Part shown: positions 1 through 5,460 of the stretch, piece after piece
How the letters are laid out: the number at the start of each line of letters is the position of its first letter
Position numbering within the stretch: the first letter of the stretch is position 1
DNA from: a virus
Taxonomy: Duplodnaviria; Heunggongvirae; Uroviricota; Caudoviricetes
Reading direction: 5' to 3' (one strand)
Length of the DNA stretch: 5,460 bases
Virus record (IMG/VR): IMGVR_UViG_2531839662_000010
Coordinates: 1-5,460 of that record
Notes under the pieces: model-generated
Seen by the model: only the letters and a program-made list of their open reading frames with translations
Databases searched by the model: none
What the model was told of the DNA's origin: nothing
Program-made: the position numbers and the translations under genes

Positions 1-600
1 TCTTTACCACTTTCTGTGTTGATTGGTTATGAAAAGAACGCTCGCACACACTCCGTGGAGCAGGTAGATCAGATTGTTGCCAGCATACAGGAGTACGGAT
101 GGACTAATCCGATCCTGATAGACGAGAACAACGTTGTAATTGCTGGTCATGGTCGAATTGCTGCGGCCACTCAGTTGGGGATGGATGACGTTCCCTGCAT
201 TGTTCTGGAAGGGCTAACGGAGAATCAGAAGAAGGCATATCGTCTGGCCGACAACCGTATTCCGCTGAATGCTGGTTGGGATGAAGAGTTGTTAAGCGCG
301 GAACTTGCAGATCTTGCGGCCGATGATTTTGCTCTGGACTCAATTGGTTTTACTCAGCGCGAACTGGATAACTTATTGAGTGCGGCGGTCTACGATGACA
401 CAGAGGGTATGGATATCCCATTTGAGAAGGATGAGGCCAAATCAGGCGTAAAAGTTCAGTACCTGTCATTTGGAGGTCATAAAATCCCGGCAACGGATGA
501 GGAAGCGGATCGTTTTGACTGCGCGGTGTCTCGTTATGTTGATGATAATGGCAGCTATATCGGATTTGTATCCGCATTGCTGGCTGGGGAGGTGTGCTGA
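1..600 (+). CDS. ParB/Srx-fold (ParB N-terminal domain) nuclease-like protein, 5'-partial; frame is open to window start, true start probably just upstream
   Basis: ORF 16..600 has no stop upstream in frame and no SD before GTG16/TTG19. Translation shows ParB-N hallmarks: NARTHS near the N-terminus, GHGR box (nt 145-156), then LADNRIPLNAGWDEELLSAELADL, a pattern typical of phage ParB-like nuclease proteins. Stop TGA 598-600. Confidence 0.75.
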   Translation, partial: SLPLSVLIGYEKNARTHSVEQVDQIVASIQEYGWTNPILIDENNVVIAGHGRIAAATQLGMDDVPCIVLEGLTENQKKAYRLADNRIPLNAGWDEELLSAELADLAADDFALDSIGFTQRELDNLLSAAVYDDTEGMDIPFEKDEAKSGVKVQYLSFGGHKIPATDEEADRFDCAVSRYVDDNGSYIGFVSALLAGEVC

Positions 601-1973
601 TGCTTCACCTGAATTACGACATAACGCACCTACGCGGCGCGGAATATAACCCGCGTTTTATCGGTGAGGATGATCTTGCGAGGCTGGCGGAAAGCGTCAG
701 GGAGCTGGGGCTTGTGAAGCCATTGATAGTGCGCGGCGATTTGCTGGTGGCGGGACACCAAAGGACGAAGGCGCTACGTAAGTTGGGAATAACGCGTGCT
801 GCGGTGTATGTGTTGCCCTGTGAAACGACGGTATACGACGAAGTACGGTTTAACCAACTGCATAACGGAACGGATTTTGATAGCGGAGATGAGCGTTGCA
901 GGGTGTCCGGTCTGGAAGATAAGCATGGTTTTGTTCAGGTATCGGCAAGCCAGATCTCAGGCAATATGCGCGCGAAAATGGCATATGTTCGAAAGAACAT
1001 AGCGGAACTGGTTATCAAGTATGGTCCGTGGGGTGGTTGTGTTGCTACTCAGTCTGGTGAGGTTATTCATTGTGCTCAGTATGCATTAGCAGCGAAGATG
1101 ACGCGCACACCGCTAACGGTGTTTGTGATCCCTGATGTTGAGAAGGAAAAATACCAAAGTTATCTGAATAAAACTTATGGTGTATTTGAGTATTCTCATC
1201 TGGAGAAAACAACATACATCCAGACGTATGCGCAGCTTATGCGGTTGCGTAATGGTGGCAGCCTGAAATCAAATCTGTATGAGTCGTTGATCCTCCCGAT
1301 CATTGCCAAGACGCCAAGAGGAATTGATTTTGGTTCGGGGCAGGGAGACTACGCGCGAATGCTCAGGGCAAAGGGATATAACCTGCATGATCTCGAGCTT
1401 TTCCGCCGTAAGGGCGCTGGAAACACTCTGGATAGGACCGCAACAAACCGGATGATTGATACGCTGGTGGATGACTTAAAAACGCGAGGGCGTTACGACT
1501 ACGTGATTTGCGATAGCGTTTTGAACTCGGTCGATAGTGTCGAGGCTGAATGGTCCGTTCTGACGGTTCTGAAAGGCCTGTGTAAAGCTGGTGGGTCAAT
1601 ATTCTTTTCTGGTCGTAGCCGTGGAGAGCTGGAAACAGTCCTGAAGCAAACACAGGCGGCGAGTTCCAAAAGCCGGCTTTATTTTATTGATCATAACGGT
1701 TTTACCGCGTTGTACCGGAAGGGGCACTGGTTTTACCAGAAGTTTCACTCTGATGAGGAAGTGAAGCAGTTGTGTCGTGTACATGGTTTCAGGATTAAGC
1801 GGTCAATATTCAACTGTAAGAGCTGGTATTTGCACGTCATTAACGATGATTCCCTTAGTTGGGCGAGTCTGGAGAAAGCTGTTCGTTTTGAGTTTGAGTT
1901 GCCGTTGCCTGGTGGTTCAACAATCGGACGATCTGATGATGTGCTGGCGGCTTTCCGGCCGTTGATTAAGTAG
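600..1973 (+). CDS. Fusion protein: N-terminal ParB/Srx-like domain + C-terminal Class I SAM-dependent methyltransferase-like domain
   Basis: ATG at 600 overlaps the upstream TGA (TGATG) with GGAGG at 588-592; the track's GTG 594 has no usable SD spacing. N-terminus YNPRF...VAGHQRTKALRKLG is ParB-like. C-terminal half has Rossmann MTase motif I IDFGSGQGD (nt 1323-1349), motif II YDYVICDSVLN (nt 1494-1526) and motif III-like LKGLCKAGGSIFF. No (D/N/S)PP(Y/F/W) motif seen. Confidence 0.7.
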   Translation: MLHLNYDITHLRGAEYNPRFIGEDDLARLAESVRELGLVKPLIVRGDLLVAGHQRTKALRKLGITRAAVYVLPCETTVYDEVRFNQLHNGTDFDSGDERCRVSGLEDKHGFVQVSASQISGNMRAKMAYVRKNIAELVIKYGPWGGCVATQSGEVIHCAQYALAAKMTRTPLTVFVIPDVEKEKYQSYLNKTYGVFEYSHLEKTTYIQTYAQLMRLRNGGSLKSNLYESLILPIIAKTPRGIDFGSGQGDYARMLRAKGYNLHDLELFRRKGAGNTLDRTATNRMIDTLVDDLKTRGRYDYVICDSVLNSVDSVEAEWSVLTVLKGLCKAGGSIFFSGRSRGELETVLKQTQAASSKSRLYFIDHNGFTALYRKGHWFYQKFHSDEEVKQLCRVHGFRIKRSIFNCKSWYLHVINDDSLSWASLEKAVRFEFELPLPGGSTIGRSDDVLAAFRPLIK

Positions 1974-1989
1974 TCTGTAGGAGGCGCTG

Positions 1990-2328
1990 GTGGCTGACAG
2001 AATTGAGATAAAGATGGATTTTTCTTCTCAGGATATTCAACGACAACTCCAGCGCCTTGAAGAACGCGAATTGCCGTTCGCAATGGCGCTTGCGGCAACC
2101 AGAACGGCAAAGGCTTCTCAGGCTGCGATTAAGAATGAAATTAATCGGGTATTTGACAGGCCCACGCCGTGGATTCAGAACTCTACTTACGTTTTGGCCG
2201 CAAAGAAGAGTGATCCTACAGCCATTGTGTATGCTCGTGAATGGGGAGGAACGCCAGCCCCTGTAACGTTGACTCCGCAAATCGAAGGTGGCCAACGACA
2301 GTACAAACGCTCAGAAGGTGCGTTGTAA
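1990..2328 (+). CDS. Hypothetical protein (112 aa), third gene of the ParB operon; weak, unverified resemblance to small phage morphogenesis proteins
   Basis: GTG start at 1990 preceded by AGGAGG (1979-1984, 5-nt spacer), 16 nt after the upstream stop. Helical Ala/Gln/Arg-rich N-terminus. Stop TAA 2326-2328 sits inside the left arm of a perfect hairpin. Confidence 0.5.
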   Translation: MADRIEIKMDFSSQDIQRQLQRLEERELPFAMALAATRTAKASQAAIKNEINRVFDRPTPWIQNSTYVLAAKKSDPTAIVYAREWGGTPAPVTLTPQIEGGQRQYKRSEGAL

Positions 2329-2380
2329 AACCCACTGAATTCAATGTTTTCCCTTTGTTTTCAGTGGGTTTTGTTATTGG
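2327..2380. terminator. Putative bidirectional intrinsic terminator: perfect 13-bp inverted repeat with 20-nt loop
   Basis: AAAACCCACTGAA (2327-2339) and its exact reverse complement TTCAGTGGGTTTT (2360-2372), followed by T-rich GTTATT. On the opposite strand the stem is also followed by a U-run. Lies between convergent genes. Confidence 0.45.
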
Positions 2381-2411
2381 TGGGGGTTACTGATTACCCT
2401 ATAAAACCCAC

Positions 2412-3403
2412 TTATGTGGATGAAATGTGGATGCCTCCTTTTAACGGATTAAGTGAAATTGCATCCTGGAGGAAATCAGGAGCGAGGTGTGCATAGGTCA
2501 TAGTTTGCTGGATCGTGGCGTGCCCCATAATTCGCTGGAGCGTAAGTATATTTCCTCCATTAATCATAAAGTGAGCTGCAAAGGTATGGCGTAGAACATG
2601 TACTGCCTGCCCTTTTGGTAGATCAGGCTTAACACTGCGAAGCACCTTGCGATATTCCTCATAATTGACGTCAAACAGAAGGCCGGATTTCTTTGTTTTG
2701 ATCTCGCTAACAACTTCATCAGAGACAGGAATAATTCGAACTTTTCCGTTTTTAGTTTTGTTAAACGTCACGCGGTTATTGATGATGTGTTCCGCGCGCA
2801 GATTTTTCGCTTCTCCCCATCTCGCACCAGTACTGAGACAAAGTAGCGTAATCCGCCGGGCATCACCGCTTACTGCATCCAGTAATTTGGCAATTTCTTC
2901 CGTGGTGAGATACGTCATTTCGGGTGATTTTCGTTTCAAAGAGGGGAGGGCGCGGAGCGGATTTTCTCCGTGAAATTCCCCGGCATTTGCCAGGAGTGTA
3001 AACATTCCTCCGAGATCCGACTCATCACGCCGAACAGTAGACTCTTTTACTCCCAAAGATTAAACGGGAGCTTCGATTAAGCGGCCATGAAACGAGCATT
3101 AATCTGGCTAACCCTTGGATCATTCATTTCTTTGATGATTTTTTTCAACCTGGTTAGAACGCCGTTAGCATATGGCTTATTGCGTCCACCCAATTCCCAC
3201 CATAACGGAAGCAGATCTGAGAGATGACGTTGCTCTGTTGGCTTTTCAAGCCATTCCTTATCGTGCATGTGGCTGAGAACATAACGCTCAAAGGCCACTG
3301 CATCTGCCTTTTTCTTAAAAATCCGCTGAATCCGACGTCCACTTCGGCCACGCGGTCTAACATCCACTTTATACCGTCCACCATCGAGTGCTTTAATTGC
3401 CAT
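2412..3403 (-). pseudogene. int: P2-type tyrosine integrase, apparently inactivated (N- and C-terminal halves in different frames, separated by stop codons)
   Basis: N-terminal part (ORF 3077..3436; probable start ATG 3401-3403 with GGAGGG SD, giving MAIKALDGGRYKVD) resembles the P2 Int N-terminus. C-terminal part (2412..3056, starting at a TTG) carries the catalytic motifs ARWGEA, HVLRHTFA and the tyrosine in MTYAHL. Frame 1 stops at 3077-3079 and frame 2 has a stop at 3060-3062; no single indel joins them. Confidence 0.6.
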
Positions 3404-3469
3404 TGGCAAGCCCTCCGGTGAAACGAGGAAAGACATTTCCAGTTTGTAAAACGTAAGAATAATAAAGGG

Positions 3470-3772
3470 TTAACCAATTTTCCTTTCGGATGGGGGTAAA
3501 TCCGTTGGTTCTTGCCCATAGTGTGCGAGAGCCGGAGCTATCTGCCCGGATTCAGGCGCAATTTTTCCAGTCATAAACCACAACGCATATTTCTCAAATC
3601 TGGGGTTGTTTAGTATTTGCTCAATTACTTCAGCATTAGGGATAGTTTTACCGCTTTCATATCTCCACAGAGCATCACGGTTTAAACCAAGCATTTTTGC
3701 TGTATCCGGGAGGCTAGTAAGTCTCTCGCTTTCACGCATGATTTTTATGCGCTCTCCAATAGTCATACGCAT
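3470..3772 (-). CDS. C: P2 C-type immunity repressor
   Basis: About 100 aa from ATG 3770-3772 with GGAG SD (the track starts at a TTG 15 nt further upstream). Contains WFMTGKIAPESGQIAPALAHYGQ, which closely matches the C-terminal half of phage P2 repressor C as recalled. Sits upstream of int on the same strand and divergent from cox. Confidence 0.8.
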   Translation of the reverse strand: MRMTIGERIKIMRESERLTSLPDTAKMLGLNRDALWRYESGKTIPNAEVIEQILNNPRFEKYALWFMTGKIAPESGQIAPALAHYGQEPTDLPPSERKIG

Positions 3773-3867
3773 GTTGCAATTCTCCAACGTCTGTATTAAT
3801 GTTTATACAAATGAGTTTGATTTGGGGCATCCGTCGCAAGAAATACCCCAAACAGGGAGATTATCAC
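3773..3867. promoter_or_regulatory. Divergent promoter/operator region of the immunity switch (Pc leftward, Pe rightward)
   Basis: 95-bp AT-rich spacer between divergent C and cox starts. Contains a 7-bp inverted repeat TTTGGGG (3821-3827) / CCCCAAA (3846-3852) and TATTAAT / TTTATAC -10-like hexamers. Exact -35/-10 boxes could not be assigned by eye. Confidence 0.45.
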
Positions 3868-4194
3868 ATGAATGAAGAACTATTGAGGGCATTGTTTAAG
3901 ATCCCAGACCCCATCACCGTTGATGAGTTTTCCCGCCGCACAGGTAAGACCGAATCAGCCGTAAGAAAGTTGGTAGAGCGTCGACTCATCCCTCTAACTA
4001 CTGAGCGCGAGGTTTTAGGCGAGGAAGGGAGTTCGCGCCGTCTTCTCATCCTTTGGAATGAGTGGCTCGAAATGGTCTATGACGCAACGAGACAGCTTCC
4101 TCCTGAGCGTAAAGATTGGCGCAACCACTGGCTTAAGAAAGCCAAGAAGCTGGCGGAAGATTTGGGATTAGGCTTTCTTAATTTTGCTGCATGA
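3868..4194 (+). CDS. cox: Cox-like excisionase/transcriptional regulator (108 aa)
   Basis: ATG 3868 with GGAG SD (3855-3858). First gene rightward of the repressor, divergent from it. GKTESAVRKLVERRLIPL resembles the P2 Cox DNA-binding region as recalled. The track's upstream start at 3799 would overlap the operator region and was not used. Confidence 0.6.
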   Translation: MNEELLRALFKIPDPITVDEFSRRTGKTESAVRKLVERRLIPLTTEREVLGEEGSSRRLLILWNEWLEMVYDATRQLPPERKDWRNHWLKKAKKLAEDLGLGFLNFAA

Positions 4195-4212
4195 GATGCA
4201 GGGAGTTTTGAT

Positions 4213-4554
4213 ATGAAACAGCAACGTAATTCACGCTTTCGTAATGGTGCTGAACGCCACGCTAACCGTTTCGCTACCAGTGCATCACGCAGCAACATCC
4301 GCTACAGCCTGAGCGAAACACACGCAACGCCGGATGGCTACCCAGTAAAACAAATCGGCGAGCACGCCTGGTTGATTGAGAAAGCTGGAATCGTGGTCCA
4401 CAAATGCCCACACAATCCGTTTACCGGAAACCGCATTTTTGCACTAAGCAGCGGCGACAATCAGTTCGGACAGGATTTCACATTGTACGAAGCACTTCGT
4501 ACAGTTGATCGTCTGCTTCGCGGACAAAGTTTTATTAAACAGGCTGATTTATAA
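4213..4554 (+). CDS. Hypothetical early-operon protein (113 aa) with strongly basic N-terminus
   Basis: ATG 4213 with GGGAG SD (4200-4204), 18 nt after the cox stop. N-terminal 30 residues are Arg/Asn/Ser-rich. Function not recognised. Confidence 0.5.
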   Translation: MKQQRNSRFRNGAERHANRFATSASRSNIRYSLSETHATPDGYPVKQIGEHAWLIEKAGIVVHKCPHNPFTGNRIFALSSGDNQFGQDFTLYEALRTVDRLLRGQSFIKQADL

Positions 4555-4564
4555 CAGGTGCTTT

Positions 4565-4843
4565 ATGACCAAAGAGCATGCACAAGGTGTATTTATCCGT
4601 TTTATTGATTTTCGCGGTGAACTGTTATTACGCGCATCGGCTATTGATGCTGTAGTTCCGGCAGAAAAAGATGTGGCCACTTACCTTTATCTGAACGGCA
4701 CGCGATTGTTTGTGGAACTTCCGTACCAGACCGTACGCGAAATCATTAACGAAGCTGAAAAGGCACGTCAGGTTAATGGCGATGAACCATATATCGAAAT
4801 TATCTGCATGGATTCAGAAGCTGAAATTCAGAAAGCAGATTAA
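4565..4843 (+). CDS. Hypothetical early-operon protein (92 aa)
   Basis: ATG 4565 is 10 nt after the previous stop, with AGGTG upstream. The track's longer version from 4505 would overlap the preceding gene by 50 nt, so the downstream start is preferred. Acidic C-terminus. Confidence 0.5.
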   Translation: MTKEHAQGVFIRFIDFRGELLLRASAIDAVVPAEKDVATYLYLNGTRLFVELPYQTVREIINEAEKARQVNGDEPYIEIICMDSEAEIQKAD

Positions 4844-4854
4844 AGGGCGTTGCG

Positions 4855-5097
4855 ATGGGCAAAGAATATAAAACTCTCATTAACAAAGCACTTGAGCGTT
4901 TTTATTTTCGCTTAAGTGCATCAGGCGTTCATGCTGAACGTGCAGCCCGTGACTCATTGACCAGGGCAATCCGGAGTCTGTATGACGTGGCTTTTTACGC
5001 TGATGATCTGGATGCACTTAACGAACTTTCCGAGCTGATCTGTGCCGCAGAATGCGGGGAACATATTGAACCGTATAAGCTGGGGAATATCGCATGA
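4855..5097 (+). CDS. Hypothetical early-operon protein (80 aa)
   Basis: ATG 4855 is 11 nt after the previous stop, with AAGGG upstream. Predicted helical. Function not recognised. Confidence 0.45.
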   Translation: MGKEYKTLINKALERFYFRLSASGVHAERAARDSLTRAIRSLYDVAFYADDLDALNELSELICAAECGEHIEPYKLGNIA

Positions 5098-5207
5098 GTA
5101 TATTTATCTCATGGCTTGTTCTGATTATTTCGGTGGCCTGTGCCATTGGGATTATGCGAATTATTAATTCAGTAAAAAAGATTGAACGCTTTTTTACTGG
5201 TGAATAA
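5094..5207 (+). CDS. Small hydrophobic peptide (37 aa) with one predicted transmembrane helix; not in the supplied ORF track
   Basis: ATG 5094 overlaps the upstream TGA as ATGA. Translation MSIFISWLVLIISVACAIGIMRIINSVKKIERFFTGE: a roughly 19-residue hydrophobic core followed by a basic tail. Stop TAA 5205-5207. Confidence 0.35.
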   Translation: MSIFISWLVLIISVACAIGIMRIINSVKKIERFFTGE

Positions 5208-5300
5208 CGATACAAATAAAACATCAAATTAAATAAGAAAACGTGAAAACCATCCGTATTAACGGAGGTATTCGCACACGCAAATAACGGAGATACAAAA

Positions 5301-5460
5301 ATGCACGCAAAAGAAGAAGGTATCATCAGAGCACTGAAAGAAATTTCAAAGATGGAAAGCGAAGTAGCGAAAAAAGCCGTGGCCAATGCTCACATGGACG
5401 TCGCAATCCACACAATGATAGCCGCAAAAGTCACGGCAGAAGCTGCCAAAATCATCGAAG
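5301..5460 (+). CDS. Hypothetical protein, 3'-partial (runs off window end), Ala/Lys-rich helical N-terminus
   Basis: ATG 5301 with GGAGA SD (5289-5293, 7-nt spacer) after a 93-bp AT-rich spacer. Open to the window end: MHAKEEGIIRALKEISKMESEVAKKAVANAHMDVAIHTMIAAKVTAEAAKIIE. Confidence 0.5.
   Translation, partial: MHAKEEGIIRALKEISKMESEVAKKAVANAHMDVAIHTMIAAKVTAEAAKIIE

Follow-up and report, generated by a model that had tools for sequence, protein, structure and literature searches.

The open reading frame at 600–1973 of the window (the whole 5,460-nt stretch of DNA analyzed here) encodes a ParB-like domain joined to a SAM methyltransferase with a class I Rossmann fold (Methyltransf_11/12/23/25 type). 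The pairing of a ParB-like with a class I methyltransferase domain had been proposed in a first-pass annotation and is confirmed by Pfam, PHROG and AF2; it is a correct description of a protein family that is already catalogued. Together with a small ParB gene upstream, the fusion gene forms a fixed two-gene module that heads the packaging operon across tailed phages and prophages from many phyla. The architecture, motifs, folds, gene linkage and genomic position of the fusion are established by these analyses. Our best guess for its function, to which we would give an even chance, is that the late-expressed enzyme methylates phage DNA with the help of ParB before the DNA is packaged.

Architecture of the ParB–methyltransferase fusion

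The features of the fusion and of its two neighboring genes are collected in Table 1. The start of the fusion was placed at ATG600 and not at GTG594 because MLxLxYDIT begins all homologues, and this ATG shares one base with the TGA (598–600) of the upstream ParB ORF. The resulting protein matches phrog_5475 over its full length (E = 2.4e-265, aa 1–457 of 458 profile positions), and more than 777 homologues have the same architecture. The AF2 model of the 457-aa protein has a pLDDT of 93.8 and a pTM of 0.90. The fusion is basic, with a pI of 9.2 and a family median of 8.8.

Table 1. Coordinates of the fusion, its domains and motifs, and the adjoining genes in the window.
Feature	Position	Strand	Basis
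Stand-alone small ParB/Srx protein (partner gene)	1..600	+	phrog_620 5e-72, ParB_N
Fusion ORF, 457 aa: ParB/Srx + degenerate ParB/Srx + class I SAM methyltransferase	600..1973	+	phrog_5475, AF2
ParB/Srx domain 1, aa 1–98, predicted NTP-binding	600..893	+	ParB_N, phrog_620 and Spo0J matches; AF2 secondary structure
GHQR, aa 52–55, Box II / P-motif GxxR	753..764	+	Alignment with Spo0J GERR; family-invariant
FNQLHNGTD, aa 84–92, invariant stretch at Box III position	849..875	+	Invariant columns
Degenerate ParB/Srx-like domain 2, aa 99–200, HCAQY in place of GxxR	894..1199	+	
Helical linker and methyltransferase N-terminal cap, aa 201–235	1200..1304	+	AF2 secondary structure, invariant residues
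Class I Rossmann SAM methyltransferase core, aa 236–384	1305..1751	+	
Methyltransferase motif I, DFGSGQG	1326–1346	+	
Methyltransferase motif II, E266	1395–1397	+	
Methyltransferase post-beta4 motif, DSVLNS	1512–1529	+	
Family-specific C-terminal extension, aa 385–457	1752..1970	+	AF2: one helix, beta-hairpin, two helices
Downstream gene, 239 aa, phrog_1924; 5' part only (~111 codons)	1990..2322	+	

The Pfam ParB_N profile scores 24.3 bits against aa 7–68 of the fusion, slightly below the 26.3 cut-off. The ParB identity of domain 1 is secured by the phrog_620 profile (2.5e-14), by the match of the fusion-family profile to the Spo0J structure 6sdk (6e-9) and by ParB_N matches in 59/59 family members (best 9.4e-10). 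The GHQR of the fusion (G52–R55) aligns with the GERR of Spo0J, and residues A51, G52, H53, Q54 and R55 are all invariant in the family alignment. A second invariant stretch (F84, N85, Q86, H88, N89, G90, T91, D92) falls in FNQLHNGTD, which by its position is the probable equivalent of Box III. ParB-fold fusions have been reported to bind ATP, CTP or GTP, in a SAM-methyltransferase fusion with the ParB-CTPase fold the arginine of GxxR mediated ATP binding, and an R-to-A change at the matching arginine abolished NTP binding in the fusions that were tested (PMC12704722). By analogy with these ATP-binding methyltransferase fusions, domain 1 is predicted to bind an NTP.

The first-pass annotation had left about 150 residues between the ParB and methyltransferase domains unassigned. 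This region is in fact a second, degenerate ParB/Srx-fold domain (aa 99–200) followed by a helical linker (aa 201–235). In a fold search, aa 99–200 resemble solved ParB/Srx structures; GxxR is absent from this domain, and HCAQY occupies the equivalent place. Since the comparison of domain 1 with domain 2 by hhalign was not significant (E = 0.097, with only the register right) and the domain 2 profile found no match among PDB sequences, the assignment comes from the fold search alone. The linker residues Q208, A211, Q212, R215, S224 and Y227 are invariant in the family.

The Methyltransf_23 profile (PF13489) scores 32.7 bits over aa 231–398, above its cut-off of 27, and it also matches 59/59 relatives. 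The GxGxG of motif I and an acidic residue following strand 2 are both present in the domain, and its fold is Rossmann. The class I motifs lie where they had originally been placed, with IDFGSGQGD at 1323–1349, YDYVICDSVLN at 1494–1526 and LKGLCKAGGSIFF at 1569–1607. In an alignment of 59 relatives with 45–89% identity, the predicted SAM-binding residues D243, G245, G247 and E266 are invariant, and we infer that the fusion uses SAM. Invariance extends beyond the SAM site to the post-beta4 residues D305, N309 and S310 and to R339, D364, W377, F378, Q380 and H383. The methyltransferase clade is almost confined to this ParB fusion. Its core reaches about aa 384, so that some 73 residues follow it and not the ~120 first estimated. 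By itself, this C-terminal extension matches nothing in Pfam or the PDB, and its residues E431 and F432 are invariant.

By motif and profile the domain belongs to neither the amino- nor the C5-DNA-methyltransferase families, a point on which the first reading of the sequence holds. The 457-aa protein contains no [DNS]PP[YFWH], PC[QN] or ENV motif. It also lacks NPPY; DPPY-type motifs are absent from 59 aligned and 123 locus-encoded relatives as well, and a chance ENV occurs in four of these 182, at unrelated positions. The profiles of the N6/N4 DNA amino-methyltransferases (PF01555, PF02384, PF02086), including N6_N4_Mtase, and the DNA_methylase profile gave no match among the 59 members, and neither the PCQ and ENV motifs nor a profile match of the C5 cytosine DNA methyltransferases (PF00145) was found. 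A PADLOC match of the fusion to ‘MTase_II’ was set aside; it spans the ParB part only (aa 10–73).

Gene linkage and genomic position

The ATG of the small ParB lies 24 nt before the start of the window, and the full-length gene (7977–8600 of L001) encodes 207 aa. The protein is acidic (pI 4.3) and carries an AGHGR motif, and its N-terminal 100–145 aa share homology with the ParB portion of phage proteins annotated as DNA methylases. A separate ParB ORF is found upstream of the fusion in 58/58 assessable nonredundant loci and is directly adjacent in 49. The fusion is translationally coupled to the small ParB, and the pairing spans many phyla.

Downstream, the terminase large subunit is the first large ORF in 38 of 48 loci by our reading of the family counts, and these terminases fall in four different Pfam terminase groups. 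In a Bacteroides phage with a fusion of 36% identity, the gene order is likewise ParB, fusion, TerS, TerL. In the window, the downstream phrog_1924 gene is truncated where it meets the P2-like prophage. The slot between the ParB and terminase genes is used for DNA-modifying enzymes in related phages, where either a TET-associated glycosyltransferase or N6/N4 methylases take the place of the fusion. In E. coli phage 473R12, for example, a small-ParB homologue of 59% identity precedes a TET-associated glycosyltransferase, beyond which lie TerS/TerL. The fusion lies downstream of a ParB gene and upstream of that for the terminase large subunit, the arrangement termed ParB-Tls, a concept that goes back to Iyer et al. 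2013 as cited in PMC6536676, PMC4738411 and PMC13229309. Such ‘ParB-terminase loci’ are rich in DNA methylases, whose predicted role is to act on the DNA as it is packaged (PMC6536676, PMC4738411).

The element is present in the standard strain E. coli ATCC 25922, as a 48-kb phage-plasmid, and also in isolated phages such as vB_EcoM-613R2. No adjacent ParA gene was found in the loci examined, and the sole ParA of the E. coli element is 13 kb away. A role in plasmid partition was rejected, as integrated prophages that lack ParA conserve the module equally well. Amidoligase_2 and GGACT genes lie near the fusion in two of four contexts and are not recurrent.

Candidate substrates of the methyltransferase

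The genomic position points to DNA as the substrate because a small ParB lies upstream, TerS/TerL lie downstream and DNA modifiers occupy the equivalent slot. Modification of phage DNA would follow by positional analogy with the glycosyltransferase slot of 473R12. The basic pI of the fusion, the near confinement of its methyltransferase clade to this architecture, and the precedents of the ParB-dependent thymine dioxygenase and of the ATP-binding methyltransferase fusions were also counted in favor of the proposed mechanism. In the mechanism we propose, the fusion would act through three modules: an NTP-binding ParB/Srx domain with GxxR, a degenerate ParB/Srx domain and a Methyltransf_23-type methyltransferase with a ~70-aa extension. 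Late in infection, the small ParB, on which we infer the enzyme to depend, would activate or target the fusion. The enzyme would be gated by its NTP-binding ParB domain, probably packed against the degenerate twin, and the methyltransferase domain would then transfer methyl groups from SAM to phage DNA that has been replicated and is about to be, or is being, packaged. Its active site would be unrelated to those of the DPPY amino-methylases and the PCQ/ENV C5-methylases. More tentatively, and with rather less confidence than in DNA methylation as such, the fusion may represent an unrecognized class of DNA methyltransferase, in which a Methyltransf_23-type catalytic domain devoid of all canonical DNA-methylase motifs is tethered to an NTP-gated tandem ParB, a separate ParB protein serves as activator, and methylation of phage DNA at packaging is non-canonical or free of a recognition sequence.

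Several observations count against the DNA reading. No DNA-binding or target-recognition domain and no HTH was recognized in the fusion, the closest structures are small-molecule and tRNA methyltransferases, and the 48-kb E. coli element also encodes an MT-A70 methylase. The nanopore methylome of E. coli ATCC 25922 contains only GATC, CCWGG, RTACN4GTG and GGTCTC/GAGACC, all attributed to other genes (PMC12679398), and so offers no orphan motif for the fusion in this lysogen. This is a weak test, because lysogens may not express a late gene and the basecaller models know only established methylation marks.

The first-pass annotation had suggested a substrate other than DNA adenine, namely a nucleotide, a DNA hypermodification intermediate or a protein. 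The fold class does not settle the substrate; the genomic position favors DNA, and a hypermodification intermediate is disfavored. The 48-kb element has no TET/JBP, DpdA/QueC, thymidylate-synthase-like or kinase gene, and no recurrent precursor pathway was found among 150 upstream neighbors at 70 nonredundant loci, where the genes seen were confined to lysis, replication and a small number of ordinary DNA methylases. A hypermodified base was therefore set aside as the main reading, since no precursor pathway is linked to the fusion.

Protein methylation is an unlikely alternative, in which a late enzyme would methylate TerS, TerL, the portal, the small ParB or a host protein, with the ParB domains mediating interactions under NTP control. 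Many protein methyltransferases have a fold of this class, METTL9 and CypM are among the structural neighbors of the domain, and there are weak profile matches to Rickettsia PKMT2 (7e-4; 0.0022). The lack of a recognized DNA-binding domain and the constant proximity of the gene to packaging proteins are also in line with a protein substrate. Nonetheless, the equivalent slot is otherwise occupied by DNA modifiers, and apart from the small ParB there is no conserved candidate substrate, because the terminases span four unrelated Pfam groups.

We consider it similarly improbable that the fusion is a nucleotide or small-molecule enzyme, which would methylate the NTP (or a related nucleotide) held by ParB or otherwise consume SAM, for example as a countermeasure to host defense or for SAM depletion. 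The closest structures (UbiG, toxoflavin N-MTase, GNMT, NNMT, AzeJ) and the nucleotide binding of other ParB-fold fusions are consistent with such an activity, and the high pTM of the model suggests that the three modules may form a compact assembly. Yet the head of a late packaging operon is poorly suited to functions in host metabolism or anti-defense, since these are typically early. In addition, the protein is basic, and linked metabolic genes are not recurrent.

There is a slim chance that the enzyme acts on phage or host RNA or tRNA. Trm9, METTL6 and the tRNA mo5U34 methyltransferase (4p7c) are among the top structural matches, but many small-molecule enzymes match just as well. A tRNA gene lies 3 kb upstream of the fusion in the E. 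coli element, yet it is outside the conserved module, and no RNA-binding domain was found in the protein. Equally doubtful is a non-catalytic SAM/SAH-binding Rossmann module through which SAM levels would regulate the ParB switch or a partner; the invariant post-beta4 and C-terminal-strand residues are better suited to a conserved substrate pocket.

If the substrate is DNA, the fusion would add a new catalytic family to the DNA methyltransferases and would be the second DNA-modifying enzyme, after the ParB-dependent thymine dioxygenases, to have a phage ParB as its cofactor. The resulting mark could evade the usual motif callers and could matter for the restriction resistance of phages. If the substrate is instead a protein or a nucleotide, the fusion would show the ParB NTP switch in a new role during packaging.

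Comparison with known systems

The methyltransferase domain shares 11–20% identity with the class I enzymes UbiG (4kdr), 3sm3, 3h2b, toxoflavin N-MTase (5ufm), Trm9 (5cm2) and METTL6 (8p7b). It has LNS where these enzymes have LxH after beta4, and its own C-terminal extension sets the clade apart from the UbiG/Trm9-type methyltransferases. With the CTP-gated DNA clamps Spo0J, KorB and Noc, the fusion has in common the N-terminal fold and the GxxR P-motif. Unlike these ParABS proteins, it has no HTH, no C-terminal dimerization domain and no adjacent ParA.

A parallel to the two-gene arrangement is 5mYOX176/ParB176 (O'Toole et al., PNAS 2026, PMC13229309), in which a small ParB is likewise encoded alongside a DNA modifier in terminase-linked clusters. 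There, the DNA thymine dioxygenase is active on dsDNA only when activated by the small phage ParB, which lacks a DNA-binding domain (PMC13229309). 5mYOX176 is an Fe(II)/2-oxoglutarate dioxygenase that is not fused to ParB domains, whereas here the methyltransferase is. The phage ParB-N6/N4 fusions (PF01555; Paracoccus prophages, B. cereus Bce_0392) also combine an N-terminal ParB with a SAM methyltransferase in a pre-terminase position, and the small ParB described here is homologous to their ParB part. The present fusion differs from them in its catalytic family, with neither a (D/N/S)PP(Y/F/W) motif nor a PF01555 match, and in having two ParB-fold domains plus a separate ParB gene.

ParB-methyltransferase fusions of the present kind are themselves already known. 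They are recorded in PHROG 5475 under the annotation ‘unknown function’, in RefSeq under the name ‘methyltransferase domain-containing / ParB N-terminal domain-containing protein’ and in a 2025 survey. In that survey, Kaljevic et al. 2025 (PNAS, PMC12704722) listed ParB-CTPase plus Methyltransf_23 among the fusions enriched in phages and purified examples from both bacteria and phages. The likeness to our fusion is at the level of Pfam architecture (PF02195 + PF13489, enriched in phages and prophages). PMC12704722 gives no substrate and treats the domain as a predicted DNA methyltransferase, and it does not describe a degenerate second ParB domain or a constant small-ParB partner. What is new here is the degenerate second ParB/Srx domain, the ~70-aa extension, the coupling to ParB at 58/58 loci and the pre-terminase slot.

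Domain architecture of the fusion protein

The ATG of the fusion gene (position 600) overlaps the TGA stop of the upstream ORF (598-600) by one base. The first-pass annotation had read the gene as a ParB domain joined to a class I methyltransferase fold, and profile comparisons bear this out. Methyltransf_23 is matched at 32.7 bits over residues 231-398 (Pfam curated cut-off, 27 bits) and ParB_N at 24.3 bits over residues 7-68, slightly under its cut-off of 26.3 bits. The ParB identity of the N-terminus is secure, since this part also matches phrog_620 (2.5e-14), the family profile matches Spo0J 6sdk (6e-9), and ParB_N is matched by all 59 aligned relatives. Domain 1 contains an invariant AGHQR, which aligns with GERR of Spo0J, and a likewise invariant FNQLHNGTD at what is probably the Box III position.

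The methyltransferase core (about residues 236-384) is followed by a family-specific extension of about 73 residues. Within the core, motif I (DFGSGQG) is invariant, as are E266, which follows strand 2, and D305-x-V-x-N309-S310, which follows strand 4; the three motifs quoted in the first-pass annotation were recovered in place. Its exclusion of a DNA amino-methyltransferase also held: the fusion protein has no [DNS]PP[YFWH], PC[QN] or ENV motif and no N6_N4_Mtase or C5-type profile match, DPPY-type tetrapeptides are absent from 59 + 123 family members, and N6_N4_Mtase and DNA_methylase match none of the 59 aligned relatives.

The fusion is already known as an object, as it is in RefSeq (WP_001443071.1, ATCC 25922 plasmid) and PHROG 5475 and its architecture was named in a 2025 paper (PMC12704722). 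The present analysis adds a second ParB-fold domain, an invariable small-ParB partner, a methyltransferase clade almost confined to the fusion, and, in about half of the loci, a third gene that recurs.

Features of the window and of compared loci
Feature	Position	Strand	Remarks
Fusion ORF	600-1973	+	single ORF, 457 codons
239-aa gene 3' of fusion	1990-2322; L002 (fusion homologue locus):2659-3375		matches phrog_1924
Phage-plasmid portion	1-2322		from roughly 48-kb element
P2-like (P88-like) prophage portion	2305-5460		integrase end
Overlap of the two elements	2305-2322		18 nt
P2-like integrase, two frames	N-terminal part 3077-3436; C-terminal part 2412-3056 (within 2412-3436)	-	intact homologue 329 aa
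Three ParB/Srx genes ahead of TerS/TerL, orphan ParA and MT-A70 methyltransferase genes	L086 (ATCC 25922 phage-plasmid) 21388-22041, 31946-32533, 34517-38397		
Gene for roughly 143-aa protein	L006 (fusion homologue locus):2178-2609		outside window
Amidoligase_2 and GGACT genes	L003/L004 11054-17196; L009 9381-10973		adjoin module

Gene neighbourhood and hosting element

Genomes, metagenomes and viral contigs yielded 70-79 non-redundant loci for the survey, with identities as low as 32%. A separate same-strand ParB ORF lies upstream in 58/58 assessable loci and directly adjoins the fusion, usually overlapping it, in 49 of these. By our reading of the family counts, the first large ORF on the 3' side is mostly a terminase large subunit (38/48 loci), drawn from four different Pfam groups; in Bacteroides phage BS-TP3 (36% identity) the order is exactly ParB, fusion, TerS, TerL. 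Hosts include Enterobacterales, Alphaproteobacteria, Bacillota, Bacteroidota, Chloroflexota, Planctomycetota, Myxococcota and others. For the fusion, architecture, motifs, gene linkage and genomic position are direct observations.

Directly 3' of the fusion, 20 of 38 non-redundant loci encode a roughly 143-aa protein with conserved motifs (F[RK]YFWxK..GF..HCA[RK]CL; YxCGV..PYxW..NxH; [TS]CRN[FW]QF) and no match in Pfam, PHROG or PADLOC, which may be a third module component. Its place in the window's phage is taken by the 239-aa protein. The PHROG label of the latter, 'minor tail protein', looks doubtful because the gene sits between ParB genes before TerS, remote from the tail genes. A Bradyrhizobium prophage and a marine viral contig carry Amidoligase_2 and GGACT (gamma-glutamyl cyclotransferase-like) genes beside the module; the wider survey of neighbours showed no recurrence of them.

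The phage-plasmid portion of the window matches three Yersinia phages, E. coli phage vB_EcoM-613R2 and E. coli plasmids of about 48 kb at 99.3-99.5% identity; 75 of its 76 matching places are plasmid-borne. Among them is the ATCC 25922 plasmid, a phage-plasmid that encodes RepA and ParA together with a tail of myovirus type and a lambda-like head. In this region its gene order is small ParB (207 aa), fusion (457 aa), phrog_1924 (239 aa), a second small ParB (196 aa), TerS (phrog_57), TerL (GpA type) and portal. It also carries an orphan ParA 13 kb distant with no adjoining ParB, and a 195-aa MT-A70 methyltransferase gene 2.6 kb upstream of the module.

The prophage in the remainder of the window adjoins pheL/pheA in E. 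coli chromosomes. The overlap at the junction may be an att core, in which case the P2-like phage would have integrated into the phage-plasmid's 239-aa gene. An assembly chimera is also possible, in line with the junction's absence from every complete E. coli genome. Either a frameshift that left a pseudogene or an error in sequencing accounts for the split integrase.

Proposed activity and its alternatives

We infer SAM use, NTP gating, ParB dependence and a DNA substrate for the fusion, and give an even chance to a late-expressed SAM methyltransferase that modifies phage DNA once it has been replicated, either ahead of packaging or in the course of it. The fusion would cooperate with the co-translated small ParB. 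Its own ParB domain, probably packed against a degenerate twin, would bind NTP and so gate the methyltransferase. A ParB-dependent DNA methyltransferase of a new catalytic class is a tentative, rather doubtful extension of this reading. Three observations count against this reading: the fusion has no DNA-binding or target-recognition domain, the structural neighbours of its methyltransferase are small-molecule and tRNA enzymes, and no orphan methylation motif shows in the methylome of the ATCC 25922 lysogen (PMC12679398), a state in which a late gene could easily be silent. Action on protein, or on nucleotides or small molecules, is in each case improbable; an RNA methyltransferase and a non-catalytic SAM sensor are each less probable still. 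A hypermodification intermediate, suggested by the first-pass annotation, is disfavoured because the 48-kb element lacks a precursor pathway and the family's 150 upstream neighbours comprise nothing but genes for lysis and replication, plus a few ordinary methylases.

Modification of phage DNA by the fusion would be consistent with its location, known in the literature as the ParB-terminase locus. This locus is rich in DNA methylases, often ParB-fused and predicted to act on DNA during packaging (PMC6536676; PMC4738411). The first 100-145 residues of the small ParB are homologous to the ParB region of phage proteins that carry a DNA methylase annotation. E. coli phage 473R12 encodes a small ParB of 59% identity, and next in order come a TET-associated glycosyltransferase (PF20691, 1.1e-34) and TerS/TerL. 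A 2025 survey of the ParB-CTPase fold found Methyltransf_23 fusions to be phage-enriched and purified one bacterial and one phage example; SAM-methyltransferase fusions bound ATP, and mutation of the GxxR arginine abolished binding (PMC12704722). For a DNA thymine dioxygenase, work from 2026 showed that activity on dsDNA requires activation by its cognate small phage ParB, which has no DNA-binding domain (PMC13229309).

Follow-up and report, generated by a model that had tools for sequence, protein, structure and literature searches.

The three copies of AAAACCCACT that lie next to the integrase gene probably form a binding array for accessory proteins (Cox, possibly IHF) in the P′ arm of the attL of a P2-like prophage, a reading to which we give, from the sequence, a probability of roughly 0.55. 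The window, i.e. the whole 5,460-nucleotide stretch that was analysed, is the junction of two elements. Bases 1-2318 belong to a phage-plasmid of the roughly 48-kb vB_YpM_41/pATCC25922_1 type, and the P2-like prophage runs from 2314 onward. Judged on its int gene, core and arm-type sites, the segment belongs to the attL of a prophage with a P2-type heterobivalent tyrosine integrase, and the att site is an ordinary one of a known type, though uncharacterised. The understanding of site-specific recombination is unchanged by these results, and the case is notable chiefly for a prophage inside the tail gene of a 48-kb phage-plasmid. What has been gained is the identity of the true integrase arm-type sites and core, and a map of this uncharacterised P2-type recombination module that experiments can test.

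The prophage boundary is now fixed to within 5 bp. Matches to the two elements overlap at 2305-2322, and it is at GAAGG (2314-2318) that phage-plasmid identity ends and prophage identity starts. This is the only block common to attP and the target, and the crossover lies inside it. The same GAAGG is present at both junctions on plasmid pCREC455-3, and independent insertions at three different sites all cross over in it. Two contigs (L015 and L018) end at 2343, which is 2313 + 30, a repeat boundary for an assumed k of 31. The hybrid attL core occupies 2299-2325 and is the equivalent of the 27-bp core ACAAAAAACGCGCCCGAAGG(T/C)GCGTTG, with a left part from the target gene and a right part (TGCGTTG) from the phage. 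It was defined by comparing three E. coli sequences, attL, attR and the empty site, and was also placed by aligning the window with the intact target and the primary attL. The second core copy that the initial annotation suggested seeking at the far end of the prophage exists at the primary site, where the 27-bp core occurs at both prophage ends in an E. coli lysogen and singly in the K-12 empty site; for the window insertion the comparison covered its attL and the intact target.

These comparisons show recombination inside GAAGG, a core at 2299-2325, arm-type sites at 2414-2433 and a segment between them. It was in this 87-bp segment (2326-2412) that the prophage boundary had tentatively been placed; the segment does belong to attL, but the core and the crossover lie just to its left. 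The segment may take part in actual protein binding and recombination, to which the independent insertions at three different sites point indirectly. The attR of the window insertion is predicted to read ...TTTACAAAAAACGCGCCCGAAGGGGCGCTAAGGGCTGG. Exact junction and predicted attR patterns found no match in viral contigs, and the C-terminal piece of the tail protein expected at attR was sought too, with only split or variant genes of relatives as the outcome.

To the left of the junction, the open reading frame at 1990-2328 (+ strand) had been assigned to a ParB operon. It belongs to no such operon of the int-bearing prophage but is a truncated phage-plasmid gene, the 5′ part (112 codons) of a 239-codon gene cut by the prophage, annotated by PHROG as 'minor tail protein' (phrog_1924, E 1.4e-97). 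Its last two codons and stop codon come from prophage DNA. The target gene is whole (720 bp) in Yersinia phage vB_YpM_41 and plasmid pATCC25922_1. An identical 112-aa product occurs among the 21 contigs read, and four of the nine contigs checked carry the junction.

To the right lies the P2-type tyrosine integrase gene (2412-3403, - strand; Pfam Phage_integrase and Int_N), whose product is about 55% identical to P2-group phage integrases. In the window contig it is disrupted by two single-A insertions (at about 3061 and 3078), and an intact 329-aa int is found at the identical junction in contig L010. The arm-type sites P′1 and P′2, two copies of ATGTGGATG at 2414-2433 (+ strand), lie within the last int codons. 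Their motif, TGTGGAYR, forms a tandem pair with 11-bp spacing on each arm, as in P2: attR carries the matching pair GATGTGGACAgttTGTGGATG, and the corresponding place in P2 holds TGTGGACActgTGTGGACA, labelled 'Int P′ arm'. In all 25 aligned relatives the pair hardly varies, with at least 15 of 18 positions kept. The initial annotation did not mention the repeat at 2414-2433. It had allowed that the 11-mer TAAAACCCACT might bind the integrase or a host factor; as an integrase arm-type site the 11-mer was rejected, the arm-type motif being clearly TGTGGAYR.

The P′ arm spacer, from core to arm-type sites (2326-2412), is the positional equivalent of the P2 Cox-binding region, and L010 and the E. 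coli attL match it at 100% identity. In its 87 bp it does host three copies of AAAACCCACT, two direct and one inverted, as first noticed; 0.09 matches are expected, and 0/200 dinucleotide shuffles gave three. As an exact 11-mer, TAAAACCCACT is present at 2326-2336 and 2402-2412, both on the + strand. The inverted copy is an exact 10-mer at 2363-2372 (- strand), one base off the 2362-2372 first given, and when extended to 11 bases (2363-2373) it shows a single mismatch, a C in place of T. Both reported overlaps with stop codons are real: copy 1 includes the TAA (2326-2328) of the truncated tail gene, and copy 3 and the int stop codon (2412-2414) have one base in common, T2412.

Copies 1 and 2 are the two halves of an inverted repeat of AAAACCCACTGAA, perfect over 13 bp, with a core-proximal arm at 2327-2339 (+ strand) and a second arm at 2361-2373 (- strand); it can be extended to 18-nt arms of 89%. 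Copy 3 (AAAACCCACT, 2403-2412, + strand) abuts arm-type site P′1. Two degenerate copies lie between: GTAACCCCCA on the - strand (complement of 2381-2390), whose C/G run is 5 to 9 long depending on the strain, and ATTACCCTA at 2393-2401 (+ strand), whose start precedes that of copy 3 by 10 bp, giving a direct repeat at one helical turn. There are five boxes of the WWACCC type in the arm, in two orientations, of which only one pair is 10 bp apart. A search of the complete 36.8-kb prophage copy, proposed with the original observation, found the P′ arm to be the sole cluster of the 10-mer (up to one mismatch), with one further one-mismatch match inside int. The 11-mer is absent from the other prophage end (attR side), which the initial annotation had named among the grounds for abandoning its reading. 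That ground does not apply, because att arms need not repeat each other and only the core is duplicated. A tRNA/tmRNA search of the window found none.

We propose that accessory DNA-bending proteins bind the AAAACCCACT copies and the two degenerate copies, and that these proteins give the excisive and integrative complexes their shape. The main candidate binder is a Cox-like recombination directionality factor, which would bind WWACCC-type boxes facing both ways, like P2 Cox in the same interval, with host IHF possibly on the middle copy, where relatives have an IHF-consensus site. Binding would bend the roughly 100 bp from arm-type sites to core so that a single integrase could span both; this would favour excision and inhibit re-integration. 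The hairpin would be a by-product of inverted boxes, not a terminator.

Several observations argue for a Cox array, namely the position of the segment, the inverted repeat within the Cox-bound interval of P2, the encoded Cox homologue, the blocks kept in relatives and the partner of copy 3 at 10 bp. The 87 bp at 2326-2412 lie between the core and the int-side arm-type sites, as does the Cox region of P2 (24399-24472). The candidate gene (3868-4194, + strand; Pfam Phage_Cox, PDB, phrog_272) encodes a Cox-like excisionase/repressor that matches Phage_Cox with an E-value of 1.8e-5, below the gathering score, and whose top hit in the PDB, over nearly the full length, is P2 Cox (4LHF, E 1.7e-4). 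It is a distant homologue of P2 Cox, and among phage records this Cox type is found in uncharacterised Klebsiella phages only. Against the array, the box spacings are not regular multiples of one turn, except for the 2393/2403 pair, and the inverted repeat is weak or missing in 4-5 of 16 lineages as well as in several P2-type phages.

The switch region offers a further comparison. Between a C-type immunity repressor gene (HTH; 3470-3772, - strand) and cox there is a palindrome, TTTGGGG-N18-CCCCAAA (3821-3852), that adjoins the cox start and is a candidate Cox operator. Among relatives it is conserved with the Cox type and not with the C type: a GGGGYAWW...WWRCCCC palindrome stands beside cox in all relatives with this Cox type, whatever their C type. 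Its boxes resemble those of the P′ arm (WWACCC). That said, what ties the arm boxes AAAACCCA to the switch boxes ATACCCCA is a short post hoc consensus, which counts against the array. The exact 10-mer is absent from the C-cox switch region, and no near-exact motif or common 8-mers were found between arm and switch region.

How is the arm conserved? The set of relatives comes from an alignment query of viral and metagenome contigs, most of the viral contigs being trimmed at the int stop; a single-protein scan of representative genomes gave five relatives only. Relatives with 58-70% identical integrases have equal arm length and the same blocks, and their P′ arms show an enrichment of ACCCC of about 10-fold. 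Copy 1 matches the right-hand stem partner of the relatives, 2381-2390 is the family-wide conserved ACCCCA block, 2393-2401 aligns with the conserved GGTTAAC block and copy 3 with the conserved AATGGTGAAT block. Copy 2 falls at the position of the family's IHF-like site, which raises the possibility that the inverted repeat is a pair of sites for IHF, or another host bending protein, and not for Cox, with copy 2 as the H′-like site of this integrase family and copy 1 as its weaker inverted partner.

We consider this improbable. It is true that the family consensus YAANNNNTTGATW is kept at a fixed register, with 0-2 mismatches in every relative and variation at its four N positions, where chance at a fixed position would give two or fewer mismatches in 0.4% and one or none in 0.04% of cases. 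A T-rich tract lies 5′ of the site, and in the P arm an IHF-like site stands at the place of the annotated one of P2. Yet the window lineage is the worst of all, with a poor copy of the site: against the IHF consensus WATCAANNNNTTR, which has an A/T tract 5′ of it, the window shows three mismatches at the family register and relatives 0-2. In most lineages the partner arm is without the TTR part, the P′ arm of P2 is without an IHF site, and copy 3 and the ACCCCA block are left unexplained.

The inverted repeat could also be a nucleic-acid structure, a 3′-terminal stem-loop of the C-int transcript which terminates or stabilises that RNA together with the terminator-like core that follows directly. 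Where the prophage occupies its primary site, such a stem-loop would insulate the neighbouring pheL-pheA operon, and copy 3, over the int stop codon, might form an alternative pairing with copy 2, the two being 100% complementary over 10 nt. This explanation is unlikely in our view. In its favour, the inverted repeat folds strongly on either strand, with z of about -3 for the 145-nt stretch and of about -6.5 for the core-proximal half, and int is transcribed toward pheL at the primary site. Across relatives the inverted repeat is kept by mirrored changes at three central pairs, with loops that vary freely and stems that are kept; 76% of cells are paired versus 34-44% with a slid register, a count made with a hand-shifted register for the window lineage that biases toward pairing. 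Natural variants (L041 type, L104) give G-U pairs in the int-sense RNA. The Cox proteins of L105 and L080 are about 90% identical by eye and their stems differ by mirrored changes, which is more easily explained by selection for complementarity than by independent protein half-sites, a point against the array.

The same data also speak against a structural role. The stability is without strand bias, and variant L107 gives C-A in the sense strand. Invariant TGA/TCA and CCC/GGG inside the stems suggest sequence recognition, and the register behind the pair count was adjusted by hand. The adjustment was made because RNAalifold predicted no consensus pairs on the MAFFT alignment, where the window lineage is shifted by one column. 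Neither does the hairpin resemble a terminator: the loop of copies 1 and 2 has 20 nt, the four T/U belong to the stem and precede ACAAC on the - strand or GTTATT on the + strand, relatives have no T run after the stem, and the att core already supplies a terminator hairpin with a T run. A terminator scan of 2000-3000 gave 0 sites, and Rfam gave a chance match only, far below threshold. A protein-binding array rather than only a terminator, which the initial annotation had offered as one of its options, is most likely what the arm contains.

A further idea takes the copies for additional core-type integrase sites (a pseudo-core), or for a relic core or terminator with little present function. 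AAAACCCAC matches the phage core half-site ACAACGCAC at 7/9 positions, and the family cores are AAAACCCC...GGGGTTTT terminators that the arm boxes resemble. But a likeness of A-tract and C-run is expected of any terminator-like sequence, the arms are separated by a 20-nt spacer where core spacers have 4-7 nt, and the position-specific conservation of blocks across lineages with different cores speaks for a present function. Of the readings considered here this one is the least credible.

About 125 of the 5,426 complete E. coli genomes carry the integrase/arm module. In two that were examined it sits at the raiA/RaiZ terminator, next to pheL. The module targets the terminator common to raiA and the sRNA RaiZ, and integration rebuilds that terminator; a literature search found no P2-like att site at raiA/pheA. 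Because the 27-bp core, and so the primary site, lies there, the window insertion is a secondary-site integration. P2 takes secondary sites when its primary site is occupied. Plasmid pCREC455-3 carries a second complete insertion with both junctions, and the same phage is found at degenerate secondary sites in tail genes of two different plasmid-borne phages, two independent cases that bear on prophage-prophage interference and on the arrival of prophages on plasmids.

Two larger possibilities follow, and it is rather unlikely that either holds: that the inverted repeat is a structural element per se, or that P2-like phages regularly enter phage-plasmid tail genes. If the first were true, an extruded DNA hairpin or an RNA stem of the int transcript would be needed by a whole lineage of P2-type integrases, an att component undescribed for P2 attP. 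If the second were, P2-like phages whose chromosomal site is occupied would regularly use the tail genes of resident phage-plasmids, disabling plasmid virion genes and gaining plasmid-borne mobility for the prophage.

Phage P2 is among the nearest known systems. In the P2 record (NC_001895) the core is at 24356-24383, Cox at 24399-24472 (74 bp) and the Int P′ arm at 24470-24496, with the int stop inside; the Cox-bound interval contains an 18-nt, 83% inverted repeat of cox-box-like sequence. P2 Cox protects at least 70 nt and has at least six boxes in attP, 10-11 bp apart and facing both ways (PMC3936717). P2 and the window share the order of arm-type pair, IHF site, core, accessory region of about 75-90 bp and arm-type pair over the int stop, as well as direct pairs of TGTGGAYR at 11-bp spacing on both arms, C and cox genes beside int, and an inverted repeat within the interval that is Cox-bound in P2. 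They differ in core and host site (locI for P2, the raiA/RaiZ terminator for the window's phage), in the distant relationship of the Cox proteins (E about 1e-4), in boxes that are not TTAAA(G/C)NC(A/C) and in the IHF-consensus element of the family's P′ arm, which P2 is without.

The closest phage records for int and cox include Klebsiella phage 3LV2017 (Reginaelenavirus; cox 68.5%), for which the depositors annotated attL and attR; the closest int (about 64%) is in Klebsiella Kp48xx phages with the same Cox match. 3LV2017 has the same P′ arm plan, with a CCCCATGA..TCATGGGG inverted repeat, GGGGTA, GTTAACC, ATTCACC and then GTGGATGGAATGTGGATG. It differs in its core (AAACCCGGAGCACTCCGGGTT) and host, its stem is altered relative to the window by mirrored changes, and it has ACCCCA boxes where the window has AAAACCCAC. 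Coliphage 186 (Apl) and lambda (Xis/IHF) likewise place sites for a directionality factor and IHF between core and arm-type sites, and the factor also acts at the lysis-lysogeny switch (PMC7498355). The sites of 186 and lambda are regular direct repeats one helical turn apart, whereas in the window two of the three exact copies are inverted to each other, 36 bp apart.

Two unrelated elements meet within the window, which is the entire contig AFAB02000066.1 of assembly GCA_000194535.2. Positions 1-2322 match Yersinia phage vB_YpM_41 at 99.4% identity. In E. coli this left element is almost exclusively a plasmid of ~48 kb (72 of 73 places, 46-50 kb), e.g. pATCC25922_1, where genes for holin and endolysin are present. 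The element is accordingly a phage-plasmid, and the left half of the window derives from it, not from a chromosomal prophage. A ParB N-terminal (ParB/Srx) domain is encoded by each of two neighbouring genes here (16-1973); in the second, whose product has 457-459 aa, it is fused to a Methyltransf_23 domain. A third ParB/Srx gene lies downstream of the tail gene on the plasmid. These look more like phage DNA-modification or nuclease genes than a partition operon.

From 2305 to 5460 the window matches a P2-like prophage at 97% identity, with genes for int, a C-type repressor, a Cox-like protein, DUF4761 and DUF4754. This prophage has integrated into the plasmid-borne phage and cut a gene annotated by PHROG 1924 as 'minor tail protein': the ORF at 1990-2328 corresponds to the first ~110 of the 239 codons of a gene that is uninterrupted in vB_YpM_41 and pATCC25922_1. 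The junction is identical base for base (2200-2520) in an independent assembly, L010, which rules out a chimera of assembly. The integrase gene of L010 is intact (329 codons). In the window it is disrupted: a single A is inserted at ~3061 and another at ~3078, 17 nt away, and each turns TTATC into TTAATC and produces a TAA. Either the gene is truly inactivated or the 2011 draft contains a sequencing error.

The preferred site of this prophage can be read from the complete lysogen NZ_CP148314, where it lies between raiA and pheL. A core, ACAAAAAACGCGCCCGAAGG(T/C)GCGTTG, is found at both prophage ends, and the unoccupied K-12 site has it once. Because only the T/C position differs, the crossover is placed left of it. 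These 27 bp form the intrinsic terminator hairpin common to raiA and the 3'-derived sRNA RaiZ. After integration attR, on the raiA side, retains the wild-type hairpin and T run, so that an identical hairpin is rebuilt; the hairpin left behind int, facing pheL, has one A-C mismatch. These features were read in K-12 (L122, 570-760), L002 (3990-4030) and L003 (6520-6560). We found no description of the att site of this lineage, or of the raiA-pheL site, in the searchable literature.

The insertion in the window is at a degenerate secondary site, since the only block common to the phage and the target is GAAGG (2314-2318). Aligned with the intact gene, the target reads CAGTACAAACGCTCA-GAAGG-GGCGCTA and attL reads ...ACGCTCA-GAAGG-TGCGTTG-TAAAACCC. 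A second, complete insertion of the same P2-like phage, in which a tail-fibre gene is split, is found in the 129-kb plasmid pCREC455-3 (NZ_CP183151.1; loci L125, 1-34400, and L126). Both of its junctions cross in GAAGG, with attL ...CAGCTCCA-AGAAGG-TGCGTTGTAAAACCC and attR ...AACGCGCCC-GAAGG-AGCATTGACTC. The chromosome of the same strain hosts a further copy at raiA-pheL (L127), with an identical integrase protein and a different C repressor. This strain is a double lysogen of heteroimmune copies, one of them at a secondary site, as expected if a heteroimmune phage meets an occupied preferred site. Two contigs from other samples (L015 and L018) end at 2343, exactly 30 bases past the last target-specific base (2313), which, assuming an assembler k of 31, is the signature of a repeat boundary and suggests that those genomes, too, have the arm in two contexts. 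In five further contigs (L012, L013, L014, L017 and L019), from different samples and assemblers, the target gene is uninterrupted. Their ends agree within 3 nt, at the equivalent of 2325-2327, 7-9 nt right of the crossover, a shared position that a k-mer repeat boundary of the P2-like arm does not account for.

The initial annotation had drawn attention to three copies of a motif, two direct and one inverted, with the outer copies overlapping the stops of the upstream gene and the integrase, and this description holds. TAAAACCCACT matches exactly at 2326-2336 and 2402-2412 (copies 1 and 3), and the inverted copy 2 is an exact 10-mer, AAAACCCACT, at 2363-2372. Three matches compare with 0.09 expected, and none of 200 shuffles reached three. 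The stop codon of the ORF at 1990-2328 lies inside copy 1, and that of the integrase (2412-2414) shares one base with copy 3. Copies 1 and 2 together make a perfect inverted repeat of 13 bp (2327-2339/2361-2373; 18 nt at 89% when extended) that folds well on both strands. Degenerate copies lie at 2381-2390 and 2393-2401, the latter one helical turn from copy 3 (2393/2403). Adjoining copy 3, and new to this analysis, is a tandem pair of ATGTGGATG, 11 bp apart (2414-2433). A G run at 2382-2386 (C on the int strand) varies by strain, with 5 C in the window, 8 in L041 and L098 and 9 in L099. This shifts the distance from arm-type site to core by up to 4 bp, and the long variants also have an A to G change in copy 2.

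The att plan of this prophage is the same as that of P2, whose annotated record has the order Int P arm, IHF, core, Cox (74 bp) and an Int P' arm overlapping the end of int. In attR the window-type prophage has GATGTGGACAgttTGTGGATG where P2 has GATGTGGTCAatgTGTGGACG; ~30 bp beyond, five bases from the core, is an IHF-like AAACAATTTGTTA, where P2 has TTTCAATTTATTG. In attL the core is followed by the 87-bp segment (2326-2412) and then, within the last int codons, by ATGTGGATGaaATGTGGATG, where P2 has TGTGGACActgTGTGGACA. The suggestion that the segment marks attL is thus right in part: it is the P' arm of attL, and the shared plan rules out the 11-mer as either core or integrase arm-type site. 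That the copies are a pseudo-core or a relic is very improbable.

We compared ~30 non-identical P' arms from genomes, viral contigs and metagenomes (integrases 58-70% identical), together with phage 3LV2017, whose att sites were annotated by the depositor. The arms align almost without gaps, and the core is in each case a host terminator hairpin that differs by lineage. In the sense of int, all have both arm-type sites and a conserved block, AATGGTGAATAGCGGTTAACGCTGACACCCCA in most lineages, with whose start copy 3 aligns. All relatives (L020-L024 and L074-L118) have an IHF-like element (consensus YAANNNNTTGATW) at a fixed register, ~65-77 nt beyond the first arm-type site, with 0-2 mismatches and variable N positions. 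It usually has an inverted partner. Copy 2 aligns with this IHF-like element and copy 1 with the partner; the window has 3 mismatches in the element, and that the copies serve IHF only is improbable. ACCCC is ~10 times commoner in these arms than in upstream DNA.

Our preferred reading, at a probability of roughly 55%, is that the exact and degenerate copies are sites for accessory bending proteins. Cox would be the main candidate, and IHF might join it at the middle copy. The copies occupy the interval that Cox binds in P2, where at least 70 nt are protected and at least six degenerate 9-bp boxes are spaced 10-11 bp apart, in both orientations in attP (PMC3936717). That interval in P2 also has an inverted repeat (18 nt, 83%; TAGGGGCTTTCAACGGTA/TACCACTGAAAGCCCTTA), which parallels the hairpin of the window. 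By sequence, the Cox-like protein (gene at 3868-4194) is a distant Cox homologue: it matches Pfam Phage_Cox with an E-value of 1.8e-5 and a score short of the curated cut-off, and its best PDB match is P2 Cox (4LHF, E 1.7e-4, nearly full length). The case for Cox comes from the position, number and two orientations of the copies, the one-turn pair and related boxes at the switch. There, a TTTGGGG-N18-CCCCAAA palindrome lies between C and cox (3821-3852), which may serve as Cox operator or form a stem in early transcripts. Next to the cox start, the form GGGGYAWW...WWRCCCC is found in every relative with this Cox type, whatever the type of C repressor, while the C-proximal half of the switch varies with C type. 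Mirrored changes are seen in the palindrome of L081 (GGGGCATTA/TAATGCCCC).

However, the exact arm motif is absent from the switch region, and the consensus for the boxes was drawn up post hoc. Furthermore, the stem of the inverted repeat changes in mirrored fashion across lineages (AAAACCCACTGAA/TTCAGTGGGTTTT, ACCCCATGAT/ATCATGGGGT and CCCTTGATAG/TTATCAAGGG), even where the Cox proteins of the lineages are almost the same, which suggests that complementarity is under selection. Given these weak points, we regard it as possible, albeit doubtful, that the repeat acts as an RNA stem on the C-int transcript. Its stability is significant on both strands in 11 of 16 lineages. Once the window lineage is moved by one column, 76% of cells pair; in controls with a slid register the figure is 34-44%. 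Changes on both sides occur at three central pairs, TGA/TCA is invariant and the flanking CC/GG almost so. A classical terminator is unlikely here: the scan finds none, the loop is 20 nt, relatives have no T run and the core is already a terminator. This agrees with the earlier view of the segment as more than a terminator, and the binding array proposed in its place is the reading that we favour.

The att site is P2-type, and the regulatory module (int, C and cox) is closest to that of Klebsiella phage 3LV2017. P2 has no IHF site annotated in its P' arm, where the relatives of the window integrase have the IHF-consensus element. More interesting than the motif copies themselves is that the prophage inserts into tail genes of phage-plasmids, that one strain is a double lysogen, and that an inverted repeat with an IHF-like site runs through the family; each of these, however, only extends the known biology of P2.

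Follow-up and report, generated by a model that had tools for sequence, protein, structure and literature searches.

Two single-base insertions split the integrase gene of a P2-like prophage in one Escherichia coli draft assembly

The DNA analysed here, referred to as the window, comprises 5,460 nucleotides and is the entire contig AFAB02000066.1 (5460 bp) of GCA_000194535.2, the 2011-12 draft genome of E. coli 2.3916. Within it, the integrase gene of a P2-like prophage is split over two reading frames by two extra bases, T3060 and T3077. Either the consensus is wrong at these bases or the knockout is very young; in neither case does the split testify to a domesticated prophage. We consider the chances to be even that both bases are consensus errors, in which case the cell would make a normal 329-aa integrase and nothing would be immobilised; deciding between such an error and a real young null allele appears close to tossing a coin. 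The junction that joins the prophage to a phage-plasmid is real and common to several assemblies; the split is private to one. Judged by its sequence, the gene belongs to a widespread E. coli prophage and encodes an ordinary P2-family integrase of the functional type. Since the lesion is private and recent whether it is an error or a mutation, the prophage is not to be regarded as decayed or domesticated.

Structure of the split integrase gene

The gene lies on the minus strand and occupies two frames (Table 1). Its N-terminal ORF ends with ...INARFMAA, the last base being 3080, and is followed by TAA at 3079-3077. Codons 1-108, whose sequence is that of the intact allele, comprise the arm-binding N-terminus together with the first part (one half) of the core-binding domain; an in-frame ATG at 3436, upstream of the annotated start at 3403, adds 11 codons to the ORF. 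Another TAA in this frame stands at 3049-3047. The C-terminal ORF (3056-2412) has TTG 3056 as its mechanical start, for which no ribosome-binding site was visible, and GGAGG lies just 1 nt upstream of its first ATG. Between the two ORFs there is a gap of 20 nt (3057-3076). The first-pass annotation had thus placed the split, its three stops (3077-3079, 3060-3062 and 3047-3049) and a spacing of about 20 nt correctly. It had located the break between the arm-binding and the catalytic part of the protein, whereas we found it inside the core-binding domain, at codons 109-115 (Pfam Int_N, 58-156).

In the alignment to intact alleles, exactly two indels were private to the window, T3060 and T3077, and the coding-strand change was TTATC to TTAATC at both. 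The second insertion falls between codons 114 and 115. Because these are two separate +1 insertions that shift the C-terminal part by +2, the gene cannot be repaired by a single indel, as the earlier reading of the sequence had also stated. The inserted bases are the same base in the same 5-mer (GATAA to GATTAA), and they affect both copies of a 9-10-nt direct repeat, the intact form of which is GATAAACGG / GATAAGCGG. No single continuous integrase frame exists in the sequence as deposited; deletion of bases 3060 and 3077 yields one ORF of 329 codons. The repaired protein equals, residue for residue, the intact integrase of a sister contig (L020, see below), and its length is that of the 990-nt CDS (WP_000974887.1) found in lysogens. 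All other differences from intact alleles within the gene are synonymous and lie at 2490, which is common to L020, and at 2678.

Table 1. Features of the window around the att junction, the split integrase gene and the lysogeny module.
Feature	Position	Strand	Remarks
Phage-plasmid minor-tail gene, 5' part	1990..2328	+	PHROG 1924, E 1.4e-97; 239 aa when intact
Hybrid att core, phage-plasmid left / P2-like prophage right	2305..2325		AAACGCTCAGAAGG|TGCGTTG
TAAAACCCACT, three copies between att core and integrase stop	2326..2412	2326, 2402 direct; 2362-2372 inverted	conserved in E. coli lysogens
Integrase codons 115-329 and stop (2414-2412)	2412..3059	-	second half of the core-binding domain plus entire catalytic domain
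Direct repeat GAT[T]AA(A/G)CGG, two copies 17 nt apart	3058..3084	+	one extra T per copy
Insertion 2, extra plus-strand T at 3060	3060..3062	-	TAA in the C-terminal frame directly upstream of Ser115
Stretch between the insertions, residues 109-114 (YRSSRL) of the intact protein	3061..3076	-	in the frame of neither ORF
Premature TAA, insertion 1	3077..3079	-	extra plus-strand T at 3077; coding-strand A; TAT Tyr109 to TAA
Integrase codons 1-108 (MAIK...FMAA)	3080..3403	-	start 3403 as in the 990-nt CDS annotated in complete genomes
HTH repressor, 100 aa, intact, position of the P2 C repressor	3470..3772	-	same-length HTH gene WP_001242988.1 at the matching position of lysogens
Cox-family gene, 108 aa, intact	3868..4194	+	RefSeq 'Cox family DNA-binding protein'; divergent from int

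The repaired integrase sequence served as the query in all tests of similarity to P2 Int. It contains the Pfam domains Int_N (58-156, 82 bits) and Phage_integrase (164-307, 63 bits), and its residues 47-327 align end to end with PDB 5C6K (E 1.6e-96); for 5DOR, E was 5.4e-65. Both structures are labelled only 'Integrase' in their entries and are presumably P2 Int. In the alignment, 5C6K has the same catalytic residues, namely the Arg of ARWGE, HVLRH and the Tyr of MTYAH. With the integrases of Escherichia phage P2_AC1, Yersinia phage L-413C and Peduovirus P22H1 the protein shares 52-54% identity over 98-100% of the length. Together with the surrounding P2-type module, these matches confirm the earlier assignment to the P2 integrase family. 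As a separate observation, integrase residues 107-319 match chain 14 of PDB 9i5v (401 residues, E 2.3e-9), which is labelled 'Ribosome-associated translation inhibitor RaiA', a label that looks odd for a tyrosine-recombinase-like sequence.

The layout of the lysogeny module is that of P2, with the att junction, int, a C-type repressor and a divergent cox gene in this order. The repressor, which the first-pass annotation had described as retained, is indeed an intact ORF, and the comparison revealed no private change in its region; it is likened to WP_001242988.1 by length and position. The Cox protein reached 24.9 bits for Pfam Phage_Cox, which is under the cut-off of 27.5, and the cox gene is followed by DUF4761 and DUF4754 genes. 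Six visible neighbours of the integrase gene are intact, namely the repressor gene, cox and four further ORFs downstream. The three TAAAACCCACT copies between the att core and the integrase stop are candidates for arm-type or accessory Int-binding sites in the att arm, or for the int terminator. Copies of this motif also form an imperfect hairpin of 18 nt at 2327-2372.

Compared with P2, the gene order att-int-C-cox is the same and the integrase is 52% identical to Int of P2-like phages. In contrast to P2 Int, the protein is about 48% divergent, its att specificity is for the raiA terminator, whereas P2 is specific for locI, and the gene in the window does not encode one polypeptide. Much closer are the P2-like prophages located between raiA and pheL that encode WP_000974887.1 (329 aa), with 98.5-99.4% DNA identity and the same neighbours as in the window, namely the HTH repressor, Cox, DUF4761 and DUF4754. 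The window differs from them by the additional T3060 and T3077 and by the location of the prophage in a phage-plasmid gene instead of the raiA-pheL attB.

Distribution of the insertions and other private changes

The region 2305-3600 was matched at 98.5-99.4% in 125 of 5426 complete E. coli genomes, in which the gene is a single 990-nt CDS. A search with 101 nt in the same 5426 genomes found neither insertion in any of the 126 complete-genome records that have the gene, and the best identity over 3020-3120 (98.0%) is the value expected when both bases are absent. No exact match was obtained for a 30-mer containing both insertions in viral or genome contig collections, nor for 26-27-mers over each insertion singly in genome or metagenome contig collections. 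An allele with a single insertion was thus found neither in the collections nor in the complete genomes searched. In the annotation deposited with the draft, the split gene is represented by two separate proteins, EII49117.1 of 214 aa and EII49110.1 of 73 aa. Both products, when looked up exactly, led to the source contig only, and such look-ups brought up no independent assembly of the strain. Extending these look-ups to products of 214, 197, 119, 108 and 73 aa revealed no other carrier of the single or double insertion. Two contigs (L008, L009) that seemed to share the 108-aa product merely end at that codon, which points to a selection effect of the exact-product look-up and not to a common stop.

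The closest relative of the window is the sister contig L020 (SRR10586189), which covers window positions 1-4282 and differs by two SNPs (2678, 4091) and by the absence of both insertions. Its gene is intact and encodes the 329-aa integrase. A lesion inherited by related strains, as would be typical of a cryptic prophage, was therefore not found: the lesion is private to AFAB02000066.1, and the sister is intact.

The two SNPs are A>G substitutions private to the assembly, of which the one at 2678 is synonymous in int and the one at 4091 changes CAG to CGG in cox, a nonsynonymous exchange with the inferred consequence Q75R in Cox. The resulting Cox variant occurs in no other contig of an index of 153 billion genes. 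In the comparison of 2305-4290, all four private changes of the contig fall between 2678 and 4091; the 2.3-kb plasmid part has none. The substitutions are unlikely to be consensus errors and thus argue for real private divergence of the copy in the window. Apart from T3060 and T3077, the 5.4-kb contig has no private indel, including the region 2305-5460. All 21 homopolymer runs of at least 5 nt keep the length seen in relatives, among them a T7 located about 60 nt from the lesion, and 13 other GATAA/TTATC sites are unchanged, including the one at 658 with a similar CG-T(n)-ATC context. Further signs of poor consensus in the contig were not found.

Knockouts of the same integrase have occurred elsewhere in E. 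coli. A TGG to TGA change (Trp to stop) is present in at least eight places, L014 and seven similar ones, L015 has CGA to TGA at codon 110 (R110 to stop), the complete genome CP027380.1 has a frameshift from A7 to A8, and in L012 and L013 the gene has suffered 5' deletions and remnants lie next to pheL. L011, L012, L013, L014 and L015 are E. coli prophages at the pheL site in which the same integrase was inactivated independently. Gene and outcome resemble those in the window, with an N-terminal stump and a catalytic ORF of 197 aa. In contrast to the double insertion in the window, which was seen once, each of these knockouts is due to one ordinary lesion, and at least one of them is common to several assemblies.

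Consensus error, young null allele or domesticated prophage

If the two insertions are consensus errors, the extra bases would exist only in the consensus of the 2011-12 draft, and the prophage integrase in the cell would be unbroken. Several findings favour this explanation, which we regard as the best one at an even chance. Insertions of the same base in both copies of a repeat are very unlikely as independent mutations, and a double insertion in a direct repeat fits better to one cause that depends on context or reads. Both insertions are absent from all other copies examined; L020, which has the same junction and is two SNPs apart, encodes the intact protein, and the protein of the intact allele is recovered when the gene is repaired. 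Moreover, the contig is short (5460 bp), belongs to a draft of 2011-12, and its left end lies at no repeat, given that no internal repeat was found at that position of the phage-plasmid. Against a consensus error stand the clean remainder of the contig, with no other private indel and unchanged lengths of the 21 homopolymer runs, the two private substitutions (2678, 4091) in the same module, and the fact that other E. coli have lost this integrase independently through lesions that are evidently real.

Particular sources of error can be narrowed down. A motif-specific base-calling error that converts GATAA to GATTAA as a general rule was discarded, because the 13 other GATAA/TTATC sites, including the one at 658, are unchanged; this also argues against a simple motif-specific error as the cause of the split. 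A generic poor consensus of the homopolymer or pyrosequencing type is not supported, since the 21 runs match those of relatives and no other private indel exists.

Alternatively, the insertions are real, and E. coli 2.3916 has a strain-private integrase null allele of very recent origin, which would be a young pseudogene and not a domesticated element. We give this explanation somewhat less than an even chance. Translation would then stop after residue 108 in the core-binding domain, and the catalytic part would be out of frame and without a proper start. From what is generally known about tyrosine integrases, Int-dependent excision and integration would be lost unless another copy complements the defect, and the prophage would be locked in the phage-plasmid. 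Such an allele would agree with the absence of any other private indel and of altered homopolymer runs, with the private substitutions in the same int-cox module including the unique Cox variant, with the repeated inactivation of this integrase in other E. coli (L014, L015, CP027380.1, L012, L013), and with the retention of the split in the deposited annotation. However, it is improbable that the same base was inserted twice independently, at a distance of 17 nt and in both copies of the repeat, and no convincing mechanism by a single event was found. The only template candidate was a quasi-palindrome in which AGATTAA (3057-3063) and TTAATCT (3099-3105) form an inverted match of 7 nt; this is within chance and would still require two events, so that a templated origin was rejected. 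Furthermore, an intermediate with one insertion was not encountered in the collections searched, the closest relative L020 is intact, and outside the lesion the amino-acid sequence of the integrase is unchanged.

Real insertions would have a more far-reaching consequence if they lock the P2-like prophage in the minor-tail gene of the 48-kb phage-plasmid; two temperate phages would then be permanently combined on one extrachromosomal replicon. We consider such a composite rather improbable. If it existed, the plasmid would maintain and partition a prophage that can no longer leave, the phage-plasmid would be devoid of a tail gene, and the private int changes and the inferred Q75R exchange in Cox would be the first steps of such a fusion.

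The first-pass annotation had interpreted the split as the sign of an immobilised, domesticated prophage, which kept its repressor and was retained as a cryptic element for the benefit of the host. A long-standing state of this kind is very unlikely according to our results, which do not support the interpretation. It would be in line with an intact repressor next to an int gene that is split in the sequence as given, with the private amino-acid change in Cox, the other excision protein, and with the remnants of the same prophage family at pheL in L012 and L013. However, the lesion is confined to one assembly, and its absence from the sister that is two SNPs apart over 4.3 kb already contradicts such a state; the integrase has not drifted by any amino-acid substitution, and all six prophage ORFs next to it in the window are intact. 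The insertion of the prophage at a secondary site in the phage-plasmid points to recent activity of the integrase (see below). Only 3.1 kb of the prophage are in view before the window ends at 5460; neither further decay nor a gene of benefit to the host was seen within this part.

That the split is functional, either by recoding that joins the frames or by arm-binding and catalytic polypeptides that cooperate or regulate, can practically be dismissed: its only supporting point is that both fragments keep their sequence intact, whereas the ribosome would have to shift twice in succession, past in-frame TAA stops, to join the frames, the core-binding domain is interrupted by the break, the arrangement occurs in no other genome searched, and the C-terminal ORF has the poorly equipped TTG start described above, with GGAGG only 1 nt ahead of the first ATG.

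Frameshifted prophage integrases are routine in draft genomes, and the finding matters little. In the present case, a copy of a very common allele is unchanged except for a private double insertion that may be a consensus error. The practical lesson is that a split of this kind without read support is not usable as evidence of prophage domestication. The only biology of mild interest is the integration of a P2-like prophage into a phage-plasmid, an arrangement present in several independent isolates, and if anything here deserves separate attention, it is this junction.

Integration of the prophage into a phage-plasmid

The first 2322 nt of the window do not represent E. coli chromosome. Their identity is 99.3-99.4% both to Yersinia phage vB_YpM_41 and to Escherichia phage vB_EcoM-613R2, and they are equally similar to some non-mobilizable plasmids of 48-50 kb from E. 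coli, E. fergusonii and E. albertii, one of which is the 48.5-kb plasmid of ATCC 25922. By these similarities, the element carrying positions 1-2322 is classified as a phage-plasmid. The prophage cuts its minor-tail gene at about codon 111, and the phage-plasmid is probably tail-defective. The fusion creates an ORF of 112 aa whose stop codon lies in prophage DNA. This ORF retains ..SEGAL at its end, since the prophage side supplies the same three amino acids ahead of the stop.

A look-up of the 112-aa junction ORF returned 21 contigs, and four Logan assemblies (L020, L025, L026 and L028) read through the junction. A chimeric misassembly at this position was rejected, given the identical junction in independent Logan assemblies. 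L025, L026 and L028 are 100% identical to window positions 1-2343 or 1-2345, and they end 15-17 nt past the junction ORF. This suggests that the respective isolates carry a second P2-like att-int copy that causes a branch in the assembly graph. Among the 5426 complete E. coli genomes, none has the junction between phage-plasmid and prophage.

The prophage of the lysogens lies directly beside the raiA/RaiZ terminator, upstream of pheL. The empty site of K-12 reads ...AAAAAACGCGCCCGAAGGCGCGTTGG..., the target in the phage-plasmid is ACAAACGCTCAGAAGGGGCGCTAAGG, and the junction in the window is AAACGCTCAGAAGG|TGCGTTGTAAAA. A short common core, GAAGG(N)GCG, is present at the crossover, and the secondary site resembles the attB in the raiA terminator. 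The insertion of the prophage at this look-alike secondary site was apparently mediated by the integrase. Integration at secondary sites is known for P2, and here, too, the site is only partly like the primary core (shared GAAGG-GCG). In contrast to the secondary sites of P2, the target is the minor-tail gene of a phage-plasmid and not a chromosomal locus. The same junction at a core-like site in several isolates implies, as far as can be judged from the sequences, past recombination activity of the intact allele, and its position at a secondary site points to an allele that was active in this lineage not long ago.

The phage-plasmid part of the window additionally contains two adjacent genes with a ParB-N domain on the plus strand (16-600 and 594-1973). 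In the second one, ParB-N is fused to the methyltransferase domain PF13489, and the gene belongs to PHROG 5475, whose function is unknown. Such a ParB/Srx-methyltransferase pair is typical of this phage-plasmid.

Follow-up and report, generated by a model that had tools for sequence, protein, structure and literature searches.

A P2-like lysis-lysogeny switch, apparently unaltered, beside an integrase gene interrupted in a single draft contig

Homoimmunity conferred by the prophage repressor is textbook P2 biology. The immunity classes of P2-like phages reportedly run from I to X in the work of Karlsson (2006) and Nilsson (2011), with WPhi and P2 Hy dis among the examples. Ten immunity classes have been described among P2-like coliphages (PMC3448106), and a cell in which the C repressor is expressed is immune to phages of its own immunity class, the N-terminal, DNA-recognition half of C being the variable half (PMC2995052). 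The P2 record annotates Pe, Pc, O1 and O2 for this switch. Phage 186 offers a related arrangement in its CI/Apl switch, where promoters face each other and the Int and Cox/Apl families are related to those considered here, but its CI is a larger, unrelated repressor of the SOS-linked type (PMC3448106). On a published hypothesis, prophages can also lose mobility and keep immunity: mutation of the recombinase would ground a prophage that still gives immunity (Ramisetty & Sudhakari 2019; PMC6379469).

The locus described here has the P2 gene order, int–C–spacer–cox–early operon. An earlier note on this DNA had seen an intact repressor and cox gene next to a broken integrase, and had suggested a possible homoimmunity function, in effect phage exclusion; the suggestion implies that the immunity module was kept while the prophage decayed. 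We analysed a window of 5,460 bp, which is the entire contig AFAB02000066.1 of draft assembly GCA_000194535.2. Its first part, positions 1–2322, matched at 99.3–99.5% identity E. coli plasmids of ∼48 kb, a family to which the plasmid of ATCC 25922 belongs. Yersinia phage vB_YpM_41 and other isolated myoviruses carry sequence of this part too, and the plasmid part is therefore a phage-plasmid. Three of its genes are in the window, all on the plus strand: a ParB-N/Srx-like gene at 1–600, its 5′ end cut by the contig end (Pfam ParB_N; phrog_620, E 2e-70; 99.3–99.5% identity to the ∼48-kb plasmids and vB_YpM_41), a gene at 594–1973 combining ParB-N and methyltransferase domains (Pfam ParB_N and Methyltransf_23; phrog_5475), and a minor-tail-protein gene at 1990–2328 (phrog_1924 'minor tail protein', E 4.8e-46, profile positions 2–110 of 237), which the prophage cuts from 239 to 112 aa.

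From ∼2305 onwards, the window matches at 97% identity the left end of a P2-like prophage that adjoins pheL in many E. coli chromosomes. Beyond int, C and cox, this part holds further ORFs of the early operon on the plus strand: a DUF4761 ORF (4213–4554, Pfam), a 92-aa ORF (4565–4843), a DUF4754 ORF (4855–5097, Pfam), a 37-aa ORF (5094–5207) and a fifth ORF (5301–5460) that runs off the contig end. In length, the four complete ORFs agree with those of intact relatives, and the early region (4213–5460) is 92–93% identical to P88-like phages. Profile libraries other than Pfam and PHROG were also searched; Rfam at E ≤ 0.1 gave zero matches, and the matches from NCBIfam and PADLOC were all of generic HTH or methyltransferase type.

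We consider it probable that this is a lysis-lysogeny switch in unaltered form, belonging to a P2-like (Peduoviridae) prophage common in E. coli. The repressor gene (minus strand, 3772–3470) encodes 100 aa from an ATG preceded by GGAG 9 nt upstream, or 105 aa if an upstream TTG at 3787 is used. The product is a full-length homolog of P2 C, with 53% identity throughout, and matches PDB 2L49/2XCJ at E 4.8e-25 (residues 2–100 against 2–99) and phrog_147 at E 9e-32. The intact repressor with its Shine-Dalgarno sequence and conserved C-terminal half was thus as the earlier note had described it. In alignment, the C-terminal half is near-invariant (residues 53–87, with a block at 64–84), a feature it shares with P2 C (WFMT..IAPESGQIAPALAH), while the N-terminal half is variable and bears an XRE-type HTH (Pfam HTH_31/HTH_3 at residues 5–55). 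The gene sits between int and cox, with transcription directed away from cox.

The exact C protein was found in 13,278 indexed blocks and is among the commonest E. coli prophage proteins. In 9 of the 10 long contexts listed, the int beside it encodes 329 aa; in the remaining one it is cut by IS66. The 791-bp stretch from the start edge of int to the cox stop codon (3404–4194) occurred in 125 of 5,426 complete E. coli genomes, at ≥95% identity in 75 of them. The same stretch gave no match of ≥85% among 50,697 phage records, and the nearest phage C proteins, at 63% identity, are those of Klebsiella phages. As a prophage system it is ordinary and already known.

Immunity specificity is one respect in which the locus departs from P2, the N-terminal HTH half of C and the spacer being unrelated in sequence to their P2 counterparts. 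Fifteen relatives were scored: 14 that share this immunity type, and a heteroimmune E. coli copy, P13-6, which represents a type found in 51 complete E. coli genomes. The C protein was identical in all 14 same-immunity relatives. P13-6 was virtually identical in int, in the C-terminal half of C and at the cox start, with sharp divergence between 3584 and 3843; the immunity determinant is therefore the HTH half of C together with the operator/promoter region. The C/operator region is a classic imm-region mosaic, like other heteroimmune P2-like switches in having sharp boundaries, and the P13-6 type has swapped only the N-terminal half of C and the operator. That the N-terminal half varies agrees with what is reported for C (PMC2995052).

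The facing gene, first of the early operon, is an ORF of 108 aa (plus strand, 3868–4194) with GGGAGA upstream. Its product matched P2 Cox in PDB 4LHF at E 1.7e-4 and, by pairwise BLASTP, at 28% identity and E 3e-9; its Pfam Phage_Cox score of 24.9 bits falls under the 27.5 gathering score, and NCBIfam gave no match for it. RefSeq labels some near-identical proteins 'Cox family DNA-binding protein'. The sequence thus points to a distant homolog of P2 Cox, of the same fold family but longer (108 aa here vs 91 aa in P2). The placing of cox and of the shared 95-bp control region within 3470–4194 was exact in the earlier note. The Cox protein does carry a private K75R change (A>G at 4091), and this exact protein is on record in AFAB02000066.1 only.

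The spacer between C and cox (3773–3867) is 95 bp, against 114 bp in P2 from C start to cox start, and was identical in 13 of the 14 same-immunity relatives. Putative promoter elements can be placed in it by comparison with P2. A −35-like hexamer, TTGCAA (3774–3779, plus strand), lies 2 nt from the C start codon, at the place equivalent to the annotated Pe −35 of P2, where the hexamer likewise abuts the C start codon; TTGCA/G is kept at this position across three immunity types. The predicted Pe −10, TAATGT at 3797–3802, is weak. A strict sigma-70 scan of the spacer called no promoter. The sole outcome of a relaxed scan was an extended −10, TGtGATAAT (minus strand, 3868–3860), which overlaps the cox start codon; we treat it as a candidate Pc. 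This element falls within the stretch next to cox that is conserved from one immunity type to another.

The operator arrangement of P2 was not apparent in the spacer. The operator of P2 C-type repressors is made up of non-palindromic direct repeats, 8 bp long in P2, on either side of the Pe −10; our search of the spacer for a P2-style operator gave no direct repeat of 7/8 or better; a weak pair of decamers (at 3793 and 3804, 7/10 match, 11 bp apart) was spotted by eye. Instead, a repeat search found a conserved inverted repeat, TTTGGGGCAT-N12-ATACCCCAAA (3821–3852, minus strand). Three immunity types retain its GGGG/CCCC core, and since these types differ in their C recognition helices, the repeat is probably not the C operator. 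Folded as RNA in the C sense it reached −16.2 kcal/mol with a z of −3.3, against a z of −0.5 in the cox sense, and our best guess is a hairpin in the leader of the Pc transcript. Covariation in this repeat, tried with RNAalifold on three sequences, was uninformative, the sample being too small and the arms shifted. Because the spacer yielded neither a P2-style operator nor a consensus promoter, the regulatory details rest on analogy.

By that analogy with P2, C would be made from the leftward promoter Pc and would bind an operator where the spacer is variable, shutting off the rightward early promoter Pe. With Pe off, cox and the early operon would be silent and superinfecting phages of the same class blocked. 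Cox, as the first product of Pe, would repress Pc and aid Int in excision; for a member of the Cox/Apl family, Cox-box direct repeats would be expected at Pc and in attP. The suggestion that C expression excludes homoimmune phages holds up to the point that expressed C gives same-class immunity (PMC2995052). Read as in P2, such immunity would be a generic by-product of lysogeny and not a distinct exclusion function.

The integrase gene (minus strand, 3403–2412) encodes a P2-type tyrosine integrase and, as the earlier note had seen, is interrupted as deposited. Alignment to a 97% relative and to a 99.9% relative, the contig L003, showed one inserted T at each of two positions, 3060 and 3077. 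On the coding strand, the one at 3077 makes TAA of the Tyr110 codon TAT, leaving a 109-aa N-terminal fragment, with the catalytic part in a 214-aa ORF in a third frame; across the two frames, the fragments retain both Pfam domains, Int_N (arm-binding) and Phage_integrase (catalytic). Without the two extra T's the gene encodes 329 aa, none of which differs from the L003 Int. That contig comes from a different sequencing run, shares the plasmid–prophage junction, has an intact 329-aa Int, and is 99.9% identical to the window over 4,282 bp, where, the two indels aside, they differ by two substitutions. Both insertions are private to the one draft contig. The 214-aa Int fragment and a 73-aa one are on record in this contig only, among 153 billion indexed gene positions, and two IMG/VR relatives with matching local sequence have a single T at each of the two sites. 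Nor does the lesion persist across the lineage: the int frame was 329 aa in 14 of the 15 scored relatives and 321 aa in the other, which is cut by IS66. A programmed frameshift was ruled out, as relatives have one continuous ORF and the first insertion makes an immediate TAA.

Whether these insertions are in the DNA or only in the deposited consensus can be argued from their context. Both occur in GAT^AA, 17 bp apart and outside any homopolymer, a pairing that a read error, systematic or local, appears to explain better than would mutations arising independently. On the other side, two A>G substitutions are likewise private to this copy and raise the plausibility of real indels: the K75R change in cox, and one at 2678 that is synonymous in int, both absent from all scorable relatives (15 per site, in differing sets). 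In addition, the assembly is not generally error-prone, since the 2,345-bp phage-plasmid flank of the contig was 100% identical to three independent contigs. Overall we lean towards a consensus error of the draft contig, and regard a very young private mutation as somewhat less probable. Error or young mutation alike, the break is not an evolutionarily retained state.

The junction between the two parts (attL, 2305–2330) places the crossover inside GAAGG at 2314–2318. The empty plasmid site reads …AAACGCTCAGAAGGgGCGcTAAGG, or GTACAAACGCTCAGAAGGgGCGcTAAGG; the ATCC 25922 plasmid has there an uninterrupted coding sequence for the 239-aa minor tail protein. From the pheL-side attL and the attR of plasmid pCREC455-3 we deduced the attP core as ACAAAAAACGCGCCCGAAGG|TGCGTTGTAAAACCC. 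The plasmid target resembles this core, and it is therefore a look-alike secondary attachment site, at which the prophage's own Int would have inserted the prophage into the tail gene of the 48-kb phage-plasmid; the attR of this prophage, if complete, would read …ACAAAAAACGCGCCCGAAGGGGCGCTAAGGGCTGG. Unlike that of P2, the primary attB here adjoins pheL. As in P2, the Int arm repeats and the P′ arm overlap the 3′ end of int: direct ATGTGGA repeats at 2414–2420 and 2425–2431, 11 bp apart and containing the motif TGTGGA, are likely P2-type Int arm sites by their agreement with the consensus tgTGGaCa (PMC3448106). Just beyond the int stop codon, within the P′ arm, is a perfect 13-bp inverted repeat (2327–2372) whose RNA folds had energies of −22.2 and −20.4 kcal/mol on the two strands (z −4.1 and −4.3); a strict terminator scan did not call it.

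We found the identical junction in contigs of four other runs (SRR10586189, SRR10586184, SRR10947396 and SRR9913908). An exact-match scan for the junction found none in IMG/VR, JGI metagenomes or GTDB representative genomes. Other copies are also plasmid-borne. A complete copy of the same-immunity phage lies inside pCREC455-3, a P1-like plasmid of 129 kb, and a further plasmid-borne match is in a 272-kb Salmonella plasmid. This P2-like phage thus takes phage-plasmids as targets through secondary att sites in them, which is a modest point about the way temperate elements nest in and disable each other.

Five contigs with plasmid sequence only (L005–L007, L010 and L012) end within 2–3 bp of the att-like site. 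We considered a physical genome end there and set it aside as a selection effect of looking up the exact 112-aa product: contig ends cluster at the site because only contigs cut there give that partial protein.

That the junction might itself be an assembly chimera of a plasmid and a chromosomal prophage has in its favor that the contig is a short draft one and that no complete E. coli genome of the collection has the two halves adjoining. We rejected it as extremely improbable on the strength of the independent contigs and of att-site logic: the four other runs give the same junction, the halves share only ∼6 bp (GAAGG) at the join, too short to mislead an assembler, and resemblance of the target to the attP core is as expected for Int-mediated integration at a secondary site. 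A left-end remnant, in which int, C, cox and a few early genes survive and the remainder of the prophage is deleted, would suit a contig that stops at 5460 within an ORF. From window position 4282 on, the sister contig L003 continues in unrelated sequence, which we take to resemble an IS end, and if it is an IS, the lineage does suffer insertions. But E. coli matches mostly stop aligning at 5457, 3 bases short of the contig end, as is typical where an assembly breaks because a second P2-like prophage contains the same repeat; phages of this immunity also exist as complete copies of ∼34 kb, one of them on a plasmid. We judge a remnant decidedly unlikely.

Two further readings concern the int lesion. 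If it is real, recent and neutral, the prophage would have lost excision only lately and be complete in other respects, with the immunity of an ordinary lysogen. The private substitutions of this copy and the cleanness of the rest of the contig speak for such a lesion, while the clustering of the insertions in their shared GAT^AA context and the want of a second record with the lesion speak against it, and we hold it to be possible, though doubtful. The proposal that the prophage is grounded goes further: the frameshifts would be real, excision lost, and the C–cox switch kept for homoimmunity that benefits the host. The concept is an established one (PMC6379469), and a recombinase lesion beside an intact repressor is what this locus has in common with grounded or cryptic prophages. 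As deposited, int is broken next to an unchanged C and spacer, and of the four private changes none touches C, all being in int or cox. That a gene of 303 bp has no change, however, is the chance expectation. The lesion here is unique to one contig, and int is intact in the sister copy that shares the junction; with just two substitutions besides the two indels in ∼2 kb, there has been no time for the repressor to be 'retained' by selection. Independent mutation is an unlikely source of two +1 insertions that lie so close together and have the same non-homopolymer context. Within the window there is also no decay of lytic genes beside the conserved repressor, all four complete early ORFs being intact, and the switch is in the state in which it occurs beside intact integrases. 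An immunity module kept through prophage decay is therefore unsupported, and we rate selective retention as very unlikely. The preferred reading is still an unaltered switch of a common P2-like lysogen.

As a defence finding the locus carries small weight, since homoimmunity is textbook and protection by excision-defective prophages is already published. It also serves as a caution against taking a frameshift for evidence of prophage domestication when it stands in a short draft contig. Were the int frameshift real, the prophage would be locked in the tail gene of the phage-plasmid, and the plasmid would stably carry, and could transfer, P2-type immunity together with P2 accessory genes. We think this unlikely; if true, one temperate phage would be nested and fixed within another, in a composite that recurs in several isolates. 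The plasmid-borne copies may in any case interest those who study phage-plasmids.

A secondary attachment site holds the P2-like prophage, within the phrog_1924 minor-tail-protein gene of a ~48-kb phage-plasmid (window 1990–2330; 5990–6709 in L002), and the insertion left that gene, 239 aa long when uninterrupted, with 112 aa. The plasmid-prophage junction is shared with contigs of four other sequencing runs (L003, L008, L009 and L011); it was found in none of the complete E. coli genomes, IMG/VR contigs, JGI metagenomes or GTDB representatives. The sister contig L003, which combines this junction with an intact integrase gene (int), stops matching the window within DUF4761 (window 4282 onward) and continues into TGAACCGCCCCGGGTTTCCTGGAGAGT (L003 6426–6451). 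We take this sequence to resemble an IS3-family terminal repeat; if so, the L003 copy would have suffered an IS insertion. On the phage-plasmid side, window 16–1973 holds two neighboring ParB-N/Srx-domain genes, of which the second also encodes a fused methyltransferase domain; PADLOC returned nothing beyond a generic type II methyltransferase match. At the other end, alignment of most related prophages stops at 5457, three bases short of the contig end (5460), which suggests that the contig broke at a mosaic boundary or repeat that a second P2-like prophage of the same genome has in common with it.

The immunity region is a sharp mosaic, as seen in comparing window 3584–3843 with 1681–1939 of the related locus L026. 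A variant present in 51 complete E. coli genomes is identical to the window in int, in the C repressor's C-terminal half and in cox; its C helix-turn-helix half and operator differ. Overall identity is 84%, and the two C proteins are 72% identical. The spacer between C and cox contains an inverted repeat, TTTGGGGCAT-N12-ATACCCCAAA (window 3821–3852), whose GGGG/CCCC core is kept in three immunity types. It gives a good RNA fold only in the C sense (z −3.3, versus −0.5 in the cox sense), and may form a leader hairpin of the transcript from Pc, the inferred leftward promoter of C.

Further repeats lie around the end of int. A pair of ATGTGGA direct repeats, 11 bp apart (2414–2431), overlaps the int stop codon and agrees with the P2-type Int arm-site consensus, and just downstream of int is a 13-bp perfect inverted repeat (2327–2372; z about −4 on either strand). 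At 4091 and 2678 the window carries private A>G substitutions, the first changing Cox residue 75 (K75R) and the second synonymous in int; neither was found in the scorable relatives (n = 15 per site), and no other record carries the window's exact Cox protein.

Copies of this prophage are also known from other plasmids. A full same-immunity P2-like prophage of ~34 kb occupies 1–34400 of locus L027 (NZ_CP183151.1, pCREC455-3), within a P1-like 129-kb plasmid; its right end carries hok, a TM2-domain gene and com/DNA-methyltransferase genes, with attR at about 34,370–34,390. A further copy is on a 272-kb Salmonella plasmid (NZ_CP110658.1). This phage seems to have landed on plasmids repeatedly. 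In relatives of the window's P2-like phage, partition genes (ParM/StbA-like, "plasmid stability B") directly follow the gpA replication gene (14121–15155 in L001; about 2080–3380 in L014–L021). Such genes are unusual in comparison with P2 itself, a hint that the lineage may have a plasmid-like phase.

Follow-up and report, generated by a model that had tools for sequence, protein, structure and literature searches.

Gene order and setting of the block

The window, by which we mean the whole stretch of 5,460 nucleotides that was analysed, carries three small genes (ORF1, ORF2 and ORF3) that lie directly behind a cox-like gene and are followed by a fourth gene for a membrane peptide. The part from about position 2330 to 5460 belongs to a P88-type prophage of the P2 family (genus Xuanwuvirus) and represents its integrase end. 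Homology to the annotated prophage of E. coli ETEC1717 starts at window position 2305, and the stretch from 4195 to 5300, which holds the four small genes that we refer to as the block, is 100% identical to that prophage. Table 1 gives the coordinates of the genes together with the evidence on which their names are based.

Table 1. Genes of the P88-type part of the window
Feature	Position	Strand	Evidence or remark
Tyrosine integrase	2412-3436	-	integrase end of P88-type prophage
C-type immunity repressor (HTH)	3470..3787	-	Pfam HTH_31 + HTH_3; PHROG 147 'transcriptional regulator' 1e-31
Cox-like excisionase/repressor, first early-operon gene	3868..4194	+	Phage_Cox; PHROG 11919 1e-69
ORF1, 113 aa, DUF4761 family	4213..4554	+	Pfam DUF4761 233 bits
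ORF2, 92 aa, PHROG 3800, no Pfam family	4565..4843	+	PHROG 3800 5e-57
ORF3, 80 aa, DUF4754 family	4855..5097	+	Pfam DUF4754 180 bits
37-aa membrane peptide, fourth block gene	5094..5207	+	ATG overlaps ORF3 stop (ATGA); GRAVY +1.25

A preliminary description of this DNA, made from the letters alone, had reported three tightly packed early genes of 113, 92 and 80 aa behind cox, with spacers of 10-18 nt and an SD each. The coordinates and the SDs confirm this arrangement. The spacers measure 18 nt between cox and ORF1, 10 nt between ORF1 and ORF2 and 11 nt between ORF2 and ORF3. The SD reads GGGAG for ORF1 and AAGGG for ORF3, in both cases 7 nt 5' of the ATG, and AGGTG for ORF2, 4 nt 5' of the ATG. 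For ORF2 the start is the ATG at 4565 in all homologues and in RefSeq, and the longer form in the list of open reading frames begins with a TTG at 4505. The count of three small genes was correct for ORF1-3, but the description had missed the fourth member of the block. The 37-aa peptide has an N-terminal transmembrane helix and a basic C-terminus, and the ATGA suggests that its translation is coupled to that of ORF3. The annotation of P88 lists it as a membrane protein, and six of the seven annotated related loci have it, the exception being the record of phage 520873, which has the same three genes and no annotation of the peptide. In distant relatives (loci L024, L014, L016 and L021) DUF4761 genes likewise have small transmembrane peptides as neighbours, with lengths of 38 to 57-61 aa.

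We computed dN/dS pairwise over seven diverged loci, namely the window, P88, three E. coli chromosomes and the phages Chuche and 520873. At a dS of ∼0.45-0.48 for ORF1-3 we obtained ratios of 0.18 for ORF1, 0.15 for ORF2 and 0.09 for ORF3, and the 37-aa peptide showed 0.14. ORF1-3 are real genes that are kept under purifying selection. Matches that look like promoters or terminators were no commoner within the block than in shuffled sequence. Given these chance-level counts and the tight spacing, co-transcription with cox is the simplest reading, and as judged from spacing only the block is probably transcribed from the early promoter directly after cox. One of the sites in question is a short GC hairpin followed by AAAGTTTTAT (window 4511-4525) in the 3' end of ORF1, immediately ahead of ORF2. 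It resembles a terminator, but sites of this kind are no more numerous in the region than chance would predict.

Upstream of the block, the cox-like gene ends with a TGA stop at 4192-4194 and is listed in RefSeq as 'Cox family DNA-binding protein'. Its match to Pfam Phage_Cox (1.8e-5, 24.9 bits) falls slightly short of the 27.5-bit cutoff. The gene for the C-type repressor, which the RefSeq annotation of ETEC1717 also contains, indicates where the divergent switch region lies, upstream of the early operon. Between the two genes we observed an inverted repeat of 10 nt (TTTGGGGCAT, 12 nt, ATACCCCAAA; window 3821-3852), a candidate for an operator of this switch. Compared with the intact 990-nt integrase gene of ETEC1717, that of the window is broken: single-A insertions at 3078 and 3061 split it into the ORFs 3077-3436 (Int_N) and 2412-3056 (Phage_integrase), so that we are dealing with either a pseudogene or a sequencing error.

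The left 2.3 kb of the window (1-2330) are unlike P88. They show 99.3-99.4% identity to the Yersinia phages vB_YpM_39/41/44 and to the E. coli phage vB_EcoM-613R2, and their genes include one for a ParB_N protein and one for a protein with ParB_N plus a methyltransferase. Of a 613R2 gene for 239 aa, the ORF at 1990-2328 retains just the first 112 codons. Two phage genomes therefore meet at ∼2322-2330, beside the P88-type int end. Rfam and tRNA scans of the window found nothing relevant.

Families and predicted folds of the encoded proteins

ORF1-3 are not new but belong to catalogued conserved hypothetical families of an extremely common prophage. Proteins identical to all three are annotated in RefSeq, and at 90% identity we counted 153 clusters for ORF1, 105 for ORF2 and 62 for ORF3. 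The full-length members of the families share at least 54-66% identity with the proteins of the window, and the named members of all three are almost wholly from Enterobacteriaceae. None of the sources examined offers a functional name for ORF1-3. The full-text literature on DUF4761, DUF4754, P88, Xuanwuvirus and P2-like anti-defence held no functional data on them, NCBIfam and PADLOC returned no match, and searches of the PDB with single sequences and with profiles gave chance-level matches only. The three genes had been described as having no recognised function, which is right in that these sources give no functional assignment, but the families themselves are catalogued (two Pfam DUFs and one PHROG) and annotated in RefSeq. 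No confident homologue in sequence or fold that would link ORF1-3 to any function was found.

ORF1 matches Pfam DUF4761 (PF15958) with 233.4 bits (E 3e-70), its residues 9-113 aligning to positions 1-105 of the model. Membership of DUF4761 and of DUF4754 was assigned to proteins whose whole-protein HMM score lies above the Pfam gathering score of 27 bits. ORF1 also belongs to PHROG 2492, and its counterpart in P88 is gp04. Many proteins of E. coli prophages share 90-96% identity with it, and the ETEC1717 annotation includes an identical gene. The preliminary description had called the N-terminus markedly basic, and this is the case: for residues 1-30 (nt 4213-4302) we calculated a pI of 12 and a net charge of +7, compared to a pI of 6.4 for the remaining protein. 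AlphaFold2 predicts residues 1-28 to be disordered (pLDDT < 50). For the core, approximately residues 35-105, it models five beta strands and then a C-terminal helix (pLDDT ∼83), and neither an HTH nor an RHH is seen in the model. The two parts also differ in dN/dS across the seven loci, where the tail shows 0.30 and the core 0.09.

For ORF1 only, we conducted a full HMM search with its alignment against 1.84 billion representative proteins, which yielded only 26 matches. They include distant homologues of 64-94 aa that do not have the basic tail, that reach up to 42 bits against Pfam DUF4761 and for which hhalign reports a Prob of 99.1% against the ORF1 alignment. Two multi-repeat matches of 610 aa and 5161 aa look spurious and were rejected, the 610-aa one being a Cys-rich repeat protein. 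The basic tail is missing in most of the distant homologues, and a few have unrelated N-terminal extensions. Predicted disorder, faster evolution than in the core and absence from most distant homologues place the tail outside the conserved domain, and the conserved function cannot depend on it. The conserved DUF4761 unit is the core of 60-70 aa without the basic tail. The preliminary description had read the Arg-rich N-terminus as a hint of nucleic-acid binding, which none of our results supports.

ORF2 matches PHROG 3800 (E 4.7e-57) with its residues 1-92 on positions 1-95 of the profile and corresponds to P88 gp05. The protein is acidic with a pI of 4.6 and a charge of -7. Its AlphaFold2 model (pLDDT 85) consists of five strands, a long helix at 54-71 and two further strands. 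Residues 1-28 are almost invariant, with a dN/dS of 0.04 across the seven loci. For the hairpin between beta3 and beta4, residues 29-50 (window 4649-4714), we observed a dN/dS of 0.29 (dN 0.21, dS 0.73) and at least five allelic types with indels. It looks like a set of old alleles shuffled by recombination, or like a variable interaction surface.

A search of BFVD with Foldseek gave marginal matches of ORF2 (E >= 1e-3, TM 0.5-0.6) to small uncharacterised phage proteins including N4 gp27. Several BFVD entries named 'Flagellar and swarming motility protein' matched weakly (E 0.02-0.06, TM ∼0.5), and Pfam FlbD gave no match to ORF2 at E up to 1. We also considered ORF2 as a relative of Dhr, on account of a 'GF-I-K...DG' motif seen by eye, and rejected this after hhalign comparisons with two Dhr-like alignments had returned Probs of 0.3% and 4.3%.

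All 105 ORF2 clusters are of enterobacterial origin. A scan of the GTDB species genomes detected only two loci, one in E. albertii and one in a genome labelled Vagococcus. The latter record (NZ_JBQPOM010000071.1, 'Vagococcus sp. WN89Y', with a Firmicutes label) carries the ORF2 gene and a DUF4761 protein on a 226-kb contig, both proteins are 85-90% identical to the E. coli copies, and the record is probably contaminated or mislabelled. ORF2 is missing from the Klebsiella, Salmonella and IMG/VR relatives that have DUF4761. With no relative found outside the P88-type phages, ORF2 appears to be limited to Xuanwuvirus and looks like a lineage-specific insertion between the members of an older DUF4761/DUF4754 pair.

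Another characteristic of ORF2 concerns its 3' half. In nine of nine loci the +1 frame is open there for ∼55 codons (window 4710-4871) and stops 17 nt inside ORF3. Among the 105 clusters, 12 are frameshift fusions that join the N-terminal domain to a basic tail read in the +1 frame (...WIQKLKFRKQIKGRCDGQRI), and they use at least eight different junctions. Dual coding and a programmed frameshift are not supported, since dS is not depressed in this half and no slippery site is visible by eye. The canonical C-terminus of ORF2 appears to be dispensable or error-prone.

ORF3 matches Pfam DUF4754 (PF15946) over residues 1-80 of 80 with 180.4 bits (E 7e-54). It also belongs to PHROG 2549, corresponds to P88 gp06, has a pI of 5.3 and shares 98-99% identity with the cluster that is commonest in E. 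coli. More distant relatives occur in Klebsiella. In CP052639 the relative has 79 aa and scores 31.4 bits against the 27-bit cutoff, and its start overlaps the stop of the DUF4761 gene. Other relatives have 125-135 aa, of which the N-terminal 80 can be aligned with DUF4754 over its whole length. For this comparison hhalign gave a Prob of 81% (E 1e-5), compared to 0.2-4% for unrelated control pairs. Some of the distant members in Klebsiella phages have a C-terminal extension of ∼50 aa. ORF3 was also considered as a homologue of P2 B, for which the evidence was a BLASTP match of 23 bits with 29% identity over 45 aa (B residues 115-155); the hhalign comparison returned a Prob of 2% and we rejected the candidate.

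Distribution of the block and occupants of the slot after cox

The block was detected at 80-100% identity in 1398 of 5426 complete E. coli genomes, and the nucleotide identity among the P88-type block loci is 88-100%. All 14 phage records with a P88-type A gene have ORF1-3, and the two sets of 14 coincide. In P88, ETEC1717, O103 RM8385, strain 319, FDN-11 and Chuche we observed the same order, which is cox, DUF4761, PHROG 3800, DUF4754 and the membrane peptide, upstream of the gene for the A replicase. This order is constant behind at least five different C/cox immunity regions, and the genes between the block and A are mosaic. The presence in 14 of 14 records and the fixed place behind at least five immunity types therefore speak for a core function: the block consists of core genes of the P88-like lineage and is not exchangeable accessory cargo.

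Just upstream of the A replicase gene lies a gene for a protein of the Pfam 'Derepression' family, which is gp14 in P88 (5282-5512 in locus L001) and is found at 5089-5319 in locus L006. By its name we take this protein to resemble the epsilon antirepressor of the satellite P4, and it may be the inducer of P88-type prophages.

Homologues of DUF4761 that consist of the core only occur in other Peduoviridae genera as well. They were found in P2-like phages of Klebsiella (Reipivirus), Salmonella (Senquatrovirus SEN4 and SEN5) and Enterobacter (phiT5282H) and on IMG/VR contigs. In every locus with an examined gene order DUF4761 is the first or second gene 3' of cox, and we encountered two arrangements. 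In the first, which occurs in Klebsiella phages, a DUF4754 relative follows directly after DUF4761. In the second, a small transmembrane protein and a homologue of the 186 protein Fil (Pfam 3e-21) lie between DUF4761 and a conserved 90-aa gene, and a Dhr-like gene adjoins the Fil homologue. The DUF4761 gene of SEN5 overlaps fil. The gene orders suggest that DUF4761 and DUF4754 form an older pair that was kept after cox in several enterobacterial P2-like genera. What appears to be new here is the position of DUF4761 after cox across genera and its pairing with either DUF4754 or homologues of Fil and Dhr.

In P2 the same slot is occupied by orf78 and B, as the preliminary description had stated correctly, and in 186 by cII, fil and dhr. 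With tblastn we found none of orf78, B and cII in the loci that bear DUF4761. Klebsiella phage ST16-OXA48phi5.4 has a Cox that is 82% identical to P2 Cox, yet DUF4761 and DUF4754-like genes stand in the place of orf78 and B. Apart from the single 23-bit match of ORF3 to B, phmmer and BLASTP showed no resemblance of ORF1-3 to the early proteins of P2 and 186, and Pfam Fil had no match in ORF1-3 or in the P88 early genes scanned. The earlier statement that none of the three proteins resembles P2 B or 186 CII thus holds.

Possible functions of the block

Our leading interpretation, to which we assign a probability of only about 0.3, is that ORF1-3 are protein-binding early factors that act on the division or replication machinery of the host. 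Small protein-binding factors would be made at the very start of lytic growth and would target host cell division and/or DNA replication, the function class of Fil and Dhr in 186, and the outcome would be a cell prepared for A-dependent phage replication. In this model DUF4761 and DUF4754 act as partners, to which the lineage would have added the basic tail of ORF1 and the acidic ORF2. The block is fixed, precedes the replicase gene and stays the same when the immunity type changes, which argues for a general early lytic function and not for a part of the switch or for cargo. From the models we infer that ORF1 and ORF2 do not have classical DNA-binding folds. Their predicted folds are small and rich in beta strands with neither HTH nor RHH, ORF2 and ORF3 are acidic, and protein binders would therefore fit better than regulators. 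Host takeover had been named beforehand as a common role of such early proteins, and it gains some support by association as DUF4761 adjoins or overlaps the Fil and Dhr homologues in sister genera. As phage genomes are mosaic, neighbouring genes provide a weak argument, and a shared slot is no proof of shared function. In 186, moreover, this slot holds the regulator cII.

The slot itself can be read in a second way. DUF4761 and DUF4754 could be a replication helper that replaces P2 orf78 and B, recruiting or loading DnaB for the lagging strand during A-initiated rolling circle replication, which we consider rather unlikely. The pair fills exactly the slot of orf78 and B, in ST16-OXA48phi5.4 even behind a Cox close to that of P2, and the block is a core feature. 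B is not found in the DUF4761-bearing loci, and when the phage collection was searched with P2 B by tblastn no P88-type record was among the matches listed, which were only Escherichia, Yersinia, Peduovirus, Salmonella and Enterobacter records with at least 85% identity. The weak BLASTP match of ORF3 to B points in the same direction, but the profile comparison of DUF4754 with B does not, and ORF3 with its 80 aa has half the size of B. The phages of the SEN5 type have DUF4761 without DUF4754. Phage 186 does not have B and uses the host loader. As 186 manages without B, a substitute for B is not required.

There is also a bolder reading, which we regard as improbable. DUF4761 and DUF4754 would provide a novel two-protein early function, for example as a helicase recruiter or as a host-shutoff pair, that replaces orf78/B or CII, and the pair would serve a large share of the enterobacterial P2-like phages. 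ORF2 would be a lineage-specific inhibitor, held by the tail of ORF1, whose target is a protein of the host or of a defence system.

That ORF1 is a regulator of the decision between lysis and lysogeny is very unlikely in our view. It would be an analogue of 186 CII or a co-factor of Cox, and its basic tail would serve for nucleic-acid binding, either at the switch or at attP. DUF4761 always comes first or second behind cox, where 186 has cII, and the tail has a pI of 12 with conserved Arg and His positions. However, the conserved core is predicted to be a beta-sheet with a helix and to contain no HTH or RHH, the tail is missing from most distant homologues, and phmmer, BLAST and tblastn detected no similarity of ORF1 to CII. 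Furthermore the block does not co-vary with the immunity type as would be expected for a component of the switch. An early inhibition of host immunity by one or more of the proteins, most plausibly by the acidic and lineage-specific ORF2 with its variable hairpin, is highly doubtful: the preliminary description had raised anti-defence as a role, but we found no positive evidence for it, neither homology to a characterised inhibitor nor a location in a variable accessory hotspot, and the fixed core pattern (14 of 14 P88-type phages, same position behind at least five immunity types) argues against it.

The four genes of the block are present in about one quarter of the complete E. coli genomes, including O157:H7, O103, O111, ST131 and ETEC strains. 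Their function would fill a gap in how common P2-like phages start lytic growth, as the slot is elsewhere held by the helicase-loading protein B of P2 and by CII of 186. The sharper question is thus what role the DUF4761/DUF4754 pair has behind cox. The coliphage P88 can be induced (PMC5285337), and PhiSM plates on E. coli K-12 and lysogenises it (PMC6456863). Both are viable temperate phages in which the function of the block is directly testable.

Among known systems, P2 has a two-gene slot in this position, with orf78 and B directly after cox and ahead of the A replicase gene. The proteins themselves are not homologous: DUF4754 and B are not related at the profile level and orf78 gave no match. 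The likeness to phage 186 is likewise one of position. Its cII, fil and dhr share the place in the operon just after the Cox/Apl gene and homologues of Fil and Dhr adjoin DUF4761 in the Senquatrovirus-type relatives, whereas CII, Fil and Dhr have neither sequence nor profile similarity to ORF1-3. For the predicted fold of ORF2 the matches to small beta-rich phage proteins, among them N4 gp27 and several with an FlbD/SwrD-like annotation, are marginal (E >= 1e-3, TM 0.5-0.6). The closest counterparts are the catalogued families of P88 itself. ORF1 shows no sequence difference that would set it apart from DUF4761 and P88 gp04, and ORF2 matches PHROG 3800 and P88 gp05 over the full length, though this family has no Pfam entry. 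ORF3 matches DUF4754 and P88 gp06 over the full length as well, and the distant Klebsiella members of its family lie directly after DUF4761.

Follow-up and report, generated by a model that had tools for sequence, protein, structure and literature searches.

A conserved 37-residue membrane protein gene in the early operon of P88-like prophages

Small genes placed right after the genes of the lysis-lysogeny switch are known from the P2-like early operon of phage 186, where fil and dhr, both non-essential and overlapping each other, are followed by a hairpin, the terminator tR1, by further accessory genes and by gene A. Overexpression of fil blocks cell division, and dhr inhibits host replication. 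Short accessory peptides are also encoded in the early polycistronic operon of phage lambda, namely CIII and Kil, whose targets are FtsH and FtsZ, respectively. The Hok/Gef toxins, found on plasmids and prophages, are in turn small hydrophobic peptides of the inner membrane. Finally, bacteria have small single-pass membrane proteins such as YohP, DinQ, AcrZ and MgrB, which are shorter than 50 aa, amount to little more than a single membrane helix and carry no enzymatic domain. Some of these small proteins bind larger membrane proteins, and others depolarise the membrane when abundant.

The gene addressed here encodes a peptide of 37 aa and lies in a stretch of viral DNA of 5,460 nt (positions 1 to 5,460 of IMG/VR record IMGVR_UViG_2531839662_000010), referred to below as the window. 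Like fil and dhr, it is a small gene located right after the switch genes of a P2-like early operon. Unlike Fil (75 aa) and Dhr (66 aa), which have no N-terminal membrane helix, its product is predicted to begin with one; BLASTP returns no alignment between the peptide and Fil at E <= 100, Dhr is soluble and its sequence is unrelated, and the hairpin that follows the peptide gene lacks the plus-strand T-run of tR1. The peptide shares its size and architecture with YohP, DinQ, AcrZ and MgrB, but no homology to them is found in NCBIfam or Pfam, and it differs from them in being phage-encoded, in belonging to an operon and in having its start overlapped with the stop of the gene for a candidate soluble partner. 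With the Hok/Gef toxins it has in common the small size, the hydrophobicity and the inner-membrane location (predicted in its case), whereas a Pfam match to them, an overlapping leader frame, an antisense RNA and a stand-alone locus are all absent. CIII and Kil, which belong to a different phage group, are neither membrane-spanning nor homologous to it. The gene itself appears in databases as gp07 of phage P88 and as WP_000021661.1, two records of the same gene, neither of which assigns a function.

Genomic context and distribution

The right half of the window corresponds to the early region of a P88-like, P2-like prophage (Xuanwuvirus, Peduoviridae), in which the following features are located:

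4213..4843: conserved early genes preceding the DUF4754 gene, encoding a DUF4761 protein (113 aa) and a 92-aa protein (phrog_3800)
4855..5097, plus strand: DUF4754 gene, 80 aa (Pfam PF15946, E = 7e-54)
5094..5207, plus strand: coding sequence of the 37-aa small membrane protein, translation MSIFISWLVLIISVACAIGIMRIINSVKKIERFFTGE
5094..5097, plus strand: ATGA start/stop overlap between the peptide gene and the DUF4754 gene, present in 175 of 175 loci
5018..5386, minus strand: antisense ORF of 122 aa that overlaps the peptide gene; not a gene
5253..5266 (5243..5276 with flanks), no strand assigned: hairpin TCCGT-ATTA-ACGGA, in the 93-nt spacer 3' of the peptide gene
5301: start of the gene downstream of the peptide gene and the hairpin

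A segment of 661 bp that includes the peptide ORF (4800..5460) occurs with 100% identity in E. coli ETEC1717, where RefSeq gives the order integrase (minus strand), helix-turn-helix repressor (minus strand), Cox family protein, DUF4761, 92-aa hypothetical protein, DUF4754, a 114-nt CDS (WP_000021661.1), small genes and replication endonuclease. Phage P88 has the same gene order. DUF4761 accompanies DUF4754 and the peptide in all the divergent loci examined, and the gene between varies; searches of PDB sequences returned no solved relatives of either DUF4761 or the 92-aa protein. Promoter-like sites number four, against 3.2 expected by chance, and, by analogy with P2 and 186, expression of the peptide is probably early.

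The initial annotation presented the ORF as unannotated, a description that does not hold. Its exact CDS is a RefSeq entry (WP_000021661.1, 'hypothetical protein'); gp07 of P88 (YP_009113050.1, 'membrane protein') is 97% identical to it, with N25H as the sole difference, and overlaps the DUF4754 gene likewise; and UniRef lists the exact peptide sequence as 'Prophage membrane protein', on at least 1000 contigs. Annotation is inconsistent between phage records, though, and the gene is missing from NC_049344 and NC_049341. The minus-strand ORF at 5018..5386 is present as initially listed, but the suggestion that it could lead to missed annotation is unsupported: no related record annotates it (gene calls on it are absent from the ETEC1717 and P88 records and from the divergent loci examined) and it is not conserved, the stop-free length of the antisense frame ranging from 50 to 165 aa among relatives.

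Of 5426 complete E. coli genomes, 1364 (about a quarter) contain the peptide region, and O103 and O145 are among the Shiga-toxin-producing serogroups that carry it. Its close relatives are found in Shigella, E. albertii and Salmonella, according to source names, and in a Citrobacter rodentium phage, according to its phage record. This taxonomic range is drawn from source names and phage records; when representative genomes were scanned using the alignment of DUF4754, at least two loci were obtained.

Other parts of the P88 prophage carry genes related to lysis and host killing. The late region, about 15 kb away, contains holin/anti-holin gp30, endolysin gp31 and the DUF2570 protein gp32. At the far end of the prophage lies gp52 (29329..29469 of the P88 sequence, L176), a host-killing gene of the hok/gef family (MokW-like), which is a true type I toxin locus within the element that carries the peptide.

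Two further observations concern other parts of the window. The integrase gene (2412..3436, minus strand) is broken up into two ORFs that lie in different frames; relative to the intact 329-aa allele of ETEC1717, one extra base near 3058 and another near 3075 each give rise to a GATTAA, and the gene looks inactivated by frameshift, unless these are sequencing errors. Positions 1..2322 code for a ParB-like nuclease and for a 459-aa protein that has a methyltransferase-like region, and also contain the beginning of a further gene. They match the end of Yersinia phage vB_YpM_41 and that of E. coli phage vB_EcoM-613R2 at 99% identity, and the end of the P88-like prophage starts at about 2305, with the junction near 2305..2322. 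No complete E. coli genome in the collection has both parts in one place, and this unusual junction reflects either one element abutting another or an assembly chimera.

Coding evidence and initiation context

The first set of loci (82, of which 80 were retrieved with DUF4754 as query, the others being L001 and L002) contains the ATG, the ORF and the ATGA overlap in every case. Start, frame and overlap are likewise kept in all 175 related loci, the overlap context being GCATGA in 172, GTATGA in two and ACATGA in one, and the DUF4754 gene lies directly 5' of the peptide gene in every locus with enough upstream sequence. An exhaustive protein search of representatives yielded nine relatives of the peptide. 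The distant ones of 41 aa (P0065, P0066 and P0069; 54-68% identity) each come after a DUF4754-type gene of 80 aa, which they likewise overlap by 4 nt, and all of them are located between cox and gene A of P2-like prophages. The copy of phage 503458 was left out because of many indels in the peptide region.

The pattern of substitution is that of a coding sequence. Between four lineages, pS reaches 0.5-0.8 (near saturation) against a pN of 0.20-0.26, and dN/dS, where computable, ranges from 0.1 to 0.35. Differences by codon position follow the order third > first > second (23/11/6, for example, p = 0.003), p being < 0.01 in the comparisons that involve the window, and protein identity is higher in the peptide frame than in the other five frames for every lineage pair. 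Across the four lineages the peptide is 54-68% identical, against 28-45% for DUF4754, and the ATGA overlap persists even where DUF4754 has diverged to that extent. These sequence comparisons show that the 37-codon ORF, whose conservation goes far beyond chance, is a genuine gene under purifying selection. Conservation of the frame and of the overlap in related prophages thus clearly favours coding, and the initial view of a real small single-pass membrane protein of a prophage is upheld by the 175 loci and the dN/dS values.

Three short elements within or next to the coding sequence bear on its translation and its variation:

5082..5087, plus strand: Shine-Dalgarno-like purine tract GGGGAA, inside the final DUF4754 codons
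5174..5179, plus strand: A6 homopolymer, codons 27-29, at which single-base deletions in P0064, P0067 and P0068 replace the last 9 residues
5190..5195, plus strand: T6 homopolymer, codons 33-34, at which single-base deletions give 45-aa forms with an altered C-terminus

The start codon of the peptide (ATG, 5094-5096) shares bases with the stop codon of the DUF4754 gene (TGA, 5095-5097). An in-frame stop at 5076-5078 precedes it in the sequence, which makes ATG 5094 the earliest start possible. In every lineage a purine-rich, Shine-Dalgarno-like tract stands 7-12 nt 5' of the ATG, its equivalents being GAGGAG (L083), AAGGGG (L087) and GAGGTGG (L088), and the DUF4754 residues encoded across the tract differ by lineage (KLGNIA, LIEELA, LIEGET and FTEVAA). 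The ATGA overlap points to translational coupling of the peptide to the DUF4754 gene. A programmed -1 frameshift that would fuse DUF4754 and the peptide was considered and discarded, as there are only five open in-frame codons before the ATG and a slippery heptamer is absent. The longer DUF4754-peptide 'fusion' proteins present in the database are, on reading, products of a shifted frame, each apparently due to an indel artefact in a single assembly. P0017, the one natural fusion at hand, is missing parts of both DUF4754 and the peptide.

Nearly all the prophages examined keep the peptide gene intact, with no mark of decay. In some relatives, deletions at the A6 and T6 runs replace the last 4-9 residues and bring the length to 45-59 aa; these forms may be functional variants or early decay. 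The 45-aa forms due to the T-run were found in 7 of the 82 loci and comprise several distinct sequence variants, so at least some of them are inherited and are not read errors. Since frameshifted tails occur in several lineages, the extreme C-terminus of the peptide may be dispensable.

Predicted structure of the peptide and its surroundings

According to its sequence, the peptide can be divided into two parts, preceded by an N-terminus of two residues:

5100..5156, plus strand: predicted transmembrane helix IFISWLVLIISVACAIGIM, codons 3-21 (hydropathy, AlphaFold2 and conservation)
5157..5204, plus strand: amphipathic tail RIINSVKKIERFFTGE, codons 22-37, net charge +2, with conserved I23, I24, K28, I30, E31 and F34

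The mean Kyte-Doolittle value of residues 3-21 is 2.68, and their Hessa insertion energies add up to -2.9 kcal/mol. The six frames of the window contain 104 stop-free segments that reach 30 aa or more, and no 19-mer in any of them is more hydrophobic. The 37-aa ORF, its ATGA overlap and its hydrophobic 19-residue helix are therefore as first described, by sequence and hydropathy. The tail (residues 22-37) had been called lysine/arginine-rich; it does contain four K/R and has a strong amphipathic moment, but two E reduce its net charge to +2, and its basicity is moderate, not striking. AlphaFold2, run on a 5-sequence alignment, predicts one continuous helix from residue 2 to residue 34 (mean pLDDT 89.5). 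According to the positive-inside rule, the 2-residue N-terminus would be outside and the tail in the cytoplasm. For small proteins of such size, SRP-dependent, post-translational insertion is described in a study on YohP (PMC7549839). A lipoprotein or a secreted peptide was discarded, as the N-terminus (M-S) is uncharged, a lipobox is absent, the would-be -3 position of the lipobox is S, and C16 is not conserved, this position being occupied by F or M in other lineages.

Residues M1, S6, W7, L10, A17, G19, I23, I24, K28, I30, E31 and F34 are invariant. S or A occupies position 13 in all copies, and R or K occupies position 22 in nearly all, a few having Q instead. The pattern found across the family comprises a length of 37-41 aa, an N-terminal M-[SN]-[IV]-[FL]-x-S-W, A17-x-G19, [RKQ]22-I-I and K28-x-I-E. 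The periodicity of conservation, in a profile that has only about four independent lineages behind it, peaks at about 105 degrees, near the value for the 3.5-residue repeat by which helices pack together. The conserved positions (6, 10, 13, 17, 20/21, 24, 27/28, 31 and 34) form a stripe that begins at the outer end of the membrane segment, continues into the tail and carries the small residues S, A and G within the membrane. This conserved face suggests a specific packing surface, for self-association or for a partner protein, since generic membrane damage needs no such face.

The protein encoded upstream, DUF4754, is predicted by AlphaFold2 (pLDDT 88) to form a helical hairpin, with helices at 4-48 and 52-66, plus an extended tail. 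A Foldseek search of the PDB gave generic helical matches alone, none of them with E <= 0.001. The constant adjacency of both genes and their overlap suggest that DUF4754 and the peptide are co-expressed, and perhaps that they have a joint function.

One of the loci (L089, 3762..4126) is mosaic exactly at the boundary between both genes. Its DUF4754 is 84% identical to that of the window, its peptide is 100% identical to that of L088, and the DUF4754 proteins of L088 and L089 share 42% identity whereas their peptides are equal. The DUF4754 and peptide genes can thus recombine at their boundary, which argues against a tightly co-evolved complex between their products.

The hairpin located after the peptide gene is present in all 175 related loci, distant lineages included, and its flanks are also conserved (GAAAAC upstream and GGAGGTATTC downstream). 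Its closing pair shows compensatory change, being U-A in the type of the window and C-G elsewhere, and rare variants retain G-U wobbles on the plus strand, whose RNA fold has an energy of -15.8 kcal/mol (z = -4.3). A T-rich stretch follows the hairpin on the minus strand in all lineages and the plus strand has no T-run, the element being terminator-like on the minus strand only. It may act as an mRNA element, as a minus-strand terminator or as a DNA site. As the gene 3' of the hairpin differs between lineages, the hairpin constitutes a mosaic boundary that separates the conserved module from variable genes.

Proposed role and alternative explanations

From these data, it is proposed, with a probability of roughly 0.6, that the peptide is a non-structural accessory factor of the early lytic stage that engages in specific helix-helix association, encoded in the P88-like early operon. 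In this operon, whose order is cox, DUF4761, 92-aa protein, DUF4754, peptide, variable genes and replication gene A, the peptide and DUF4754 would be translated off one mRNA. Ribosomes may stop at the TGA and then restart at the overlapping ATG, or they may be recruited by the Shine-Dalgarno-like tract. The product would form a single unbroken helix, about 33 residues long, and insert in the inner membrane with its two N-terminal residues out and its net-positive tail in the cytoplasm. The face formed by S6, L10, S/A13, A17, I24, K28, E31 and F34, with G19, I23 and I30 alongside, would mediate the association with another helix, and it is the conservation of this face from the membrane segment into the tail that leads to the proposal of a specific one; the binding mechanism put forward is thus read from the sequence. 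Candidate partners are the peptide itself, DUF4754 or a host inner-membrane protein. Literature searches by DUF4754, peptide sequence and accession found no paper on the peptide or on DUF4754, and the P88 literature that was found deals with tail fibres. Families or relatives of the peptide are likewise absent from PHROGs, Pfam and NCBIfam (all three at E <= 0.1) and from PADLOC, PDB sequences and Rfam.

The main rival of this proposal is that of an autonomous membrane peptide of the kil type, which would oligomerise and depolarise the inner membrane or block division early in lytic growth, no specific partner being needed. The peptide has the build expected for it (short, very hydrophobic, single-pass and with a charged tail), the host-directed genes fil and dhr of phage 186 occupy an analogous place after the switch genes, and small E. 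coli peptides of like shape, for example YohP, DinQ and LdrA, are described as depolarising the membrane or being toxic. This explanation is nevertheless rather unlikely, as generic membrane damage requires neither the tail motif K28, I30, E31 and F34 nor a single conserved face, while the gene stays intact in nearly all prophages and resembles neither 186 Fil nor any toxin family. Overexpression of small hydrophobic peptides is often toxic, whatever their native role. A function in superinfection exclusion or anti-phage defence, by blocking the entry of DNA of other phages at the inner membrane, is improbable. Known exclusion proteins are often small inner-membrane proteins and P2-like prophages harbour many defence genes, but the peptide belongs to the conserved module and not to the variable region that starts after the hairpin, PADLOC gives no match, promoter-like sites barely depart from the chance expectation, and the early lytic operon 3' of cox would be repressed in lysogens, judging from P2 and 186 (annotated 186 pR).

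The initial annotation also evoked holin-like and type I toxin-like peptides, and both possibilities are now disfavoured. A holin or antiholin that times lysis could well have one transmembrane helix and a charged C-terminal tail, as the peptide does; it is, however, very unlikely to be encoded here, in an early operon between cox and gene A, with no adjacent endolysin and no match to holin families in Pfam or PHROGs, when P88 has its gp30-gp32 cassette in the late region. Equally hard to sustain is a type I toxin restrained by an antisense RNA. Its size (under about 60 aa) and hydrophobicity would fit, and a hairpin with a T-rich stretch on the minus strand is found 46 nt downstream, but this minus-strand terminator-like site would end a transcript before the ORF, with no overlap with the gene, and any antisense promoter would have to lie in a gene that changes from one lineage to another. 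Besides, the ORF is internal to a polycistronic operon, its start being overlapped by the upstream stop, no separate promoter for it stands out from chance, it has no match to Rfam or to toxin families, and the real hok/gef gene of P88 is elsewhere. Least credible of all is a chance ORF, or a non-coding stretch kept open by constraint on the other strand or on the mRNA. The ORF is short, it has no match among families, structures or literature, and the antisense frame r1 is also stop-free over the 111 nt compared; yet frame, start and overlap are kept in 175 of 175 loci, changes are conservative and concentrated in third positions, pN is far below pS, and identity is highest in the peptide frame in every lineage pair, whereas the antisense ORF varies between 50 and 165 aa.

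For the most part, the result is a clean confirmation of a short ORF as a real gene, unsurprising to a specialist: the peptide is one more small membrane protein of a phage early operon, uncharacterised and ordinary in kind, though real. Small membrane proteins are under-studied, and this one is very widespread, with no family or literature; being common and cleanly supported, it makes a reasonable subject for work on small proteins. The proposal of an accessory factor with specific helix-helix association admits a bolder extension, held only tentatively, in which DUF4754 and the peptide constitute a two-gene early module and the conserved face of the peptide binds and modulates a single, specific protein of the host inner membrane (a protease, a sensor kinase, a transporter or a division protein, for instance), the peptide possibly recruiting the soluble helical hairpin of DUF4754 to the membrane. 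The hairpin after the gene could, separately, represent a new regulatory boundary of the early operon. If a host membrane protein is targeted, the peptide would be a compact and genetically tractable phage effector, and such a module, if true, would represent a new mechanism of host takeover by phages, present in about a quarter of the complete E. coli genomes.
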